A stretch of DNA of 63,868 bases, filler included, from Malassezia furfur (taxonomy: Eukaryota), in NCBI GenBank assembly GCA_052055015.1. It is 3 parts of 3 records of this genome, joined end to end, with 100 filler letters (N's around TTAATTAATTAA, not from the genome) between each part and the next. Parts side by side here need not be neighbours in the genome. Positions count along the whole stretch, not along the records: positions 1 to 23,895 come from JBQJIT010000146.1; 2 more parts are not named here. One strand, given 5' to 3'. Below, in pieces: positions 1 through 63,868 of this stretch. Made by a program: the position numbers and the translations under genes. The notes under the pieces were generated by a model, which was not told the DNA's origin, did not search any database, and was given only the letters and a program-made list of their open reading frames with translations. How positions within the stretch are numbered: the stretch's first letter is position 1; each line of letters opens with the position of its first letter.

Positions 1-1174
1 CGAGGCGTGCGCGCTTGCGCCGCGCGCCGCGCGTCCAGCACGCGGTGTACAGGTCGACCGCGACGCACTCGGCGCCGTCGGCGGTGTGCGGCGCGTGCAC
101 TACGGCGTGCTCGTGGGGGAGCGTCGGCAGCGTGCTCAGGAAGACGTGCAAAGAGCACGGCTCGCCGGCGTCGTCGACGAGCCGCGGAAACGCGCGTGTC
201 AGCACACACGACGGCGGCGCGACGTCAGGCACGCCGCGCGCCACGGCGTCGGGCGCGCGACTGCCGCGGAACGACCACGCGACCGCCCACCGCTTTGTGT
301 GGCCCTGGACGAGCGGCGTGACGCAGTAGTTGGAAATGCGCGCACGGCGCACCGCACGGACCAGCGTATGCACCGTCGCGAGCTTGCCAAGCATGGTCGT
401 GTACCAGCTGTGTTAGTGTGTGACGTACGCAATCTGCTCGCGCCATCGCAGACTCTCGTCGAGGAGCTGCAGTACCAGCGCCGCCTCGCCGCCGGGCGTG
501 TACATCTCGGCGGACTGGCCGGCAGTCCATGCTCGCGGCACGCGCTTGGCGGATGCGGACGCGGCCCGATCCGCCTCAGACGCATAAAAAGGGGGGTTCA
601 GCATCGTAAAGTGGAAGGCGGGCGGCGCGCCGGCGTCGACGTCGGCGACGAGGCCCAGGTCGTCGAGCAAGGGCCCGTGTGTGTGCACGAGCGTGATGCG
701 CTCGCGCAAGGCCAGCGTGTTTGCCGGACGGTTGTTCTTGGGGTCTTCCACCACCTGGCGAGCGTGTGCGAGGGCCGTGTCGTCCACGTCGGTGCCCACC
801 ATCGTCCAGCGAGGCTGCATCGCACACACGAGGCAGGCATACACGGCAATGCTGCCCGTTCCCAGGTCGACCCCGCGCGCGCCGTCCTGCGGCGCACCAT
901 CACAGGGATGCAGCGCACGAACCAGATCCTCTACCCACAGCACGTAGTTGATGCGGTTCGGCAGCGTGGGGCACAGACGGTCGGGCGCAAGCGTTGCGTG
1001 CACGCCGAAATCTTCGCGCAGGAGCGCCTCGGTCACGGCGCGCTGTGCGGCGGGATCGTCCCACGCGACCGATGCGTGGCCGTCGTCCACCGAGACGTAC
1101 TGGGACAGGTTCGCATCGCGCTTGGCGAGCGCGCCGAGGTCCGGTGGGCGGCGGTACGCATTGCGGGGGTGCAT
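1..1174 (-). CDS. METTL16: METTL16/RlmF-family RNA m6A methyltransferase (probable U6 snRNA methyltransferase); 3' end runs off the window
   Basis: MHPRN start, LCPTLPNRINYVLW, SAM motif VDLGTGS, NPPFY, TPGGE. Removing a 21-nt intron (408-428, GTACGT..CTAAC.ACAG) gives WYTTMLGK...QGHTKRWAVAWSF, typical of the family. Confidence 0.9.
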
Positions 1175-1224
1175 GCAGCGCCGAGCTTCGTGGTGGTGCC
1201 TCCACATCCCCGCACCGCACCAGC

Positions 1225-2790
1225 ATGGCGTCGAACGGCGCGTGGTGGGGTGCGCCGTGGCATGCGCTGTTTTCGCGCAGCGACGCGGCCGACGAGCCGG
1301 AGCACAGCGAGACGCCCAATCCGCCCGCGAAGGCCGCCGAGGTCGTGCACACGTCGGCGCACGCGAGCGACGCCGCGAGCCGCGCGGGCGACGCAACGAG
1401 TCTGCTGCGCTCCGTGCAGGCGTCGCAGCGCGACGTGACTGCGTCGACCAGCACGCTCGACGAGCCGGAGGAGGACGAGGCGGATGTGGGTGGTGCGCCG
1501 CGCTTCCTCGTCTTTAGCAATGCCGGCAAGCTCGTGTATGCGAGCGGCGATACGTCCGAGGGCGTGTACGGCGACGTCGGTGTGCTCCAAGCGCTCCTCG
1601 CCGTGTTTGCCGACGAGCACCGCGGCGCACTCGAGACCATCTGCCTTGAGGATGCGCACGCGCGCCAGACACGCATCTCGGTGCTGACACACCGGCCGCT
1701 GCATGTCGTAAGCGTCTCGACGCGGGACGAGCCGCGCGCTTTGGTGCACGCGCAGCTCGCGCGTGTGTATGCCGCGGTGGTGAGCCTCGTGAGCGAGACG
1801 CGGGTCCAGCGGCTTTTCCAGCAGCGCCCCAATTTTGATCTGCGCGGCCTGCTTGCGCCGATGCAGACGTACCTGGACGACGTCGTGGCCGAGATGGAGA
1901 CGTCGCTCGCGCTGATCTTCGACGCACTGCCGGTGCACCCGCTCGACGCTGCGCTGCGTGCCGAGATTGCGCGTGCGGTGACGCCGATCCCCGAGCCGGA
2001 CGACGCCGCGCGCCCCCGCGACGTGCTGTATGCGCTCGTGGTGCGGCGTGGCCACCTCGTCTGCCTCGCGCGCCCCAAGCGGCATACGCCGCACGTCGAG
2101 GACGTCGCGCTGCTGTATACGCTCGTGCGCCACGGCGGGGCGTGCCAGAGCGGCGAGGATACGTGGGCACCGATGTGCCTGCCGCATGCGGCGCCGCACG
2201 GCTTTGTGTTTGTGTACGCGAGCCGCTTGCACCCTGGCGCAGACGGCGCGGCGCTGGTGCTGGTCACCGGCGACCGCGACGGGTACGAGCGTGCGCGTGC
2301 GTGGCGCGCGCGCCTCGCCGATGCGTGTGCGCACGGGTGCCTACGCACGCTGCACGCGCGGCCCCTGCACGAGACGGTGGACGCGCTAGGCGTCCCTGGG
2401 CTGCGGCACTATGTACTTGTTTCGCGGCGGCACACGCAGTGCACCGCGACGCCCGCGCCGTATGCATCCGGCGCGAGCAACCGGCGCCTGTACGCGCTGT
2501 ATGCGCACGCGCTTGCGGCGCTGCAGGGCGACGCGCGCCCCGCCGAGGTGCGTGCGGCGCTGGACGCCGCGCGCGATGCGCGGGTGCCGCAGCGTGCGGC
2601 GTGCCGGCTGCAGCACTACCGCACGGCGCACGAGGCGGTGCTGGGCTGGCGCACGGCGTCGTTCACGCTCCTGCTCACCGTGCGCCCGCCGTGGCTGTCC
2701 AAGACGGCGATCGCCTCGGCCGCGAGCAAGGTCGCGGCGCATGTGCGGCGGAACGATCGAGACCTATTTGCGGCAGCGTATACCTTCTAA
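1225..2790 (+). CDS. MON1: Vacuolar fusion protein Mon1 (Mon1-Ccz1 GEF subunit)
   Basis: Acidic N-terminal stretch, then FLVFSNAGKLVY, QRPNFDLRGLL and WAPMCLP motifs. ATG at 1225 within ORF 994-2790. Confidence 0.85.
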   Translation: MASNGAWWGAPWHALFSRSDAADEPEHSETPNPPAKAAEVVHTSAHASDAASRAGDATSLLRSVQASQRDVTASTSTLDEPEEDEADVGGAPRFLVFSNAGKLVYASGDTSEGVYGDVGVLQALLAVFADEHRGALETICLEDAHARQTRISVLTHRPLHVVSVSTRDEPRALVHAQLARVYAAVVSLVSETRVQRLFQQRPNFDLRGLLAPMQTYLDDVVAEMETSLALIFDALPVHPLDAALRAEIARAVTPIPEPDDAARPRDVLYALVVRRGHLVCLARPKRHTPHVEDVALLYTLVRHGGACQSGEDTWAPMCLPHAAPHGFVFVYASRLHPGADGAALVLVTGDRDGYERARAWRARLADACAHGCLRTLHARPLHETVDALGVPGLRHYVLVSRRHTQCTATPAPYASGASNRRLYALYAHALAALQGDARPAEVRAALDAARDARVPQRAACRLQHYRTAHEAVLGWRTASFTLLLTVRPPWLSKTAIASAASKVAAHVRRNDRDLFAAAYTF

Positions 2791-4581
2791 TTAGTGGTGG
2801 AAGAGGCGCACGTTGGTGCGCGCCACGACCATGTTGTGCTCGTTGGCCGCGACGACGCACGCGTCGTCCATCACGCTGCCGCCCGGCGCAGCGATGTAGG
2901 TCGCGCCGGAGCGCGCGGCGCGGTGCACATTGTCCGGGAAGGGGAAGAAGGCGTCGCTGGCCACGACCACATCCTTGAGCTCGGCGGCGTGCTTCTCGCG
3001 CTCCTCGGCGGAGAGCGGCTCGGGGACCGTGGCAAAGAGCTGCTCCCACTCGGCGCGCTCCTTGCCCGAGAGCGGCGTGCCCTCGACAAAGAGGTCGATC
3101 GCGTTGCTCTTCTCGGGGCGCTTGGTGCCCTTCTTGAACGGCAGGTCGAGCACGCGCGGGTGCTGGCGCAGCCACCAGTTGTCCGCCTTGCTGCCGGCGA
3201 GGCGCGTGCAGTGGATGCGCGACTGCTGCCCCGCGCCGAGGCCGATCACCTGGCCATGCAGCGCATAGCACACCGAGTTCGACTGCGTGTACTTGAGCGC
3301 GATCGTCGCGACGAGCATGTCGAGGATCGTCGCCTGAGGGATGTCGGTGCGCGTCGTGACGCGCTCCTTGAACAGCTCAGGGGTGATCTTGAGGTCGTTG
3401 CGGCGCTGCTCCAGCGTAACGCCGTACACCTGGCGCGACTCGCGCTCGCCGGGCACGTACTCGGGGTCCATCTGGAGCACGCAGTACTTGCCGCCCTTCT
3501 TGGGCAGGAGCAGGTCGAGCGCCGCCTGGTCGTACGCGGGCGCAATCACACCGTCGCTCACCTCGCGCGAGATGATCTTGGCGGTCTGCTCGTCGACGCG
3601 GTCCGACAGCGCAATAAAGTCGCCAAAGCTGCTCATGCGGTCCGCACCGCGCGCGCGCGCGTACGCGGTCGCGAGCGGCGACAGCTCGCCGAGGTCCGCC
3701 ACGAAGCATGCACGCGCCTCGGCGTCGCTCAGCGGCACCGCAACCGCCGCACCGGCGGGCGACACGTGCTTGAACGAGGCGGCCGCAGGCAGGTTCGTCG
3801 CCTCGCGCAGCTCCTTGACGAGCGCCCACGCGTTCAGGCCGTCGAGCAGGTTGATGTACCCGGGGCTCCCGCCCAGCGCCTTGAACGGCAGCGCGCCCTC
3901 GGTCACGTACGCCTGCGCGGGCTTCTGGTGGGGGTTCGCACCGTAGCGCAGCGTGAGCTGCTGCACGGGCTCGTGCGGCGGCGAGGCGTACTCCTTGCGG
4001 AAGTAGTTGCTGATCGCCTCGTCGTACTGCGCCGTGTGCGTGAAGCCCTTGAGCGCAAACAGGTTGCGCGACGCCTGCGCCTGCTCGTTGTTGGTGCCGT
4101 ACTCGGACAGGAAGCGGTCGTAGTCCTTCGGGTCACACAGCACCCACACGCGGTCGTGGTTCTTCGCCGCAGCACGGATGAGCGTCACACCGCCAATGTC
4201 GATCTCCTCGACCGCCTGGGGGATCGTCGGCGCCGGGTCGCGGCTGATGGTCTCCTCAAAGGGGTACAGGTTGCACACCACAATGTCGATCGGCGCAATG
4301 TGCTGCGCCTCGAGGTCCTTGCGGTCCGACTCGAGGCTCGTGCGCGCAAGGATACCGCCGTGCACCGCGGGGTGCAGCGTCTTGACGCGCCCCTGCAGCA
4401 TCTCGGGCGCCTTGGTGATGTCCGACACGTCGCCGATCTCGATGCCGGCCTCGCGCACGGCACGCGCGGTGCCGCCGCTGCCCAGCAGACGCACGTTCTT
4501 CGCGGCCAGGCCCTTGGCGAGCTCAATGAGGCCCGTCTTGTCGTACACGGACAGGATTGCCGTCGCTTGGTGCGTGCTCAT
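2791..4581 (-). CDS. ADE17: Bifunctional AICAR transformylase/IMP cyclohydrolase (PurH/ATIC)
   Basis: [65 protein letters not shown]-terminal RLFHH. Confidence 0.97.
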
Positions 4582-4710
4582 TTTTCGCAAGGAGACAAAA
4601 CGAAGCGACGCACGCACGTTTCATATGCACATAAATCCTCTATTGATGCACCGGCGCTGCACGCCGGGCCTGCCTATCGAAGCCAGGGAAGAAGGACAGG
4701 GGAAAGGGGT

Positions 4711-5306
4711 GGGGGACGCCCAAGAGTAAGCCCCATTGTGTTGCCGCCCAAAAGGTCGGTGATCGCATAACTGTGGCCATGACGAACAAGTAGAGCGGAC
4801 AATGCGCAGCACACAAACCCGCGCGGATCGGCGGCGCTGCAGGTCCACCGTGCAGGGACACGACGGGATCGTGTGCCGACGCACGCCCGTCGCACAGATA
4901 CGCACCGCACACGCTCCTATCTTCGCAGTGTGCTGCACCTGTACGACGCACCATGCGCCAACACCGTCACTCCGCTGGTGTACACGCCCAACCACGCAAG
5001 CGCACACCACAAGAGACAGCCGACACAAGGCGCCCAGCCGCGGTATCCGCATCCTGCCCGACACTCCCGTGCCTTGCCAGCACGGCGCTTTCCAACGTAT
5101 CGGCACAGGCGCCAGCCGCGACAGCGCGCCCTGTGCGTGCCCAGGTCCCTTGGGTGTCGCAGCCCACACCGACCGCTCACGGCCCTGCGTGCTGGCCCTC
5201 TCGCGAGATCCAACTCCAGAATGTGTCCGGGGACTTTCCCTACAGCAGAGTGCCGAAGCACATAGTGGCTGCAATGCAAGTATGCTCGATCCTTTGGACG
5301 TCCCCC
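4711..5306 (-). ncRNA. NME1: RNase MRP RNA
   Basis: Minus strand carries CR-I GGAAAGUCCCCGG (~5228-5240) and CR-V ACAAUGGGGCUUACU (~4725-4739), forming the P4 pseudoknot. 13-bp terminal P1 GGGGGACGUCCAA (5306-5294) / UUGGGCGUCCCCC (4723-4711). P2 GAUC..GCAUA / UAUGCGAUC, preceded by CR-IV-like ACAGUUA. Confidence 0.88.
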
Positions 5307-5641
5307 CCTTACGAGGACCCGCCGGCGCGCGAGCGCATCGACGAGCCTGGGCAAGCCGGCGCCGCGCCTTCCAAGTCACGTGACAACGTGGATGTTGCGC
5401 GCGAGAAGTTGAACCGTGCAGCCTGTCCCCCGGCGGGCGCGCACCGCGGGGCGGCCGGTGCTCCGACACGCGCTTGCGCCGAGGCTGGGCGCGCGTAGGC
5501 GTTGAATGGGAGTCTACGTAGGTCGAGCGACGGGGCCTGCCAAGATCTGCTTAAAATGTGCGTGGTGCCTCGCGAGATGGGCTCCCACCTATCCGCCCTT
5601 CCCCACCTCGCTCCCCCGCCCTCTTGGCCGCAAGTCCTGCC

Positions 5642-6259
5642 ATGCACCACCTTTCGAACCTCAAGTGCAACGCTACGGGTCTGGCACCCGAACACTCCAT
5701 GGTCCTGCCTGAGCGCGACGCCGTCGCCGACGAGGACATGGTCATGGCCGGTCTGCTCCAGCTCTACACGGCCTTTTCAGAGGAGCTGATGGCGATGTTC
5801 GCGCCCGAAGTCCTCTACACGATGCCCAACGGCAGTGTCGTCGTCGGCACCAAGGCGGTCGCCGAGAAGTTTGCGGCCCTCACCCGCATGAACCCCGGCC
5901 GCACCGTGCGCCAGCGCCTGCTGCAGACGCCCGAGTCGCTGCCCCGCGGCGCGATGGTCGTCGACCAGCTCGTCACCTCTACGGACGAGATGCAGCCTGC
6001 CACGGAGCGCAACCTCATTGTGATCAAGCGCCGTGAGCAGGACGGCCTGATTGTGAGCCTCACCGAGGAGGCGGGTCACCGCAAGGCCACGGTGCCCCTC
6101 GCGGCCCGTGCGGCGTCGGCCAACGTGTTCAACTCGCCGACGGACAACATGGTGTCTCCGTGCACCTCGAAGCTGAACCTGACCAAGCGGCGGCACCACC
6201 TCAAGGGCAAGCCGACCGCGCTCTTTGCGGGCATGACGGGCCCGTCGTATGGATTGTAA
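5642..6259 (+). CDS. Protein with N-terminal SnoaL/NTF2-like region and C-terminal Spo12-family motif
   Basis: C-terminus SPTDNMVSPCTSKLNLTKRRHHLKGKP matches the Spo12 S-P-x-D-x-x-x-S-P-C-x-x-K-L motif. N-terminal 'MAMFAPEVLYTMPNGSVVVGTKAVAEKF' resembles SnoaL-like folds. GC3-rich codon usage. Confidence 0.7.
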   Translation: MHHLSNLKCNATGLAPEHSMVLPERDAVADEDMVMAGLLQLYTAFSEELMAMFAPEVLYTMPNGSVVVGTKAVAEKFAALTRMNPGRTVRQRLLQTPESLPRGAMVVDQLVTSTDEMQPATERNLIVIKRREQDGLIVSLTEEAGHRKATVPLAARAASANVFNSPTDNMVSPCTSKLNLTKRRHHLKGKPTALFAGMTGPSYGL

Positions 6260-6344
6260 TATAGGTGCTCTAATGCACAATGTTTTGGTTGTTTGGGCCG
6301 TGCCCACCGTAACATGAAAAAGAATTGTATTTTCTCTGTATTGG

Positions 6345-6620
6345 CTAGATGCGATGTGAAGACGGTGGCGCATCGCTGGGGTCGATGGGCTGGATCGCAC
6401 GCAGGTCGCGCTCGCGCTCGCGCTGGCGCTCCAGGTCGGCCATGCGATGCTTCCGCTCGGCCTGCCTCGCCTCATCGCGCTGGACACCCTTGTACATAGT
6501 CTGGAATGAGCTTGTGTCACGTACGTTACGCTCCTCACGCTGGAGGAAGTGCACACCCCATACAATGCTGACCGTCGCCACGATGGACGACGCCAGCGTC
6601 ACCTTGGCCGCGCGCGACAT
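6345..6620 (-). CDS. PET117: Cytochrome c oxidase assembly factor Pet117
   Basis: MSRAAKVTL..IVWGVH..Q..ER..MYKGV.RD..R pattern. Probable in-frame 24-nt intron 6501-6524. Confidence 0.88.
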   Translation of the reverse strand: MSRAAKVTLASSIVATVSIVWGVHFLQREERNVRDTSSFQTMYKGVQRDEARQAERKHRMADLERQRERERDLRAIQPIDPSDAPPSSHRI

Positions 6621-6702
6621 GCAGCAAAGACGATGGTCGTGAGCTGACTAAACTATGGAGGGTAGCCGGGCTTCCGGACCCCGTGCCACTGTCCCCGCAC
6701 GC

Positions 6703-7482
6703 TTAGAGGCGCGCGTTGACAATGTCGACAAACTCGGGCTTCAGGCTCGCGCCACCGACCAGGAAACCGTCAATGTCGGGCTGCGAGGCCAGCTCCTTGG
6801 CGTTCTTGCCGTTGACGCTGCCGCCGTAGATGATGCGCTCAGACTTGGCGACGTCGGCGCTGATCGACTTGGCGAGCCAGTCGCGGATCGCCTTGTGCAC
6901 CTCCTCGGCCTGCTCGGCAGTGGCGACCTTGCCGGTGCCAATCGCCCACACAGGCTCGTAGGCAATGACGACCTTGCTCCAGTCGCTGATGTTCTTCGCG
7001 GCCGCCTCGACCTGGGAGATGACGACGTTGATGCTCTCGTTCTTCTCGCGCTGCTCGAGGGACTCGCCCACGCAAAGAATGACGTTCAGGCCATTCTCAA
7101 GCGCAGCCTTGGTCTTGGTCGCGACGTCCTCGTTGGTCTCGTGGAAGAGCGTGCGGCGCTCCGAGTGACCAAGGATTACCCAGGGGATCCCAGCGTCCTT
7201 GAGCTGGGCGGCGGAGATCTCGCCGGTGAATGCACCCGAGGGCTTGTGGTAGGCATCCTGGGCACTCAGCTCCAACTTTTTGTTGTCCTTGAGCAGGTCC
7301 TTGGCAGGAAGCAAGTAGAGCGCCGGGGGCGCAATGACGACCTCTGCGGGTTAGAAGGTGAGCAACATACGAGCGTTGGGGTCGAGCTTGGCGTTCTGGA
7401 GGTCGGTGATGAGGCTCTTGTACATCGACATAGAGCAGTTCATCTTCCAGTTACCGCCAACGAAAAACTTCCGGTCAGACAT
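6703..7482 (-). CDS. TPI1: Triosephosphate isomerase
   Basis: RKFFVGGNWKMN, GAFTGEIS, ILGHSERR, AYEPVWAIGTG, YGGSV, FLVGGASLKPEF. 27-nt intron 7344-7370. Confidence 0.97.
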
Positions 7483-7668
7483 GATGGGAATAAGGTAGGC
7501 TGCCGGACGCTGCGGGGACGCGGACCATGCACAGGCCGGCCCTAGGCCGGTGCTCGATCACGCTGAGCTAATCATGCAGATTTCCGGGGGTGATCGGAGC
7601 GCACGCGCCAAGGCCCCGACCGTGTGGTCCCCGCCGCGTGGCATTGTTGGTCGCCTGTTCTTCCCATC

Positions 7669-8099
7669 ATGTCCTGGCAGGGCTACGTTGACACCAACCT
7701 CGTGGGTACCGGCAAGGTGTCCAAGGCGGCCATCATCGGCCTCAAGGGTGGCGTGTGGGCCACGTCGCCTGGCTTCAATGTGCGTTGTGTCGACTGACGT
7801 TTAGATCAGCCCCGAGGAGCAGCAAGCCATCGTCAAGGGTCTCGACGACCCCGCGCCGCTGCAGGCAAACGGCATCTACGCAAACGGCAAAAAGTTTTTG
7901 ACGCTGCAGGCGAACCCGCGTTCGATCTACGGAAAGTCGGGTGTACGTTGCACACACTTATCTCCAGGGCGACGGTCTGTGCGTAGTCAAGACCAACCAG
8001 GCGGTGCTGATTGGTGCCTACGAATCGCCGCTGCTCCCCGGCGACGCCAACAAGGTGGTCGAGGGCCTGGCCGACTACTTGATATCCGTTGGCTACTGA
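7669..8099 (+). CDS. PFY1: Profilin (absent from the ORF track)
   Basis: Spliced product MSWQGYVDTNLVGTGKVSKAAIIG..IYGKSG..VKTNQAVLIG..VEGLADYLISVGY*. 25-nt introns at 7780-7804 and 7943-7967. Confidence 0.95.
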
Positions 8100-8150
8100 T
8101 CGGCCATAGTATGTGTGTTACGAGGATGAATGCGTGTCTACACGTGCTAC

Positions 8151-9233
8151 TTAACGGCGGCGCTGGTCGCGCGACGCCAGAATCTGCACGAGGCGCGTGA
8201 AGATGTTGATGAAGTCGAGCTCCAGGCCAATGCTCTCCGCCATGGGGTCGGCAGGGCGCAGGCCGTGCTCCACCTGGCGCGCGTGCTGGAGCACCTTCTG
8301 GGTGTCCCAGAGCACAAACGCGCCAAACACGGCAAGACCACCGTACAGCGAGATGGCCTCAGTCGCGATCAGCGAGCGCACGGCCGTCGCGGGCAGGATC
8401 ATGGGCGCCAGCGACGAGAGCGCAACAATCGTGACACCGGCCAGCAGGGGACCACCGAGGTACAGGAACTGGTCCTCCTTCGCGGTCGCCGCGACGTAGC
8501 ACAGCGAGCCCATCAGGCCAGCCGTGTAGAGACCCGCACGGGCGAGGACAGCCGGGTTCAGGAAGAACAGCGGGCTGAGCACGGCAGCCTGGCTAATGTT
8601 GAACAGGAGCCAGCAGGGGCCCTTGGCAGGGTGGTTGGCCGGCAGCGAGGTGGCGCCCATCATGCCGCCGATCGACGCAACCAGACCCACACCGAGCACC
8701 AGCCACGGGTTGGCGGCCATGATGCGCGACGAGACACCGTAGCGGTGCATCGCGTATGCGACGGCACCCGTGATCGTCAGGCCGCCGCCGAGGTAGGTGA
8801 AGGTCGAGTTCAAGTAGCCCGACTCGGCCAGCGTCAGGCCGTCGCGGGTCTTGCGGTTGAAGAAGAGGTTGGCGCCGATCGCCGTGGCGGCGATGATGCC
8901 GACGCTCGTGAGCGCCTTGGTCCAGCCGCCCTGCGTGGCCGAGCCGGAGCCAGCGTTGTATGCACCGCCCGCATTACCGACGGGCGGGAACGGTTGCTGC
9001 ATCTGGCTCTGCAGGTTGGGGCGGTGGAAGGGGCTTTGGCGCACGTTGCGTGCCTGCTGCGTCCAGGGCGACGACACGGCCTTGTCGGCAGCGCGCAGCA
9101 TCGACGGGCGCGCAGCCGACTTGGTCGTGAGCGACCGCACGACTGAGGCGGCAGCGCTGCGCCTGCACAGGTTCGTCCGAGCGGGTGCGAGCATCTGGAT
9201 GAAGTGGGTGGCGTTCAGAGAGCGCCGCAACAT
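8151..9233 (-). CDS. Mitochondrial Bax inhibitor-1 family protein (GHITM/MICS1-like)
   Basis: Arg/Ser-rich presequence, multiple TM segments, RAGLYT, FLYLGGPLLAG, LYGGLAVF..FVLWDTQK, LELDFINIF. Confidence 0.85.
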   Translation of the reverse strand: MLRRSLNATHFIQMLAPARTNLCRRSAAASVVRSLTTKSAARPSMLRAADKAVSSPWTQQARNVRQSPFHRPNLQSQMQQPFPPVGNAGGAYNAGSGSATQGGWTKALTSVGIIAATAIGANLFFNRKTRDGLTLAESGYLNSTFTYLGGGLTITGAVAYAMHRYGVSSRIMAANPWLVLGVGLVASIGGMMGATSLPANHPAKGPCWLLFNISQAAVLSPLFFLNPAVLARAGLYTAGLMGSLCYVAATAKEDQFLYLGGPLLAGVTIVALSSLAPMILPATAVRSLIATEAISLYGGLAVFGAFVLWDTQKVLQHARQVEHGLRPADPMAESIGLELDFINIFTRLVQILASRDQRRR

Positions 9234-9341
9234 TTAATGGCGTCCGGGGCCAGTGCGCACGTGGCGCGGTCGGGCCTTCTAGGGCTTTCGGCTTATGTGA
9301 TGGGCGCACGCCGCGGAGCGGCGTTGCGAGGGGCATTGACC

Positions 9342-10979
9342 ATGTCCGGGGCCATTCCGCACGAGGAGCTGCCGATTCTCGAGGCGCTGATCAAGTAGGT
9401 CGCGCGGCTAACCCAGCATCCGGAACCAGCTCACTGCGCTGAAAAAGGACAGTGCCGAGTATACCAAGCCGCAGGAGGTGCAGTCGATCTACAATGCGGT
9501 GATCAAGCAGAGTGCGTGGCGTCGGCTGACCCAGTCACCAAACTGAACAAAATTCGCGAGGAGCAGCAGGTCTCCGAGGCGGTGCAGGATGCCGGCAAGG
9601 ACGGCAACGGCAACGCCAAGGGCGAGATGCACGACTACAACGGGCCGCTCACGAAGAACACGCGTGTCGACACGATGCTCGTCGACGTATTTTATCTGCT
9701 GAGCCTCTTCTTCATCACCGTGGGCCGCAGCCGCGAGTGCCCAGCGATGTTCAGCCAGATCGGGTGCATGAAGCAGCTGCTTGACCACCTGGACGAGTCC
9801 GGCGTATACACCGAGGCCGACCTGAAGCCGTTTGCCTCGCGCATCCAGGAGCTGGACGAGATTATCAAGCGCGACGAGCAGGAGCACAAGCACCCGCCGC
9901 AGCTCACCAAGCTGATGCGGCGCAAGCTCGACGTGTGTCAGCAGATGGTGAACAAGCTCGAGAGCAAGCTGTCCGTGCTTTCCGTCGAGCTGCTCCCCAT
10001 CCACCAAAAGCTCGTCTCGATCCGGCGCCAGCTGTTTGCGGCGGCTGCGAAGCGCAAGCCCGCCAAGGCCGACGTCAAGCAGCTCCAGGAGGAACTGCGC
10101 AAGATTGAGGCGAAGCGCGTTGATGGCAAGTTCCTGGGCCCTGGCGGCTCGTCGGTGCCCGAAGGCCAAGAGATTCTCGCAGGGCTCCTCGAGAGCTGCT
10201 TCGAGACGAGCAACGATATCCTGGTGCGCAACACCACCGTGTCTCCGACGCTCCAGCCGATCTACGACCGGCTCATGGAGACCAAGCAGCAGCTCGAGCA
10301 CCTCGAGCAGCGCCACCGGTGGACACTCCGCGAAACCGACCTCTGGACGTACCATCTGACGCTCAAGGACATTGACCGGCTGCGGGTCAACGGCAAGTTT
10401 GTGGACAACGAGGGCCGGCAGCCCGAGGGGCAGCTTGTGCTGCTGTACCTACTGCGGCGGTGCTACAACCTGCTCAACAAGCTAATCTCCTCCTCGGAGC
10501 CGCTGTCCGAGGAGCTAATGCCCATCTCGAACAAGCTGTCGACCATCTCCAAGTGCCTCAAGGAGGTGAGCAAGTACGGCGGGACGTTTACCCTGCGCGA
10601 CATGTACCCTTACCGCCTTGCACTGCACCAGATTGCTGCGATGCGCAAGCCGGTGCTCGATAAGCAGGGCAATCCCACCGACGAGCTCCAGTGGCTCGAC
10701 CGCAACGGGTCGGTGCCCGAGGGACAGACCATCCTGCAGGCACAGTTCGAGGAGGTGGAGCAGACCATCGAGGAGCTGCTCAACCGCGAGGAGGCCGAGG
10801 ACGACGACGACGACGACGATACGTACGACAACGCGGACGGTTCTGTGTCGAGCAGCGTCACCACCGAGGAGGGCACCGCAAGCGAGAGCGATCTCGTAGT
10901 GTCTACGGTGCTCGACAGCCAGTCGGCGGTGAGCACGCCGGACGTCGAAGTGGCCACGAGCCAGCTCGCCATCGCCTAG
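9342..10979 (+). CDS. DUF2408 / Cub1-like conserved fungal protein
   Basis: Repeated helical units ending in G.F....PEGQ, WTLRETDLW, RVD..L.DVF.LLSLFF.TVG. Introns 9395-9416 (22 nt) and 9512-9534 (23 nt) join the ATG at 9342 to the long ORF. Confidence 0.75.
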
Positions 10980-11013
10980 ATAGAGGGGAACCTTGTGTAC
11001 TATAAAAACAACC

Positions 11014-12132
11014 TCAATCCTCGGCATGCGCCAGTACGTACGACAGGTTCGGCGTCGCGACCATCTTGGCGCTCAGCTCGCCGAGGCACAGCGCGTGCCG
11101 CTGCTCGGCGTCGAGGAGCATCACCTGTTGCAGGAAACTCGTCTCGCACCCGCTCGTGACGTCGTAGGGAATGTCGCCCACGTACAGCACCGCACGCCCG
11201 CTCCGGTAAATCTCGAGCCGCCCGATCTCGCCATGCGTCGCAGGGGGCGCAGGGTCCACCGGCACCACCGCATCGTCGTCGCCTTCGACGTCCGCCTTGG
11301 ACACCGGCTCCTGTGTCGTGCGGAACTGGGGGAAGGGGCGCGGGAACTGGAACAAGAACGTGCGGCCTTCTGACTCGCCCTGCCCGATGGACGACACGAT
11401 CCGGCTCGCGAGTGCGTCTTCGTCCTCCTCTTCCTCGCTCTCGCTCAGGTCGAGTGCCTGTGCCTGGTTGACGTCTTCGGTGGCATCCGCGGGCGTCATT
11501 TCGACGTCTTCCATGTCGGCGGCCTCTGTCTTGACCTCGGTCTTTTCGCGCTTGAACTGCGGCGGCGCCTGCAAGAGCGGCTGAGGCGCCGCGGCATCGA
11601 GCTGGTGCACGTCGTGGATGTCGATCGAGAAATCCTCGTCGTCGTCCCCCGCCCCTGCCCCTGCCTGGGCCGCAACAGAGGACGTGGCCGAGGGGCGTGT
11701 CGGCCGCGCGCCCGGTGCGGCGGCCATGGCCGGGCGCTGCGCGGCGGCTGCCCGCGAGCTGCTCGGCTTGTCGGTAGGCCCGAGGGCAAATGGCCCTGAC
11801 GCGGTCATCTCCATCGGCGGCCGCACGCGAGGCCGCTGCGGGTGTGCGCTCGACGGCACCCGTTTCGATTCGGGCGCCGCCGTGGATTGCTGGCCATCGG
11901 GCGGAGGCGCGGCGCTGGGCGTCCGGCGCCGCTGGGGTATCACTGGTCGGAACTGCATGCGTCCCGCCGTGGGCTGCGGCGTCGTCGGCCGCGCTGACCC
12001 CGCACGACCTGGGACCATGCTTGTGGTGCGTCCCTGTGTGCCGGGCGCGCCCGAGCGGGTCATGCGCCCCGGAGCACGCCCCGCGCCGTCCTGTGTGCCG
12101 CCGCCGTTCGCGTTGTTCGCGTCGTGGCTCAT
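11014..12132 (-). CDS. RPC53: RNA polymerase III subunit RPC4/C53
   Basis: Low-complexity N-terminus with SGPFALG. C-terminal FLFQFP..GEIGRLEIYRSGR..VGDIPYDV..G...SFLQQV..LGEL..KMVATP domain. Confidence 0.88.
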   Translation of the reverse strand: MSHDANNANGGGTQDGAGRAPGRMTRSGAPGTQGRTTSMVPGRAGSARPTTPQPTAGRMQFRPVIPQRRRTPSAAPPPDGQQSTAAPESKRVPSSAHPQRPRVRPPMEMTASGPFALGPTDKPSSSRAAAAQRPAMAAAPGARPTRPSATSSVAAQAGAGAGDDDEDFSIDIHDVHQLDAAAPQPLLQAPPQFKREKTEVKTEAADMEDVEMTPADATEDVNQAQALDLSESEEEEDEDALASRIVSSIGQGESEGRTFLFQFPRPFPQFRTTQEPVSKADVEGDDDAVVPVDPAPPATHGEIGRLEIYRSGRAVLYVGDIPYDVTSGCETSFLQQVMLLDAEQRHALCLGELSAKMVATPNLSYVLAHAED

Positions 12133-12208
12133 GCCGAGGAAAAAGTATAGGCTTAGTCATCGGGTGCTTGGCGGGCCAGTGGCGTCCCCGCATCTACGCT
12201 TAAACCGT

Positions 12209-14021
12209 ATGAGTGGGAGACAGCTCCAACGTGTTGTCCGCGGGCTGGGAGTCGTGCCCGTGGCGCAACGGCACACAATTCGTACTTTTGCAAGCAAGGC
12301 TATGCGTAAGCAGGCTACGGAGTCGGGCCCGGACGTCACGTCACTGGTGCCGGCGCCCGCGCCGCTCCGTGTGCACCCGCCGACGCCCGAAGAAGAGCGC
12401 GTCTTGTTTGACGAGACGGTGCGCGAGGTCGAGGCGTGGCTCGCCAACCCGCGGTGGAAGGGCATCAAGGTACGTGGCTCATCTCACCCAGCGCCCATAC
12501 ACTGCCAAAGACATCGTGTCCAAGCGTGGTACGATGCCTGCGATTCCGCCGGCGTCCTCGCTGATGGCCGACAAGCTGTTTACGCTGCTAACCGAGCACG
12601 CCGCGAACCGCACCGTGGTGCACACGCTCGGTGCGGTGGACCCCGTGCAGATGTCCCAGATGGCGTTCAACCAGGAGGTGGTCTACGTGTCGGGCTGGGC
12701 GGCGTCCTCGGTGCTGACGACGTGCAACAACGAGGTGGGCCCTGATCTCGCCGATTACCCCTATACGACGGTGCCGAACCAGGTGCAGCGCCTGTTCAAG
12801 GCGCAGCTGCACCACGACCGCAAGCACTGGGACGAGCGGTGCCACATGACCGAGGAGCAGCGCACCAAGACGCCCTGGGTGGACTACCTACGCCCGATTA
12901 TCGCCGATGCGGACACGGGCCACGGTGGGCTGAGCAGCGTGTTCCGCCTGGCGAAGCTGTTTGCCGAGCAGGGTGCGGCGGGCATCCACCTCGAGGACCA
13001 GCTACACGGCGGCAAAAAGTGTGGGCACCAGGCCGGCAAGGTGCTGGTGCCTACGTCGGAGCACGTGAACCGCCTGACCATGACCCGCTTTGCGTGGGAC
13101 ATCATGGCGTCGTCGAACCTGCTCATTGCGCGCACCGACTCGGAAACGGCGAAGCTGATCTCGTCGACGGTGGACGCGCGTGACCACGAGTTCATCAAGG
13201 GCGCCTACAACCTGCCCGAGGGCATGAAGGGTCTCGCCGAGACGCTCGCCGACAAGGAGGCCCAGGGCGCTGTCGGAGCCGAGCTCGACGCGGTCGAGGC
13301 CGACTGGCTCGAGAACGTGATGCTGCTCACGTTCAACGAGGCGGTGGCGCACCACAATGCGTCGGACCCGTCCGGTCTGCAGGAGTACGACCGGCGCGTC
13401 GAGGGCGGCGTGTCGAACGCCGATGCACGTGCGATTGCGCTCGATGTGTTTGGCCCCGACGGCGTGCCCAAGTGGGACTGGGATGCGCCGCGCACCAAGG
13501 AGGGCTACTACCACTTCAAGGGCGGCATCCAGGCGGCGATCAAGCGTGTCAAGACCTTTGCGCCGTACGCTGACATGCTCTGGCTCGAGACCAAGACGCC
13601 CGACGTCGCGCAGGCGCAGGGCTTTGCGGCCAAGATCCACCAGGACTTCCCCGGCAAGTGGCTCGTGTACAACCTCTCGCCGTCGTTCAACTGGAGCGCG
13701 CACGGGTTCAGCAACGAGGACCTGCGCAACTTTGTGTGGGACCTGGGCCGTGCCGGCTTCGTGTTCCAGCTGATCTCGCTGGCGGGCATCCACTCGATCG
13801 GTGCGACCACCTGCGAACTGAGCCGCCGCTTCCAGAAGGACGGCATGCTTGCCTACGTCGACCTGATCCAGCGCAAGGAGAAGGAGCTGGGCACAGACAT
13901 CCTGACGCACCAGAAGTGGAGCGGCGCGAACTACATGGACCGTGTGCTGCAGACGGTCAGCAGCGGCACCAGCGACACCAGCAGCATGGGCGCCGACTCC
14001 ACCGAGCACTCCTTCTCGTAG
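12209..14021 (+). CDS. ICL2: Mitochondrial 2-methylisocitrate lyase (isocitrate lyase family)
   Basis: Presequence, [53 protein letters not shown]-terminal STEHSF. 22-nt intron 12470-12491. Confidence 0.88.
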
Positions 14022-14061
14022 GCACGTGATAGACCCCACGTGCGCACTGCGAAACGACGCC

Positions 14062-16023
14062 ATGGCGTGCGACGCCAAGACCATGGTGTGGAAGCGAGGC
14101 GTGCTCGCGCTGTGTGCCGCGGTGCTCGTCGCGGCCGTGCAGGAGCCGTATGTGCTGCCGATGCACGAGGCAGGCACGCCGCTGAGTGGGCGCTTTTTGC
14201 ACATCACCGATATGCACCTGGACTCCGGGTACAAGGAAGACTCGGCGGTGGTCTCGTCGTGTCACCACAACAAGCCGCACGACAAGCACGGCGGCGAGTG
14301 GCGCGCAGGGCACTGGGGCACGCCAGTGAGCGACTGCGACTCGCCGCTGCGGCTCGGTAACGCGACACTCGACTGGGTCGCGCGCAACTGGAACGTCACG
14401 TCGGCGGACCGGCACGAGTCCGTGCAACCCAAGGACATGTTTGACTTTGTGCTGTGGACGGGCGACTCGGCGCGTCACGACCAGGACCCGCTTGTGCCGC
14501 GCACGGGCGAACAGACGCTCGAGGCGAACCGCTTTGCGGTGGATCTGATGGAGCGTACCTTCCCCGACATCCCCATTGTGCCCAACATCGGCAACAACGA
14601 CATTGCTTTGCACAACATCATGCCGCGTGGGCCGAATAAGGAGCTGCGGCAGTTCCTCGATATCTGGCGCAAGCACATCCCCGAGGACCAGACCAAGACC
14701 TTCCTCGAGGGCGGCTACTTTGCCAAGGACCTCATCCCGGACCACCTCGGCGTGCTGAGCCTCAACACGCTCTACTTCTTCGACTCGAACAAGGGCGTGG
14801 ACGGATGCCCGAAGCGCCGCCGGTACATGTCGCGCGACGAGGCCGACATCGGCACGCTGCAGCTCGAGTGGATGACGCAGCAACTGCTTCACTACCGCCG
14901 GCGCAACATGCAGGTGCACATCATCGGCCACGTTCCTGCGACGGCCGGTAACTATTTCCCGCGGTGCTTCGACGTGTATACCGAGCTTGTGCTGCGCTTC
15001 CAGGACACGATTGTGGGCCAGCACTTTGGGCACATGAACCTCGACATGTTCTTCATCCAGGAGTCGACGCTGGCGACCGACTCGAGCGAGCGCAAGACGC
15101 GCGTCAGCAACATGCCCGTTCTGATGAAGCGCGTCGAGGAGGACCTGCGCCTCGACTACGAGTCGCTGCCGGGCAGCGCGCGCACCAACATGGACTACTA
15201 TGCAGCATTCTACGTGTCGCCCAGCGTCATTCCCACGTACTACCCATCGGTGCGCGTGTGGACCTACAACACCACTCCCGTGCACGACAACCGCCCTGGC
15301 ATGCTGCACATTGCCGAAGAGGACGAGGCGGCACTGCTCGACTACGTGCGCTTCGACTCGTGCACGCCGGACGACACCGACCCAGACTGCGCGCAGGATG
15401 CGCCGACCTTGCTGGCCGCCGAGCCTTCGGATGCGAGCACGCAGAAGAAGCAGCGGCAGCACAGCCGGCCGAAGCGCCGCAGCAAGCACCGGCACCACAA
15501 GCTGCCGCGCTATGCGTCGCCCGATGCGCCCGTGCGCAAGAACACCTTTTTGACGCCGCTGGGGTATAGCCAGTGGGTGCTCGACCTGCCCAAGGCAAAC
15601 AAGGTGTACGAGAAGACGCTCCGGAATGACGGCTCTGCGGCGGCGGCGGCGCTCCAGCTCGACTTTGACCTCGAATACGCAACCTACCCTGGCACGACAC
15701 TGTGGCACGAGTACTTCGATGACGAGGAGGCGCCCGCGTCTGCGATGCAGCGCCACCACCACAGCCTCCCGTCGCAGCACCACATCCCCGTGCCGCGCCA
15801 CCTGTTGGAGCGCAAGCTGCGCCAGCTCCGCATGGACTCGCCGCTCAAGTGCCACGAGGGCGGCTGCCATGTGCGCCGCCGCGTGCGCCACCTGTCTGAG
15901 TACGAGCTGCAGGACATGACGCTGCGCTCGGTGATGGACTGGGCGCGCCGCCTCGTGCTGAGCCGGCGCCTCTGGCGCCGGTTTGTTCACCGCATGTATG
16001 CCAATAGTCTACTTAACGCATAG
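14062..16023 (+). CDS. PPN1: Vacuolar endopolyphosphatase (metallophosphoesterase)
   Basis: N-terminal hydrophobic anchor, GRFLHITDMHLD, CDSP, WTGDSARHD, GNND, IIGHVP, FGHMNLD, PSVIPTYYP. Start may be 14083. Confidence 0.9.
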   Translation: MACDAKTMVWKRGVLALCAAVLVAAVQEPYVLPMHEAGTPLSGRFLHITDMHLDSGYKEDSAVVSSCHHNKPHDKHGGEWRAGHWGTPVSDCDSPLRLGNATLDWVARNWNVTSADRHESVQPKDMFDFVLWTGDSARHDQDPLVPRTGEQTLEANRFAVDLMERTFPDIPIVPNIGNNDIALHNIMPRGPNKELRQFLDIWRKHIPEDQTKTFLEGGYFAKDLIPDHLGVLSLNTLYFFDSNKGVDGCPKRRRYMSRDEADIGTLQLEWMTQQLLHYRRRNMQVHIIGHVPATAGNYFPRCFDVYTELVLRFQDTIVGQHFGHMNLDMFFIQESTLATDSSERKTRVSNMPVLMKRVEEDLRLDYESLPGSARTNMDYYAAFYVSPSVIPTYYPSVRVWTYNTTPVHDNRPGMLHIAEEDEAALLDYVRFDSCTPDDTDPDCAQDAPTLLAAEPSDASTQKKQRQHSRPKRRSKHRHHKLPRYASPDAPVRKNTFLTPLGYSQWVLDLPKANKVYEKTLRNDGSAAAAALQLDFDLEYATYPGTTLWHEYFDDEEAPASAMQRHHHSLPSQHHIPVPRHLLERKLRQLRMDSPLKCHEGGCHVRRRVRHLSEYELQDMTLRSVMDWARRLVLSRRLWRRFVHRMYANSLLNA

Positions 16024-16853
16024 GCCGCTCGCCCGGGCGGCCAAACCGGTTCAGCGGCCACACGATCCATTCGACGCGCGAGCGCAGTAGGCCGAGCGGC
16101 ACGGGGCCAAACTCGCGGCTGTCACGGCTCTTGGCCTCGGCACGCAGTGCATGCGCCTCTTTGGGCTGCAGCGCACTGGCGTCGCCTTCCACCCACGCGT
16201 GGTTTGCGGGGATCGTGATGGTGAGCCATGCGCCACTTGCGTGCTCCTCGGTCTCGTGCGCGAGCGCACGCAGCGCGTGATGGTAAATGTTGGTGTATGC
16301 CATAGACGTCACGCCATGCTCCTCGCCTTGGAGCGGTGCCGGCGCCAAATCAACGCCGCGAGGCACCCACAGACGCACCGTGTCACCGCCGAGCGCAAGG
16401 ATGCGCTTTGTAATGAGCAGGTTAGGGTCGTTCGGCGAGTAGAGCGTCACAATATCGCCCTTTTTGAACGAGTGCATCGCCGAAGCGAGGCGGTTGAGCA
16501 GCACAATATCGGTCGGAGGCACCTTGCTGGGGTATAACGCCTGAACGGGATCGATGGGGTTGAATGTCGGCTGGGTTAGCACGGGTACATACCGACATGC
16601 TCGTGCCTTTGACGCTTGCGATGCTCACCACATGCCCCGTGACAAAGAGCGCGACAGGAACCCACGCAACCAAGTGCCAAAAGGTACGCGACAGCGTGGG
16701 CGGCGCCGGCGGCTCTTCAGCGTGCGGGGGCGGATGCCGCGTAGTGACGCAGCGGTACATGCCGCACCGCGGCTGTACTCCCCATAGACGCGCCTGCACG
16801 CCGAGCGTGCCGGCAGCCCCTCGGCCACGGCCCATCGCGCGGGGCAGGCTCAT
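16013..16853 (-). CDS. IMP2: Mitochondrial inner membrane peptidase subunit 2
   Basis: TM segment, then V.GTSMSPTFNP (after 22-nt intron 16571-16592), GDIV, ITKRILALGGD, WVEGD, DSREFGPVPLGL, IVWP. Start uncertain. Confidence 0.85.
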
Positions 16854-16943
16854 GGATCGCTTAGTAAAGGCAAACAGCGCGCGTCTGTGAGCTCGACGGT
16901 GTGCACGAGCGGCGGCGCCGGGTGCGTGGGCCGACACGCGGCA

Positions 16944-16985
16944 CACAGAGCATGTATACAGGACCACAGAGCATGTACACAGGAC
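16944..16985. repeat. Tandem 2 x 21-nt direct repeat
   Basis: cacagagcatgtatacaggac followed by cacagagcatgtacacaggac (1 mismatch), between the IMP2 start and the SDH6 stop. Confidence 0.8.
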
Positions 16986-17012
16986 CTATACTACAGTATC
17001 TATCCTGCCGTG

Positions 17013-17369
17013 TTACTTGGTCGTTTTGGGGCGCGTGTGCCAGCGCGATGCCAGGCCCAATGCCTCCATCTCCTGCATAACCGGGCCGGACAATTGGACA
17101 TGTTTCGTGTTCGGGTTCGCGAAGAACGTCTCAATCATGCGGCTCCCACGGCGCATCATATACTCGACCGTGGTAAAATCGCGCTTCGAGACACCGCCGC
17201 CCTGCTGAGGGTGCCGGAAGAAGTGGCGCAGGTAGAGCAGGAACTCGTGGCGCGCATCCTACCGATTAGCCACGCTCCCAGCACGTACCTCGGGCTTGGT
17301 CCGGATCAGACGTAGGCCTTTGCGGTAGAGCGCAAAGACCGCTTTTTGAGACTGGGAATAACGTTTCAT
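17013..17369 (-). CDS. SDH6: Succinate dehydrogenase assembly factor 1 (LYR motif; absent from the ORF track)
   Basis: MKRYSQSQKAVFALYRKGLRLIRTKPE|DARHEF..F...RDFTTVEYMMRRG.R. 30-nt intron 17259-17288. Confidence 0.85.
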
Positions 17370-17614
17370 TGTATACTATAGCTGTGCGGCAATGCAAACC
17401 GCAATGTGCAGACCAGAGATCAAGCCACGAGTATCTTACTCGCCGCCATACACGTCTCTGTCCGTCCTTGCTCTTGTTCGCAAGATAGAGGAGAGAAAGC
17501 AGAAGTGGGCCCTCCCTCCCACAATAAGCGAACGTGAAATGAGTAAGAAGCGCAAAGTACGACCACGGCGCATTTTTAAGTACGCTGCCCACGTGGCGGC
17601 CGCCCTATCGCTTA

Positions 17615-18697
17615 ATGACTCTCCTGCGTAGCACCGTGTCTGGTTGGCTTCGTGGATTGCGCGCAACTGGACTTCGCTCGTACACAATGGCATCGTCTCC
17701 TTCTTCCTTTATGCTGAACCGCACGCGCCTCGGCGTTGTACAGCTCGGGCAAACGAGCCCGGATAAGCAGTTCAACCTGAAGCATGCGCGTGAGGCCGTG
17801 CTCAAGGCCGCGAGCCAGGGGCCACTTTCGGGCGCAGATATGGTGATCCTTCCGGAATGCTTCAACTCGCCCTATGGCGTCCATTTCTTTGACAAATATG
17901 CGGAAGCGCTGCCGGGCCTGTTCGAGCAGGTCAAGCAGGGCGGCACTGCGACGACCTTCGAGGGCGAGACCCAATGGGCCATCGACAACAAGGACAATGC
18001 GCACCCGATCACGCCGTCGCAGGACCTCTTGAACGCAAGCGAGTCGGTCTCGATGCTGAGCTCGGTTGCCAAGGAGGCTGGCGTCGTGCTCATCGGGGGC
18101 AGTATCCCTGAGCGCGACAGCCAAGGGAACCTGTACAATACCAGCCTTGTGTTTGACAAGGAGGGCCGCATCATTGCGATGCACCGCAAAATTCACCTGT
18201 TCGACATTGACATCCCCGGCAAGATGACCTTCCAGGAGAGCGAGACGCTTACGGCGGGCAAGCAGATCACCATATTCGATTGCGGTACGTGTTGAACTAA
18301 TGCAGAATTCGGACGTTTCGGCCTGGCCATCTGCTACGACCTGCGCTTCCCCGAACTCGCGATGGTCTGTGCGCGCCTGGGTGCTGGCGCGATGCTGTAC
18401 CCCGGTGCGTTCAACACCACGACCGGTCCGCTCGCATGGGAGCTGCTGCTGCGTGGCCGTGCCGTGGACAACCAAGTGTACACGGTGGGCTGCTCGCCTG
18501 CACGGCCCACCGAGGGCTACCCCGCGTGGGGCCACAGCACGGTCGTCGACCCGATCGCGCAGGTGGTTGCGACGTGCGGTGAAGAGGAGACGGTGATTTG
18601 GACCACACTTGACCCTGATCGCGTGCGTGAGGTGCGCAAGAATGTGCCCGTGTCCTCGCAGCGCCGCTTCGACGTGTACCCCAACGTAGCCAAGTAG
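17615..18697 (+). CDS. NIT3: Omega-amidase (nitrilase family, NIT2/Nit3)
   Basis: Catalytic triad motifs LPECFNSPYG, HRKIHLFDIDIPGK, ICYDLRFPE; PGAFNTTTGP, WGHS. 21-nt intron 18285-18305. Confidence 0.9.
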
Positions 18698-18757
18698 CGT
18701 GCAGGGGCCAATGCCATCACGTGATGATGCTGCCTGGCGCCATTCTTCTCCAGCACC

Positions 18758-19862
18758 ATGGCGGACAAACAGGCGAAGCGTGCGCGCTTTGAGGGCGTGT
18801 TTAGCGACATTGTGGATGAGCTGCTTGGATATATGAAGTCGCAGTCCAGTGTGTATACATTTGTGTGCTGACCCAGTGCCGGACGATGCGATCCAGTGGT
18901 TCAAGCGCAACCTGGACTACAACACCCCAGGCGGTAAGCTGAACCGTGGGCTGTCGGTCGTCGATACGGTCGACCTGCTCCTGTGCACGGATGCGGAGGG
19001 CAAGCGCACGCGCGAGCTCAGTGACGAGGAGTACAAGGAGGCGGCCATTCTTGGCTGGTGCATCGAGCTGCTCCAGGCCTACTTCCTGGTCGCCGACGAC
19101 ATGATGGACGCGTCGATCACGCGCCGCGGCCACCCGTGCTGGTACCGTGTGGAAGGTGTTGGCAACATTGCGATCAACGACGCCTTCATGCTCGAGGGTG
19201 CTATCTACTACCTGCTCAAGCAGCACTTCCGCACGAAGCCGTACTATGTGCACCTGCTTGAGCTGTTCCACGACGTGACGTTCCAGACGGAGCTGGGTCA
19301 GCTGATTGACCTGATCACGGCGCCTGAGGACGTTGTGGACCTGTCCAAGTTCTCGCTGGACAAGCACCACCTGATCGTCGTGTACAAGACGGCGTTCTAC
19401 TCGTTCTACCTCCCTGTCGCGCTTGCGATGCGCATGTGCGGTGTGGATGACGAGTCACTGTACAAGCATGCGCTTGACATCCTCCTGCCTCTCGGCGAGT
19501 ACTTCCAGGTGCAGGACGACTACCTCGACTGCTACGGCACGCCCGAGGTGATTGGCAAGATCGGCACCGACATTCTTGATAATAAGTGCTCGTGGAACAT
19601 CAACGTTGCCCTTGCCAATGCGACGCCCGAGCAGCGCAAGACTCTGGACGACAACTACGGCCGCAAGGACTCGACGTGCGAGCAGCGGGTCAAGGACGTG
19701 TTCAATGCGCCCAACATCGACCTCAAGAAGCGGTTCGCTGACTACGAGCGCGACTCGTACGACCGTATTCATAAGCTGATCGATGCGCTGCCCGAGAGCT
19801 CGGGCCTGAAGCGCTCCGTGTTTGTGGCCTTCTTCGAGAAGGTGTACAAGCGCAGCAAGTAG
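18758..19862 (+). CDS. ERG20: Farnesyl diphosphate synthase
   Basis: [66 protein letters not shown]. 28-nt intron 18849-18876. Confidence 0.96.
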
Positions 19863-19927
19863 CCACATTCATTCTTAGTCAGCGCAATTTCGCCGTGCGC
19901 GTTCCACTTTTTTTTTGGTGCACGATC

Positions 19928-20974
19928 ATGGGCCTGGCCGAGCAGCGCAAAAAGCAGCGGCTCGTGGGATCGGCGACCACACGCAACCATGCCTGGGTCA
20001 ACGACACCTCGCTGCCTGGCCAGCGTCTGATGGCGTCTATGGGCTGGGCACCGGGCACCGGTCTGGGCACTTCGGGCCAGGGCATGGCGACGAACCTGAC
20101 TGTGTCCATGAAGCTCGACAACAAGGGAATTGGCGCGCACCGCCACGAAAAGGAGGCGCGCGAACAGAACAAGGCGGATGCATGGATTGGCGCCGGAGGC
20201 GACCTCGGTATGCTGTTTGAGCGTCTGAACTCGGCCAACTCGTCCGAGCAAGCGTCGCCTGCGAGCCCCGCAAGCCCTGCGCCAGTCGCTGCAGCGGCAG
20301 CACCGGCGCCTGTGCCGGCTGTTTCGCGACTTGCGTATGTTGCTCTATACTGACACAGTCACCGTGCCAAGTTCCGCCGCGCGAAGGCTATGGTCGGTAC
20401 CGATGCGTCGCGCATGAACGAGATTCTGGGAATTAGCAGCGCAGAGAGCAGCGCTCGGAATTCGCCGGCGCCTGCACTCGAGTCGCGCGCCTCGCCTGCG
20501 ACCAGCGCAGCAAAGCCCGCGAAGCGCAGTCGCGAGGAGAGCGAGGAGGATACGTCAGAGTCGCCCGAGCCGTCTGCGACGAAGAAGAGCAAGAAGAAGG
20601 ACAAGAAGGCATCGGGCGATTCTACGAAAGCGGAGCGCAAGCTGCAAAAGGCGCTAGAGAAAGAGGAGCGCAAGCGCGAGAAGCGCGAGAAGAAGGCAGC
20701 GAAGAAGGCGGATGCAGCGCGGGGTGTCGAGTCCTCCGAGAAACGCACCAAGGACAAGTCGAAGAAGTCGAAGAAGAGCCGTGCCAGCCATGACGATGAG
20801 TCGGAGCCGGCAGCCGCTGACCCGCCCGAGGCACCGACCGATACGCTCGTGGAAGAGTCCAACCTCATCGTGTCGCCCGGAGGCCAGTTTGTCTTCCAGT
20901 ACCTGTCCAACAAACTCATGCGCCGGCGTGCGGAGGTGCAGCTGCGCCGGCGTGAGGCGGGCAAGTGGTGGTAA
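19928..20974 (+). CDS. PXR1: G-patch protein Pxr1/PinX1 (ribosome biogenesis)
   Basis: MGLAE.RKKQR..RN..W.ND...G.RLM..MGW.PG.GLG..K.DNKGIG, HRAKF..AK, KKE-rich tail. 24-nt intron 20335-20358. Confidence 0.85.
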
Positions 20975-21152
20975 CTTGTAGTAGTACTGTATTTGTATGA
21001 AGAGGGAGAGGTCGTCCCACACGGCTACGATGGCACACGAGTGTGGTTCTAGGGGATCAAGTTGTGGCAGATCCTGAGACACTGTGCCGCACAGTGCGCC
21101 CATGGCCGGCAGGTGCGTCGCACGGGCGGGCGGGCCGGCTCTGATCGGCAGA

Positions 21153-21332
21153 TCACTGCACCTTTGCGGGGTCGGACGGGGGGACGCTCGCCTCGAGCGT
21201 TTTCTTGAGCTTCATATCGTCCTGCATAGACACCATAGATGTCTCGATGAGCGGCTTGAAAATGTACACGCCCGACGCGACGCCGACGAGTGCCGCAATG
21301 AGTGGGCCACCGAGGCTCTGGAAGCGCGACAT
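21153..21332 (-). CDS. 59-aa PIGBOS1-like single-TM micropeptide (below the ORF-track cutoff)
   Basis: MSRFQSLGGPLIAALVGVASGVYIFKPLIETSMVSMQDDMKLKKTLEASVPPSDPAKVQ*. The G..SGVYIF.P motif resembles PIGBOS1 (GIAGGVYIFQP). Head-to-head with SCS3. Confidence 0.75.
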   Translation of the reverse strand: MSRFQSLGGPLIAALVGVASGVYIFKPLIETSMVSMQDDMKLKKTLEASVPPSDPAKVQ

Positions 21333-21387
21333 GGCTGCGGAAAATTATTTGCGCTCCACCTCGCACGGTCTTCCCGCCGTTTTGTCG

Positions 21388-22433
21388 ATGAGCGCACCGG
21401 TGGCTGCGTACCGTCGTTTGCGGCGCCAGCTGCGCCCGCACCAGTACAACCTGGTCTTTTTCCTGTGGATTGGCCTGGTGATGCTGGGCGGCACGCTGTA
21501 CTCGATGTACTACGAGACGCATCTGTTTAATACGGAGTACTCGGCGACCCGCGCGCTGGACTATGCCGCGGCCAAGGCGATGCACGCCGACGTTCCGTCG
21601 GTGTTTGCAGACCGCCGGAACTGGGTGAACTCGCTGTTTGTGAAGCGCGCCTGGTTCTGGAACACGCTCGTGGTCCTGCTGGTCGCTGTGACGCTCGACC
21701 CCGCGTCGGGCGGCGTGCGTGGTGAAAAAGCGCGCGGCGTCGTGTTCCGTGGACCGCAGACCTGGCGCGAGGTGTTGGGCCTGAAGCCGCTTGTGCGCTG
21801 GGTGGAAGCGACGATTGGATGGGGTACGTGGCGCGACTAACTCAGTGTACGTGACGACGACTGACTCGCAGACTGGTGACGCAGTGGTGCTTTGGCCCCA
21901 GCATCATCGACCGCATCATGACGCACACGGGCGGGCAGTGCATGATCAACTCGGTGGCCGTGAGCCCGTCGCTGTGCTACTCGCGCACGTCGCTGACCGG
22001 CGTGTCGAACCCTGGTCTGTTTGCGCAGCTCCCCGTGGCCGTCCAAGAAATGGGCCTGACGCATCCGCTGTACGCCGGCTGGCACGGGGGCCACGACGTC
22101 AGTGGGCACACGTTTATCCTGGTGCTCGGCATGCTCCTGCTGAACGAGACGCTGATCCCGTTCATGCCGTACGTGCTGCCCCCCTTCTCGCGCTTCCGCG
22201 AGTCGATTCCGCATGCACTGTACGCGAGCAACGACGTGTTCCGCGTCCCGTCGAAGCGCGCGCGCATCGTCAACATTGCCGTGATGGCGGTAGCGCTGCT
22301 GGTATTGACGCTGTGGAGCTCGATGCTGTTCCTCACCTCCATCTACTTCCACCACCCCGGCGAGAAACTCACCGGTTTTCTGGCTGCCGCAGCCGTGTGG
22401 GTGCTGATGCCGAAACAGTCGGTCCTGTATTGA
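21388..22433 (+). CDS. SCS3: FIT-family acyl-CoA diphosphatase Scs3/FIT2
   Basis: FADRRNWVNSLFVKRAWFW, TQWCFGP, GHDVSGHTFIL, TSIYFHHPGEK. Frame requires introns 21824-21845 and 21847-21871 flanking a 1-nt exon. Confidence 0.88.
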
Positions 22434-23505
22434 GGCTGCTGCCCTGGCGCCATTCGAGCCGGAGCATCTCGAGCGCGTCGCTCGGATCGACCCACGACCC
22501 GACGTCGTCGCCGAGCGCCGCGCGCGAATATTCTCCCTGCGCATTGAACACAAGATCCCGTAGTGCTTCCCATTCCTCGACAAACGTGGGCGTGAGGCGC
22601 GCCGGCGCCAGCGCGAGCGTGCGGGGGGGCGAGCTGTGGTCGCGTGCGCCCTCGAGCGCAGACACGACCAGGGCGGCTCGCTCCGACGCCGCGCGGTAGG
22701 TGAGGTGCGCGATGCAGCTCGCGGGCTGGTCCAGCATGAGACGCTCGAGATGCTCCTCGATAGACAGCTCGTCATCGTCGAGCGCGAGCAGCTTGCGCAG
22801 CACCCAGATGTCGCGGGAGGTATCGCCGTAGTCCTTCGGCGAGGTATACTGCAGGGTGTGCAGCGCCGGCAGCCGGCGGATCGCCTCGGCCTCGGTGACG
22901 GACAGGTTGATATCGCACACGGTGAGCGACTCGACCTTGCGGAAGATGGGCGCATCAAAGCCGCAAATAAAGCTGTGGGGGTTTACGCTCGTGAGCCGCA
23001 CAGGCTGACACGCCGTGCCGTACGAATGCACGATCGCCTTGGACACGAGCGAGCCGCTCAGCGCCACATCTTGCAGACGGCGGCACGCACGCAGCACCAG
23101 CCGCGTGTTGGCGTACACCTCCTCGCGCAGCTGGTCCAGGTACGCCGAATCGCCCGGCAGCGGCACCGACAGGATCGACAGCAGGTCGGAGCGCGCGGTG
23201 CGCGGCCCGATCCACAGGGCGCGCACGGTGCGCGCGACATCGGGGTGCGCACGCACGAGCTGCGCAAAGCTCGCGAGCGCCGACGAGGTATACAGCTCGA
23301 CGCGGGTATAGATGATCGGGTGCAGTGCCTTGCGGATGCCCGAGTTGAGTGCGAGCAGGCGCGCGGCCATGCCCTGGTCCAGGAGAAAGGTTTCGTGCAG
23401 GACGCCCATGAGCACCTCGAACGGCAGCGGCGTGCGCTGCAGCGCCGCCGGTGCCGCCTCAGGCGCCGCCTCGGGCGTCTTACGCGGCCTGCTGCGCCGT
23501 TTCAT
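22369..23505 (-). CDS. Hypothetical protein, F-box-like N-terminus with LRR-like repeats
   Basis: 378-aa ORF with coding-type codon usage. LPFEVL..V..(x)..L..L....R..LHPIIY..VEL pattern of basidiomycete F-box-like proteins. 3' end overlaps SCS3. Confidence 0.6.
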   Translation of the reverse strand: MKRRSRPRKTPEAAPEAAPAALQRTPLPFEVLMGVLHETFLLDQGMAARLLALNSGIRKALHPIIYTRVELYTSSALASFAQLVRAHPDVARTVRALWIGPRTARSDLLSILSVPLPGDSAYLDQLREEVYANTRLVLRACRRLQDVALSGSLVSKAIVHSYGTACQPVRLTSVNPHSFICGFDAPIFRKVESLTVCDINLSVTEAEAIRRLPALHTLQYTSPKDYGDTSRDIWVLRKLLALDDDELSIEEHLERLMLDQPASCIAHLTYRAASERAALVVSALEGARDHSSPPRTLALAPARLTPTFVEEWEALRDLVFNAQGEYSRAALGDDVGSWVDPSDALEMLRLEWRQGSSLNTGPTVSASAPTRLRQPENR

Positions 23506-23562
23506 GGACCGTGCGTGGAGGGAACGTCGGGGCTACGTCTATCGGGGATCGATCGGGCCGCA

Positions 23563-23895
23563 TCAGAACGGGCGGAGCGGCTTGGTGTGCGTAAAGTTGA
23601 GGCCCCAGCGCGGCGAGGTCTGCGAGTCGCTGTGCCGCGAGAAAAACTGGCGCGCCTTGGCCATCGGCGCCGACTTTCCCTTGGGGCGCGCAGGCTCGGG
23701 CGCATCCGCGGTCGGCTGCCGCGCGTCCTGCAGCACCGTCGAGGGACGGGGCAGTGGCGGCGACGTCTTGGGTGTCGTCGACGCCGGTGCCTGAGGCGTC
23801 GGCGCACGCGGAGCGGCAGTCTGCGCAGGCGCAGGCGCGGTCGTGGGTGCGGGCTTGCGCGACGTGCGTGCGTCGGCGCCCGCGGGCGGTCGCGG
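23563..23895 (-). CDS. C-terminal fragment of a Pro/Ala/Thr-rich protein truncated by the contig gap
   Basis: Open frame from the gap to TGA at 23563-23565 (..KGKSAPMAKARQFFSRHSDSQTSPRWGLNFTHTKPLRPF*). Confidence 0.5.
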   Translation of the reverse strand, partial: PRPPAGADARTSRKPAPTTAPAPAQTAAPRAPTPQAPASTTPKTSPPLPRPSTVLQDARQPTADAPEPARPKGKSAPMAKARQFFSRHSDSQTSPRWGLNFTHTKPLRPF

Positions 23896-23995
23896 NNNNN
23901 NNNNNNNNNNNNNNNNNNNNNNNNNNNNNNNNNNNNNNNTTAATTAATTAANNNNNNNNNNNNNNNNNNNNNNNNNNNNNNNNNNNNNNNNNNNN
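23896..23995. other. Artificial scaffold linker / assembly gap
   Basis: N44-TTAATTAATTAA-N44, with stop codons in all six frames. Confidence 0.98.
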
Positions 23996-24265
23996 GCTGA
24001 GTCAGCGGGCGCGGGCCATCGGCCGACACGCGTGGTGCTGCGGAGCTGGCCGCGCCGGCCGCCGCGTGGCGCCGCGAGCGAAGCGCGGCCCCATACCGCT
24101 CGATTCGTCCTTCGTCGATCGACGTTCCGCATTGCGCGTTGGTTGCGTCTGGGAGTGACAGTGGCACAGACCCTGCGCGTTCTCGCCTACCCACCCTCTC
24201 GCCCTATCTTCTGCCGCGTGCGCCCTGAGCGCGCCTGCTCCGCACGAGGCAGCTAGCTGCCGACC

Positions 24266-27200
24266 ATGGATTTGTACCTCACCACCTTCACCTTACCCAA
24301 AACACGCGCGTTGTCCGTGCGCGGCGACGCCGCGCCGACGTCCGAGACGCGTGCATCTGCGGGTACCGCTGCGCTATCGTCGTCGCCGGACGCGCGTCTC
24401 GCGGGGCGCTCGGCGGGCCTCGCCGTGTCTCCACCGACCGCGCTGGCGCCCGGCTCGATGCGCCCCAGCCCCGCAGCACGCTCGCCCGACGCGGGTACGC
24501 GCGGCTCGCGCTCGCTTGCGAGCCTTGCCGAGAGCCATGCGCCACGGCCCGATACGCTCTTCACCGACGCCGTGCCCCGCGTCACGCAAAAGACCATGAA
24601 CGCGCACCACTGCCTCGTCACCGCGACGCCCTCGACGGACACCGCAGCAGAGGCGAACGGGAGCACCGCGGCCGCATACAATGGTGCGTCACGCAGCCCG
24701 CTCTCGCCTTCCGCACCCGCGCGCGCCTCGTCGCGCTCCGCCTCAACCGGCACCGCGCCGAGCGACGCGCTGCCGACGCCGTGTTCGCCGCGGTACAGCT
24801 TCCACGTGTGTGGCACGCAGGTGCAGGCGCAGGGCGCGCGTGGCCAGCTGCTTCAGGAGCTGCCGTTTGCGTGGCGCATCGCGTTTGCGGTGCCGCTCGC
24901 CGAGGTGTGGGACGTGCGCGAAGGCGGCGTGCGTGCAGACCTTGCGCCGAAGCTCGACGAGCTGCAGCAGCGTGCCGAGACGCGCATCACGATCGCACCA
25001 CGCGACGCGCCGCCGAGCGACGCGGGCGCACTCGAGGTCGACCGCCAGGCGCTTGTGACGATCAGCGGCACGCTCGAGGCGGTAGAGTATGCACGGGTGC
25101 AGGTGCTCGTGCTTCTTGACGAGCGGCACGGGCTGCACACGGAGCAGGCCGAGATCGAGTGCAAGCTGCACCACGTGAGCAGCGGGCGCAAGCGTGCGCT
25201 GCTGCAGCTCATCGAGGAGGAGACACAGACGAGCGTGTACCTCTCGTCGCCGTTTGCCGGCGTGCTGAGCACGGCGGTGCCTGCGGCGGTGGTGCAGCGG
25301 CGCAACACGGTGTACATCACCGGCCGTTTTTACAACACGCAGCGCGCGCGCGACATGATCGTGCAGCTCACGCAGACCAAGGCCAAGTCACTCGTGTCCA
25401 AGACGGTAACGCTGATGCCGCGCAAGGTCGACTACCTGCTGCAGGAGCGGCTCGAGGCGCTGCGCCAGCTCATGCTCGACAACGGCACCTTCCTCGAGCT
25501 GCCCGTGATCGGCAGCCAGCAGGGCAACGTCGCGGTGTGCGGCACGAGCCGCGTCGATGTCGAGCGCAGCATCCGCACGCTGATGCAGCTTGTCTCGCCG
25601 TACTACACTGCGCACGTGTGGCTGCTGCCTGGCGCGTACGACGCACTGGGTTTGTCGAGCAAGCCGGACTCGCGTGCGCTCACGTCGATCGTCACGGCGA
25701 TCAGCGCGAGCACCGGTGCCGAGGCCGGCTTCCAGAACAACCACTTTGAGATTGCCGGGCTCGACCGCGAGGTGCGTGCGGCACTGCGGCAGCTGCTTGC
25801 GGTGCCGTCGCTGAAGCACTACACGTACGAGTTCCGCTTCCAGCTCGAGCTGGCCACCGACCACCGCGAGTTCATCAGCGGGAAAAAGAACGGCAAAATC
25901 AACAAGATCATGGAGCACTGCGGCGTGCGAATCCGCTTTGAGCCATTCAACGAGTACAACTTCTTGATCGACGTGCTCGGCACGGAGCTGGACGCGGCGC
26001 TGCAGGGCCTCGGCCTGCTGCAGGAGGAGCTGCCCGCCGAGATGTCCTTCCACGTCCCCGAGGCGTACCACAAGCGCATCATTGGCGTCGGCGGCAAGAA
26101 CATCCAGCGCATCATGAAGAAGTACGGCGTGTACGTCAAGTTCTCCAATGCAGAAGAGTTCGCGGCGCTCGGCGGCTACATGGACAACGACGACAACGTC
26201 ATTGCGCGCACGCCGTCCAAGAACGCCGCGAACCTCGAGAACCTGAAGAACTCGGTGATGGAGCTCGTGAGCCCCAAGGACAAGGACTTTGTCACCGAGT
26301 CGATCGCCGTCCCGCGCAAGTACCAACGCATCCTGCTCGGCGAAAAGGCCGGCACGATCCACGACATCGAGCGCAAGACGCGCTGCGTCGTGCGTTTTGC
26401 GCGCCGCGAGTCGGCGCTCGACGCGGTCCACGTGTTTGGGCCCGAGGCGCAGATCGCGCTCGCGGTGCAGATGCTGCTCCAGCACGTCCCGCTCGAGGCG
26501 GACCTCGTGCTGCCGCCCAGCCCCGAGACCAACCAGCTGCTCGACTCGCCAGAACTTGTGCGGCTGCAGGAGCGCCTCCACAAGGAACTCGGCCTCTCGC
26601 TCCACCCCTGGCCGCGTGCGCCCAGCGGCGAGGGGGCACGCGGCCTGACGCTGTGCGTGCCGCGCGCCAACCTCGAGGTGCTGCCCACGGCCAAGGGGTG
26701 GCTCGACGAGCTCTGCGCGTCGTTCCACGTGCACACCGCTGCGCCGCCGCGCGCCTCGGACGCATACGCGGCGCCCGGCGCCATGTCGCCGTTTTCGTCG
26801 TCGCTCCCGTCGTCGTCGCCTTCGCTGGCCGCCACGGTCCACTCCGATACCTTTTCCCATGATACCGCTGCGGCGCATGCCGCATCCGTGGCAGCGGTCG
26901 GCACGCGCTTCGACGACACATCACCCGTGCCGAGCGCCGCGCCCGGCGCGCCGTCCTCGGCGCCGTCCAAGGACCTCAAGGCGCTGTTTGAGCAGCCGAG
27001 TGCACCGGGCAGCCTGGCTTCCAATACCCCCCTGATGCCCTCCTTTTATACCCCGGGCTACACGGAAAACGCCAGCTTCTCGCACCCGGTCTGGGGCATG
27101 CCGCTGCCGTCGATGGCAGACATGGGCACATCCAAGCCCGGTGCACCCGGCTCGGGCAGTACACACATGCCCGGCGCCAGTCCGGGTGCCGCAGGCAACG

Positions 27201-27619
27201 CCGGCAGCAGCATGTTCTCGCCGTTTAGCTCGTCGGCGATGCCTTTCCCTTTCACGCCGAGCGACATGTCACTTGGCAAGCCGGACGCCGCGGCGCTCAA
27301 CTCGGCATTTGCCCAGCCGCTGCGCCGTCCAGACGGCATGCAAGGCGGCGTCCCGCCGGGCTTTGCGCCTGGTGCGCCGCCGCCGCTCGGCCGCCTGCCG
27401 CTCAGCATGCACAGCAGCATCAACAGCGACATCGACGGCTTCCACCCCCTCGGCGATTCTGCGTCGCATATTCCCATGATGGGCGCCCCGGGCAGCGTGC
27501 CCAGCCATCGCCACGCGAACATGGGCATGATGCGCAGCGCGACGAGCCCGGGCGCACCCCCGGATACCATGGACGAAGTATCGCGTGTCTTGGCCCAGAT
27601 CGCCTTTGACAAGGAGTAA
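24266..27619 (+). CDS. Multi-KH-domain RNA-binding protein (Mug60/YLL032C-like)
   Basis: KH GxxG loops HREFISGKKNGKINKIM and YHKRIIGVGGKNIQRIMKKYGVYVKFSN; EELPAEMSFHVPE; low-complexity tails. Confidence 0.85.
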   Translation: MDLYLTTFTLPKTRALSVRGDAAPTSETRASAGTAALSSSPDARLAGRSAGLAVSPPTALAPGSMRPSPAARSPDAGTRGSRSLASLAESHAPRPDTLFTDAVPRVTQKTMNAHHCLVTATPSTDTAAEANGSTAAAYNGASRSPLSPSAPARASSRSASTGTAPSDALPTPCSPRYSFHVCGTQVQAQGARGQLLQELPFAWRIAFAVPLAEVWDVREGGVRADLAPKLDELQQRAETRITIAPRDAPPSDAGALEVDRQALVTISGTLEAVEYARVQVLVLLDERHGLHTEQAEIECKLHHVSSGRKRALLQLIEEETQTSVYLSSPFAGVLSTAVPAAVVQRRNTVYITGRFYNTQRARDMIVQLTQTKAKSLVSKTVTLMPRKVDYLLQERLEALRQLMLDNGTFLELPVIGSQQGNVAVCGTSRVDVERSIRTLMQLVSPYYTAHVWLLPGAYDALGLSSKPDSRALTSIVTAISASTGAEAGFQNNHFEIAGLDREVRAALRQLLAVPSLKHYTYEFRFQLELATDHREFISGKKNGKINKIMEHCGVRIRFEPFNEYNFLIDVLGTELDAALQGLGLLQEELPAEMSFHVPEAYHKRIIGVGGKNIQRIMKKYGVYVKFSNAEEFAALGGYMDNDDNVIARTPSKNAANLENLKNSVMELVSPKDKDFVTESIAVPRKYQRILLGEKAGTIHDIERKTRCVVRFARRESALDAVHVFGPEAQIALAVQMLLQHVPLEADLVLPPSPETNQLLDSPELVRLQERLHKELGLSLHPWPRAPSGEGARGLTLCVPRANLEVLPTAKGWLDELCASFHVHTAAPPRASDAYAAPGAMSPFSSSLPSSSPSLAATVHSDTFSHDTAAAHAASVAAVGTRFDDTSPVPSAAPGAPSSAPSKDLKALFEQPSAPGSLASNTPLMPSFYTPGYTENASFSHPVWGMPLPSMADMGTSKPGAPGSGSTHMPGASPGAAGNAGSSMFSPFSSSAMPFPFTPSDMSLGKPDAAALNSAFAQPLRRPDGMQGGVPPGFAPGAPPPLGRLPLSMHSSINSDIDGFHPLGDSASHIPMMGAPGSVPSHRHANMGMMRSATSPGAPPDTMDEVSRVLAQIAFDKE

Positions 27620-27825
27620 CGGCCGGCACACGCGTGCTCGTTCCGAATACCAAGATGCGGCTCTTGCCGCAGCGCCCATTTCTTCATTCCCACCAACTTC
27701 TTGTGCATAGCGTCCACCCCGCGATGGGCCGTGCCGTAGTTTCCGTATACCGTTTGCGCGCCTCGCCGAATACGCACGTGATCTCCGCGGCCGGCCGCGC
27801 GCAACTTTTTGTGACGGGTGCGACG

Positions 27826-28524
27826 ATGAACGAGGAGCGCGAGGCTGCACGGCTCTGGCGCATCAACCGGACGATCCACGAACTGGTCGCGGACCGGGGG
27901 TACGAGGTGGCCGACGAAGAAATCAACATGGACCTCGACACGTTCAAGGCAGAAATGTCGACGAACGGCGTCATCGACCGCAACCGCCTCAACTTCTTCA
28001 CGTCGCACCGCGACAACCCGGACGAGCGCCTGTTTGTATTCTACTCGACCGAGCGCAATGTCGGCGTCAAGACGATGCGCCAGTTCATCAGCGTCCTGGA
28101 AGAAAAGAACATCACGCGCGGCATCATTATCTGGAGCGACAAGATGACGAGCGCGGCGAAAAAGGTCATCGAGGCCATGCGTCTTCAGCTGGTTCTGGAA
28201 GACTTTGAGGAGGCATTCCTGCTGGTCAACATCACCCACCACCAGCTTGTGCCAAAACACGAAGTGCTCACTCCCGACGAAAAGGCCGAGCTGCTCCAGC
28301 GCTAGTACGTTGTCCCTTTGGCCCTGCCACGTACTGACCACTAGCCGCCTGAAGGAGTCGCAGCTCCCGCGCATCCAGCAGTCGGATCCCGTGGCGCGCT
28401 ACTTTGGCCTCACCCGCGGGCAAGTGGTCAAAATCACTCGGCGTACGTATACATTGCATGCCCAAACTAACGTCTAGCATCCGAAACGAGCGGGCGCTAC
28501 TGCTCCTACCGGATCTGTATGTAA
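27826..28524 (+). CDS. RPB5: RNA polymerases I/II/III shared subunit Rpb5
   Basis: [62 protein letters not shown]. Introns 28305-28344 and 28443-28477. Confidence 0.95.
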
Positions 28525-28656
28525 CGAATACCTTAGTCTGCGTATCACGATCCCGTTTCCCGCGTAGCACCGTATTGCGCTGCACAGATACCAAAAAGCA
28601 ATAACGACGCATTCTGCCAGGTTGCTGCGTGGTTTGGATCTTCCCCCCCAAAAAAA

Positions 28657-28755
28657 CGACCCATGCTGGAATCGAACCAGCGACCTTAGAGTTTTGTAGT
28701 CGTACACACGACCAGTATTAACAGCTCCACGTGCTAACCACTGTACCAATGGGTC
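28657..28755 (-). tRNA. tRNA-Asn(GUU) with 26-nt intron
   Basis: Acceptor stem GACCCAT/ATGGGTC, A-box TGGTACAGTGG, anticodon GTT, B-box GGTTCGATTCC, T7 terminator. Identical to 46706-46804. Confidence 0.93.
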
Positions 28756-28915
28756 AGGCGAACTACTCGTGCGGGCGGAAGTGAGGCTATAGCGTGGTGA
28801 TCGCCTCTGGGACCGGACGGTCGTGCACCGAGATACCGTTTCCCTGTCTAGCCAGGCGCCTGACACTGGGTTTACGCGCATTTGGATGCATTGTCGTGTA
28901 TTTAGGTGAAGCTAC

Positions 28916-29944
28916 TTAGAACTTGAACACCTGCTCCGACTTGTAGCCGGCGTCCTTGAGCGCACCCTCGAGCGGGCCCTGGTCGGTCATGCTCTTCTTC
29001 GGGGACGAGATCGCCTTCATCATGGGAGGCGGGCCGCACACGAAGATCTTCACCTTGTCGTCCAGGTCCGGCGAAGGCAGGTACTTCTTCACGGCGTCGA
29101 CGTCGATGAAGCCCGACTCGCCCGACCACTTGCTCGGCGGGGTGTCCAGGAAATGCACAATCTTGAAGCGCGAGTCGCTCGCAAGCTTGTTCCACTTCTC
29201 CGAGAGCAGGATATCCTCCTCCTTCTTGTTGGCGAAAAGCACCGTGACCTTGGTCTTGTCATCGGGGTTGTTGGCCACCTCCTGCACAAGCTGCCAGATG
29301 GGCGTCACACCCGAACCACCCGCAATCAGACCAATCTCCTTGAACTGGTTCGCCTTGTACGGGAACTTGGGGTTCGGGCCCTTGAGCATCAGCGTGTCAC
29401 CGGGCTTGAGCGTCTTGAGGTACTGCGTCATTTTGCCCTCGGGGTAGTGCTTGATCAGCAGGTCAAGCTCGCCCTGGGTGTCGGGAGTCGAAATGGGCGT
29501 GTAGGGGCGGATGACAGGCTTGCCCTTGTCATCCTTGGGCTCCTCGCCCTCACCGCGCACCACCAGGCACGAGGCAACAAAGAGACCCGACTTCTTCTTG
29601 TCAGGCAGCTCGAACACGTAGATCGAGCTGTCGTGGTTGTAGGGCTTAACCTCCTTCAGCTTGAAAGGGCGGAACTCCTCCGAGGACAGGGCCGCCTCGC
29701 CGTCATCCGCGCGAATCTCACTGAGCTTTGAGCGGATGTCGCCGTTGAAGCCGCCCATGGCGTACCACAGGCCGAGACCAGCGACGCCGCCAAGCGACAG
29801 GTAAAGGCCGGTGTTGCTCGATTGCGCCGGGTTCGACGGGGTCGAGTACTTACGGGCCTGTGCGAAGGGGCGCACCGAACGCGCAATAGGCGCGCGGGCT
29901 GCGCTGCGTGCAAAGGTAGAAACCGAAGTAGTGGGACGGAACAT
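28916..29944 (-). CDS. MCR1: Mitochondrial NADH-cytochrome b5 reductase 2
   Basis: Presequence plus TM, RPYTP, G.MT, KGP, LIAGGSGVTP, FVCGPPPMM, QG.L.G.L...GY..EQVFKF. Confidence 0.93.
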   Translation of the reverse strand: MFRPTTSVSTFARSAARAPIARSVRPFAQARKYSTPSNPAQSSNTGLYLSLGGVAGLGLWYAMGGFNGDIRSKLSEIRADDGEAALSSEEFRPFKLKEVKPYNHDSSIYVFELPDKKKSGLFVASCLVVRGEGEEPKDDKGKPVIRPYTPISTPDTQGELDLLIKHYPEGKMTQYLKTLKPGDTLMLKGPNPKFPYKANQFKEIGLIAGGSGVTPIWQLVQEVANNPDDKTKVTVLFANKKEEDILLSEKWNKLASDSRFKIVHFLDTPPSKWSGESGFIDVDAVKKYLPSPDLDDKVKIFVCGPPPMMKAISSPKKSMTDQGPLEGALKDAGYKSEQVFKF

Positions 29945-30111
29945 CTTGGGGATAGAAACCGTTAGGAGAGAAGGTGGCCCGGCCGCGGGTGTGGGTTTGT
30001 ACCCGACGCATGGGCCCTCGGGTCAGCTTACGTAATCCCACAGGGACGCTGACAAACGGTTGGATAGTGTCCACGCGTGGCGAGTGCACGGTCCGGAAGA
30101 AACGCTGTAGG

Positions 30112-32055
30112 ATGAGCGGGCGTGGACGAGGCGCCTACTACAAGCAAAAGTATGGACGCGGTGGGAACCGCGGCGCAGGACGAAGCGACCACAATGCGCC
30201 GCAATCTGGCCCAGAGCTGAAGCGTTCGCGGACGGCGGTGCTGGGCGATGCGTCTGACCTCGAGGCATGGCTCCGGCGGCACGACAACCGGCCATACCCG
30301 GCATACCACGACATCGAAGGGACGTGGACATTTCCGGGCTTTACGTTTACGCTGGATCACGCGCAGGCCGACCCGTATGCATCACCCAGTAAGGCGCATG
30401 TGCGCATCCCCCATGCGACGGCAAAATTTCCGCCGGTGCTGTACGCCTCGCGCATCCACAAAATTGCCCTAGCAGATTATGTGCTGCGTGCGCTGTACGA
30501 GATGTGTGTCTCAAAGCGCTACGACCAGCGCCTGTCGGGTGGCGGCTGGTCGGGCGGCAAAGGCGGCCAGCTCGAGGTGGACCGCCCCGGGCAACAGGTA
30601 CTCGAGCGCACCGCCGTGCTAGTCGATGACGAGGGGATTGAGGTGCGCTTCCTTGTCGGTCTTCCGGCGCGTGGACGCAGCATTATGGGCGCCTTTGCGG
30701 CGGCTGTATGTACGTATCGAGTATCCTGACGCAGTGTGTGAGCACGTCCCTGCGCTGGTCGCGTCGGTGTACTATGCGCACCATGACGCGGCGCACCTGT
30801 CGGCACATGTCGAAGCGGTCGAGGACCAAGATGCGCTGCGCGCTATGCTGCCTGAGCACGGGCTCGTAGGCTTTGTTCCCGACGGTGCAGTGCTGGCGCG
30901 CGAGAGTGGCGCATCGGATCGCCCGATGTCGAGCCCACCGGCGGTGCGCTTCGAGAGCCCCGAGTCGCTGCGCGTCACGCTTAAGCTGCCGAACCGCGGC
31001 GCGATTTCCGGGATGGGGATCCGGAAGCAGGCTGTGTATGTGTGTCTGGGCGGTGGTTTCCACGGCAAGTCGACGTTCCTCGCGGCGCTCGCGCGCGGTG
31101 CATACAACCATGTCCCCGAAGACGGGCGTGCGTTTGTGAGTTTGGTCCCGTCGGCGGTGAGTGTGCGGTCTGAGGACGGGCGCCCAGTGCGTTCGGTGGA
31201 CATTTCGCCGTTCATTGCGGACCTGCCCGATGGGAGCGAGACAAGGTGCGTCGCGTGCTAACCGCCAGTGCGTTTACGACGAGCAATGCGTCTGGAAGCA
31301 CGTCTTGTGCCGCCGGGTTCATGGAGGCGCTCGAGCTCGGCACGGACGTGGTGATTCTGGACGAGGACACGACCGCGTCCAACTTTCTGGTGCGCGACGC
31401 TGCGATGCAGACGCTTGTGCCGAACGAGCCGATCACGCCACTTGCGGTGCGCGCGCGCGACGTGGTGGAGCATACGGGTGTGACGATGGTGCTGGTGTGT
31501 GGCTCGTCGAGCGCGTTTTTGTCGGCTGCGGACGTGGTGGTACAAATGGATGCATACCGCATGTACGACGTCACAGCGCGCGCCCGTGAGGTCGCGCAGG
31601 GCGTAGCGGCGAATGCGCCGCCGCGCGGTGCGTCGGTGTTTAGCGGAGCGCGTGCGGCGCGTGCCGTGGAGCTTGGGTCGCTCGCGGCGCACGGCAAGGT
31701 GGCGACGCGCGGTGCGTTCCAGGTGCAGTGGGGCGACGAGACGCTCGACCTGCATGCCGTGCCGCAGCTGGTCACGCCGAGCCAGACGCGGGCGATCGAG
31801 GCGGTGCTGCGGCACTGGGCGCACGGGCAGCTCGCGCCGGGCGGTGGGCGTGTTTCGCTGCGTGCGCTGGTGGACGCGCTCGAGGCGCACATGGACAGGT
31901 TTGGGGTGGATGTGCTACAAGATTATGGGCGCCTGGATGGGTTCCTCGCGCGTCCACGGCGCGTGGATGTGGGCGCAGCGGGTATGTACACGCAACTCAC
32001 GCCAGTGAATCGTCTTCGGCAGGCGAAGTGGGCGCAGCTCGGCGCCGACGCATAG
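30112..32055 (+). CDS. ABC-class ATPase of the COG3044/PF09818 type (MRB1590-like)
   Basis: Y.AY.DIEG, QADPYASPS, QVLERTAV, LPARGRSI, GAVLARESGASDRPM, Walker A GGGFHGKST, RSEDGR, ASGSTS, ILDEDTTASNF, AA.NRLR. Introns 30710-30734, 31246-31268, 31982-32005. Confidence 0.85.
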
Positions 32056-32098
32056 CAGTGCCGGCTGGGGCGGGCGGAACGAAGGTAGTTTTGATGCC

Positions 32099-35000
32099 TT
32101 AGCGATTTGGTGAGTCGTAAGGGGTGTCGAAGCGAAGCGCACCGTACGAGCGGTTGCGGGCGTGCGTGGTGCGTCCGCCGCTCACCGCCGAGGACGCGGC
32201 CTCTGGGGTCGTGGGGTCGAGGGGCACGGGGAAGTCGTCGTGGTCGCCGCCGGGCAGGATGCTGCCCATGTCCATCGAGCCGCGGTGCTTGGCGGTGTCG
32301 TCGCCCAGCGGGTCCTGCTCGTTGAGTGAGGCGATCGAGTGGTTCGGGATGCTCAGGAACGGCCCGCGCGTGCGGGGGCGCAGTGGGTTCGCGTTTTCGT
32401 CCCAGCCGCGCTGGAGCATGTCTTCCATGTCGTTCTCCGAGAGCATCGACGAGAGGCGGTTGGTCTGCAGCATCGACATCGGCCGCGTGCTGTCGAGCAG
32501 CTCGGGGGGCAGCTGGTTCTCGTCGTAGCCACCAATCTGGTCGCCCCAGCGGTCCTCGTCGGCGTCCGTCGAGATGGTGGCCGCGTCGTCGCGGTCGACG
32601 GTGACCGCCGGGAGCGCCGACGCGGGCGCAAGGCGGCCTTCTTCGGGCGCGAAGCCCGCGTCGTTGTAGAAGCCCTCGCCGAACTGGTTCTGCAGCTCCT
32701 GGCGGCGGCGCTCGTCGCGGCGCAGCTTGCGGATGCGCGAGTGCTCCCAGTCCTCCCACTGGCGCTGCGGCACGGCCTTGAGCGAGTCGTGGATCTCTTC
32801 GTCGACGGTCGCGGCGCTCTCGCCCTTGATCTCGCCCATGACCTTGCGTGTCTCGCCCCAGGAGAAGTCGTCAAAGTGCCAGAAGGAGTAGGCCGGCAGG
32901 ATCAAGTTCCACACGGGCAAAAAGATGAGGTAGATGAGCAGCCAGCCCACAAACGAGAACTTGAACTGCGCCATGGTGATCACCACACCGGGAAGCACCA
33001 GCACCGCGATGAGCATCGTGATGGGGATTGCCGTCGCAAAGTCCTTCGGCGGGTTCACAATCGACAGCACGATCAGCGTGTAAGTGAGCGAGATGGCGAC
33101 CGGCAACACGAGCGTGCCGATGAGGTCCATGAGCACGACGAACTGCATCGAGAAGCAGAACGTGCCGCACAGGTCGCGCACCAGCACCAGCTCCATCAGG
33201 TTGTGCACCGTCGAGTTGATCCAGCGGCGGCGCTGCGAGAGGAGCATGCGGAAGGTGTGCGGCACCTCGGTGTGGCAAACGGCCTGCGGCACAAACACCA
33301 TCTTGCGGTGCGGGAAGGTGCGCAGGAGCATCGTGCTCAAGAAGCGGTCCTCACCGAGGAGCAGCAGGTTCTTTTGGTGCAGCGTCGTGACGATTGTCTG
33401 GCTGTACTCGCGCAGCACCTCGGGTTTGATCACGACGGGAATCCAGTCGTCGTCGTTCGCCTTGCGCGCCTTCACGCGGTAGATGCTAAAGCACCCGGGC
33501 AAACACGTCACACCGCCAAACACGCTCTCGAACGCCTTGACCTGGTGGTGCGAGATGAAGTACTCAAACACCTGGATCATGGTGACCCAGCTCTGTGTCT
33601 TGTTCTCGATGCGCGTCTCGCCGCTGGCGCCCATGATGCGGTTGTCGTTCATCATTGTGTCGCTCAGGTGGCGCAGGGCCGGCGGCTCGACCTTGGTGTC
33701 GGCGTCGACCATGAGCACCAGCTCGAAAAAGTCGGGCGTGACGCCCATCAACGCGTGCACCTTGCGGAACAGGTCGTAGTCGAGCGGCGTCATGGGGTCG
33801 TCGTAGGTCACGCGCTGCAAAAAGTTGAGCAAGATCATCTGCGAGTCGCGCTTGCCACGGTTGCCCGGCTTCTTGTCGTTCGCCTCGCTGGGCGTGCCGC
33901 ACTTGGCCACGACGACCATCGGCACGGGCTCCCCGCCGGAGGGGTCGATGTAGTGCCCGGCATACACAAGCGCCATGTTGTGCGCCTTGGCGCCCGAAGC
34001 AATCGAGCCGTAGCTCATCGGCATCGGCGTGCCGAAGCGCGCGTCGGGGCTCATCAGGCTCACACACACGTCCGGCGTGCTGATCGTCTCGCCAAAGCCC
34101 GTCACCATACCGTCGGCGACGACGAACAGCAGCTGGCGGTTCGCGGGGTAGTGTGTCTTGGCGAGCGACGAGAGCGTCGCCGAGATGCCCTCGACGCCTT
34201 CTGAGTAGCATGTCACGAGGCACACCACGTACGGGTTGTTGCCAATGTCGCGCTGCGTCAGGCTCTGCGGCAGGTGCAGCGGAGCACCTGCATCCTTGCG
34301 TGCGGCGGTGGCGGCGACGAGCGGCGGTGCAATCGTTTTGTTCGCCCACGGCGCAACGCCGCCCGACGATGCATCCGCGGGCAGTACCTGGTGCGACAGG
34401 CGCTTGTTGCGCCGCGCCGCCTCGCTGTCCTCCTTGGCCGGGCGGCGCAGCAGCGCACGCGACCCGGCAAAGTGGAACCAGAGCGCCATCGAGGTGCGTG
34501 CGATCACGATACCGAGAATCACGATCAGCGAAATGTACAGCACGATCTGCGAGATGAAGCACCCGGTGGACAGGTAGTTGATGCGTCCGGCAATGTACTT
34601 GTCCTTGAGGCACTGCATCGCATGCCGCGTCTCGGCGGTATTGGTAAAGAGGCGCGTCGCGTCGGGGCCCTGGTGCGCGGCCTGCGCAAAGTGCATGCGG
34701 ATTGCCTCGTCGACGACGTCGCCCTCGATCGGGTCAGGGTTCAAGTCCAGGTACGGCGCCATGTTGAGCACCGTGCCGTCGAGCGTCATGAGGTGCGTAC
34801 CGTTCGACACCTCGTCCCACTCAAAACCGAGCATGAGGTTCACGGGCTCGATGTTGAGTGTCTGCGCAATGGTGGGCGTCAGCTGGTCCATGCACGGCGC
34901 GCGGCGGCCGCGCAGGTTGATGCACTCAAACTGCGTCGCATACACGCCCGTCTGCCCCTGGCACGACGGCACCGAGCTCGGCGAGCGACTCAGGTACGGC

Positions 35001-35587
35001 GTCAAGTCCATGCCGGGCTCCGTCTTCATGCGTTGATAGAAGCCCTCGTCGTTGAAGCGCGGGCTGTCGCCACGGTACACCTGGCCTTCGATCGTATACA
35101 TGGCACCGGCGGACTTGAGTGGCTGGAAGATCTCCTGCGATGACTTGGGACACAGGCTGCGCTGCAGACCGACCGTGATAAACGCAATGATGCCGCTCAA
35201 CACCATGGCGATCACCACGAGCGCAACCTTTTCGCGCCATGCCTGGCGCACCACGGAGCTGTGCATGCCACAAGCTGCCAGCACCGAAGGCGGCGCCCAG
35301 AAGGTGACGACAAGCGCGGTGTACTTCCACCAGCTGCGCAGCGGGTGGCGCGACTTGCTGTTTTCGCCGAATGGGTCACCCGGCACGCCGTCTGGGTTGA
35401 GCAGCGGCGTGAGCGGATGACCACGTTCCGGGCGCGACAGGGTATGCGCGCGAGCGATGCGCGATGGGCGCCGCAGCGGGGGCGGGTGGTCTTCATCGAG
35501 CGCAATGGTAGTGTCGTCGTTTCCCGCCCCAGGCCGGCGAATAAATGACCGGGCCGTGGAGCGGTGTCGACCGAGTTGCGCAACCAT
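32099..35587 (-). CDS. Chitin synthase, class IV (Chs3-like)
   Basis: AWREKVAL, cytochrome-b5-like region, TCYSEG, KPGNRGKRDSQ, MVDADT, TCLPGCF, LLGEDRFL, SQRRRWINST, WHFDDFSWGETR. No myosin head. Confidence 0.95.
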   Translation of the reverse strand: MVAQLGRHRSTARSFIRRPGAGNDDTTIALDEDHPPPLRRPSRIARAHTLSRPERGHPLTPLLNPDGVPGDPFGENSKSRHPLRSWWKYTALVVTFWAPPSVLAACGMHSSVVRQAWREKVALVVIAMVLSGIIAFITVGLQRSLCPKSSQEIFQPLKSAGAMYTIEGQVYRGDSPRFNDEGFYQRMKTEPGMDLTPYLSRSPSSVPSCQGQTGVYATQFECINLRGRRAPCMDQLTPTIAQTLNIEPVNLMLGFEWDEVSNGTHLMTLDGTVLNMAPYLDLNPDPIEGDVVDEAIRMHFAQAAHQGPDATRLFTNTAETRHAMQCLKDKYIAGRINYLSTGCFISQIVLYISLIVILGIVIARTSMALWFHFAGSRALLRRPAKEDSEAARRNKRLSHQVLPADASSGGVAPWANKTIAPPLVAATAARKDAGAPLHLPQSLTQRDIGNNPYVVCLVTCYSEGVEGISATLSSLAKTHYPANRQLLFVVADGMVTGFGETISTPDVCVSLMSPDARFGTPMPMSYGSIASGAKAHNMALVYAGHYIDPSGGEPVPMVVVAKCGTPSEANDKKPGNRGKRDSQMILLNFLQRVTYDDPMTPLDYDLFRKVHALMGVTPDFFELVLMVDADTKVEPPALRHLSDTMMNDNRIMGASGETRIENKTQSWVTMIQVFEYFISHHQVKAFESVFGGVTCLPGCFSIYRVKARKANDDDWIPVVIKPEVLREYSQTIVTTLHQKNLLLLGEDRFLSTMLLRTFPHRKMVFVPQAVCHTEVPHTFRMLLSQRRRWINSTVHNLMELVLVRDLCGTFCFSMQFVVLMDLIGTLVLPVAISLTYTLIVLSIVNPPKDFATAIPITMLIAVLVLPGVVITMAQFKFSFVGWLLIYLIFLPVWNLILPAYSFWHFDDFSWGETRKVMGEIKGESAATVDEEIHDSLKAVPQRQWEDWEHSRIRKLRRDERRRQELQNQFGEGFYNDAGFAPEEGRLAPASALPAVTVDRDDAATISTDADEDRWGDQIGGYDENQLPPELLDSTRPMSMLQTNRLSSMLSENDMEDMLQRGWDENANPLRPRTRGPFLSIPNHSIASLNEQDPLGDDTAKHRGSMDMGSILPGGDHDDFPVPLDPTTPEAASSAVSGGRTTHARNRSYGALRFDTPYDSPNR

Positions 35588-35823
35588 GCCAACCGCGTCG
35601 ACGTCTCCTGCACGTACAAGCGCACAAAAACGAGCCTGCCGCCGCCGCGGGCCCTCCGCGTATGTGCGCGCGGCCGTAGATTTGCTCGGCCGACGCGCAG
35701 GTGCTCACGTGCTCGGTGGCGCCGCGGAGGTACGCTGCAGCGCGCGCGCAGACTGCGCCCTGGCCGCCTCTGCACGGACGTGGGGGCAAGCGCAACATTG
35801 GGTTCTGTGTGCACTCTGCGTAG

Positions 35824-37455
35824 ATGGACTCCCTCGCAGTGCCGGCGCGTGCCGTCGTCACCGTCGGCATGGGTGAGTCGTGCACGACCGCGACCCAGTA
35901 CGACGCCGCTGCAGCCCATCGAGACATCCAGCAGCGCGACCGACTCGCGCACGACGTCTACCATTCCATTCTCCAGACGGGGCGCGGCGACTGGATTGAT
36001 CTAATGAACTGCGCGCCACTCGCCAGCCAGTACCACCTGAGCACGTACAGCACGTTCAAGTTCGGGTTTGGAGGTACGCCACCGACGCACTGACCGCCAG
36101 GCGCTCCGTACGCCTACCTGCCCATGACGCTGCAGCAGCCGCTGCTCACCGAGACCATCCTCGCACGCCAGCGCGAGATCGAGCAGCAGGCCTGGTCCTG
36201 GAGCTTGCATGCAACGGGCCCGGGCGCCGCCGACGTCGACGCGGCTGCTGACGCGGCCGCCGATGCCGCCGCCGACGCTTCGGCGCCCGCCGCCGCCACT
36301 CCCAATGGCGCACCGCCTGCGCCCGACGCGCTCCCGCACGATACCCCGCCGCTGCTCCGCAAGGCGATGCGAGACGCGATCCAGCTGGCATGCATGAACG
36401 GCGAACAGCCATTGCAGGAACCGGCACCGTGCACCATCAAGACAAGCAACTCGCATCCGATTCAGGTGAGCCCCATTCTGCCGCCGAGCATGCTCGACGC
36501 ACTCTCGGCGCAGGTGCTCGCGCGCCTCCCGCCCGAGTACGCCGACTGTGCACGCGCCACCGACCCCGCCCACGCGTGTGGCTACGTCCACCGCGGGCGG
36601 CGCATCGAGCCTGGCGAGTTTGCCGAGCACCTCTTGCACGCGCTCGAGGACCCCGAGGCGCACCTCGCAGGGCAGGTTCGTGGTGAGCAGCTCATCCGCC
36701 TCCCACCGAGCGTTGCGCTCGACGAGATCGCGCGTGAGGCACCGCCGGGGTGCAAGGACTGTCCCTCGACGCACCAGCCGGTCGAGGCAGGGCGTCTGGG
36801 CAACATGATCCTCTCGTCGTGCCCTGGCAAAAAGGTGCGCCTGAATGGCCCCGAGCGCGGGCGCAGCAGCGTGTGCCGCGACCTGAAGATGGACCTCGCG
36901 CGCTACCGCGCGATGGGCGTGCGCGCGATTGTGTGCTGCCTCGACGACGAGGAGCTCAAGCTGCTCGGCTCGCCGTGCCCCGAGTACGTCGAGGAGGTCG
37001 CCTCGCTCGGCCTTGACTTGGTGCGCCTACCGATTGCCGAGGGCTTTGCGCCGACGGACTTGGTCAAGTTTGACATCATGATGACCGCGCTCATCCTCAC
37101 CTACACGCTACGGGGCGCCTCGATCCTCGTGCACTGCCGCGGCGGCGTCGGCCGTGCGGGCCTCGTCGCGGCGGTGTGGGTGCTCAAGATGGGCTTTGTG
37201 TCGCCGCCGCCGCGCGCTGCGCCGCGCGGTGCGTCATCCATGGCATCGCTTACCGACGCGATGCACACGGCGCAGCGCGACTCGGAGGATGTGCTGCCGA
37301 CCGTATTGCAGCTCATCGAGGTTGTGCGCCGCCGCCGGAGCCTGCGGGCGATCGAGACCGCAGAGCAAGCGCGGTTCTTGATGGAGTATGTACGGTTCAT
37401 CCACCGCCAGGAGCACGCGCGCCGTTGCTTCCAGCGATGCTGCAAGAAGGTATAG
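35824..37455 (+). CDS. Dual-specificity/PTP-family phosphatase (CDKN3-like fungal protein)
   Basis: IKTS.SHPI.VS, LGN..LSSCPGKKVRL, CRDL..DL, VCCLDDEEL, CX5R motif VHCRGGVGRAG, AIET.EQ. 27-nt intron 36074-36100. Confidence 0.85.
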
Positions 37456-37456
37456 A

Positions 37457-38903
37457 CTAGGCAGATGCATTTTCTTCCCATGCAATTGCGGCAAAACTCA
37501 GCTGCCGTCAGGTTAGGCCCACGTACCAGCACCAGCAGGCCGCCAACCACGTTTTGCAGGTGCAGCGACGATGGGTCGTTCGCCATGCCGCCCAGCGCCG
37601 CCATGGGGATCGTGAGCGAGAGACCGATCGTGGTAAAGAGCGGCGACGACTTGAGCATCGCAAGCAAGTAGGCAAAGTCGCTGCATCAGCATTCCGCACA
37701 CACCTCACGACGGTGATCGCCATGTTGACCACCACGCCGAGCCACATGTTCGCGTCCGACGGCAGCGCCAGCGGCTCGATGCCGAGCCAGTCCAGCACGA
37801 GGCCCACCGGCCAGAACGCCACGAGATTGAACAGGCCCACGAACCCGAAAAAGAGCGGCATGGAGATCCGGTCCTCGGACCCGATGCGCACCTTGAGCAG
37901 CGTCACGTACACTGCGTAGCCTGCACACGTCAGCCACGCCAAGTACGTACACAGCGCCGACAGAATCGCCAGCATGTCGCCCAGAAGGGGGTTCGATGCA
38001 TCGCCTGCCGATACGGACGACGTGCCATGGTCGGACCACGTCACGAGCGCGACGCCCAGGAAACTGAGCACCACCGACACCACTTTGCCCGGCGCAAACG
38101 TGTCGGTACCCACCATGCTGCCGAGCAGCAGCGTAAAGAAACCACTCGATGCACCGAGCGTCGTGCCGCTCGCGACACTCGTGTAGCCCAGCGCGGCCAC
38201 GAACGACCAGTTGGCCGCAAACCAGACAATCGCGAACTGCATCGCCAGGATGCCCGTCTCGACGATCGACAGCGGCGGAAGATCCGACGCAGGGACCACA
38301 CACACACTGTGCTCCGACACCCCTGCGTCATCGTCCGAGCCATACGTCGACGACGCCGACTCGGCCATGAGCTCCTCACTCTCCTCGAGCCCACGCACCG
38401 TGAAGCTGCGCCCCCGCGACAGCCCCCGCCGCGCCGGCCGCTTGTGCGGCGCGGGACCAAGGTCAATGCGCATATTCAGGTTACTTCGTGGCCGCCGCCC
38501 ATCGATCGATGAGGGACGCGGCGGCGATGGCTCGATCCCCAGCGCGCCGCTCGGTGCTGCAGGTGCCGGCTCGTCGAGGTGCTCGGCCGCGGCGATGGCA
38601 GGGTCCACCGGGTACATCGGCGGCAGACGGAATCCGAGCCGCTCGTACCACGGCATCCGCGTGCCGTCCGTGGGGACGCGCAGGTCGGCGCCGTACATCC
38701 AAAGGCCCACGAACGGCACGAGGTAAGTGACGAACGATGCGGTGCTCAAATACGTCACAGCAAACGGCTTATTATAGCCGTGCGTGCTGCGTCAGTGGCG
38801 CCACGTACAGTACGGCGCTGGCCAAAAAGTTGGACGCGGTCCATAGCACATCAACTAGCAGCACCAGCCCCGCGCCGACCGCGTACCGATGCGCGTGCGC
38901 CAT
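37457..38903 (-). CDS. EamA/DMT transporter, Thi74/SLC35F5-like
   Basis: LWTASNF, YNKPF.VTYLST.SF, WFAANW...AL.YTSVAS.T.L..SSGFFTL, GD.LA..SA, FFGFVGLFN, SD..Y..AML.SSPL..T.GLSLTIP. Introns 38787-38808, 37921-37950, 37681-37703, 37502-37526. Confidence 0.85.
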
Positions 38904-38961
38904 GGCCGCGAAAAAGGCGCGCCGATCCTTTCGCCCGATGATCGGGCTCGCAGCAACCACG

Positions 38962-40802
38962 ATGGCCAGTGGGACGGCGGCGCCTGCGGACGACGCGCAC
39001 GCGTCGCTCGGGCTGTGTGTCGGCAGTGGCGAGGAGACACGCGCGCGGTCCGTGTTTTCGATGCCTGCCGATGCAGACGACGGGTGGTTGTGGTGCCGCA
39101 CGCGCGATCCCGAGGGGATGCACCGCATGTTTGCGCACATCGTGCACTATGTCCGCGATGTCGAGCTCGGCGCGGTCGAGCCCAACGTGGTCGGCGACGA
39201 CCGCACGCGCGTGCTGAGTGACCCACTCGAGGAGTGTCCTACGCGCGAGGCGAACCCGGAATACTATGAGCGTGTACGTCCCCATGCATGCTTACCCAGA
39301 TTACACGCCCCACCTCGTTACAGGCCATCACACACCGGATCGTCCACTGCGAGTATGCACAGCCGGCTCTGTTTGAGCAGGACATGCTTCAGCTCTTTTC
39401 GAACGCGCGGACCTGGTACGGGATCGGCACACCGGGGTACAAGGAAATGGTGACGCTCCAGCGACTCTACCAGCAGCTCACCCCATCCAAAGCGAGCATG
39501 TACGATGGTGCCAACACCAAGCACGTCAAGGCTCGCTCGAACGACATTGATTTGGTGGACCAGCGCCGTGCGCGTACCAATCCGGCCGACTTTTTTGCGT
39601 CTAGCACGTACGGGCCCGGGAATGAGCCACACACGCTGCACGAGCCATACAAGCTGCTCGACGCGGCATGGTTCAAGGGGCGCACGTACCGCGCAGGTGA
39701 TTGGGTGCACCTCATGAACCCCGTTGACCCTTCGCGCCCGATCGTGGCGCAAATCTTCCGTGTGTACAAGCGGCGCGACGTTCCGGGCACGTTTTTGACG
39801 GCTAACTGGTACTACCGTCCGGAGCAGACCTCGCACGGCGCCGCGCGGCTCTTTTACGAGAACGAGGTGCTCAAAACGGGTGTGTTTGGGGATCATGTTC
39901 TGGAGGACATCGTGGAGGAGATCCTCGTGCTCTTTCACACCAAGTACGCCCGAGCACGGCCTAAGGCAGCGTACAGCGCGCCGCATGTGCCCACGTACAT
40001 TGTCGAGGCCAAATACAACATCGCCAATGCCGAATTCCACAAGATTCAGAGCTGGGCCAGCTGCGTACCCGCCGAGGTGCGCGAAAAACACACACCAATG
40101 GACGTGTTTGCCGTGCCAAGCCCCATGCCGCCGCGGCAGCCCTCGCTGCTTACGACGAATACGTATGCGCCAGGCTTTGGGCAGCTGCTAGAGCATGCGC
40201 GGGTCGACGAGGAGCCGTACGAGTACCGCGACTTGTTCGACACCGGCACAAAGGAGGAGGCGCAGGCGACGCCCGCTCCGCAGTCGATGCCCCCGCCACG
40301 GCCTCCAACGGCAGGCCTGTCGGCCGCGCACCCGGACAGATTGCGTGCGTATGCGGCGTTCCATATGGTCGCGAGTGATATTGCGCGTCGCACGAGCCCT
40401 GCATCTTACGAGGCGATCCAAGCGGCGCTCCTCGCCGAACCCGACATGTCCGCAGGCGCATTGACCGCACTCAGCGTGCGACACAGCATTCCTGACAGTC
40501 TGCTGGCACGCCTGCGCGATGCAGCGCGCAGCGCCGGTGTCCTCGAGGACGCAAAAACAGGTACGGCACCGCAGGTACCTAGCCTCGCCCCGGTGCTGGC
40601 GGCACACCGCGCCGAGGCGCAGTTTGCGCCGCTGCCGCACGGTACGGCCGAGCTTTTCCGCCGCGATGCCGAGGGCCGGCCACTATGGTATGCGGCGCCG
40701 CCTCTCGATGGTTGGCGTGCATCAACCGCTGTGCAGGACGGCACGACGCACCTGCCGCTGCCGAGCCTTGATTACCTGTACGCGAGGGTCCGCAAGACCT
40801 AG
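38962..40802 (+). CDS. Bromodomain + BAH domain protein (Rsc1/Rsc2-like chromatin remodeller subunit)
   Basis: PEYYE|RI.RP.SL..I...FEQD...LF.NA bromodomain (26-nt intron 39274-39299). BAH: GDWVHL.NP.DPSRPIVAQIFR..WYYRPEQT.H..FYENEV.KTG. C-terminal LWY.APP. Start uncertain. Confidence 0.78.
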
Positions 40803-40824
40803 ATTGTAGAATACTGCCGAGCGA

Positions 40825-41897
40825 CTATGGGTTTTTGCTCGCCTCGTCCTGTGCGGCCGCTGCCTGTCGTACCGGCGCAAAGTACGGGTGGTGCTGCGCC
40901 TCGAGCGCCGTAAGGCGTTCCTGGTGGTCGTAGCGCAGCAGATGATCCAAAAAGTCGAGCGCCTCGTCCGACACGTATCGCTCATTCTCGGGCGTGACAA
41001 AGCGGGGCCAAGGCTTGCGCTGGTACCGGCCCAGAATACCGTCGTAGTGCGAGTCAAGCTCAATGTTGTACTTTTCCAAGTAGGCAAATAGCCCATCGGT
41101 GCCCAGCACCTTGCAAATCTTGACGAGCTGGTCATAGTTGTCGTGGCCGTGGAAGAACGGCTCCTTGCGGAAGATCATGCTGGCAAACATGCAGCCGAGG
41201 CTCCACATGTCCAGAGAGTAGTCGTATTCCTGGAAATCCACCAGCAGCTCGGGGCCCTTGAAGTATCGCGAGGCGACGCGCACATTGTATTCGGTATACG
41301 GGTGGTAAAACTCCGCCAGACCCCAGTCAATCAGACGCAGCTTGCGCTTTTCGTGGTCAATCATGACGTTGTGGGGCTTGACATCACGATGCATGATACC
41401 ACGCGAATGGCAAAAGTCGAGCGCCTTGAGCAGCTCAAAGATGTAGTAGCGCACATCAAAGTCGGTGAAGCGGGGATACAGCACCTTGAAATCGGTGTTG
41501 TTCACATACTCCGTAATGATCGATGGCGTCTTCGACTGCGGGTCGCGCACCACATCAATCAGCTGCACAACGTTGGGGCCGCCGCGAAGGTTTTGCAGGA
41601 TTTTGATTTCGCGCTTGATCTTCTTCTTCTTGACCGGCTTGAGCACCTTGATGATGCACTTGTCGTAGCCAGGCGACGCCACATTGATCCCCTCGAATAC
41701 TTCGGAATACTTGCCGCGCCCCACCTTTTGCAGAATCTCGTAGTGGTCCTGCGTTCCCCTGGGGTTAGTCGGTCACCTACCATTGCAACTGGAGATTGTC
41801 TGCGTAAGAAAGAGCTGTACGTACCATAGTCCCACCATGACCGGCCGCGCTTTTCGTTCGCGTCCGCATACACCCGCGCCACGCTCAATCCGGACAT
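40825..41897 (-). CDS. CKA1: Casein kinase II catalytic alpha subunit
   Basis: [59 protein letters not shown]. Introns 41800-41824 and 41759-41780 flank a 19-nt exon. Confidence 0.96.
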
Positions 41898-41988
41898 GAG
41901 TGCTGCCGAAACGGTCGACGCAGTCCGTCGCACGTCGCGTTCCAAGCGAAACCGTTCACGCGGGCGATAATTATCACGTGACTTCTGC

Positions 41989-43323
41989 CTACGGAGCCGG
42001 CGCCACGCCGTGCGGCACAGGCGGCGTGGGGTCGATTTTACGCGTGGGGTCCATAAATTGCGCGACCAGCTCGTCGGTGACCTGCGCCTTCCGCTGCTGG
42101 AAATCACCCACAACACGCTGGAGCTCGGCAATGCAGCGCTTCTTAAGCTCACCAGTGAGCAAGCGACCGGCACGGTAGTCCTCCGCAATCTGCGTAATCT
42201 CCTCGTCCGAGTCCACAAAGAACGTCAGGTACTGGAAGCTCACGTCCACATCAGGGTTGCCGCCTAGCCGGCGCTGCTCCTCCAGGGTCTCCTGACCACC
42301 AGAGAACGCGTGCTTGTTGATCTTGTTCTTGATCTGGTTCGGCGTGTCGTGCATAAAGATGCTCGATGTCTCGTTCGACGCACTCATCTTCGTCTGCGAG
42401 CCCTGCAGCGCAGGGAAGAACTTGGAGTGGATCAGCGAGGGCTTGGGGTACTTGAGACGAACAGCCACATCACGCGTTTGGCGGAAGTAGGGGTCCTGGT
42501 CGATCGCACAAGGAATCAGGCACGGCACATCGCTCTTCGTCCCATAGATTTGCGGGAACGAGTTCGAGAACGAGGGAGCCGCCTGCACAGCAACGAAATG
42601 CACCTTGCCGATGCTGTCACTGTCGTTGAACCCAAACGTGCCCTTCGACTGGTTCACGGTGATGTAACGCGCAATTCGCACAATGTTCCTGTAAAAGGCA
42701 CCACCCACGTAGTCCAGGTCCGAGAAGATGAACGTCTTCTCAAGCTTGAAACCGCATGCAATAATATCGCGGGCATTTTCGTACGCGTACTTTTGAGCCT
42801 GCTCAATCTTCAGCTCGTTCTTGAACAGGAACTTCTCGTCATCGGTGAGCTGAATGACCAGCGGCACATCGAACACATCCTGCAGCCACTGGGTGAACAA
42901 GAAGGGAATCAGGTGGCCCAAGTGCATCGACGAGCTGCTAGGGCCACGGCCGGTATAGAGGTAGAACGGTTTCTGCTGCTCGTAGCGCGTAAGAATGAGG
43001 TCAAGTTCGCTGCACTAATGAGCCAATGTCACGTACCGATGACTGAAGAAGCTGCCACGGCGGAGCAACGGGTGCGGCTTGCGCCCAGTCAGACGCTCGA
43101 AGCGCTCAAGCAGAGCAGCATCGATCGGCTTCGTTCCAAACTCCTTAATGAGCTTGTTATAGTCGATAGAGACTTGCTTGCCATCAACGTAGCCACCCTC
43201 GACATCCCACGGCGTCACCTTCTGCGCGGTATCGGCCGTAGTGGCTGGCGCGCTGCCGTCAGGCACCACTGAGGTCTTGGCCAAATCCTTCGCGAGGGAT
43301 TCCATATCGTCGTTCTGCTCCAT
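41989..43323 (-). CDS. WRS1: Cytoplasmic tryptophanyl-tRNA synthetase
   Basis: [57 protein letters not shown]. 27-nt intron 43010-43036. Confidence 0.96.
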
Positions 43324-43385
43324 CTCTTGCTGACACAAGCAATCGGGAATTCGGCGGCAGGCGTCTCCACCCGTCGATCTCCATC

Positions 43386-43788
43386 ATGGTGCGTCGCGCG
43401 AAACTGACCTCAGTTGATGTTCTCTGCGTTCAAGACGCTTACTGGACAAACAGTAGTTGTCGAGTTGAAAAATGATCTCGCTATCCAGGGAACGCTGAAG
43501 AGCGTTGACCAGTATGTGCCCTGACTTACGCAGATTCCTGAATTTCAAACTCGACGACATCAAGGTATTGGACCCCGGACGTTACCCCCACATGGTACGT
43601 TGCCTAGCTGACATCAGAGCGCTGTGCGCTCGACCTTTATCCGTGGGTCGGTTGTGCGCTATGTGTATATTCCCGCCGCCGCTGTCGACACGCAGCTACT
43701 GGAGGATGCGACGCGACGAGGTATGTCCCCACTCAATTTGTACCCCTTCTCTAACCGTTCAGAGGCAGAGACGCAGCAACGTCGCTAA
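43386..43788 (+). CDS. LSM2: U6 snRNA-associated Sm-like protein Lsm2
   Basis: Spliced: MLMFSAFKTL....VVELKNDLAIQGTLKSVDQFLNFKL..PHM..FIRGSVVRYV..VDTQLLEDATRRE. Introns 43389-43413, 43512-43533, 43595-43617, 43721-43762; the first coding exon is the ATG alone. Confidence 0.93.
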
Positions 43789-43839
43789 AAAGGAAGCATA
43801 TGTGCATGCTGTATCGTATAGGACTACCTAGTATGCATA

Positions 43840-45901
43840 TTATTGGGTATTGTCGCCGCGCCCTCGACGCGACATGGACCAGGCCTTGTGCTTGGACGAG
43901 AGGTAAGAGCCCAAGTTGCCCAACGCCGCGTAGCCCTGGGCCCCAGTCGCTTGGATCGCAGAGAGCGTCTCTTTTTTCCGCGTATCCCATGTAGCCGCAG
44001 TGGGTGTCGTACTCTGTTCTTCTTCAGTCTCGCCGGTCTCGGTGTCCTCGGAAGCGACCAATTCGGCACTGTTTCGCTGAGAACGCCCGGCTCGCGGGGT
44101 TTGCCAACCCGCATTTAGGCGCGCGAGGTCAGACCGCCACGAGCTCGCGACCTTGGATAGACCTGCACTGCCTGCTTGAAGTGCTGCGCCGATCGCTTCC
44201 CGCGTGGGCGCCAGACTTTCATCGATGCGAAGATCGTGTAGGCCCGCCGAGAGCCGTAGTGCCGCATCGGAAAGCACAGTAACTTTACCCGAGAAGGGGT
44301 GTTTGCATCCGATTAAGTCGCAGAGCGTATCATCGGTAAGAGCATTCCATTGCGAAAATACGCGTGTTTCGCGGAAAAGCTGGATCGCTTCGCGCCCATA
44401 CTGCGTGACGGGCGAGTTGGGATCCAACGGAGTGTCCGGCGCCCGAGGAGGTAGCTGTGCGGCATATTTCGCCGTAGCCAAAAAGCCAAAGACGTACTCC
44501 TCGAATCGTGCCCGCAGATAATCATCGCTCCCCTCATACTGCATCATGATCGGCTGAGCTGGGTCCCCCTCCTTCCAGGTTTCTTGCACAACGTGGATAA
44601 TTTGGTCCATCCAGCTGCGGTCGGCGGGCGTGAGTGAAACCGCACTACTCAGTTCTGGATCGTTGAAGTGGAGCTGCGTATGTTGCAGCTGTGGTCAGTC
44701 ATAAGGGCACATACATCGACAATCACATCGGGTTTGTGTGCTCGCTGCTGCTTAAAAATGCTGTTGGTTGTCCCGACGAGCCATGAATCGCTGGCGAGCA
44801 TGTCAATCTGCTGTAAGGGGCAGCACGGCTGAAAGAAAGCGCCCTCACTGAACAGAGGCAAGGGAAGACCCATGAAAGCGAGCAGACTGTGTCGATCCGA
44901 CATGCGGAGCGACTCGGCTTTGACTCTGCCTTGTGACAGAGATTTGAGCTCAGGGGAGGCTGCATCTTGAAGCGACGAAAGCAGCGCTGGTATAAGAGCC
45001 ACAAGGTTGTATTGCGTAGTGCATAGCTTCTCCACGGGATAGCCGAAAAAAAGAATCTTGCGTTGAAGCAAAACGAGTTTCACCAGCGAGAGCGCCTTAA
45101 AACGCCATCGATGTACAAACTCACGAATGGATGTGCCCATATACAGTGCTCCATCCATCGAATTGGGCCCTTCGTTTACGTCCTTGTTGGACGCCTGTCG
45201 CACCGTGGGCTCCAGCGTGTCGTAAAATTCTTCCAGTAGCTCAACATTGTTGAGATCGCGCTGGGCAAAATACGCGCGCGTCACCATTCCCAATTTTTCG
45301 CGGAGCGGACCAAAAATGGGCTGCGTAAGCGTATGCACGTACCTCTGTGGCGAGCACCACGACCGCTTTCTGCACCATGCTGCGCGTCACCTGAGCGCCC
45401 TTGTTAATCAGCTCATCGGATTGGATTTGGCGATTGCATGAAATGCCAAACAGAGTGCTTGGGTACAGCGAAGCGCACAGCATGTGGAAATAGCAGAAGT
45501 CCTCCTCAGACTGCGTCAGTGTGTTTGCGTACCAAGTGACTTCCGTCCGGGAGCGCCATGAAAGGAAGCCGGCTACACAATTCCTCATTTTCCATGAGCG
45601 AGTTTGGATACGTGTATTCGACTTGAGGTCCCACGAGGTGATTCTGTGTCAGTCATACACATACAAAATCGACAACACAAACGCCCAATATCGTCGAGGT
45701 GTTTAGCGCCGGCGATGGGGGTTGAGATGCACTAGTCCCCGCAACTCGTACGACTTCTTCTGCCGGAGATTTCGGCGGGACGGGCGCCGCTGGTATCGCT
45801 TCTGGGGAGATTTCAGATGCATTGAGATCAGTCTGTTCTGTCCCGTCTATTCTCATGGGAGTTTGAGCGCTCATACCTTCACGCTCTGCCGGTACGTCCA
45901 T
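43840..45901 (-). CDS. AVL9: Late secretory pathway protein Avl9 (DENN-related)
   Basis: VVDF|NH.VGP.VE, LPF.ALPDG.H, LFGISCNRQI, VTRS.VQKAVVV, PIFG.LREKL, LLQRKILFFGYPVE, LVGTTN, LT.ADR.W, YEGSDDYLR.RFEEY. Introns 45644-45664, 45511-45532, 45321-45342, 44689-44714. Alternative start 46045. Confidence 0.9.
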
Positions 45902-46008
45902 GGCCCGTTCCACCCCGCGGAACCACGCCAATGGAGGCAAGCTGAGGTTTTTAGTAAACCTACCAAAGTCCGACCTACCCCGCAACGCATTGCTCGTTGG
46001 TGAGGACA

Positions 46009-46665
46009 ATGGACGCCTCGAAAGCGCCTCACGGGGACAACTCATGGTCCTTACCGATGAGCATCAATGCGGATACTTCTACTATATTCTCGGAAACTAG
46101 CCTGTTTGTTGGTGAGAATGCGTCCCATTCCATCCTATCTCACCCGATGGAGAGCGTCGACACGCTCGTCACCGCGCAACCCGCCGAAACCAGTGTGTCG
46201 TCGTCCGGCCCTTTTCCACTCCGGTACGCTCAGTGTCTCATATGACAGTATACCCCGCCGTTTTAATGGAAAAGAAACGATTCGGTTTGACGATGAAGTT
46301 CCTCCGGCACTTGTTGGCAGAGTATGTCGTGCTACATGCTTATGCAGATTGACGAGCAGCGCTACAAGAACATTATAGCAACAATGAATGACATACTTGA
46401 AGATTCTGCAAGCCCCTACTACGGACTTATTGACAATGTGCTCACTAACATGACATTTCAACTATGGCCACTAGTTGTGGGCACACACCATCAAAGAGTA
46501 CGTGTACACCTCATAAAGTGCATGAAGCAATTTTACCGCGAATTGGACACGTTCCAACATGACATATTTACGCCAATGGGACTCTACGTGGTGCCGCCCG
46601 GCGACACGGCCTTCCTCTATCTGGAAGTGCGTGAAGCACGCAAGCCTAGTGACCAAGCATCCTAG
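46009..46665 (+). CDS. Golgin A7 / Erf4-family palmitoyltransferase accessory protein
   Basis: RIPR...F...VP..L.GRI....Y..II..MN.IL and P..TAFLYLE patterns after removing introns 46224-46248 and 46322-46347 (possible third, in-frame intron 46498-46518). 3' end uncertain. Confidence 0.65.
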
Positions 46666-46705
46666 ACGCTATATACCATTTGATACCTCCCATTCACCAT
46701 CGTTG

Positions 46706-46804
46706 GACCCATTGGTACAGTGGTTAGCACGTGGAGCTGTTAATACTGGTCGTGTGTACGACTACAAAACTCTAAGGTCGCTGGTTCGATTCCAGCATGG
46801 GTCG
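46706..46804 (+). tRNA. tRNA-Asn(GUU) with 26-nt intron (46743-46768)
   Basis: Cloverleaf GACCCAT/ATGGGTC, anticodon GTT at 46739-46741, T-arm GCTGG-TTCGATT-CCAGC, T7 terminator. Confidence 0.93.
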
Positions 46805-46940
46805 TTTTTTTCCAAAAATTTTGTCGGTTGTCTGAGCAGGTTTACCACCTTTTTTTTGGTCTCGCATTTCTTCGGCGCATCAGCGCAGAGGCACAATCTA
46901 GAGGGTACACAGCTACACAAGCACAGAGCTCCATCTACAT

Positions 46941-47814
46941 TCACTTGTGCTGCAGGTTAGCCTCATTCAATGCAACGTACCCGTCGGTATTCTGCGACAA
47001 GCATCGCGTGGTCGCGCTCGTACGGCTCCAGCGTGAGTTGCTCCCTAGGACGGAACGAGCTCTTCTTGAGCTTGTTGACCTCCTCGGCGAACACGGCCTC
47101 GGGCTGCGCAGTCGAGTCAATGCAGCTAGCCTTGATCGAAATCACCACAGCGCCGCCGTTCTTCAGGAAGTACTCGGCGTTGTAGGCAACGATACGCGCC
47201 TGGTCGGGCTGCGCAACGTCCGCAAAGATGACATCGACCGTGCCAACGAGCATACGGTATTTCGCAGGGTGACGCGCGTCCTCAATAATCGGGATCACGT
47301 TCGTACGCTTCTTGGCCATGTTAATCAGATCACGGCCTGACCGGTGCGAGAATTCGACCGCGTATACAATCCCCTCGGGACCCACAATGTCGGCGACGTG
47401 ACTCACACTAGTACCGCTCGCAGCACCCAGGTAGAGCACCTTGGCGCCCGGCTTGATGTGAATGTTGTCCAGACCGCCGAGAACACCGGCCGCCAGCTTG
47501 GAACGGAACGGATTCCACACACGGTATTCCACCTTGGCCACCGCCGGGTTCTCGTCAGTGCTCGGCGCCGCGTTGGGGTTCTCCACCGAGATGCGCTTCT
47601 CGCCGTAGACCGACTCGCCGGGCACCAGGTTCTTGGTCACCAGAAGGTGCTCCTTGCCCTCGGCGACAAACACACCGTCGTGGCGGTGCGGCTTAACCAT
47701 GACGTTCGAGCCGCCACCCTTGCCGCCGCGCGCACCACCGCGGCCACCGCCACGGCCGCCACCGCGACCGCCACGCGCACCGCGTGGTCGAGGCGCTTGG
47801 CCTGCGGCGCATTC
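46941..47814 (-). CDS. NOP1: Fibrillarin (rRNA 2'-O-methyltransferase); 5' end lost in the gap
   Basis: RGG/GAR stretch, [58 protein letters not shown]. Probable terminal 31-nt intron 46950-46980. Confidence 0.95.
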
Positions 47815-47914
47815 NNNNNNNNNNNNNNNNNNNNNNNNNNNNNNNNNNNNNNNNNNNNTTAATTAATTAANNNNNNNNNNNNNNNNNNNNNNNNNNNNNN
47901 NNNNNNNNNNNNNN
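47815..47914. other. Artificial scaffold linker / assembly gap
   Basis: N44-TTAATTAATTAA-N44. Confidence 0.98.
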
Positions 47915-47915
47915 T

Positions 47916-48485
47916 GCGGCTGCGCGCTGCGCAGCGACACCGCGTCGCCGAGCAGCACGTCGGGCGTGCCGAGCTGCGCGCTCAGGACGCGCGCCCACGC
48001 GACCTGCGCCACCGGGCGCACGGACGTGTGGAGGTGCGCCGCCGCGGCCTCGAGCGCCGCAAACGGGCGCTGCGCGACGTGCGTCGTGCGCTGCATCGTG
48101 CGCCGCGGCGGCGGGCGGCTATGCGGCGCACGAGCTGTATGCGCCGCGCAGCGCCGCGACGCATGGCTCGCGCTCCGACTCGACGGGCTCGCACCACTCC
48201 TATCCCTACCTGAGCGGGCGCGGCCGGCTGCACCCCGATGACGGCTCGAACCTGGGCCTGGATGACGAGGCGGCGACGGCGTCCTCGTCGTCGGTCGACA
48301 CGCACACGGATGCCGTGTCCGACTCGGTCGATGGCAAGACGATGGTGCACGGCGAAGAGGGCACGGGCATGCGCACCGCGCGCTCCTTCCGCTTCCCGGA
48401 GACGCGCGCGCACTCGCCCAAGCCCATGTCGTTCCCGTACCCCCATCGCACGCAGCCGTCGTCGCAGCTGCACGTCACCAACTAG
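47916..48485 (+). CDS. Possible C-terminal fragment of a low-complexity protein truncated by the gap
   Basis: Open frame from the gap to TAG at 48483-48485 (..HHSYPYLSG..RSFRFPETRAHSPKPMSFPYP..). A competing minus-strand ORF starts at 48096, so the strand is uncertain. Confidence 0.35.
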   Translation, partial: AAARCAATPRRRAARRACRAARSGRAPTRPAPPGARTCGGAPPRPRAPQTGAARRASCAASCAAAAGGYAAHELYAPRSAATHGSRSDSTGSHHSYPYLSGRGRLHPDDGSNLGLDDEAATASSSSVDTHTDAVSDSVDGKTMVHGEEGTGMRTARSFRFPETRAHSPKPMSFPYPHRTQPSSQLHVTN

Positions 48486-48622
48486 GCGTGTCGCATGCCG
48501 GCGACCGCGCTTGCATCGCTAGTTTTCCTTGTGTTATAGAGTTGTGGCTGTGTAGCTATCTAGGTAGACGCGCACCCGTGGCGTGCTTGCCATCCAAGAA
48601 GACGTTTGCTGAACAAGATTAG

Positions 48623-48872
48623 GGAGAAGGGGAAGAAAAGAGCAGTGGTAGCGCGGCTCGACGCAGCCCTCTGTGTCGTGGTGCGCCGCCGGACGCGCCA
48701 TGTTCTTGAACGTGGGGTGTCCTCGTAAGTGTGCGCCCCGCGGCTGAGCGCACAGTGCTCGCATATGCAGTGTAATGGAACGTGCAAGTCCCACCAAGCG
48801 GTGACCCCCTCACGTCTTCTTCGGAACGCACGACATAGCATGGCCCGTGCTTTCACTCTCCTACCCTTCTCC
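48623..48872 (-). ncRNA. Candidate structured non-coding RNA of unknown family
   Basis: Ends pair over ~17 bp, with G-U pairs favouring the minus strand. Nested stems 48674-80/48829-35 and 48710-17/48807-15; hairpin 48730-54. Lies in an unusually long intergenic gap. Confidence 0.45.
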
Positions 48873-48964
48873 ACAAACGAGCCAATTTCTTCGAAGAGTC
48901 CAGCTGCACGCGTCGACAGCACCCTACGCTCGGGTCCCCTCGTCGTACACTACGTAGCACCTCC

Positions 48965-50056
48965 CTACGCCTCCGCCGCGGCAATGTCTATATCCACCCA
49001 GTTCTCATAAGTCTCGCCGGCCCGAAGCACTGTGTCGGTGCCTGCAGCCTGCTGCAGCGGCGCGTGCAGAAACGTCGCGTGCGGCGCACTAAACTCCAAA
49101 AAGGCCGCGGCGCGCACATCCCCCTCAGCATCGTCTGTGCCCTTGCGCGCGACGTACAGCTGCACACCCGCCTGGTTCGTCGAAAACGCCAGGTCGATGC
49201 CTTCCAGACTCGTAAGCCTCGCGACCGGCTGGCGCGCCGGCGGACCCCACACGTAAAAATGGTCGTAGCCGCCTGCGGGAGCCTGCTGGCCGAGCGCCTT
49301 GGCCTGCGTCCAGTCGTGTGCGGCATCACATGCCTCAAGCGCACCGGTCGGCACGCCGCGCGCGTCGAGGGCGAGGCGCCGGTGCGGGAGCTCCAGCGCA
49401 AGCCGGTGCTGTGCAAGGTGTGCGTCGCCTTGCACCGTGTGCGCCGGGCGCACGTGGAAGCCCCAGTGCTGTGTGAGGTTGAGCGGCGTTGCGGCACACG
49501 CGTCCACGAGACGCGCGCGGTAGGCGACGTGGATACGGCACGCGTCGCGCGCGACGCCGGTGAGTGCCTCGATGCGGACGCGGCCGGGGTAGCCCTGGTT
49601 GCCCGCGGGCGACTCGAGCGCCATCACGACGTGGCTTTCCAGCGATGCCCAGTCCTCCGGTCCAAAAAACTGCGGCGCCGGCTCAACCGTCCACAAGGCG
49701 GTGTCGAGTGGCCCCGCCTGCTCGAGGGCGTCGTGCGGCGCGGCGGCCGGCGGCGGTCCACCATGGTGGCTAATACCGTCGCCCCCTGTGTCAGTGTGCC
49801 ACATACCCCAGGGCTGTGCATCGATCGCGACCTCGTCGGTGCGGAGCGGCCCGGCCGGCAGCCGGTTGGCGTACCGGCCGATGAGCGGCCCATAAAACGC
49901 GCGGTGCGTGCGGTGTGTCGCGGGGTCTGCGGGCCCCGCCAGCACGTCGTACTCGGCGTCTCCGTGGCGCACGCGGATGGCGTGCACGGTCATCCCATAG
50001 CGCAAGAGGTGCACCTCGAGGCGCCCACTGGCCCCACGCAGCACGACGTCGGCCAT
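48965..50056 (-). CDS. Aldose 1-epimerase / galactose mutarotase-like protein
   Basis: YGPLIGRYANR, HHGG, QGYPG, TPLNLTQHWGF, GYDHFY, F.TNQ.GVQLY, FLEF. Probable in-frame 21-nt intron 49786-49806. Confidence 0.85.
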   Translation of the reverse strand: MADVVLRGASGRLEVHLLRYGMTVHAIRVRHGDAEYDVLAGPADPATHRTHRAFYGPLIGRYANRLPAGPLRTDEVAIDAQPWGMWHTDTGGDGISHHGGPPPAAAPHDALEQAGPLDTALWTVEPAPQFFGPEDWASLESHVVMALESPAGNQGYPGRVRIEALTGVARDACRIHVAYRARLVDACAATPLNLTQHWGFHVRPAHTVQGDAHLAQHRLALELPHRRLALDARGVPTGALEACDAAHDWTQAKALGQQAPAGGYDHFYVWGPPARQPVARLTSLEGIDLAFSTNQAGVQLYVARKGTDDAEGDVRAAAFLEFSAPHATFLHAPLQQAAGTDTVLRAGETYENWVDIDIAAAEA

Positions 50057-50102
50057 CTGGAAGAACGCGCACGGGCCTGCCACGTGACCTTAACCTTCCA
50101 CC

Positions 50103-52419
50103 ATGGAGCCGGGGCTGCGTCGTCGGCCAGGCGTGCGGGCCGCGGACGCCGCGGCGGTGCCTGTGCCAGTGGAAGAGGTGAAGCGTGCGGTGCCGAGTGC
50201 ACAGCGCAAGCGCGGGTGGTTTGTGCCGATCGCGCTGTTCGTGTGTGCCTTCCTGGTGCGTGCGTGGCAGATCGCGAGCCCTGCGGAAGTCGTGTTTGAC
50301 GAGGTGCACTTTGGCAAGTTTGCCGCGTACTACGTGACGCGCCGCGTACGTCGACGAGCTTACGCAGTACTTTTTCGACGTGCACCCGCCGCTGGCGAAG
50401 CTGATTGTCGCGCTCGGCGCGTGGCTCGCGGGGTTTGACGGGAGCTTTGAGTTTGACATGATCGGCGACAAGTACGCCGGGACCACGGTGCCGTTCCGCG
50501 AGATGCGCGGCTACATTGCGGTGATCGGCGCGCTGCCCGTGCCGCTCGTGTATGAGATCCTGCGCGAGACGGGCGCGCGGGGGACGACGGCCGTGCTGTG
50601 TGCGCTGCTCGTCATGCTCGACAATGCGCACGTCGCGCAGACGCGCCTGATCCTGCTCGACGCGCCGCTGATCGTGTTTATGCTGCTGAGCCTGTACTGC
50701 TACATCCGCTTCTACGGCGAGCGCTACCGCGACTTTTCCGCGGCGTGGTGGGGCTGGCTCGCGGCGACGGGCGTGTCGCTTGCGCTGACCGTGTCGTGCA
50801 AGCTGATCGGCGTGTTTGCGTTCCTGACGATCGGCGGCGCGGTCGTGTGGGACCTGTGGAACGTGCTCGACATCCGGCGCGGCGTGCCGCTGCGCAAGGT
50901 CGCGAAGCATTTCTGCGCACGTGCGCTGCTGCTGATCGTCCTGCCGATCGGGGTGTACTTGGCGTGGTTCTGGGTGCACTTTGCGCTGCTGACGCACTCG
51001 GGCCCCGGCGACGAGTTCATGAGCGCCGAGTTCCAGCAGACGCTCATCGGCAACGAGCTGCTCGAGCACTCGATCGAGCTGCACGCGTTCGACGCCATCA
51101 CGCTCAAGCACCGCGGCACGAACGTCTTCCTGCACTCGCACCCCGAGCACTACCCGCACAAGTACGACGACGGGCGCATCTCGAGCGACGGGCAGCAGGT
51201 CACGGGCTACCCGCACCAGGACGCGAACAACTTCTGGAAGATTGTGCCCGTCGGCCCCGTGGACAACGCGGACGGCTCCTTCAACGTGACGAAGCGGCAC
51301 CTCTTCCACAAGCAGCACATCCGCCTCCTGCACGAGACCACGCAGTCGTACCTCATGTCGCACGACGTCGCGGCGCCGCTCATGCCGACGAACGAGGAGA
51401 TCACGACGCTCCCCGTCGACGAGCTGCACGCCGACGAGGAAAACGAGCAGAACACGCTCTGGGAGCTGCACATCAACGGCGGCATCGACGGCGAGACGAC
51501 GTGGAGCAGCCGGCGCTCGTGGGTGCGCCTCATCCACGTCCCGACCCGCGTCGCGGTGTGGACGAACCCCACCGGCGAGCTGCCCGACTGGGCCTTCCAC
51601 CAGCAGGAGGTGAACGGCAACAAGAACGCGCTCGACAAGACCGCCGTGTGGGTTGTTGACGAGGTGCGCGTCGACCCCACGTCGCCGATGCACGCCGTGC
51701 GCGCGCAGCCGCAGCCGCCCCGGCCGCTGCAGACGCGCGCGTTTTTGGACAAGTTTGTCGAGCTGCAGGCGACGATGCTCGACCAGAACAACAAGCTCAC
51801 GCAGTCGCACCCGTACGCGTCGCGCCCGATCGTGTGGCCCTTCCTGCTGCACGGCGTGTCGTACTGGTCGAACGACGAGGCGCGCCGCCAGATCTTCTTT
51901 GTCGGCAATCCGGCCACGTGGTGGAGCGGCGTCCTCGCCGTGAGCATCTTTAGTATGCTCTTCCTCACCGACCTCGTGCTCCGCCGCCGCGGCATCTACC
52001 AGATCCCGTACGCGGTGCGCCAGCGCGCGCTGCGCACCACGGGCTTCTTTGCGTACGCGTGGGCGTGCCACTACCTCCCCTTCTTCCTCATGGGGCGCCA
52101 GCTGTTCCTGCACCACTACCTCCCCGCGCACATCTGCGCGGTGCTCGTGCTCGGCGGCATGCTCGACTTCCTCACCTCGGACACGATCGACTACCCGCTC
52201 AACGCCGGCGGGCCGTCGCTCACGCCCGACCGCGTCCGGGGGCGCATGCGCCGCGACGCTTCGCACGTGCAGCGCATCGTCGCCCTCCTGCTTGCTGTGG
52301 CGACCGCCGCGCTGTTCGTGTACCTTGCGCCGCTCACGTACGGGCACGTCTCGCTCACGCCCGAGCAGGTGCTCGCGCGCAAGCTCGTGCCCGAGTGGCA
52401 GCTGCACTATGTCAAGTAG
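50103..52419 (+). CDS. PMT4: Dolichyl-phosphate-mannose protein O-mannosyltransferase (PMT4 subfamily)
   Basis: VVFDEVHFGKFA.YY..|YFFDVHPP (22-nt intron 50346-50367), RLILLD, SGPGD.FMS, MIR domains (LHSH, QQVTGYPH.D.NN), HPY.S.P..WP, RQLFLHHYLP. Confidence 0.88.
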
Positions 52420-52800
52420 CTACGTAGCCGGCGACGCCGCCGCGCCGTGTGCCCACGACGACAGCCGCGCGAGCGCCTCGGTGCACGCCGCGGCGTGCAT
52501 CTGCACCTCGCCGAACGACGCACGCTGCACGCGCGCCGCGAGCGACGCCTGCGCCGCGTCGACGGCGGCGCACAGCGCCGCGCGCTGCGTGCCGGAGAGC
52601 GTCACCGCCGGCGTGTCGGCGAGCACGTCGGCGAGCGCCTGCGCGGCCATGCGCTGCACCTTGAACGTGCGGTCGGGCAGCGCGCCCACCAGTGCATCGA
52701 CGCCGCGCGCCGCCGCGGCCGCCCACGTGCACGTGATGCTGCACGCCGGCCGCGTGCACAGACCGCCCAGATCAGGACACGATGCACGCGCGCGCGCCAT
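52420..52800 (-). CDS. Hypothetical helical protein (126 aa)
   Basis: ORF fills the space between the PMT4 stop and the next divergent start. Ala/Leu-rich HEAT-like segment LVGALPDRTFKVQRMAAQALADVL. Confidence 0.45.
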   Translation of the reverse strand: MARARASCPDLGGLCTRPACSITCTWAAAAARGVDALVGALPDRTFKVQRMAAQALADVLADTPAVTLSGTQRAALCAAVDAAQASLAARVQRASFGEVQMHAAACTEALARLSSWAHGAAASPAT

Positions 52801-52840
52801 ATAAGCGTAGGCGGCCGCCGCCGTCGCAGCGACACACGGC

Positions 52841-54300
52841 ATGGACGTGACCGTATCGTCGGGGGTCATGCAGGACGAACACTCCGCACACGTAGACATG
52901 GACACAGCGCGCTGGTCGCTGTTTGCGCGCCGCAGGCACCGCGCGCCGGGCCGCAAGCATCGCTGGAGCCGCTGGCTCGAGGCGCGTCGCTCGCTCGATA
53001 CCGCAAACACCAACGGCACACCGCACACCTCGCGCGATCATGTGCCGGCGCTCGTCGTGTCCGAGCCGGGCGCGCACGACGAGTCGCGCACGTCGCACGC
53101 CGTGCACGACGAGGCGCTCGCTGTCGCCGCCGAGGCGATGGCGACGGGCCAGGCGCACGTACCACAGGCAGAAGAGCAGCATGCGGAAGCAGACACGGGC
53201 GCCGAGGCGGACGCGGACCCTCCTGCTGACGCGGCCGACGCCCCGGCCGCGGTCGCCCCGACGGTTGCCCCCGCGCCGCCCGTGGCCGACGACGACACGC
53301 TGCCCAACCCGCACGTAGATACGCAGGCGACGCCCGCGCCGCCCGACGCACCGCAGTCTACGCACGACACGGTCCCTGCGGACCTCAGGGAGGCGTTCAC
53401 GTTGCGCCTCAAGACGATCGCGTACCTGCGACGCGTCGTGCACGGCGACGAGCGCTTCCTGTACTCGGCGCAGCTGCGGCCGTCCGACTATGTCGCGGCC
53501 GTCACGCGCCGTGCGCTCGAGGACTGGTGTGCGTACGCAGAGTGCGCGCGCTCGAACCTCGCGCTCGCGCTCCAGGACACTTCGATCCGCGCCGTGCTCC
53601 GCCGCACACACGAGCTCGAGCGCGGGCAGCCCGAGGCGTGGTTCACGGCGGACGATGTACGTCGCTGCCTCACACAGGACACGGACGAGTCACACGAGCT
53701 GCAGGTCGATGTCGTCGAGTCGCTCTCGGCGATTCTCGCAGTGCTGTGTGCGCTGTATGCCAAGCTGCTCGCTTGCGTCGACCCGGCGTTCCTCGAGCGC
53801 CTGCGCAACGACACGACACCGGTGCAGATCTCCACCGTGTACGGCCCCATGACGATGCAGACCCTGCTTGAGCCATTCCCAGAGGCCGCAATGCTCACCG
53901 ATGCCGACGTCGACACACTTCTGGCCCTGCACCACATCCTCTCGGTATGCAGACTCCCGCACTCACCCCGCAGGACTTCGTGCACAAACTCGCCAAGAAC
54001 CTCACGTACGTCTCGCGGTACGCGTCCAAGTCGGAAATCTACGAATGGGACGCGCTACTCTCGAGCGGCCATTTTGACTGGGACCAGCTCGTGACCGCGT
54101 TCCAGGCGCGCCAGGAGCGCCCGCCGCAGTACGACGTGTCGACGGCGCACGACGACACACCACCGATGCCGCGTGACTCGGCAGACTTTTCCACAACGCC
54201 CAAGGCCACGAAGCGCGCCTCGTTCAAGTGGTTCTCAACGGGACGCGCCAAACGCGCTTCCTACTTGGCTCACTCGTTCTTCTCCCGCTCGCGCCTGTAA
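52841..54300 (+). CDS. Conserved-looking fungal hypothetical protein
   Basis: Long ORF with R.KTIAYLRRV..G...FLYS and D.VE.LS.I...L..LY.KL blocks. 29-nt intron 53945-53973 links it to ORF 53947-54300. Confidence 0.7.
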
Positions 54301-54409
54301 GCGCGCCGGCGGCACGCGCCAGGCACGGCCGGCGCACGGACCTCTTAATGGACGTGGATAATTTCTTACTAAATACGCTTAATTCAAACGATGCTGATCC
54401 GTGCGCGGG

Positions 54410-54420
54410 GGAGTCGAACC
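54410..54420 (-). promoter_or_regulatory. Isolated Pol III B-box (TFIIIC site) consensus
   Basis: Minus strand reads GGTTCGACTCC, a perfect GGTTCGANTCC match, without a complete cloverleaf. Confidence 0.4.
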
Positions 54421-54743
54421 GACACCGCACTGTGTGCAGGCACATACTGTACGGAACACCTGCCGTAGCGCGCGCCCAGTCGTATGTGTATCAAGGTAAA
54501 TTGACGGCACAACGGTCCGACGCGTTTGGTCGCGCGACATGGGTCAATACCGCGTCTCTATCTCCACGGCACTTATCGAGCCCAAATTAGATATGAATTA
54601 TTGATAAGTGTCAAAACGGAAAAGACAACTACGCCAAGTGCGTACCTTCGGCTATCGCGACGGGGGGAGACACGAGAATGCCTATCAGGCGTACAGACTG
54701 CATTTTTAGTCACACGGCTTTCTTGCCGTAACATGGTCCGCGA

Positions 54744-54782
54744 TTATCCACGCCTGATAAGCCCCGGCGCGCTCGCATATAA
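54744..54782 (+). promoter_or_regulatory. Paired GATA sites + TATA upstream of amine oxidase copy 1
   Basis: TTATC (54744), GATAAG (54756), TATAA (54778); further sites near 54571 and 54603. Confidence 0.6.
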
Positions 54783-54820
54783 GCCAAACGGGGACGCACC
54801 ACGTACATGGCATAGTCAGT

Positions 54821-56914
54821 ATGTCTCCTGTATCTGCAGATACGGTCCACGCCGCTGAAAGACCCCACCCGCTCGACCCAGCGACTCCCGCCGAACTCGA
54901 AGAGGCCGTCGCCCTCGCACAGGCCGAGTTCCCCAACCAGCCCCTCTTTTTCCATGCGGGCGTCCTTTGTGAGCCGCCCAAGCAGGCGCTCCGCAAGTAC
55001 CTGCGTGCTGAGCGCGCGGGACAGACGGTGGAGCCGCCGCCCCGTTGTATTGATCTAATGTTCTACATTGCCAAGACTCCGCGCCTCTTTGAGGCCACGG
55101 TCGACCTCACCAACAAGAAAGTGGGCAGGCTCGACGAGCTTCCGCGAGGGAAAATGGCACCCAAGAACCCAGAGGAAGCCCGTGCCGTTGCCGAATTTGT
55201 GCTTCAGTCAGACGAGCTCAAGAAGGAGGCCGCGCGCCTCAATGTGCCGCTCAGTCATATCGTCGCAGAGCCGTGGGACTATGCGCGCGACACGGACAAC
55301 GAATATGACCGCAAGTCGCAGGTGTTCTTTTTCCTGCGGGACCCCGAAACAGAAGACCTCGATTCCAACCCATACACGCGACCTCTCGATTTTTTGATGA
55401 TTGTCGATTTGAACACGGAGCACAACCGCGTCGACCGCGTCGCACGGCTCCCACTCGGTGTCAGTGTGCAGGGGGGTGACGAGCCCAAGGATGGCTTTAA
55501 GCTGGGCACCGCTCCGGAGCCAGAATATGCACACCACCTCCAGAAGCACAAGCCGCGCACATCGCTCAAGCCACTCCGGGTCATTCAGCCCGAAGGACCG
55601 AGTTTCCACGTAGATGGAAACTTGGTGGAGTGGGAAAAGTGGCGCTTCCGTATCGGCTTCAACTGGCGTGAGGGTCTGGTGCTCTACGACATCACCTTCG
55701 ATGGACGCGAGCTCTTCCACCGGATCTCACTCTCGGAGATGGTGGTGCCGTACGGCGACCCTCGTGCGCCGCTCCACCGGAAAGTCGCATTCGATCTCGG
55801 CAATTTGGGTGCAGGATTCTGTGCCAACAATTTGGCCCTCGGCTGTGACTGCCTGGGTGTCATCAAATATTTCGATGCGCATTTGCTCGGCTTCAACGGC
55901 AAGCCGGTGAAGAAGGAGAATGTCGTTTGCATGCACGAGATCGACGCCGGTATCCAGTGGAAGCACACCAACTGGCGCACCGGCAATGCCAGCGTCGTTC
56001 GCCGCCGCCAGCTCCAGCTCCAGACAATCATTACGGTGGCCAACTACGAGTATTGCTTCTACTACAACTTTGACCAAAGTGGCGAGATCTCGTTTGATGT
56101 GCTTGCCACCGGTATTCTGAGCACCACTCCCGTGGATCCGGACAACAAGGAACCTTGCGAGTTCGGTACGCGTGTGGGCAAAGGCGTCCTGGGCCCTTAC
56201 CACCAACACATGTTTAGTCTACGCATTGACCCTTGCATCGATGGTGACGGAAACTCGCTGCAGGTGGTCGACAGCGTGCCTATGCCGCTCGACAAGTACA
56301 ATCCGTACGGTATTGGCTACAAGACCGAGAGCCGTACCGTCAAGGAGTCGGGTACCGAAGAGCTCGATGTTGCCAAGGGCCGCGTGTTCAAGATTATCAA
56401 CCCGAACAAGATCAACCCCACCTCGCTGCTGCCGGTGGGCTACAAGCTGGTCCCCATCGTGTCACAGATGTTGCTTGCTGATCCTTCTTCGTGGCATTCG
56501 CGACGGTCGAATTTTGCCGACCATCCAATTTGGGTGACCAAGTACAAGGAGGGCGAGCTCTTCGCCTCGGGTGTGTACACTAACCAGTCGGACGGCGACG
56601 ACGGTATCAAGACGTGGATTCAAAGGAAAGACAACGTCGAAAACGAGGACATTGTCGTATGGCACACATTCGGCTTCACGCACAATCCGCGCCCTGAAGA
56701 TTTCCCTGTGATGCCCGCAGAGGTTGGCCGAGTCATGTTGAAGCCTAACAGCTTCTTTGAGTACAACCCTACGATGGATGTCCCTCTAAGCTCACAATCC
56801 TTCAATCAGAGTGTCCTTTATGATGATTTGAAGAAGGCGAATGGAGTAAACGGAACCACTCAAGCGATGGCTAATGCGTCACTCAATGGCAGTTGCTGCA
56901 GTAGTCAAGCGTAG
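54821..56914 (+). CDS. Copper-containing amine oxidase, copy 1
   Basis: HPLDP, QPEGPSF, W.FRIGFN.REG, SEM.VPYGDP, AFDLG, LGCDCLG, TPQ motif TVANYEY, Cu ligands HQH and H(NPRPEDFPVMP). Intronless. Confidence 0.96.
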   Translation: MSPVSADTVHAAERPHPLDPATPAELEEAVALAQAEFPNQPLFFHAGVLCEPPKQALRKYLRAERAGQTVEPPPRCIDLMFYIAKTPRLFEATVDLTNKKVGRLDELPRGKMAPKNPEEARAVAEFVLQSDELKKEAARLNVPLSHIVAEPWDYARDTDNEYDRKSQVFFFLRDPETEDLDSNPYTRPLDFLMIVDLNTEHNRVDRVARLPLGVSVQGGDEPKDGFKLGTAPEPEYAHHLQKHKPRTSLKPLRVIQPEGPSFHVDGNLVEWEKWRFRIGFNWREGLVLYDITFDGRELFHRISLSEMVVPYGDPRAPLHRKVAFDLGNLGAGFCANNLALGCDCLGVIKYFDAHLLGFNGKPVKKENVVCMHEIDAGIQWKHTNWRTGNASVVRRRQLQLQTIITVANYEYCFYYNFDQSGEISFDVLATGILSTTPVDPDNKEPCEFGTRVGKGVLGPYHQHMFSLRIDPCIDGDGNSLQVVDSVPMPLDKYNPYGIGYKTESRTVKESGTEELDVAKGRVFKIINPNKINPTSLLPVGYKLVPIVSQMLLADPSSWHSRRSNFADHPIWVTKYKEGELFASGVYTNQSDGDDGIKTWIQRKDNVENEDIVVWHTFGFTHNPRPEDFPVMPAEVGRVMLKPNSFFEYNPTMDVPLSSQSFNQSVLYDDLKKANGVNGTTQAMANASLNGSCCSSQA

Positions 56915-57227
56915 TATAGTAGTACGATAACGCAAGGGGTCATTCTGTATACTAAGCCAAGATTGCTCTACTCGAATAGAATAGACTTGCACATCTCCAG
57001 TGTCAGGAACGCAGACATGCATCGAGTGATTTCTATTTTTGCTTTATAAACGGCTGTGAAATATTTGTAAAAAAATGTGTCGTTAGTTATTCTCGCATCC
57101 TATCTGGGGTCGCACGAGCCGACGATAAGATACGATCCCTGTGGGGCTACATCAATGATATCTCAACATTTCGGTCGAGCGCTGACAACCTCAAGACCAT
57201 CACCACTCTAACCAGACAATTGGCGCA

Positions 57228-58865
57228 ATGCCAAGCATTAGGAGCATTCGCAGACACGAAAATGACACCGAAGTAACGGATTATGATGAAGCACAACTAT
57301 TGGCCCTAGGCCATGAGCCTGTTCTCGAGCGAAATTTTTCTTTCTTGTCAATGTTAGGAATGGGATTTGCTATTCTCAACTCATGGACGGCACTTTCGGC
57401 TTCAATGTCGTTGGCCCTTCCGAGCGGCGGGCCAAGTTCCGTGATCTGGGGCCTGGTTACAGCGGGGATCTGCAATGTCTGTTTGGCCATGTCTCTATCC
57501 GAATTTTTATCTGCTTTCCCTACTGCTGGTGGACAATACCATTGGGTCGCATTCGTGTCTCCAGCCAAGTATCGCAGGGTCTTTTCATGGATCACGGGTT
57601 GGATCAATGTCGGGGGATGGCTTGCACTTAGTGCTGCCGGTGGTGTGCTGGGTAGTCAATTGGTTGTTGGCCTGGCATCCCTAATGCACCCAAATTATGA
57701 TCCTCAACGTTGGCATCAATTTCTGATCTACATCGCCTATGCCGTGATATGCTTCACAATCAATGCTTTTGGGACACCTCTACTTCCGCTTGCTAACCAA
57801 GGTGCTTTTATCTGGTCCATTGCTGGATTTGTTATTATTAGCATCGTCGTGCTGGCAACCGCTTCGCCCAACTTCGCCGACGGTGACTGGGTGTTCGGAA
57901 ACTTTATCAACAACACGGGCTGGCCCAATGGCATTGCCTGGCTCCTCGGTCTTCTACAAGGGAGTTTTGGTCTTACTGCGTACGATGCAGTCGCTCATAT
58001 GATTGAGGAGATCCCCAACGCCTCCATACAAGGTCCAATGGTTATGAACTCAAGTGTATGGACCGGTATTATCACCGGCTTTATTTTCTTGGTCGTGATG
58101 TTATTCGCATCGGGAGGGCAACCAAACGTCGACGATGTCATCAATTCGGCGCAAACGCCTCTGATCCACATTTTCCAAATTGCAACAAAAAGCAATGCTG
58201 CTTGTATCTGTCTTACCTTGTTTCCCCTGATTTGCCTGATTTTTGCAATGTTGGGTGCATTCACCACATCAAGCCGAATGACGTTTGCCTTCGCGCGTGA
58301 AAAAGGGCTCCCCTTCTCGCCCTTTTTCTCTCATGTCCATTCCAAACTGAAACTTCCTTTGAATGCGCTTGTTCTGACAATGGTTGTTGTCATTATCTTT
58401 GGCCTTATCTTCCTTGCATCTGACAGTGCCTTTGACGCGATCACTTCGGCGGCTGTCATTGCGTTGAACTTGTCATACGGGATTCCCATTGCTATCAATT
58501 GTGCACAAGGTCGCAAGAAGCTGCCTCCACGTGCGTACAGACTTAATCCTATGCTTGGATGGACGGTTAACATTGTGGGGCTGATTTACGTTGCTATCAC
58601 GACGGTGCTCTTCTTTTTCCCGCCAGTTGTGCCTGCTACTGGGAGCAGCATGAACTATGCCATCGTTGCGTTCACTATTTGGCTCATCATTTGCGTTGCA
58701 TACTGGTTCATTGGTGGCCACAAGTATGACGGACCTTCACTTGTTGGTTTCATTCAAAATATGGGGCTGTCGCCGGAAGACATGGCGATCGAAAATGCAG
58801 ACCACACTGTGTACACTGTGGATGAGAATAAGGGAGAAGGCGAGAAGAAGAAGGAGACCGCATAA
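57228..58865 (+). CDS. APC-family amine/amino-acid permease (Hnm1/Uga4-like), copy 1
   Basis: L.RNFSFLSMLG..F.ILNSW, GGP..VIWG, E..SAFPTAGGQYHW, W.NG.AWLLGLLQ, YDAVAHMIEE, SRMTFAFAR..GLPFS, MNYA. About 12 TM segments; intronless. Confidence 0.92.
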   Translation: MPSIRSIRRHENDTEVTDYDEAQLLALGHEPVLERNFSFLSMLGMGFAILNSWTALSASMSLALPSGGPSSVIWGLVTAGICNVCLAMSLSEFLSAFPTAGGQYHWVAFVSPAKYRRVFSWITGWINVGGWLALSAAGGVLGSQLVVGLASLMHPNYDPQRWHQFLIYIAYAVICFTINAFGTPLLPLANQGAFIWSIAGFVIISIVVLATASPNFADGDWVFGNFINNTGWPNGIAWLLGLLQGSFGLTAYDAVAHMIEEIPNASIQGPMVMNSSVWTGIITGFIFLVVMLFASGGQPNVDDVINSAQTPLIHIFQIATKSNAACICLTLFPLICLIFAMLGAFTTSSRMTFAFAREKGLPFSPFFSHVHSKLKLPLNALVLTMVVVIIFGLIFLASDSAFDAITSAAVIALNLSYGIPIAINCAQGRKKLPPRAYRLNPMLGWTVNIVGLIYVAITTVLFFFPPVVPATGSSMNYAIVAFTIWLIICVAYWFIGGHKYDGPSLVGFIQNMGLSPEDMAIENADHTVYTVDENKGEGEKKKETA

Positions 58866-59346
58866 AGTAAACTACCACGAAAACTATATAGGTGATATGT
58901 TCATTGTTACGAAAACGAGATCTTGGTTGCTGTACCTAAGATACAGGAGGAGGTATTACTACTACAAAGACGAGATGTGTTTACACAACCTTTCAAGAAT
59001 GCAATGAGCTATAGTTGAGACCATTTCAAACAGAAATAAACTAAAAACGAATAAATGAAGTACACAAATACCGGACACCATAGTCGAATACGGTCACTGT
59101 GTATTTTAGCCGTATAAAGCGAGCTATAATAAGCGATTTGTTGTAAATAAAATACCATGCAAATTGGATGGGAATGTTATCATGTAAAGCCGGATTTATA
59201 GGAGTGCCTAACTAGCGTGATGACGTGACCACCCCAAATCGTCCGTGCGCGAACCTGATACGAACTGTCACTGCCACGAGTAATTATCTCAAAGCGAGCG
59301 TTATTATTAGTCACCCATGGACCGATGAGATTTCATCGCTGCAGGA

Positions 59347-59386
59347 CTTATCGCTCTAGATAAGCGGGTGCACGAAGGCATATAAA
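59347..59386 (+). promoter_or_regulatory. Paired GATA sites + TATA upstream of amine oxidase copy 2
   Basis: CTTATC (59347), GATAAG (59359), TATAAA (59381); same GATAAG-to-TATA offset (22 nt) as copy 1. Confidence 0.6.
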
Positions 59387-59423
59387 TGTCGCATCAGTGC
59401 ACCATGCCCTAATCAGTATCATC

Positions 59424-61514
59424 ATGTCGCCCGTCTCTGCTGATACGGTTCAGGCTTCTCAAGCCCCCCACCCGCTTGACCCTGCCCTCGCCTCGGAACT
59501 CGAAGAAGCAGTGTCGCTAGTTAAAGCCAAGTTCCCTGATAAGCAATTGTTCTTCCATGCTGGCGTTCTGGTCGAGCCGCCGAAGCAGGTCCTCCGCAAA
59601 TACCTTCGTGCGGAGCGTGCGGGGCAGAAGGTTGAGCCGCCGCCTCGTTGCGTTGAGCTCATGTTCTACATTGCTCGGACTCATCGCCTGTTCGAAGCTG
59701 TTGTTGATGTCACGAACAAGAAGGTGGATAGGCTCGACGAGATGCCCCGGAACAAGATGGCACCGATGAACCCGGAGGAAGCGAAGCTGGTGTCTGAGCT
59801 GGTCCTCAAGTCAGATGAGCTCAAGAAGGAAGTCGAGCGCATCAAGGTGCCGCTGAGCCACGTCACCGCTGAGCCTTGGGACTATGCACGCGACTCGGAC
59901 AACGAATACGAGCGCAAAGCCCAGGTCTTCTTCTTCCTTCGGGATACCAAGACCGAAGACCCTGACTCTAACCCATACGCGCATCCTTTGGACTTCTTGA
60001 TGGTCGTGGACCTCAACGGAGATGAGCTGAAGGTCGCTGCAGTGCAACGCCTGCCTTTGGGTGTTAGCGTGAAGGGTGACGACGAGCCCAAGGATGGCTT
60101 CAAGCTGGGTACTTCTGAAGAGCCCGAATATGCACACCACCTCCAGAAGGAAAAGCCCCGTACGTCGCTCAAGCCACTGCGGGTTGTTCAGCCCGAGGGA
60201 CCCAGCTTCAAGCTGGACGGATACCTTGTGGAATGGGAGAAGTGGCGCTTCCGTATCGGCTTCAACTGGCGTGAGGGTCTGGTACTCTACGATATTACCT
60301 TTGACGGTCGGGAGCTCTTCCACCGTATTTCGCTCTCAGAGATGGTGGTGCCTTACGGTGACCCTCGTGCTCCTCTGCACCGCAAGTCTGCGTTTGACTT
60401 GGGTAACCTGGGTGCTGGGTTCTGTGCCAACGACCTGGGCCTTGGCTGCGACTGCCTGGGTGTCATCAAGTACTTTGATGCTCACCTCCTTGGCTTTGAT
60501 GGCAAGCCATTCAAGGCTCAGAACGTTGTCTGCATGCACGAGATCGACGCTGGTATCCAGTGGAAGCACACCAACTGGCGCACCGGCAATGCCAGCGTCG
60601 TTCGCCGCCGCCAGCTCCAGCTCCAGACAATCATTACGGTGGCCAACTACGAGTATTGCTTCTACTACAACTTTGACCAGAGCGGTGAAATCGCATTTGA
60701 TGTGCTTGCCACCGGTATTCTGAGCACCACTCCCGTGGACCCGGACAACAAGAACCCTTGCGAGTTTGGCACGCGCGTGGGTCATGGTGTTCTTGGTCCA
60801 TACCACCAGCACATCTTCAACCTGCGCATTGACCCTTGCATCGATGGTGACGGAAACTCGCTGCAGGTGGTCGACAGCGTGCCTATGCCGCTCGACAAGT
60901 ACAATCCGTACGGTATTGGCTACAAGACCGAGAGCCGTACCGTCAAGGAGTCGGGTACCGAAGAGCTCGATGTTGCCAAGGGCCGCGTGTTCAAGATTAT
61001 CAACCCGAACAAGATCAACCCCACCTCGCTGCTGCCGGTGGGCTACAAGCTGGTCCCCATCGTGTCGCAGATGATGATTGCGCACCCCACTTCGTGGCAC
61101 GCCCGTCGCTCCAACTTTGGTGACCACCCTATCTGGGTGACCAAGTACAAGGAGGGTGAGCTCTTCGCCTCAGGTGTCTACACCAACCAGTCGGATGGTG
61201 ACGATGGCATTAAGGCATGGGTGGAGAGGAAAGACAATGTCGAGAACGATGACATTGTCGTTTGGCACTCGTTCGGTTTCACCCACAACCCTCGTCCTGA
61301 GGACTTCCCTGTGATGCCTGCCGAGGTCGCTCGGGTCATGCTCAAGCCTAACAGCTTCTTCGAGTACAACCCGACTATGGATGTTCCGCCCAGCTCGCAA
61401 GCTTTCAACCAGAGTGTCCTCTACGATGGCTCGAAGGAACAGGATGGAACGAACGGAGCTACGAGTGCGATGGCTGATGCATCGCTGAGTGACAACTGCT
61501 GCAACCGGACGTAA
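59424..61514 (+). CDS. Copper-containing amine oxidase, copy 2
   Basis: Same motifs as copy 1 (TVANYEY, HQH, HNPRPEDFP). ATG MSPVSADTV is 4603 nt downstream of that of copy 1. Confidence 0.96.
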   Translation: MSPVSADTVQASQAPHPLDPALASELEEAVSLVKAKFPDKQLFFHAGVLVEPPKQVLRKYLRAERAGQKVEPPPRCVELMFYIARTHRLFEAVVDVTNKKVDRLDEMPRNKMAPMNPEEAKLVSELVLKSDELKKEVERIKVPLSHVTAEPWDYARDSDNEYERKAQVFFFLRDTKTEDPDSNPYAHPLDFLMVVDLNGDELKVAAVQRLPLGVSVKGDDEPKDGFKLGTSEEPEYAHHLQKEKPRTSLKPLRVVQPEGPSFKLDGYLVEWEKWRFRIGFNWREGLVLYDITFDGRELFHRISLSEMVVPYGDPRAPLHRKSAFDLGNLGAGFCANDLGLGCDCLGVIKYFDAHLLGFDGKPFKAQNVVCMHEIDAGIQWKHTNWRTGNASVVRRRQLQLQTIITVANYEYCFYYNFDQSGEIAFDVLATGILSTTPVDPDNKNPCEFGTRVGHGVLGPYHQHIFNLRIDPCIDGDGNSLQVVDSVPMPLDKYNPYGIGYKTESRTVKESGTEELDVAKGRVFKIINPNKINPTSLLPVGYKLVPIVSQMMIAHPTSWHARRSNFGDHPIWVTKYKEGELFASGVYTNQSDGDDGIKAWVERKDNVENDDIVVWHSFGFTHNPRPEDFPVMPAEVARVMLKPNSFFEYNPTMDVPPSSQAFNQSVLYDGSKEQDGTNGATSAMADASLSDNCCNRT

Positions 61515-61823
61515 TTGTCGGTAAGCTGCAGATAACTCGGGATGTATAGTAATGTGCGTCTTAGGAATAGATAAAACCCCCTCATCTCTTCAAGACGAAC
61601 TAAAGCTAGTGTGACTCAGGTTGGTTTGGCTGTTATCAGTCGAGTCTTGGGGCGGCTTGGACAGTAATCGCACATTGATGTTCGTGAATAATACGTAATT
61701 CGCGCAAGCCAGCGATAAGATACCACCTCAGATAGTCAGCGGTATTTTTATCTCTCATCCGATCCGGGATAGATAGATGCGGCCCTATATAATCTCGACC
61801 GAAGTAGAAGTGTCACTTGTACG

Positions 61824-63464
61824 ATGACAAGTATCAAGAGCTTCCGCAGCGGCAAGCACCGAGCAGCAGGGACAGACTATGATGAGGCCCAGCTGATGGC
61901 CTTCGGGCATACACCCGTACTTGAGCGGAATTTCTCCTTCCTCAGTATGCTAGGTCTTGCATTCGCTATCTTGAATTCGTGGACAGCATTGTCGGTCTCT
62001 ATGTCCTTGGCTTTGCCCAGCGGTGGCCCAAGTTCGGTCATCTGGGGTCTAGTGACATCGGGTATTTGCAATGTTTGCTTGTCCATGTCTCTTTCTGAAT
62101 TTCTCTCTGCGTTTCCGACCGCGGCCGGTCAATACCACTGGGTGGCTTTCGTTACTCCGCCGAAATACCGTCGCATCGCTTCGTGGATAACCGGCTGGAT
62201 CAACGTCGGTGGCTGGATTGCGCTGAGTGCCACGGGTGGCCTGCTCGGCAGCCAGCTGATCATCGGCTTGATTTCGTTAATGCATCCAAGCTATGAGTCG
62301 GAGCGCTGGCATCAATTCTTGATTTTCATCGCGTATTCTCTCATTGGATTTTTGGTGAATGCCTTTGCCACGGCTCTCCTTCCCTTGGCAAACAAGACCA
62401 GCTTTTGTTGGTCCATTTCTGGATTTGTTATTATTTGCATCGTCGTGCTGGCAACCGCTTCGCCCAACTTCGCCGATGGTTCATGGGTGTTCGGGAAATT
62501 CATCAACAACACGGGCTGGCCCAATGGCATTGCCTGGCTGCTAGGCCTTTTGCAAGGAAGCTTTGGTCTTACTGCATACGATGCAGTCGCTCATATGATT
62601 GAGGAGATTCCAGACGCATCCATCCAGGGGCCCAAAATTATGAATGCAAGTGTGTGGACGGGCATTAGCACTGGCTTCATTTTCTTGATGGTGATGTTGT
62701 TTGCGTCGGGTGGGCAACCAAACGTGGACGATGTCATCAATTCGCCGCAAACGCCTCTGATCCATATCTTCCAAATTGCGACGAAAAGCAATGCAGGTGC
62801 TGTGTGTCTAACCATGTTCCCCTTGGTTTGCCTGGTGTTTGCTACCCTCGGCTTCTTTACCGCATCGAGCCGGATGACCTTCGCATTTGCGCGCGAGAAA
62901 GGACTTCCTTTCTCTCCCTTTTTCGCACACGTTCACTCGAAGCTAAAGCTTCCCCTAAACGCCCTCATACTGACACTGGTCGTTGTCGTGATTTTCGGAT
63001 GCATTTTCCTGGGCTCAAGCAGTGCCTTTGACGCAATCACGTCTGCGTCGGTGATTGCCCTGAATTTGACGTACGGGATTCCTATTGCGATTAACTGTGC
63101 ACAAGGCCGCAAGAAGCTTCCCCCACGTCCTTACAAACTGTCACCCATTGTTGGATGGACGGTCAACATTGTGGGGCTCATGTACGTCGCCCTCACAACG
63201 GTGCTCTTTTTCTTCCCGCCGTCTGTGCCCGCTACAGGGGAGAGCATGAACTATGCCATCGTCGCATTCACCATTTGGCTCGTCATCTGTATCGCGTATT
63301 GGTTCATTGGTGGCCGGAAGAACTACGAAGGCCCGTCCCTGACTAGCTTCCTTCACAACATGGATATTTCGCCGGCGGATATGGCAATTGCTAACGCCGA
63401 TCGCATCGTGTACACTATCGACGAAGACAAGGGGAAGACTGAGGAGAAGCAGGAGGTGGCATAA
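61824..63464 (+). CDS. APC-family amine/amino-acid permease, copy 2
   Basis: Collinear paralog of 57228-58865 with the same motifs. Confidence 0.92.
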   Translation: MTSIKSFRSGKHRAAGTDYDEAQLMAFGHTPVLERNFSFLSMLGLAFAILNSWTALSVSMSLALPSGGPSSVIWGLVTSGICNVCLSMSLSEFLSAFPTAAGQYHWVAFVTPPKYRRIASWITGWINVGGWIALSATGGLLGSQLIIGLISLMHPSYESERWHQFLIFIAYSLIGFLVNAFATALLPLANKTSFCWSISGFVIICIVVLATASPNFADGSWVFGKFINNTGWPNGIAWLLGLLQGSFGLTAYDAVAHMIEEIPDASIQGPKIMNASVWTGISTGFIFLMVMLFASGGQPNVDDVINSPQTPLIHIFQIATKSNAGAVCLTMFPLVCLVFATLGFFTASSRMTFAFAREKGLPFSPFFAHVHSKLKLPLNALILTLVVVVIFGCIFLGSSSAFDAITSASVIALNLTYGIPIAINCAQGRKKLPPRPYKLSPIVGWTVNIVGLMYVALTTVLFFFPPSVPATGESMNYAIVAFTIWLVICIAYWFIGGRKNYEGPSLTSFLHNMDISPADMAIANADRIVYTIDEDKGKTEEKQEVA

Positions 63465-63625
63465 TTTTCCCGTAAATAGAAGCAACGAAATTGAATCCCG
63501 ACGAAATCGCAAAAATAAGACCCTGAGCCTGGCAAATGCAACTAAAGTTGCGCGTATAGGTTACCAGCAGTTTAAAGCGACACACAGTTTAAGGTGGCAC
63601 ATTCAGATCATGTGATAAGTTTTTG

Positions 63626-63709
63626 CAGAGCGTGGTCTAGTGGTTAGGACTTCTCATTTACACTACATGTGGACTGAGACGATCCCCGGTTCAATCCCGG
63701 GCGTTCTGA
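63626..63709 (+). tRNA. tRNA-Val(UAC) with 11-nt intron (63663-63673)
   Basis: Acceptor CAGAGCG/CGTTCTG + A73, D-stem GTCT/GGAC, anticodon stem TCTCA/TGAGA with TAC at 63659-63661, T-arm CCCGG-TTCAATC-CCGGG. Confidence 0.88.
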
Positions 63710-63711
63710 TA

Positions 63712-63750
63712 TTTTTTATTTTTTATTTTTTTTTTTATTTTTTTTTTTTT
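63712..63750 (+). terminator. Long oligo-T tract (Pol III terminator of tRNA-Val)
   Basis: Four T runs separated by single A residues, directly after the tRNA. Confidence 0.75.
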
Positions 63751-63791
63751 GGATTAGGGCATACAGACAGACACACTAATTCTCGTCTACA

Positions 63792-63868
63792 TTACGCGCC
63801 GCACTTCCAGTGAGCAATGTCACCGTCGACCATCTCGTATGTCTTGCCCTTTTGCGCGAGCTTGCCGT
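63792..63868 (-). CDS. OLA1: C-terminal end of Obg-like ATPase Ola1/YchF (runs off the window)
   Basis: Minus strand GKLAQKGKTYEMVDGDIAHWKCGA* matches the YchF/OLA1 terminal GK...GK.Y...DGDI motif. Confidence 0.75.
   Translation of the reverse strand, partial: GKLAQKGKTYEMVDGDIAHWKCGA

Follow-up and report, generated by a model that had tools for sequence, protein, structure and literature searches.

How is the reading frame of the Malassezia furfur FIT/SCS3 gene kept open at a point where two blocks of conserved coding sequence are separated by what looks like two complete introns with a single base between them? The locus lies in a 63,868-nt stretch of M. furfur DNA (assembly GCA_052055015.1), all of which was analyzed here and which we call the window. 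(Four runs of 44 N's occur in the window, at 23896-23939, 23952-23995, 47815-47858 and 47871-47914, forming two pairs that are each split by 12 bases; they may represent masked or withheld sequence or gaps in scaffolds.) A sequence-only reading of this DNA had proposed that the base in question, T21846, is an exon of one nucleotide. The sequence that it gave for 21823-21872 (...GGA TGG G, 22 nt, T21846, 25 nt, A CTG GTG ACG CAG TGG) matches the window base for base, and its statement that both flanking units carry a canonical donor, branch point and acceptor was borne out. Intron 1 (21824-21845, + strand, 22 nt) has a GTACGT donor, ACTAAC at 21836-21841 with the branch A at 21840, and a CAG acceptor; intron 2 (21847-21871, + strand, 25 nt) has a GTACGT donor, ACTGAC at 21860-21865 with the branch A at 21864, and a CAG acceptor. 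T21846 (21846-21846, + strand) is therefore flanked on each side by a complete GT-AG intron with its own branch site. From the frame, the homology and the splice signals described below, we consider it fairly probable that T21846 is a one-base exon in the mRNA.

The gene had been identified as FIT/SCS3, and matches to Pfam family PF10261 (FIT, fat storage-inducing transmembrane protein) uphold that assignment, both halves of the gene scoring above the curated cut-off. Exon 1 (21388-21823, + strand) begins with an ATG at 21388 and runs for 145 codons to ...ATIGW, and its final base, G21823, opens a split Val codon. It scored 37.3 bits against the profile (cut-off 21.4), with residues 70-145 aligned to profile positions 2-64. 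The last exon (21872-22433, + strand) scored 106.2 bits, its residues 1-178 aligning to profile positions 66-238 of 240; A21872 is the third base of the Val codon and is followed by 186 codons, starting with LVTQWCFGP at 21873, and a stop codon at 22431-22433. Because profile coverage jumps from position 64 to position 66, one residue is missing at the junction of exon 1 and the last exon. When the frame opened by the ATG at 21388 is read through unspliced, ...ATIGW ends at 21822 and a TAA follows within intron 1. The rest of the gene is intact, conserved His motifs included: the last exon contains the family motifs WHGGHDVSGH and YFH..EK in unbroken form, and columns W70, G72, G73, H74, D75, S77, G78, H79, F159, H160, E164 and K165 were invariant in all eight of the eight aligned sequences. 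We take the invariant His-motif residues of the FIT family to be catalytic.

Excision of both introns gave an open frame of 332 codons reading ...IGW-V-LVTQWCFGP across the site, with T21846 as the middle base of a GTA (Val) codon assembled from G21823, T21846 and A21872. The failures that the sequence-only reading had predicted for other splicing outcomes were all reproduced. Omission of the T, which is what a single 48-nt intron (21824-21871) would entail, leads to W-D-W-stop. Removing intron 1 alone shifts the frame, and removing intron 2 alone, or neither intron, leads to a stop at codon 150. A [D1,2] stwintron, in which 49 nt (21823-21871) would be removed, also gave an out-of-frame product, and by inspection its rebuilt donor, GTGTAC, is without a G at +5. 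Two other candidates were rejected: recursive splicing through a zero-length exon, since one base separates the AG from the GT and retaining none of it again yields W-D-W-stop, and use of an acceptor at 21870, which is non-AG and thus non-canonical.

We enumerated every GT/GC...AG choice around the site. Within 21700-21960, 40 single-intron choices were in frame, of which 38 removed conserved residues on one flank or both, and the other two both started at 21828 with GTGGCG, a weak donor. LVTQWCFGP was retained by just one of them, 21828-21871 (44 nt), which would produce a protein of 333 residues reading ...IGW-G-T-LVTQW..., with one residue extra and no one-base exon. The claim that keeping T21846 is the sole solution consequently stands for consensus signals with family spacing and does not stand formally, as this in-frame 44-nt intron exists. 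We regard its use as very improbable, even though the resulting frame is open and both conserved flanks are retained. The GTGGCG donor is without G at +5 and T at +6 and begins 4 nt 3' of a perfect GTACGT; an internal ACTAAC..CAG and a second GTACGT would be left idle; and two residues would occupy a place where exactly one is found in Malassezia obtusa, Malassezia japonica, a metagenome locus (L002), the relatives P0011-P0013 and two ascomycetes. The corresponding enumeration of two-intron choices within 21790-21905 yielded 187 combinations, 36 of them in frame. The pair 21824-21845 and 21847-21871 was the only one that combined ATIGW, LVTQWCFGP, one residue between them and two consensus donors. 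With any middle base other than T, the codon would specify a residue less hydrophobic than those that relatives have at this place (V, F, L, I or M).

Introns 1 and 2 are typical of this genome in length and branch-point spacing, as judged from intron statistics that cover the 64-kb window alone. We defined a strict mini-intron motif as GTRYGT, 3-14 nt, CTRAC, 1-8 nt and YAG, and found 22 matches on the two strands of the window, whereas 100 dinucleotide-shuffled versions contained 0.52 on average and at most 3. These candidates range from 21 to 31 nt in length, and looser candidates of 35-42 nt also occur. In intron 1 (22 nt), the distance from donor to branch A is 17 nt and that from branch A to the 3' end is 5 nt; in intron 2 (25 nt), the same distances are 18 and 7 nt; and the medians for 19 other candidates in the window are 24 nt for length, 18 nt from donor to branch A and 6 nt from branch A to the 3' end. 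Long open frames become joined when many of the remaining candidates are excised; in one case, frames of 14 and 17 codons become frames of 112 and 426 codons. In a curated Malassezia sympodialis annotation (PMC5389616, Table 2), introns average 30 bp, and RNA-seq supports 99% of them. The segment 21824-21871 is the only back-to-back pair of mini-introns (≤30 nt apart) in the window. At 30706-30734 (+ strand), we observed a different arrangement, in which overlapping donors GTATGT and GTACGT, 4 nt apart, have one branch site and acceptor in common; the alternative introns of 29 and 25 nt differ in frame, and of the two, it is the 25-nt intron alone that connects long open frames to either side.

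The exon side of the splice sites appears to contribute little to their recognition. Across the 22 introns of the window, neither the base preceding the donor nor the base following the acceptor is conserved, which fits recognition by intron definition, for which nothing would be needed from the exon. RNA folding at the site favored no structure (minimum free energy, -21 kcal/mol; z, +1.31; 184 of 200 shuffles folded at least as well), and a search of positions 19000-25000 for Rfam families returned no match.

The nearest named relatives of the encoded protein are those of M. obtusa (WFD03950.1) and M. japonica (WFD40982.1), which fits the earlier description of the host as a lipid-dependent yeast. 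Residues 1-145 encoded by exon 1 align without gaps to residues 1-145 of the M. obtusa (70% identity) and M. japonica (61% identity) proteins, and the last exon begins at residue 147 of both. At residue 146, which falls between these two alignments, M. japonica has Phe and M. obtusa has Val, the very residue obtained by keeping T21846. Two ascomycete homologues likewise have a single residue (I and M, respectively) between the W and LxTQW. The M. obtusa and M. japonica proteins both bear the name "ATP adenylyltransferase" in their records, despite belonging to the FIT family. The last ~15 residues of the M. obtusa protein (P0040) diverge from the ORF read-through of the same gene (P0003/P0041), which keeps YFH..EK; judging from these sequences, the 3' end of the WFD03950.1 annotation is probably wrong.

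The same codon is interrupted in both of these congeners. In M. obtusa, the read-through P0003 contains seven residues, GTCTTDA, before the Val that are additional to the annotated P0040, and the only GT-AG-compatible reading of them is a 21-nt phase-1 intron, G|GTAC...GCAG|TN. The M. japonica data show the same phase: the exon-1 ORF ends in CTLLY-stop, MCTDAV-FFSQW opens the downstream ORF, and W-F-FFSQW is the reading of the annotated protein. By degenerate back-translation, the ORF tails of three further relatives, P0010 (GA-stop), P0014 (CTC-stop) and P0015 (CE-stop), also fit a phase-1 donor. Intron 1 of M. furfur occupies the phase-1 site that is common to the single introns of M. obtusa and M. 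japonica. The three genes thus agree in gene, codon and donor position (directly 3' of the first base of the codon next to the conserved W), and in the tiny size and GTAC start of the intron; they differ in what follows, as the single intron of M. obtusa (21 nt) and M. japonica is succeeded by the two remaining codon bases, whereas in M. furfur one base is succeeded by a second full intron. Nothing in M. obtusa or M. japonica corresponds to intron 2 as an intron of its own. In four lineages, the site is intronless, as seen at the DNA level in L002 and from uninterrupted ORFs in P0011, P0012 and P0013. The sequence-only reading had suggested aligning orthologues for conservation of both introns, and among these relatives the pair is not conserved, M. 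obtusa and M. japonica having one intron and L002 and P0011-P0013 none. The two-intron state is therefore lineage specific and derived.

Other comparisons gave less information on the site itself. The closest relatives (96% and 87% identity; P0006, P0042 and P0048) are represented by ORFs that start at the GTG of LVTQW, 3' of the intron site. Our metagenome scan returned 80 loci, the best of which (L001 and L002) were just 42% identical and intronless at the site, and no relative was found in scans of genome contigs and viral contigs.

The single intron in M. obtusa and M. japonica also speaks in favor of the possibility that an indel in the assembly or the sequence conceals a single intron of ~48 nt, or that the locus is a recently broken allele or a pseudogene that gives no functional mRNA. 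Lengthening the GGGG run at 21821-21824 by one G would be enough to yield TGG GG|intron|A, that is, W-G-L, with the frame restored by one intron. None of the ten possible exon-1 ORFs of the window was present in the protein collection by exact look-up, so there is no second copy with which to compare this one. Even so, we consider an error or a broken allele unlikely. Neither would account for the presence of a full acceptor (ACTAAC..CAG) and a full GTACGT donor inside the supposed intron, when the strict motif is expected 0.52 times per window. The extra G would place the intron in phase 2, against the phase 1 that fits M. obtusa, M. japonica, P0010, P0014 and P0015. Decay of the allele is further at odds with the state of the two coding exons, of 145 and 186 codons, both of which are open, gapless or nearly so against relatives, and in possession of their conserved motifs.

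We therefore return to T21846 as a one-base exon and to how it might be spliced. We propose that this gene of the FIT2-type acyl-CoA diphosphatase family carries two independently spliced spliceosomal introns of 22 and 25 nt, such that the 3' splice site of intron 1 and the 5' splice site of intron 2 would lie one base apart and T21846 would stay in the mRNA. With the resulting G|T|A Val codon, the protein would have 332 residues and keep W-x-L-x-T-Q-W at the spacing of the family. Splicing would proceed by intron definition, and no signal carried by the exon should be needed, because each unit has GTACGT, ACTRAC and CAG at the spacing preferred in this genome. Either order of removal could work, since loss of intron 1 spares the donor of intron 2 and loss of intron 2 spares the acceptor of intron 1. 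Two points count against a one-base exon: an inner acceptor and donor only 1 nt apart must hinder each other's simultaneous recognition, and M. obtusa and M. japonica lack the two-intron arrangement. As the two inner sites are unlikely to be occupied at the same time, sequential splicing is expected, and we infer that two spliceosomes most likely act at the module in succession. The requirement for ordered splicing named in the sequence-only reading is plausible.

The predicted failure of the T-skipped mRNA had led the sequence-only reading to suggest an on/off switch for this lipid-droplet gene. Inclusion of the T would then be facultative, and in a regulated share of transcripts the donor at 21824 would be joined to the acceptor at 21871, with nonsense-mediated decay (NMD) acting as a valve on FIT2. 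The T-skipped product does stop two codons past the junction, and the looser candidates of 35-42 nt in the window make excision of 48 nt conceivable; skipping may compete with inclusion because 48 nt is not far beyond that range. The inner sites, in contrast, are perfect consensus sequences at the preferred spacing, which argues for constitutive use, and RNA structure favors neither route (z, +1.31). An old regulatory device can also be excluded, given that neither M. obtusa nor M. japonica has the pair. We treat an NMD switch at FIT2 as speculation, and as an improbable one.

If T21846 is a constitutive one-base exon, its module would seem to have developed from one phase-1 intron within this lineage. 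A second intron may have been inserted one base downstream, between the T and the A, in which case no compensation would be needed; alternatively, the first intron plus one base may have been duplicated in tandem, followed by a compensating loss of one base. In a ranking of the 231 pairs among the window's mini-introns by similarity, introns 1 and 2 came 13th. Since they are not unusually alike, a recent tandem duplication is not demonstrated. The top-ranked pair consisted of intron 1 and an unrelated 22-nt candidate at 38787-38808 (- strand), which are identical at 19 of 22 positions; this likeness may reflect a GC-rich filler that they have in common or a family of related introns. By analogy with an idea in the Discussion of Nelson & Syed (PMC12940212), in the available part of which a cryptic one-base exon is proposed to rescue the loss of one base, such a rescue is open as a further route of origin for the FIT module.

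One-nucleotide exons had been called very rare in the sequence-only reading, a description that needs qualifying, as they have been published in Arabidopsis, in Fusarium and in 13 genes of Coprinopsis cinerea. A close parallel comes from the Fusarium CYP621A P450 genes, for which the accessible portion of Nelson & Syed 2026 (PMC12940212) reports a one-base exon supported by SRA reads. As described there, that exon and the one proposed here both belong to fungal nuclear genes, in which a phase-1 boundary meets a phase-2 boundary in frame only through retention of a base that lies between two GT-AG introns; in both, this base is the middle of a codon within a conserved, length-constrained motif, and in both it was recognized by comparison with homologues free of the interruption. 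The same portion of that paper also sets the two apart: the intervening region in CYP621A is ~139 nt long and the exon is a G in the context AG|G|GT, whereas the FIT region spans 48 nt and the exon would be a T in CAG|T|GTACGT. The Fusarium exon is, moreover, kept in at least 20 orthologues and confirmed by SRA reads, whereas the FIT pair is not common to the named congeners and is deduced from DNA sequence.

Arabidopsis thaliana APC11 has a constitutive single-nucleotide exon according to the available text of Guo & Liu 2015 (PMC4674806). Going by that text, APC11 resembles the FIT gene in that one base lies between two spliceosomal introns and the frame depends on it, and the exon of APC11 had been missed by annotation; APC11, however, is a plant gene whose exon was shown with GFP fusions in Arabidopsis and rice, while the FIT exon is predicted and its flanking introns are near the minimum for the genome. 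In C. cinerea, a long-read annotation (PMC12230235) lists, in the part available, 13 genes with one 1-nt exon each. Here the host is, as in our case, a basidiomycete, and omission of the one-base internal exons breaks the gene model; the C. cinerea data, as given there, are genome-wide counts from long-read cDNA, in contrast to the single case predicted for FIT. Stwintrons, as portrayed in the accessible part of PMC8469720, are similar in that two U2-type units are packed into one intervening region and excised consecutively. They differ in that the internal intron is placed within a splice signal belonging to the external intron, with no base retained between the two, whereas the FIT units lie side by side.

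Three features distinguish the FIT module from these systems: its size of 48 nt, the identity of its exon base (T in place of G) and its congeners, in which the codon holds a single intron or is uninterrupted. None of our literature searches brought up a paper on Malassezia micro-exons or on how the FIT gene of this genus is built. On its sequence, the FIT one-base exon is a probable further case beside the published ones. A much stronger statement would be that it forms the most compact spliceosomal intron-exon-intron module described (22 + 1 + 25 = 48 nt), that a second, near-minimal intron was recently gained at a distance of one base from the intron already present within the M. furfur/obtusa/japonica group, and that NMD removes the T-skipped product, possibly tuning FIT2 dosage; we think it unlikely that this whole combination holds.

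Two other genes in the window touch on the setting of the FIT gene. A gene for a 63-residue PIGBOS1-like protein (PF23670; E value, 1.7e-9) lies at 21156-21344 on the - strand, divergent from FIT. Because the same small gene adjoins the FIT homologue in metagenome locus L002 (~400-500), the pairing of the two genes is conserved. The window also holds a casein kinase II alpha gene (E value, 4e-165 vs. solved CK2 alpha chains) in which, at 41759-41824 (- strand), a 19-nt coding micro-exon (41781-41799) lies between introns of 25 nt (41800-41824) and 22 nt (41759-41780). Read by eye, this micro-exon encodes D-NLQLQ-W, which presumably fits the spacing of the CK2 alpha N-terminus. With a 19-nt exon between introns of 25 and 22 nt, CK2 alpha indicates that even an essential gene can tolerate tiny introns in close packing.

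If the one-base exon of FIT is confirmed, a basidiomycete yeast with near-minimal introns would join the few organisms that splice such an exon, and pure intron definition would be sufficient even where two splice sites nearly touch. Should the reading of a recent gain also be true, intron gain would have been caught in the act, and a distance of one base between a 3' splice site and the 5' splice site that follows would not keep the spliceosome from using both, in obligate order. The occurrence of zero, one or two introns at one codon among congeners would make this site a tractable natural series for the study of intron gain. Standard gene finders and RNA-seq aligners would break the FIT gene, and inventories of lipid metabolism in Malassezia could for that reason misscore FIT2/SCS3 as absent or as a pseudogene.
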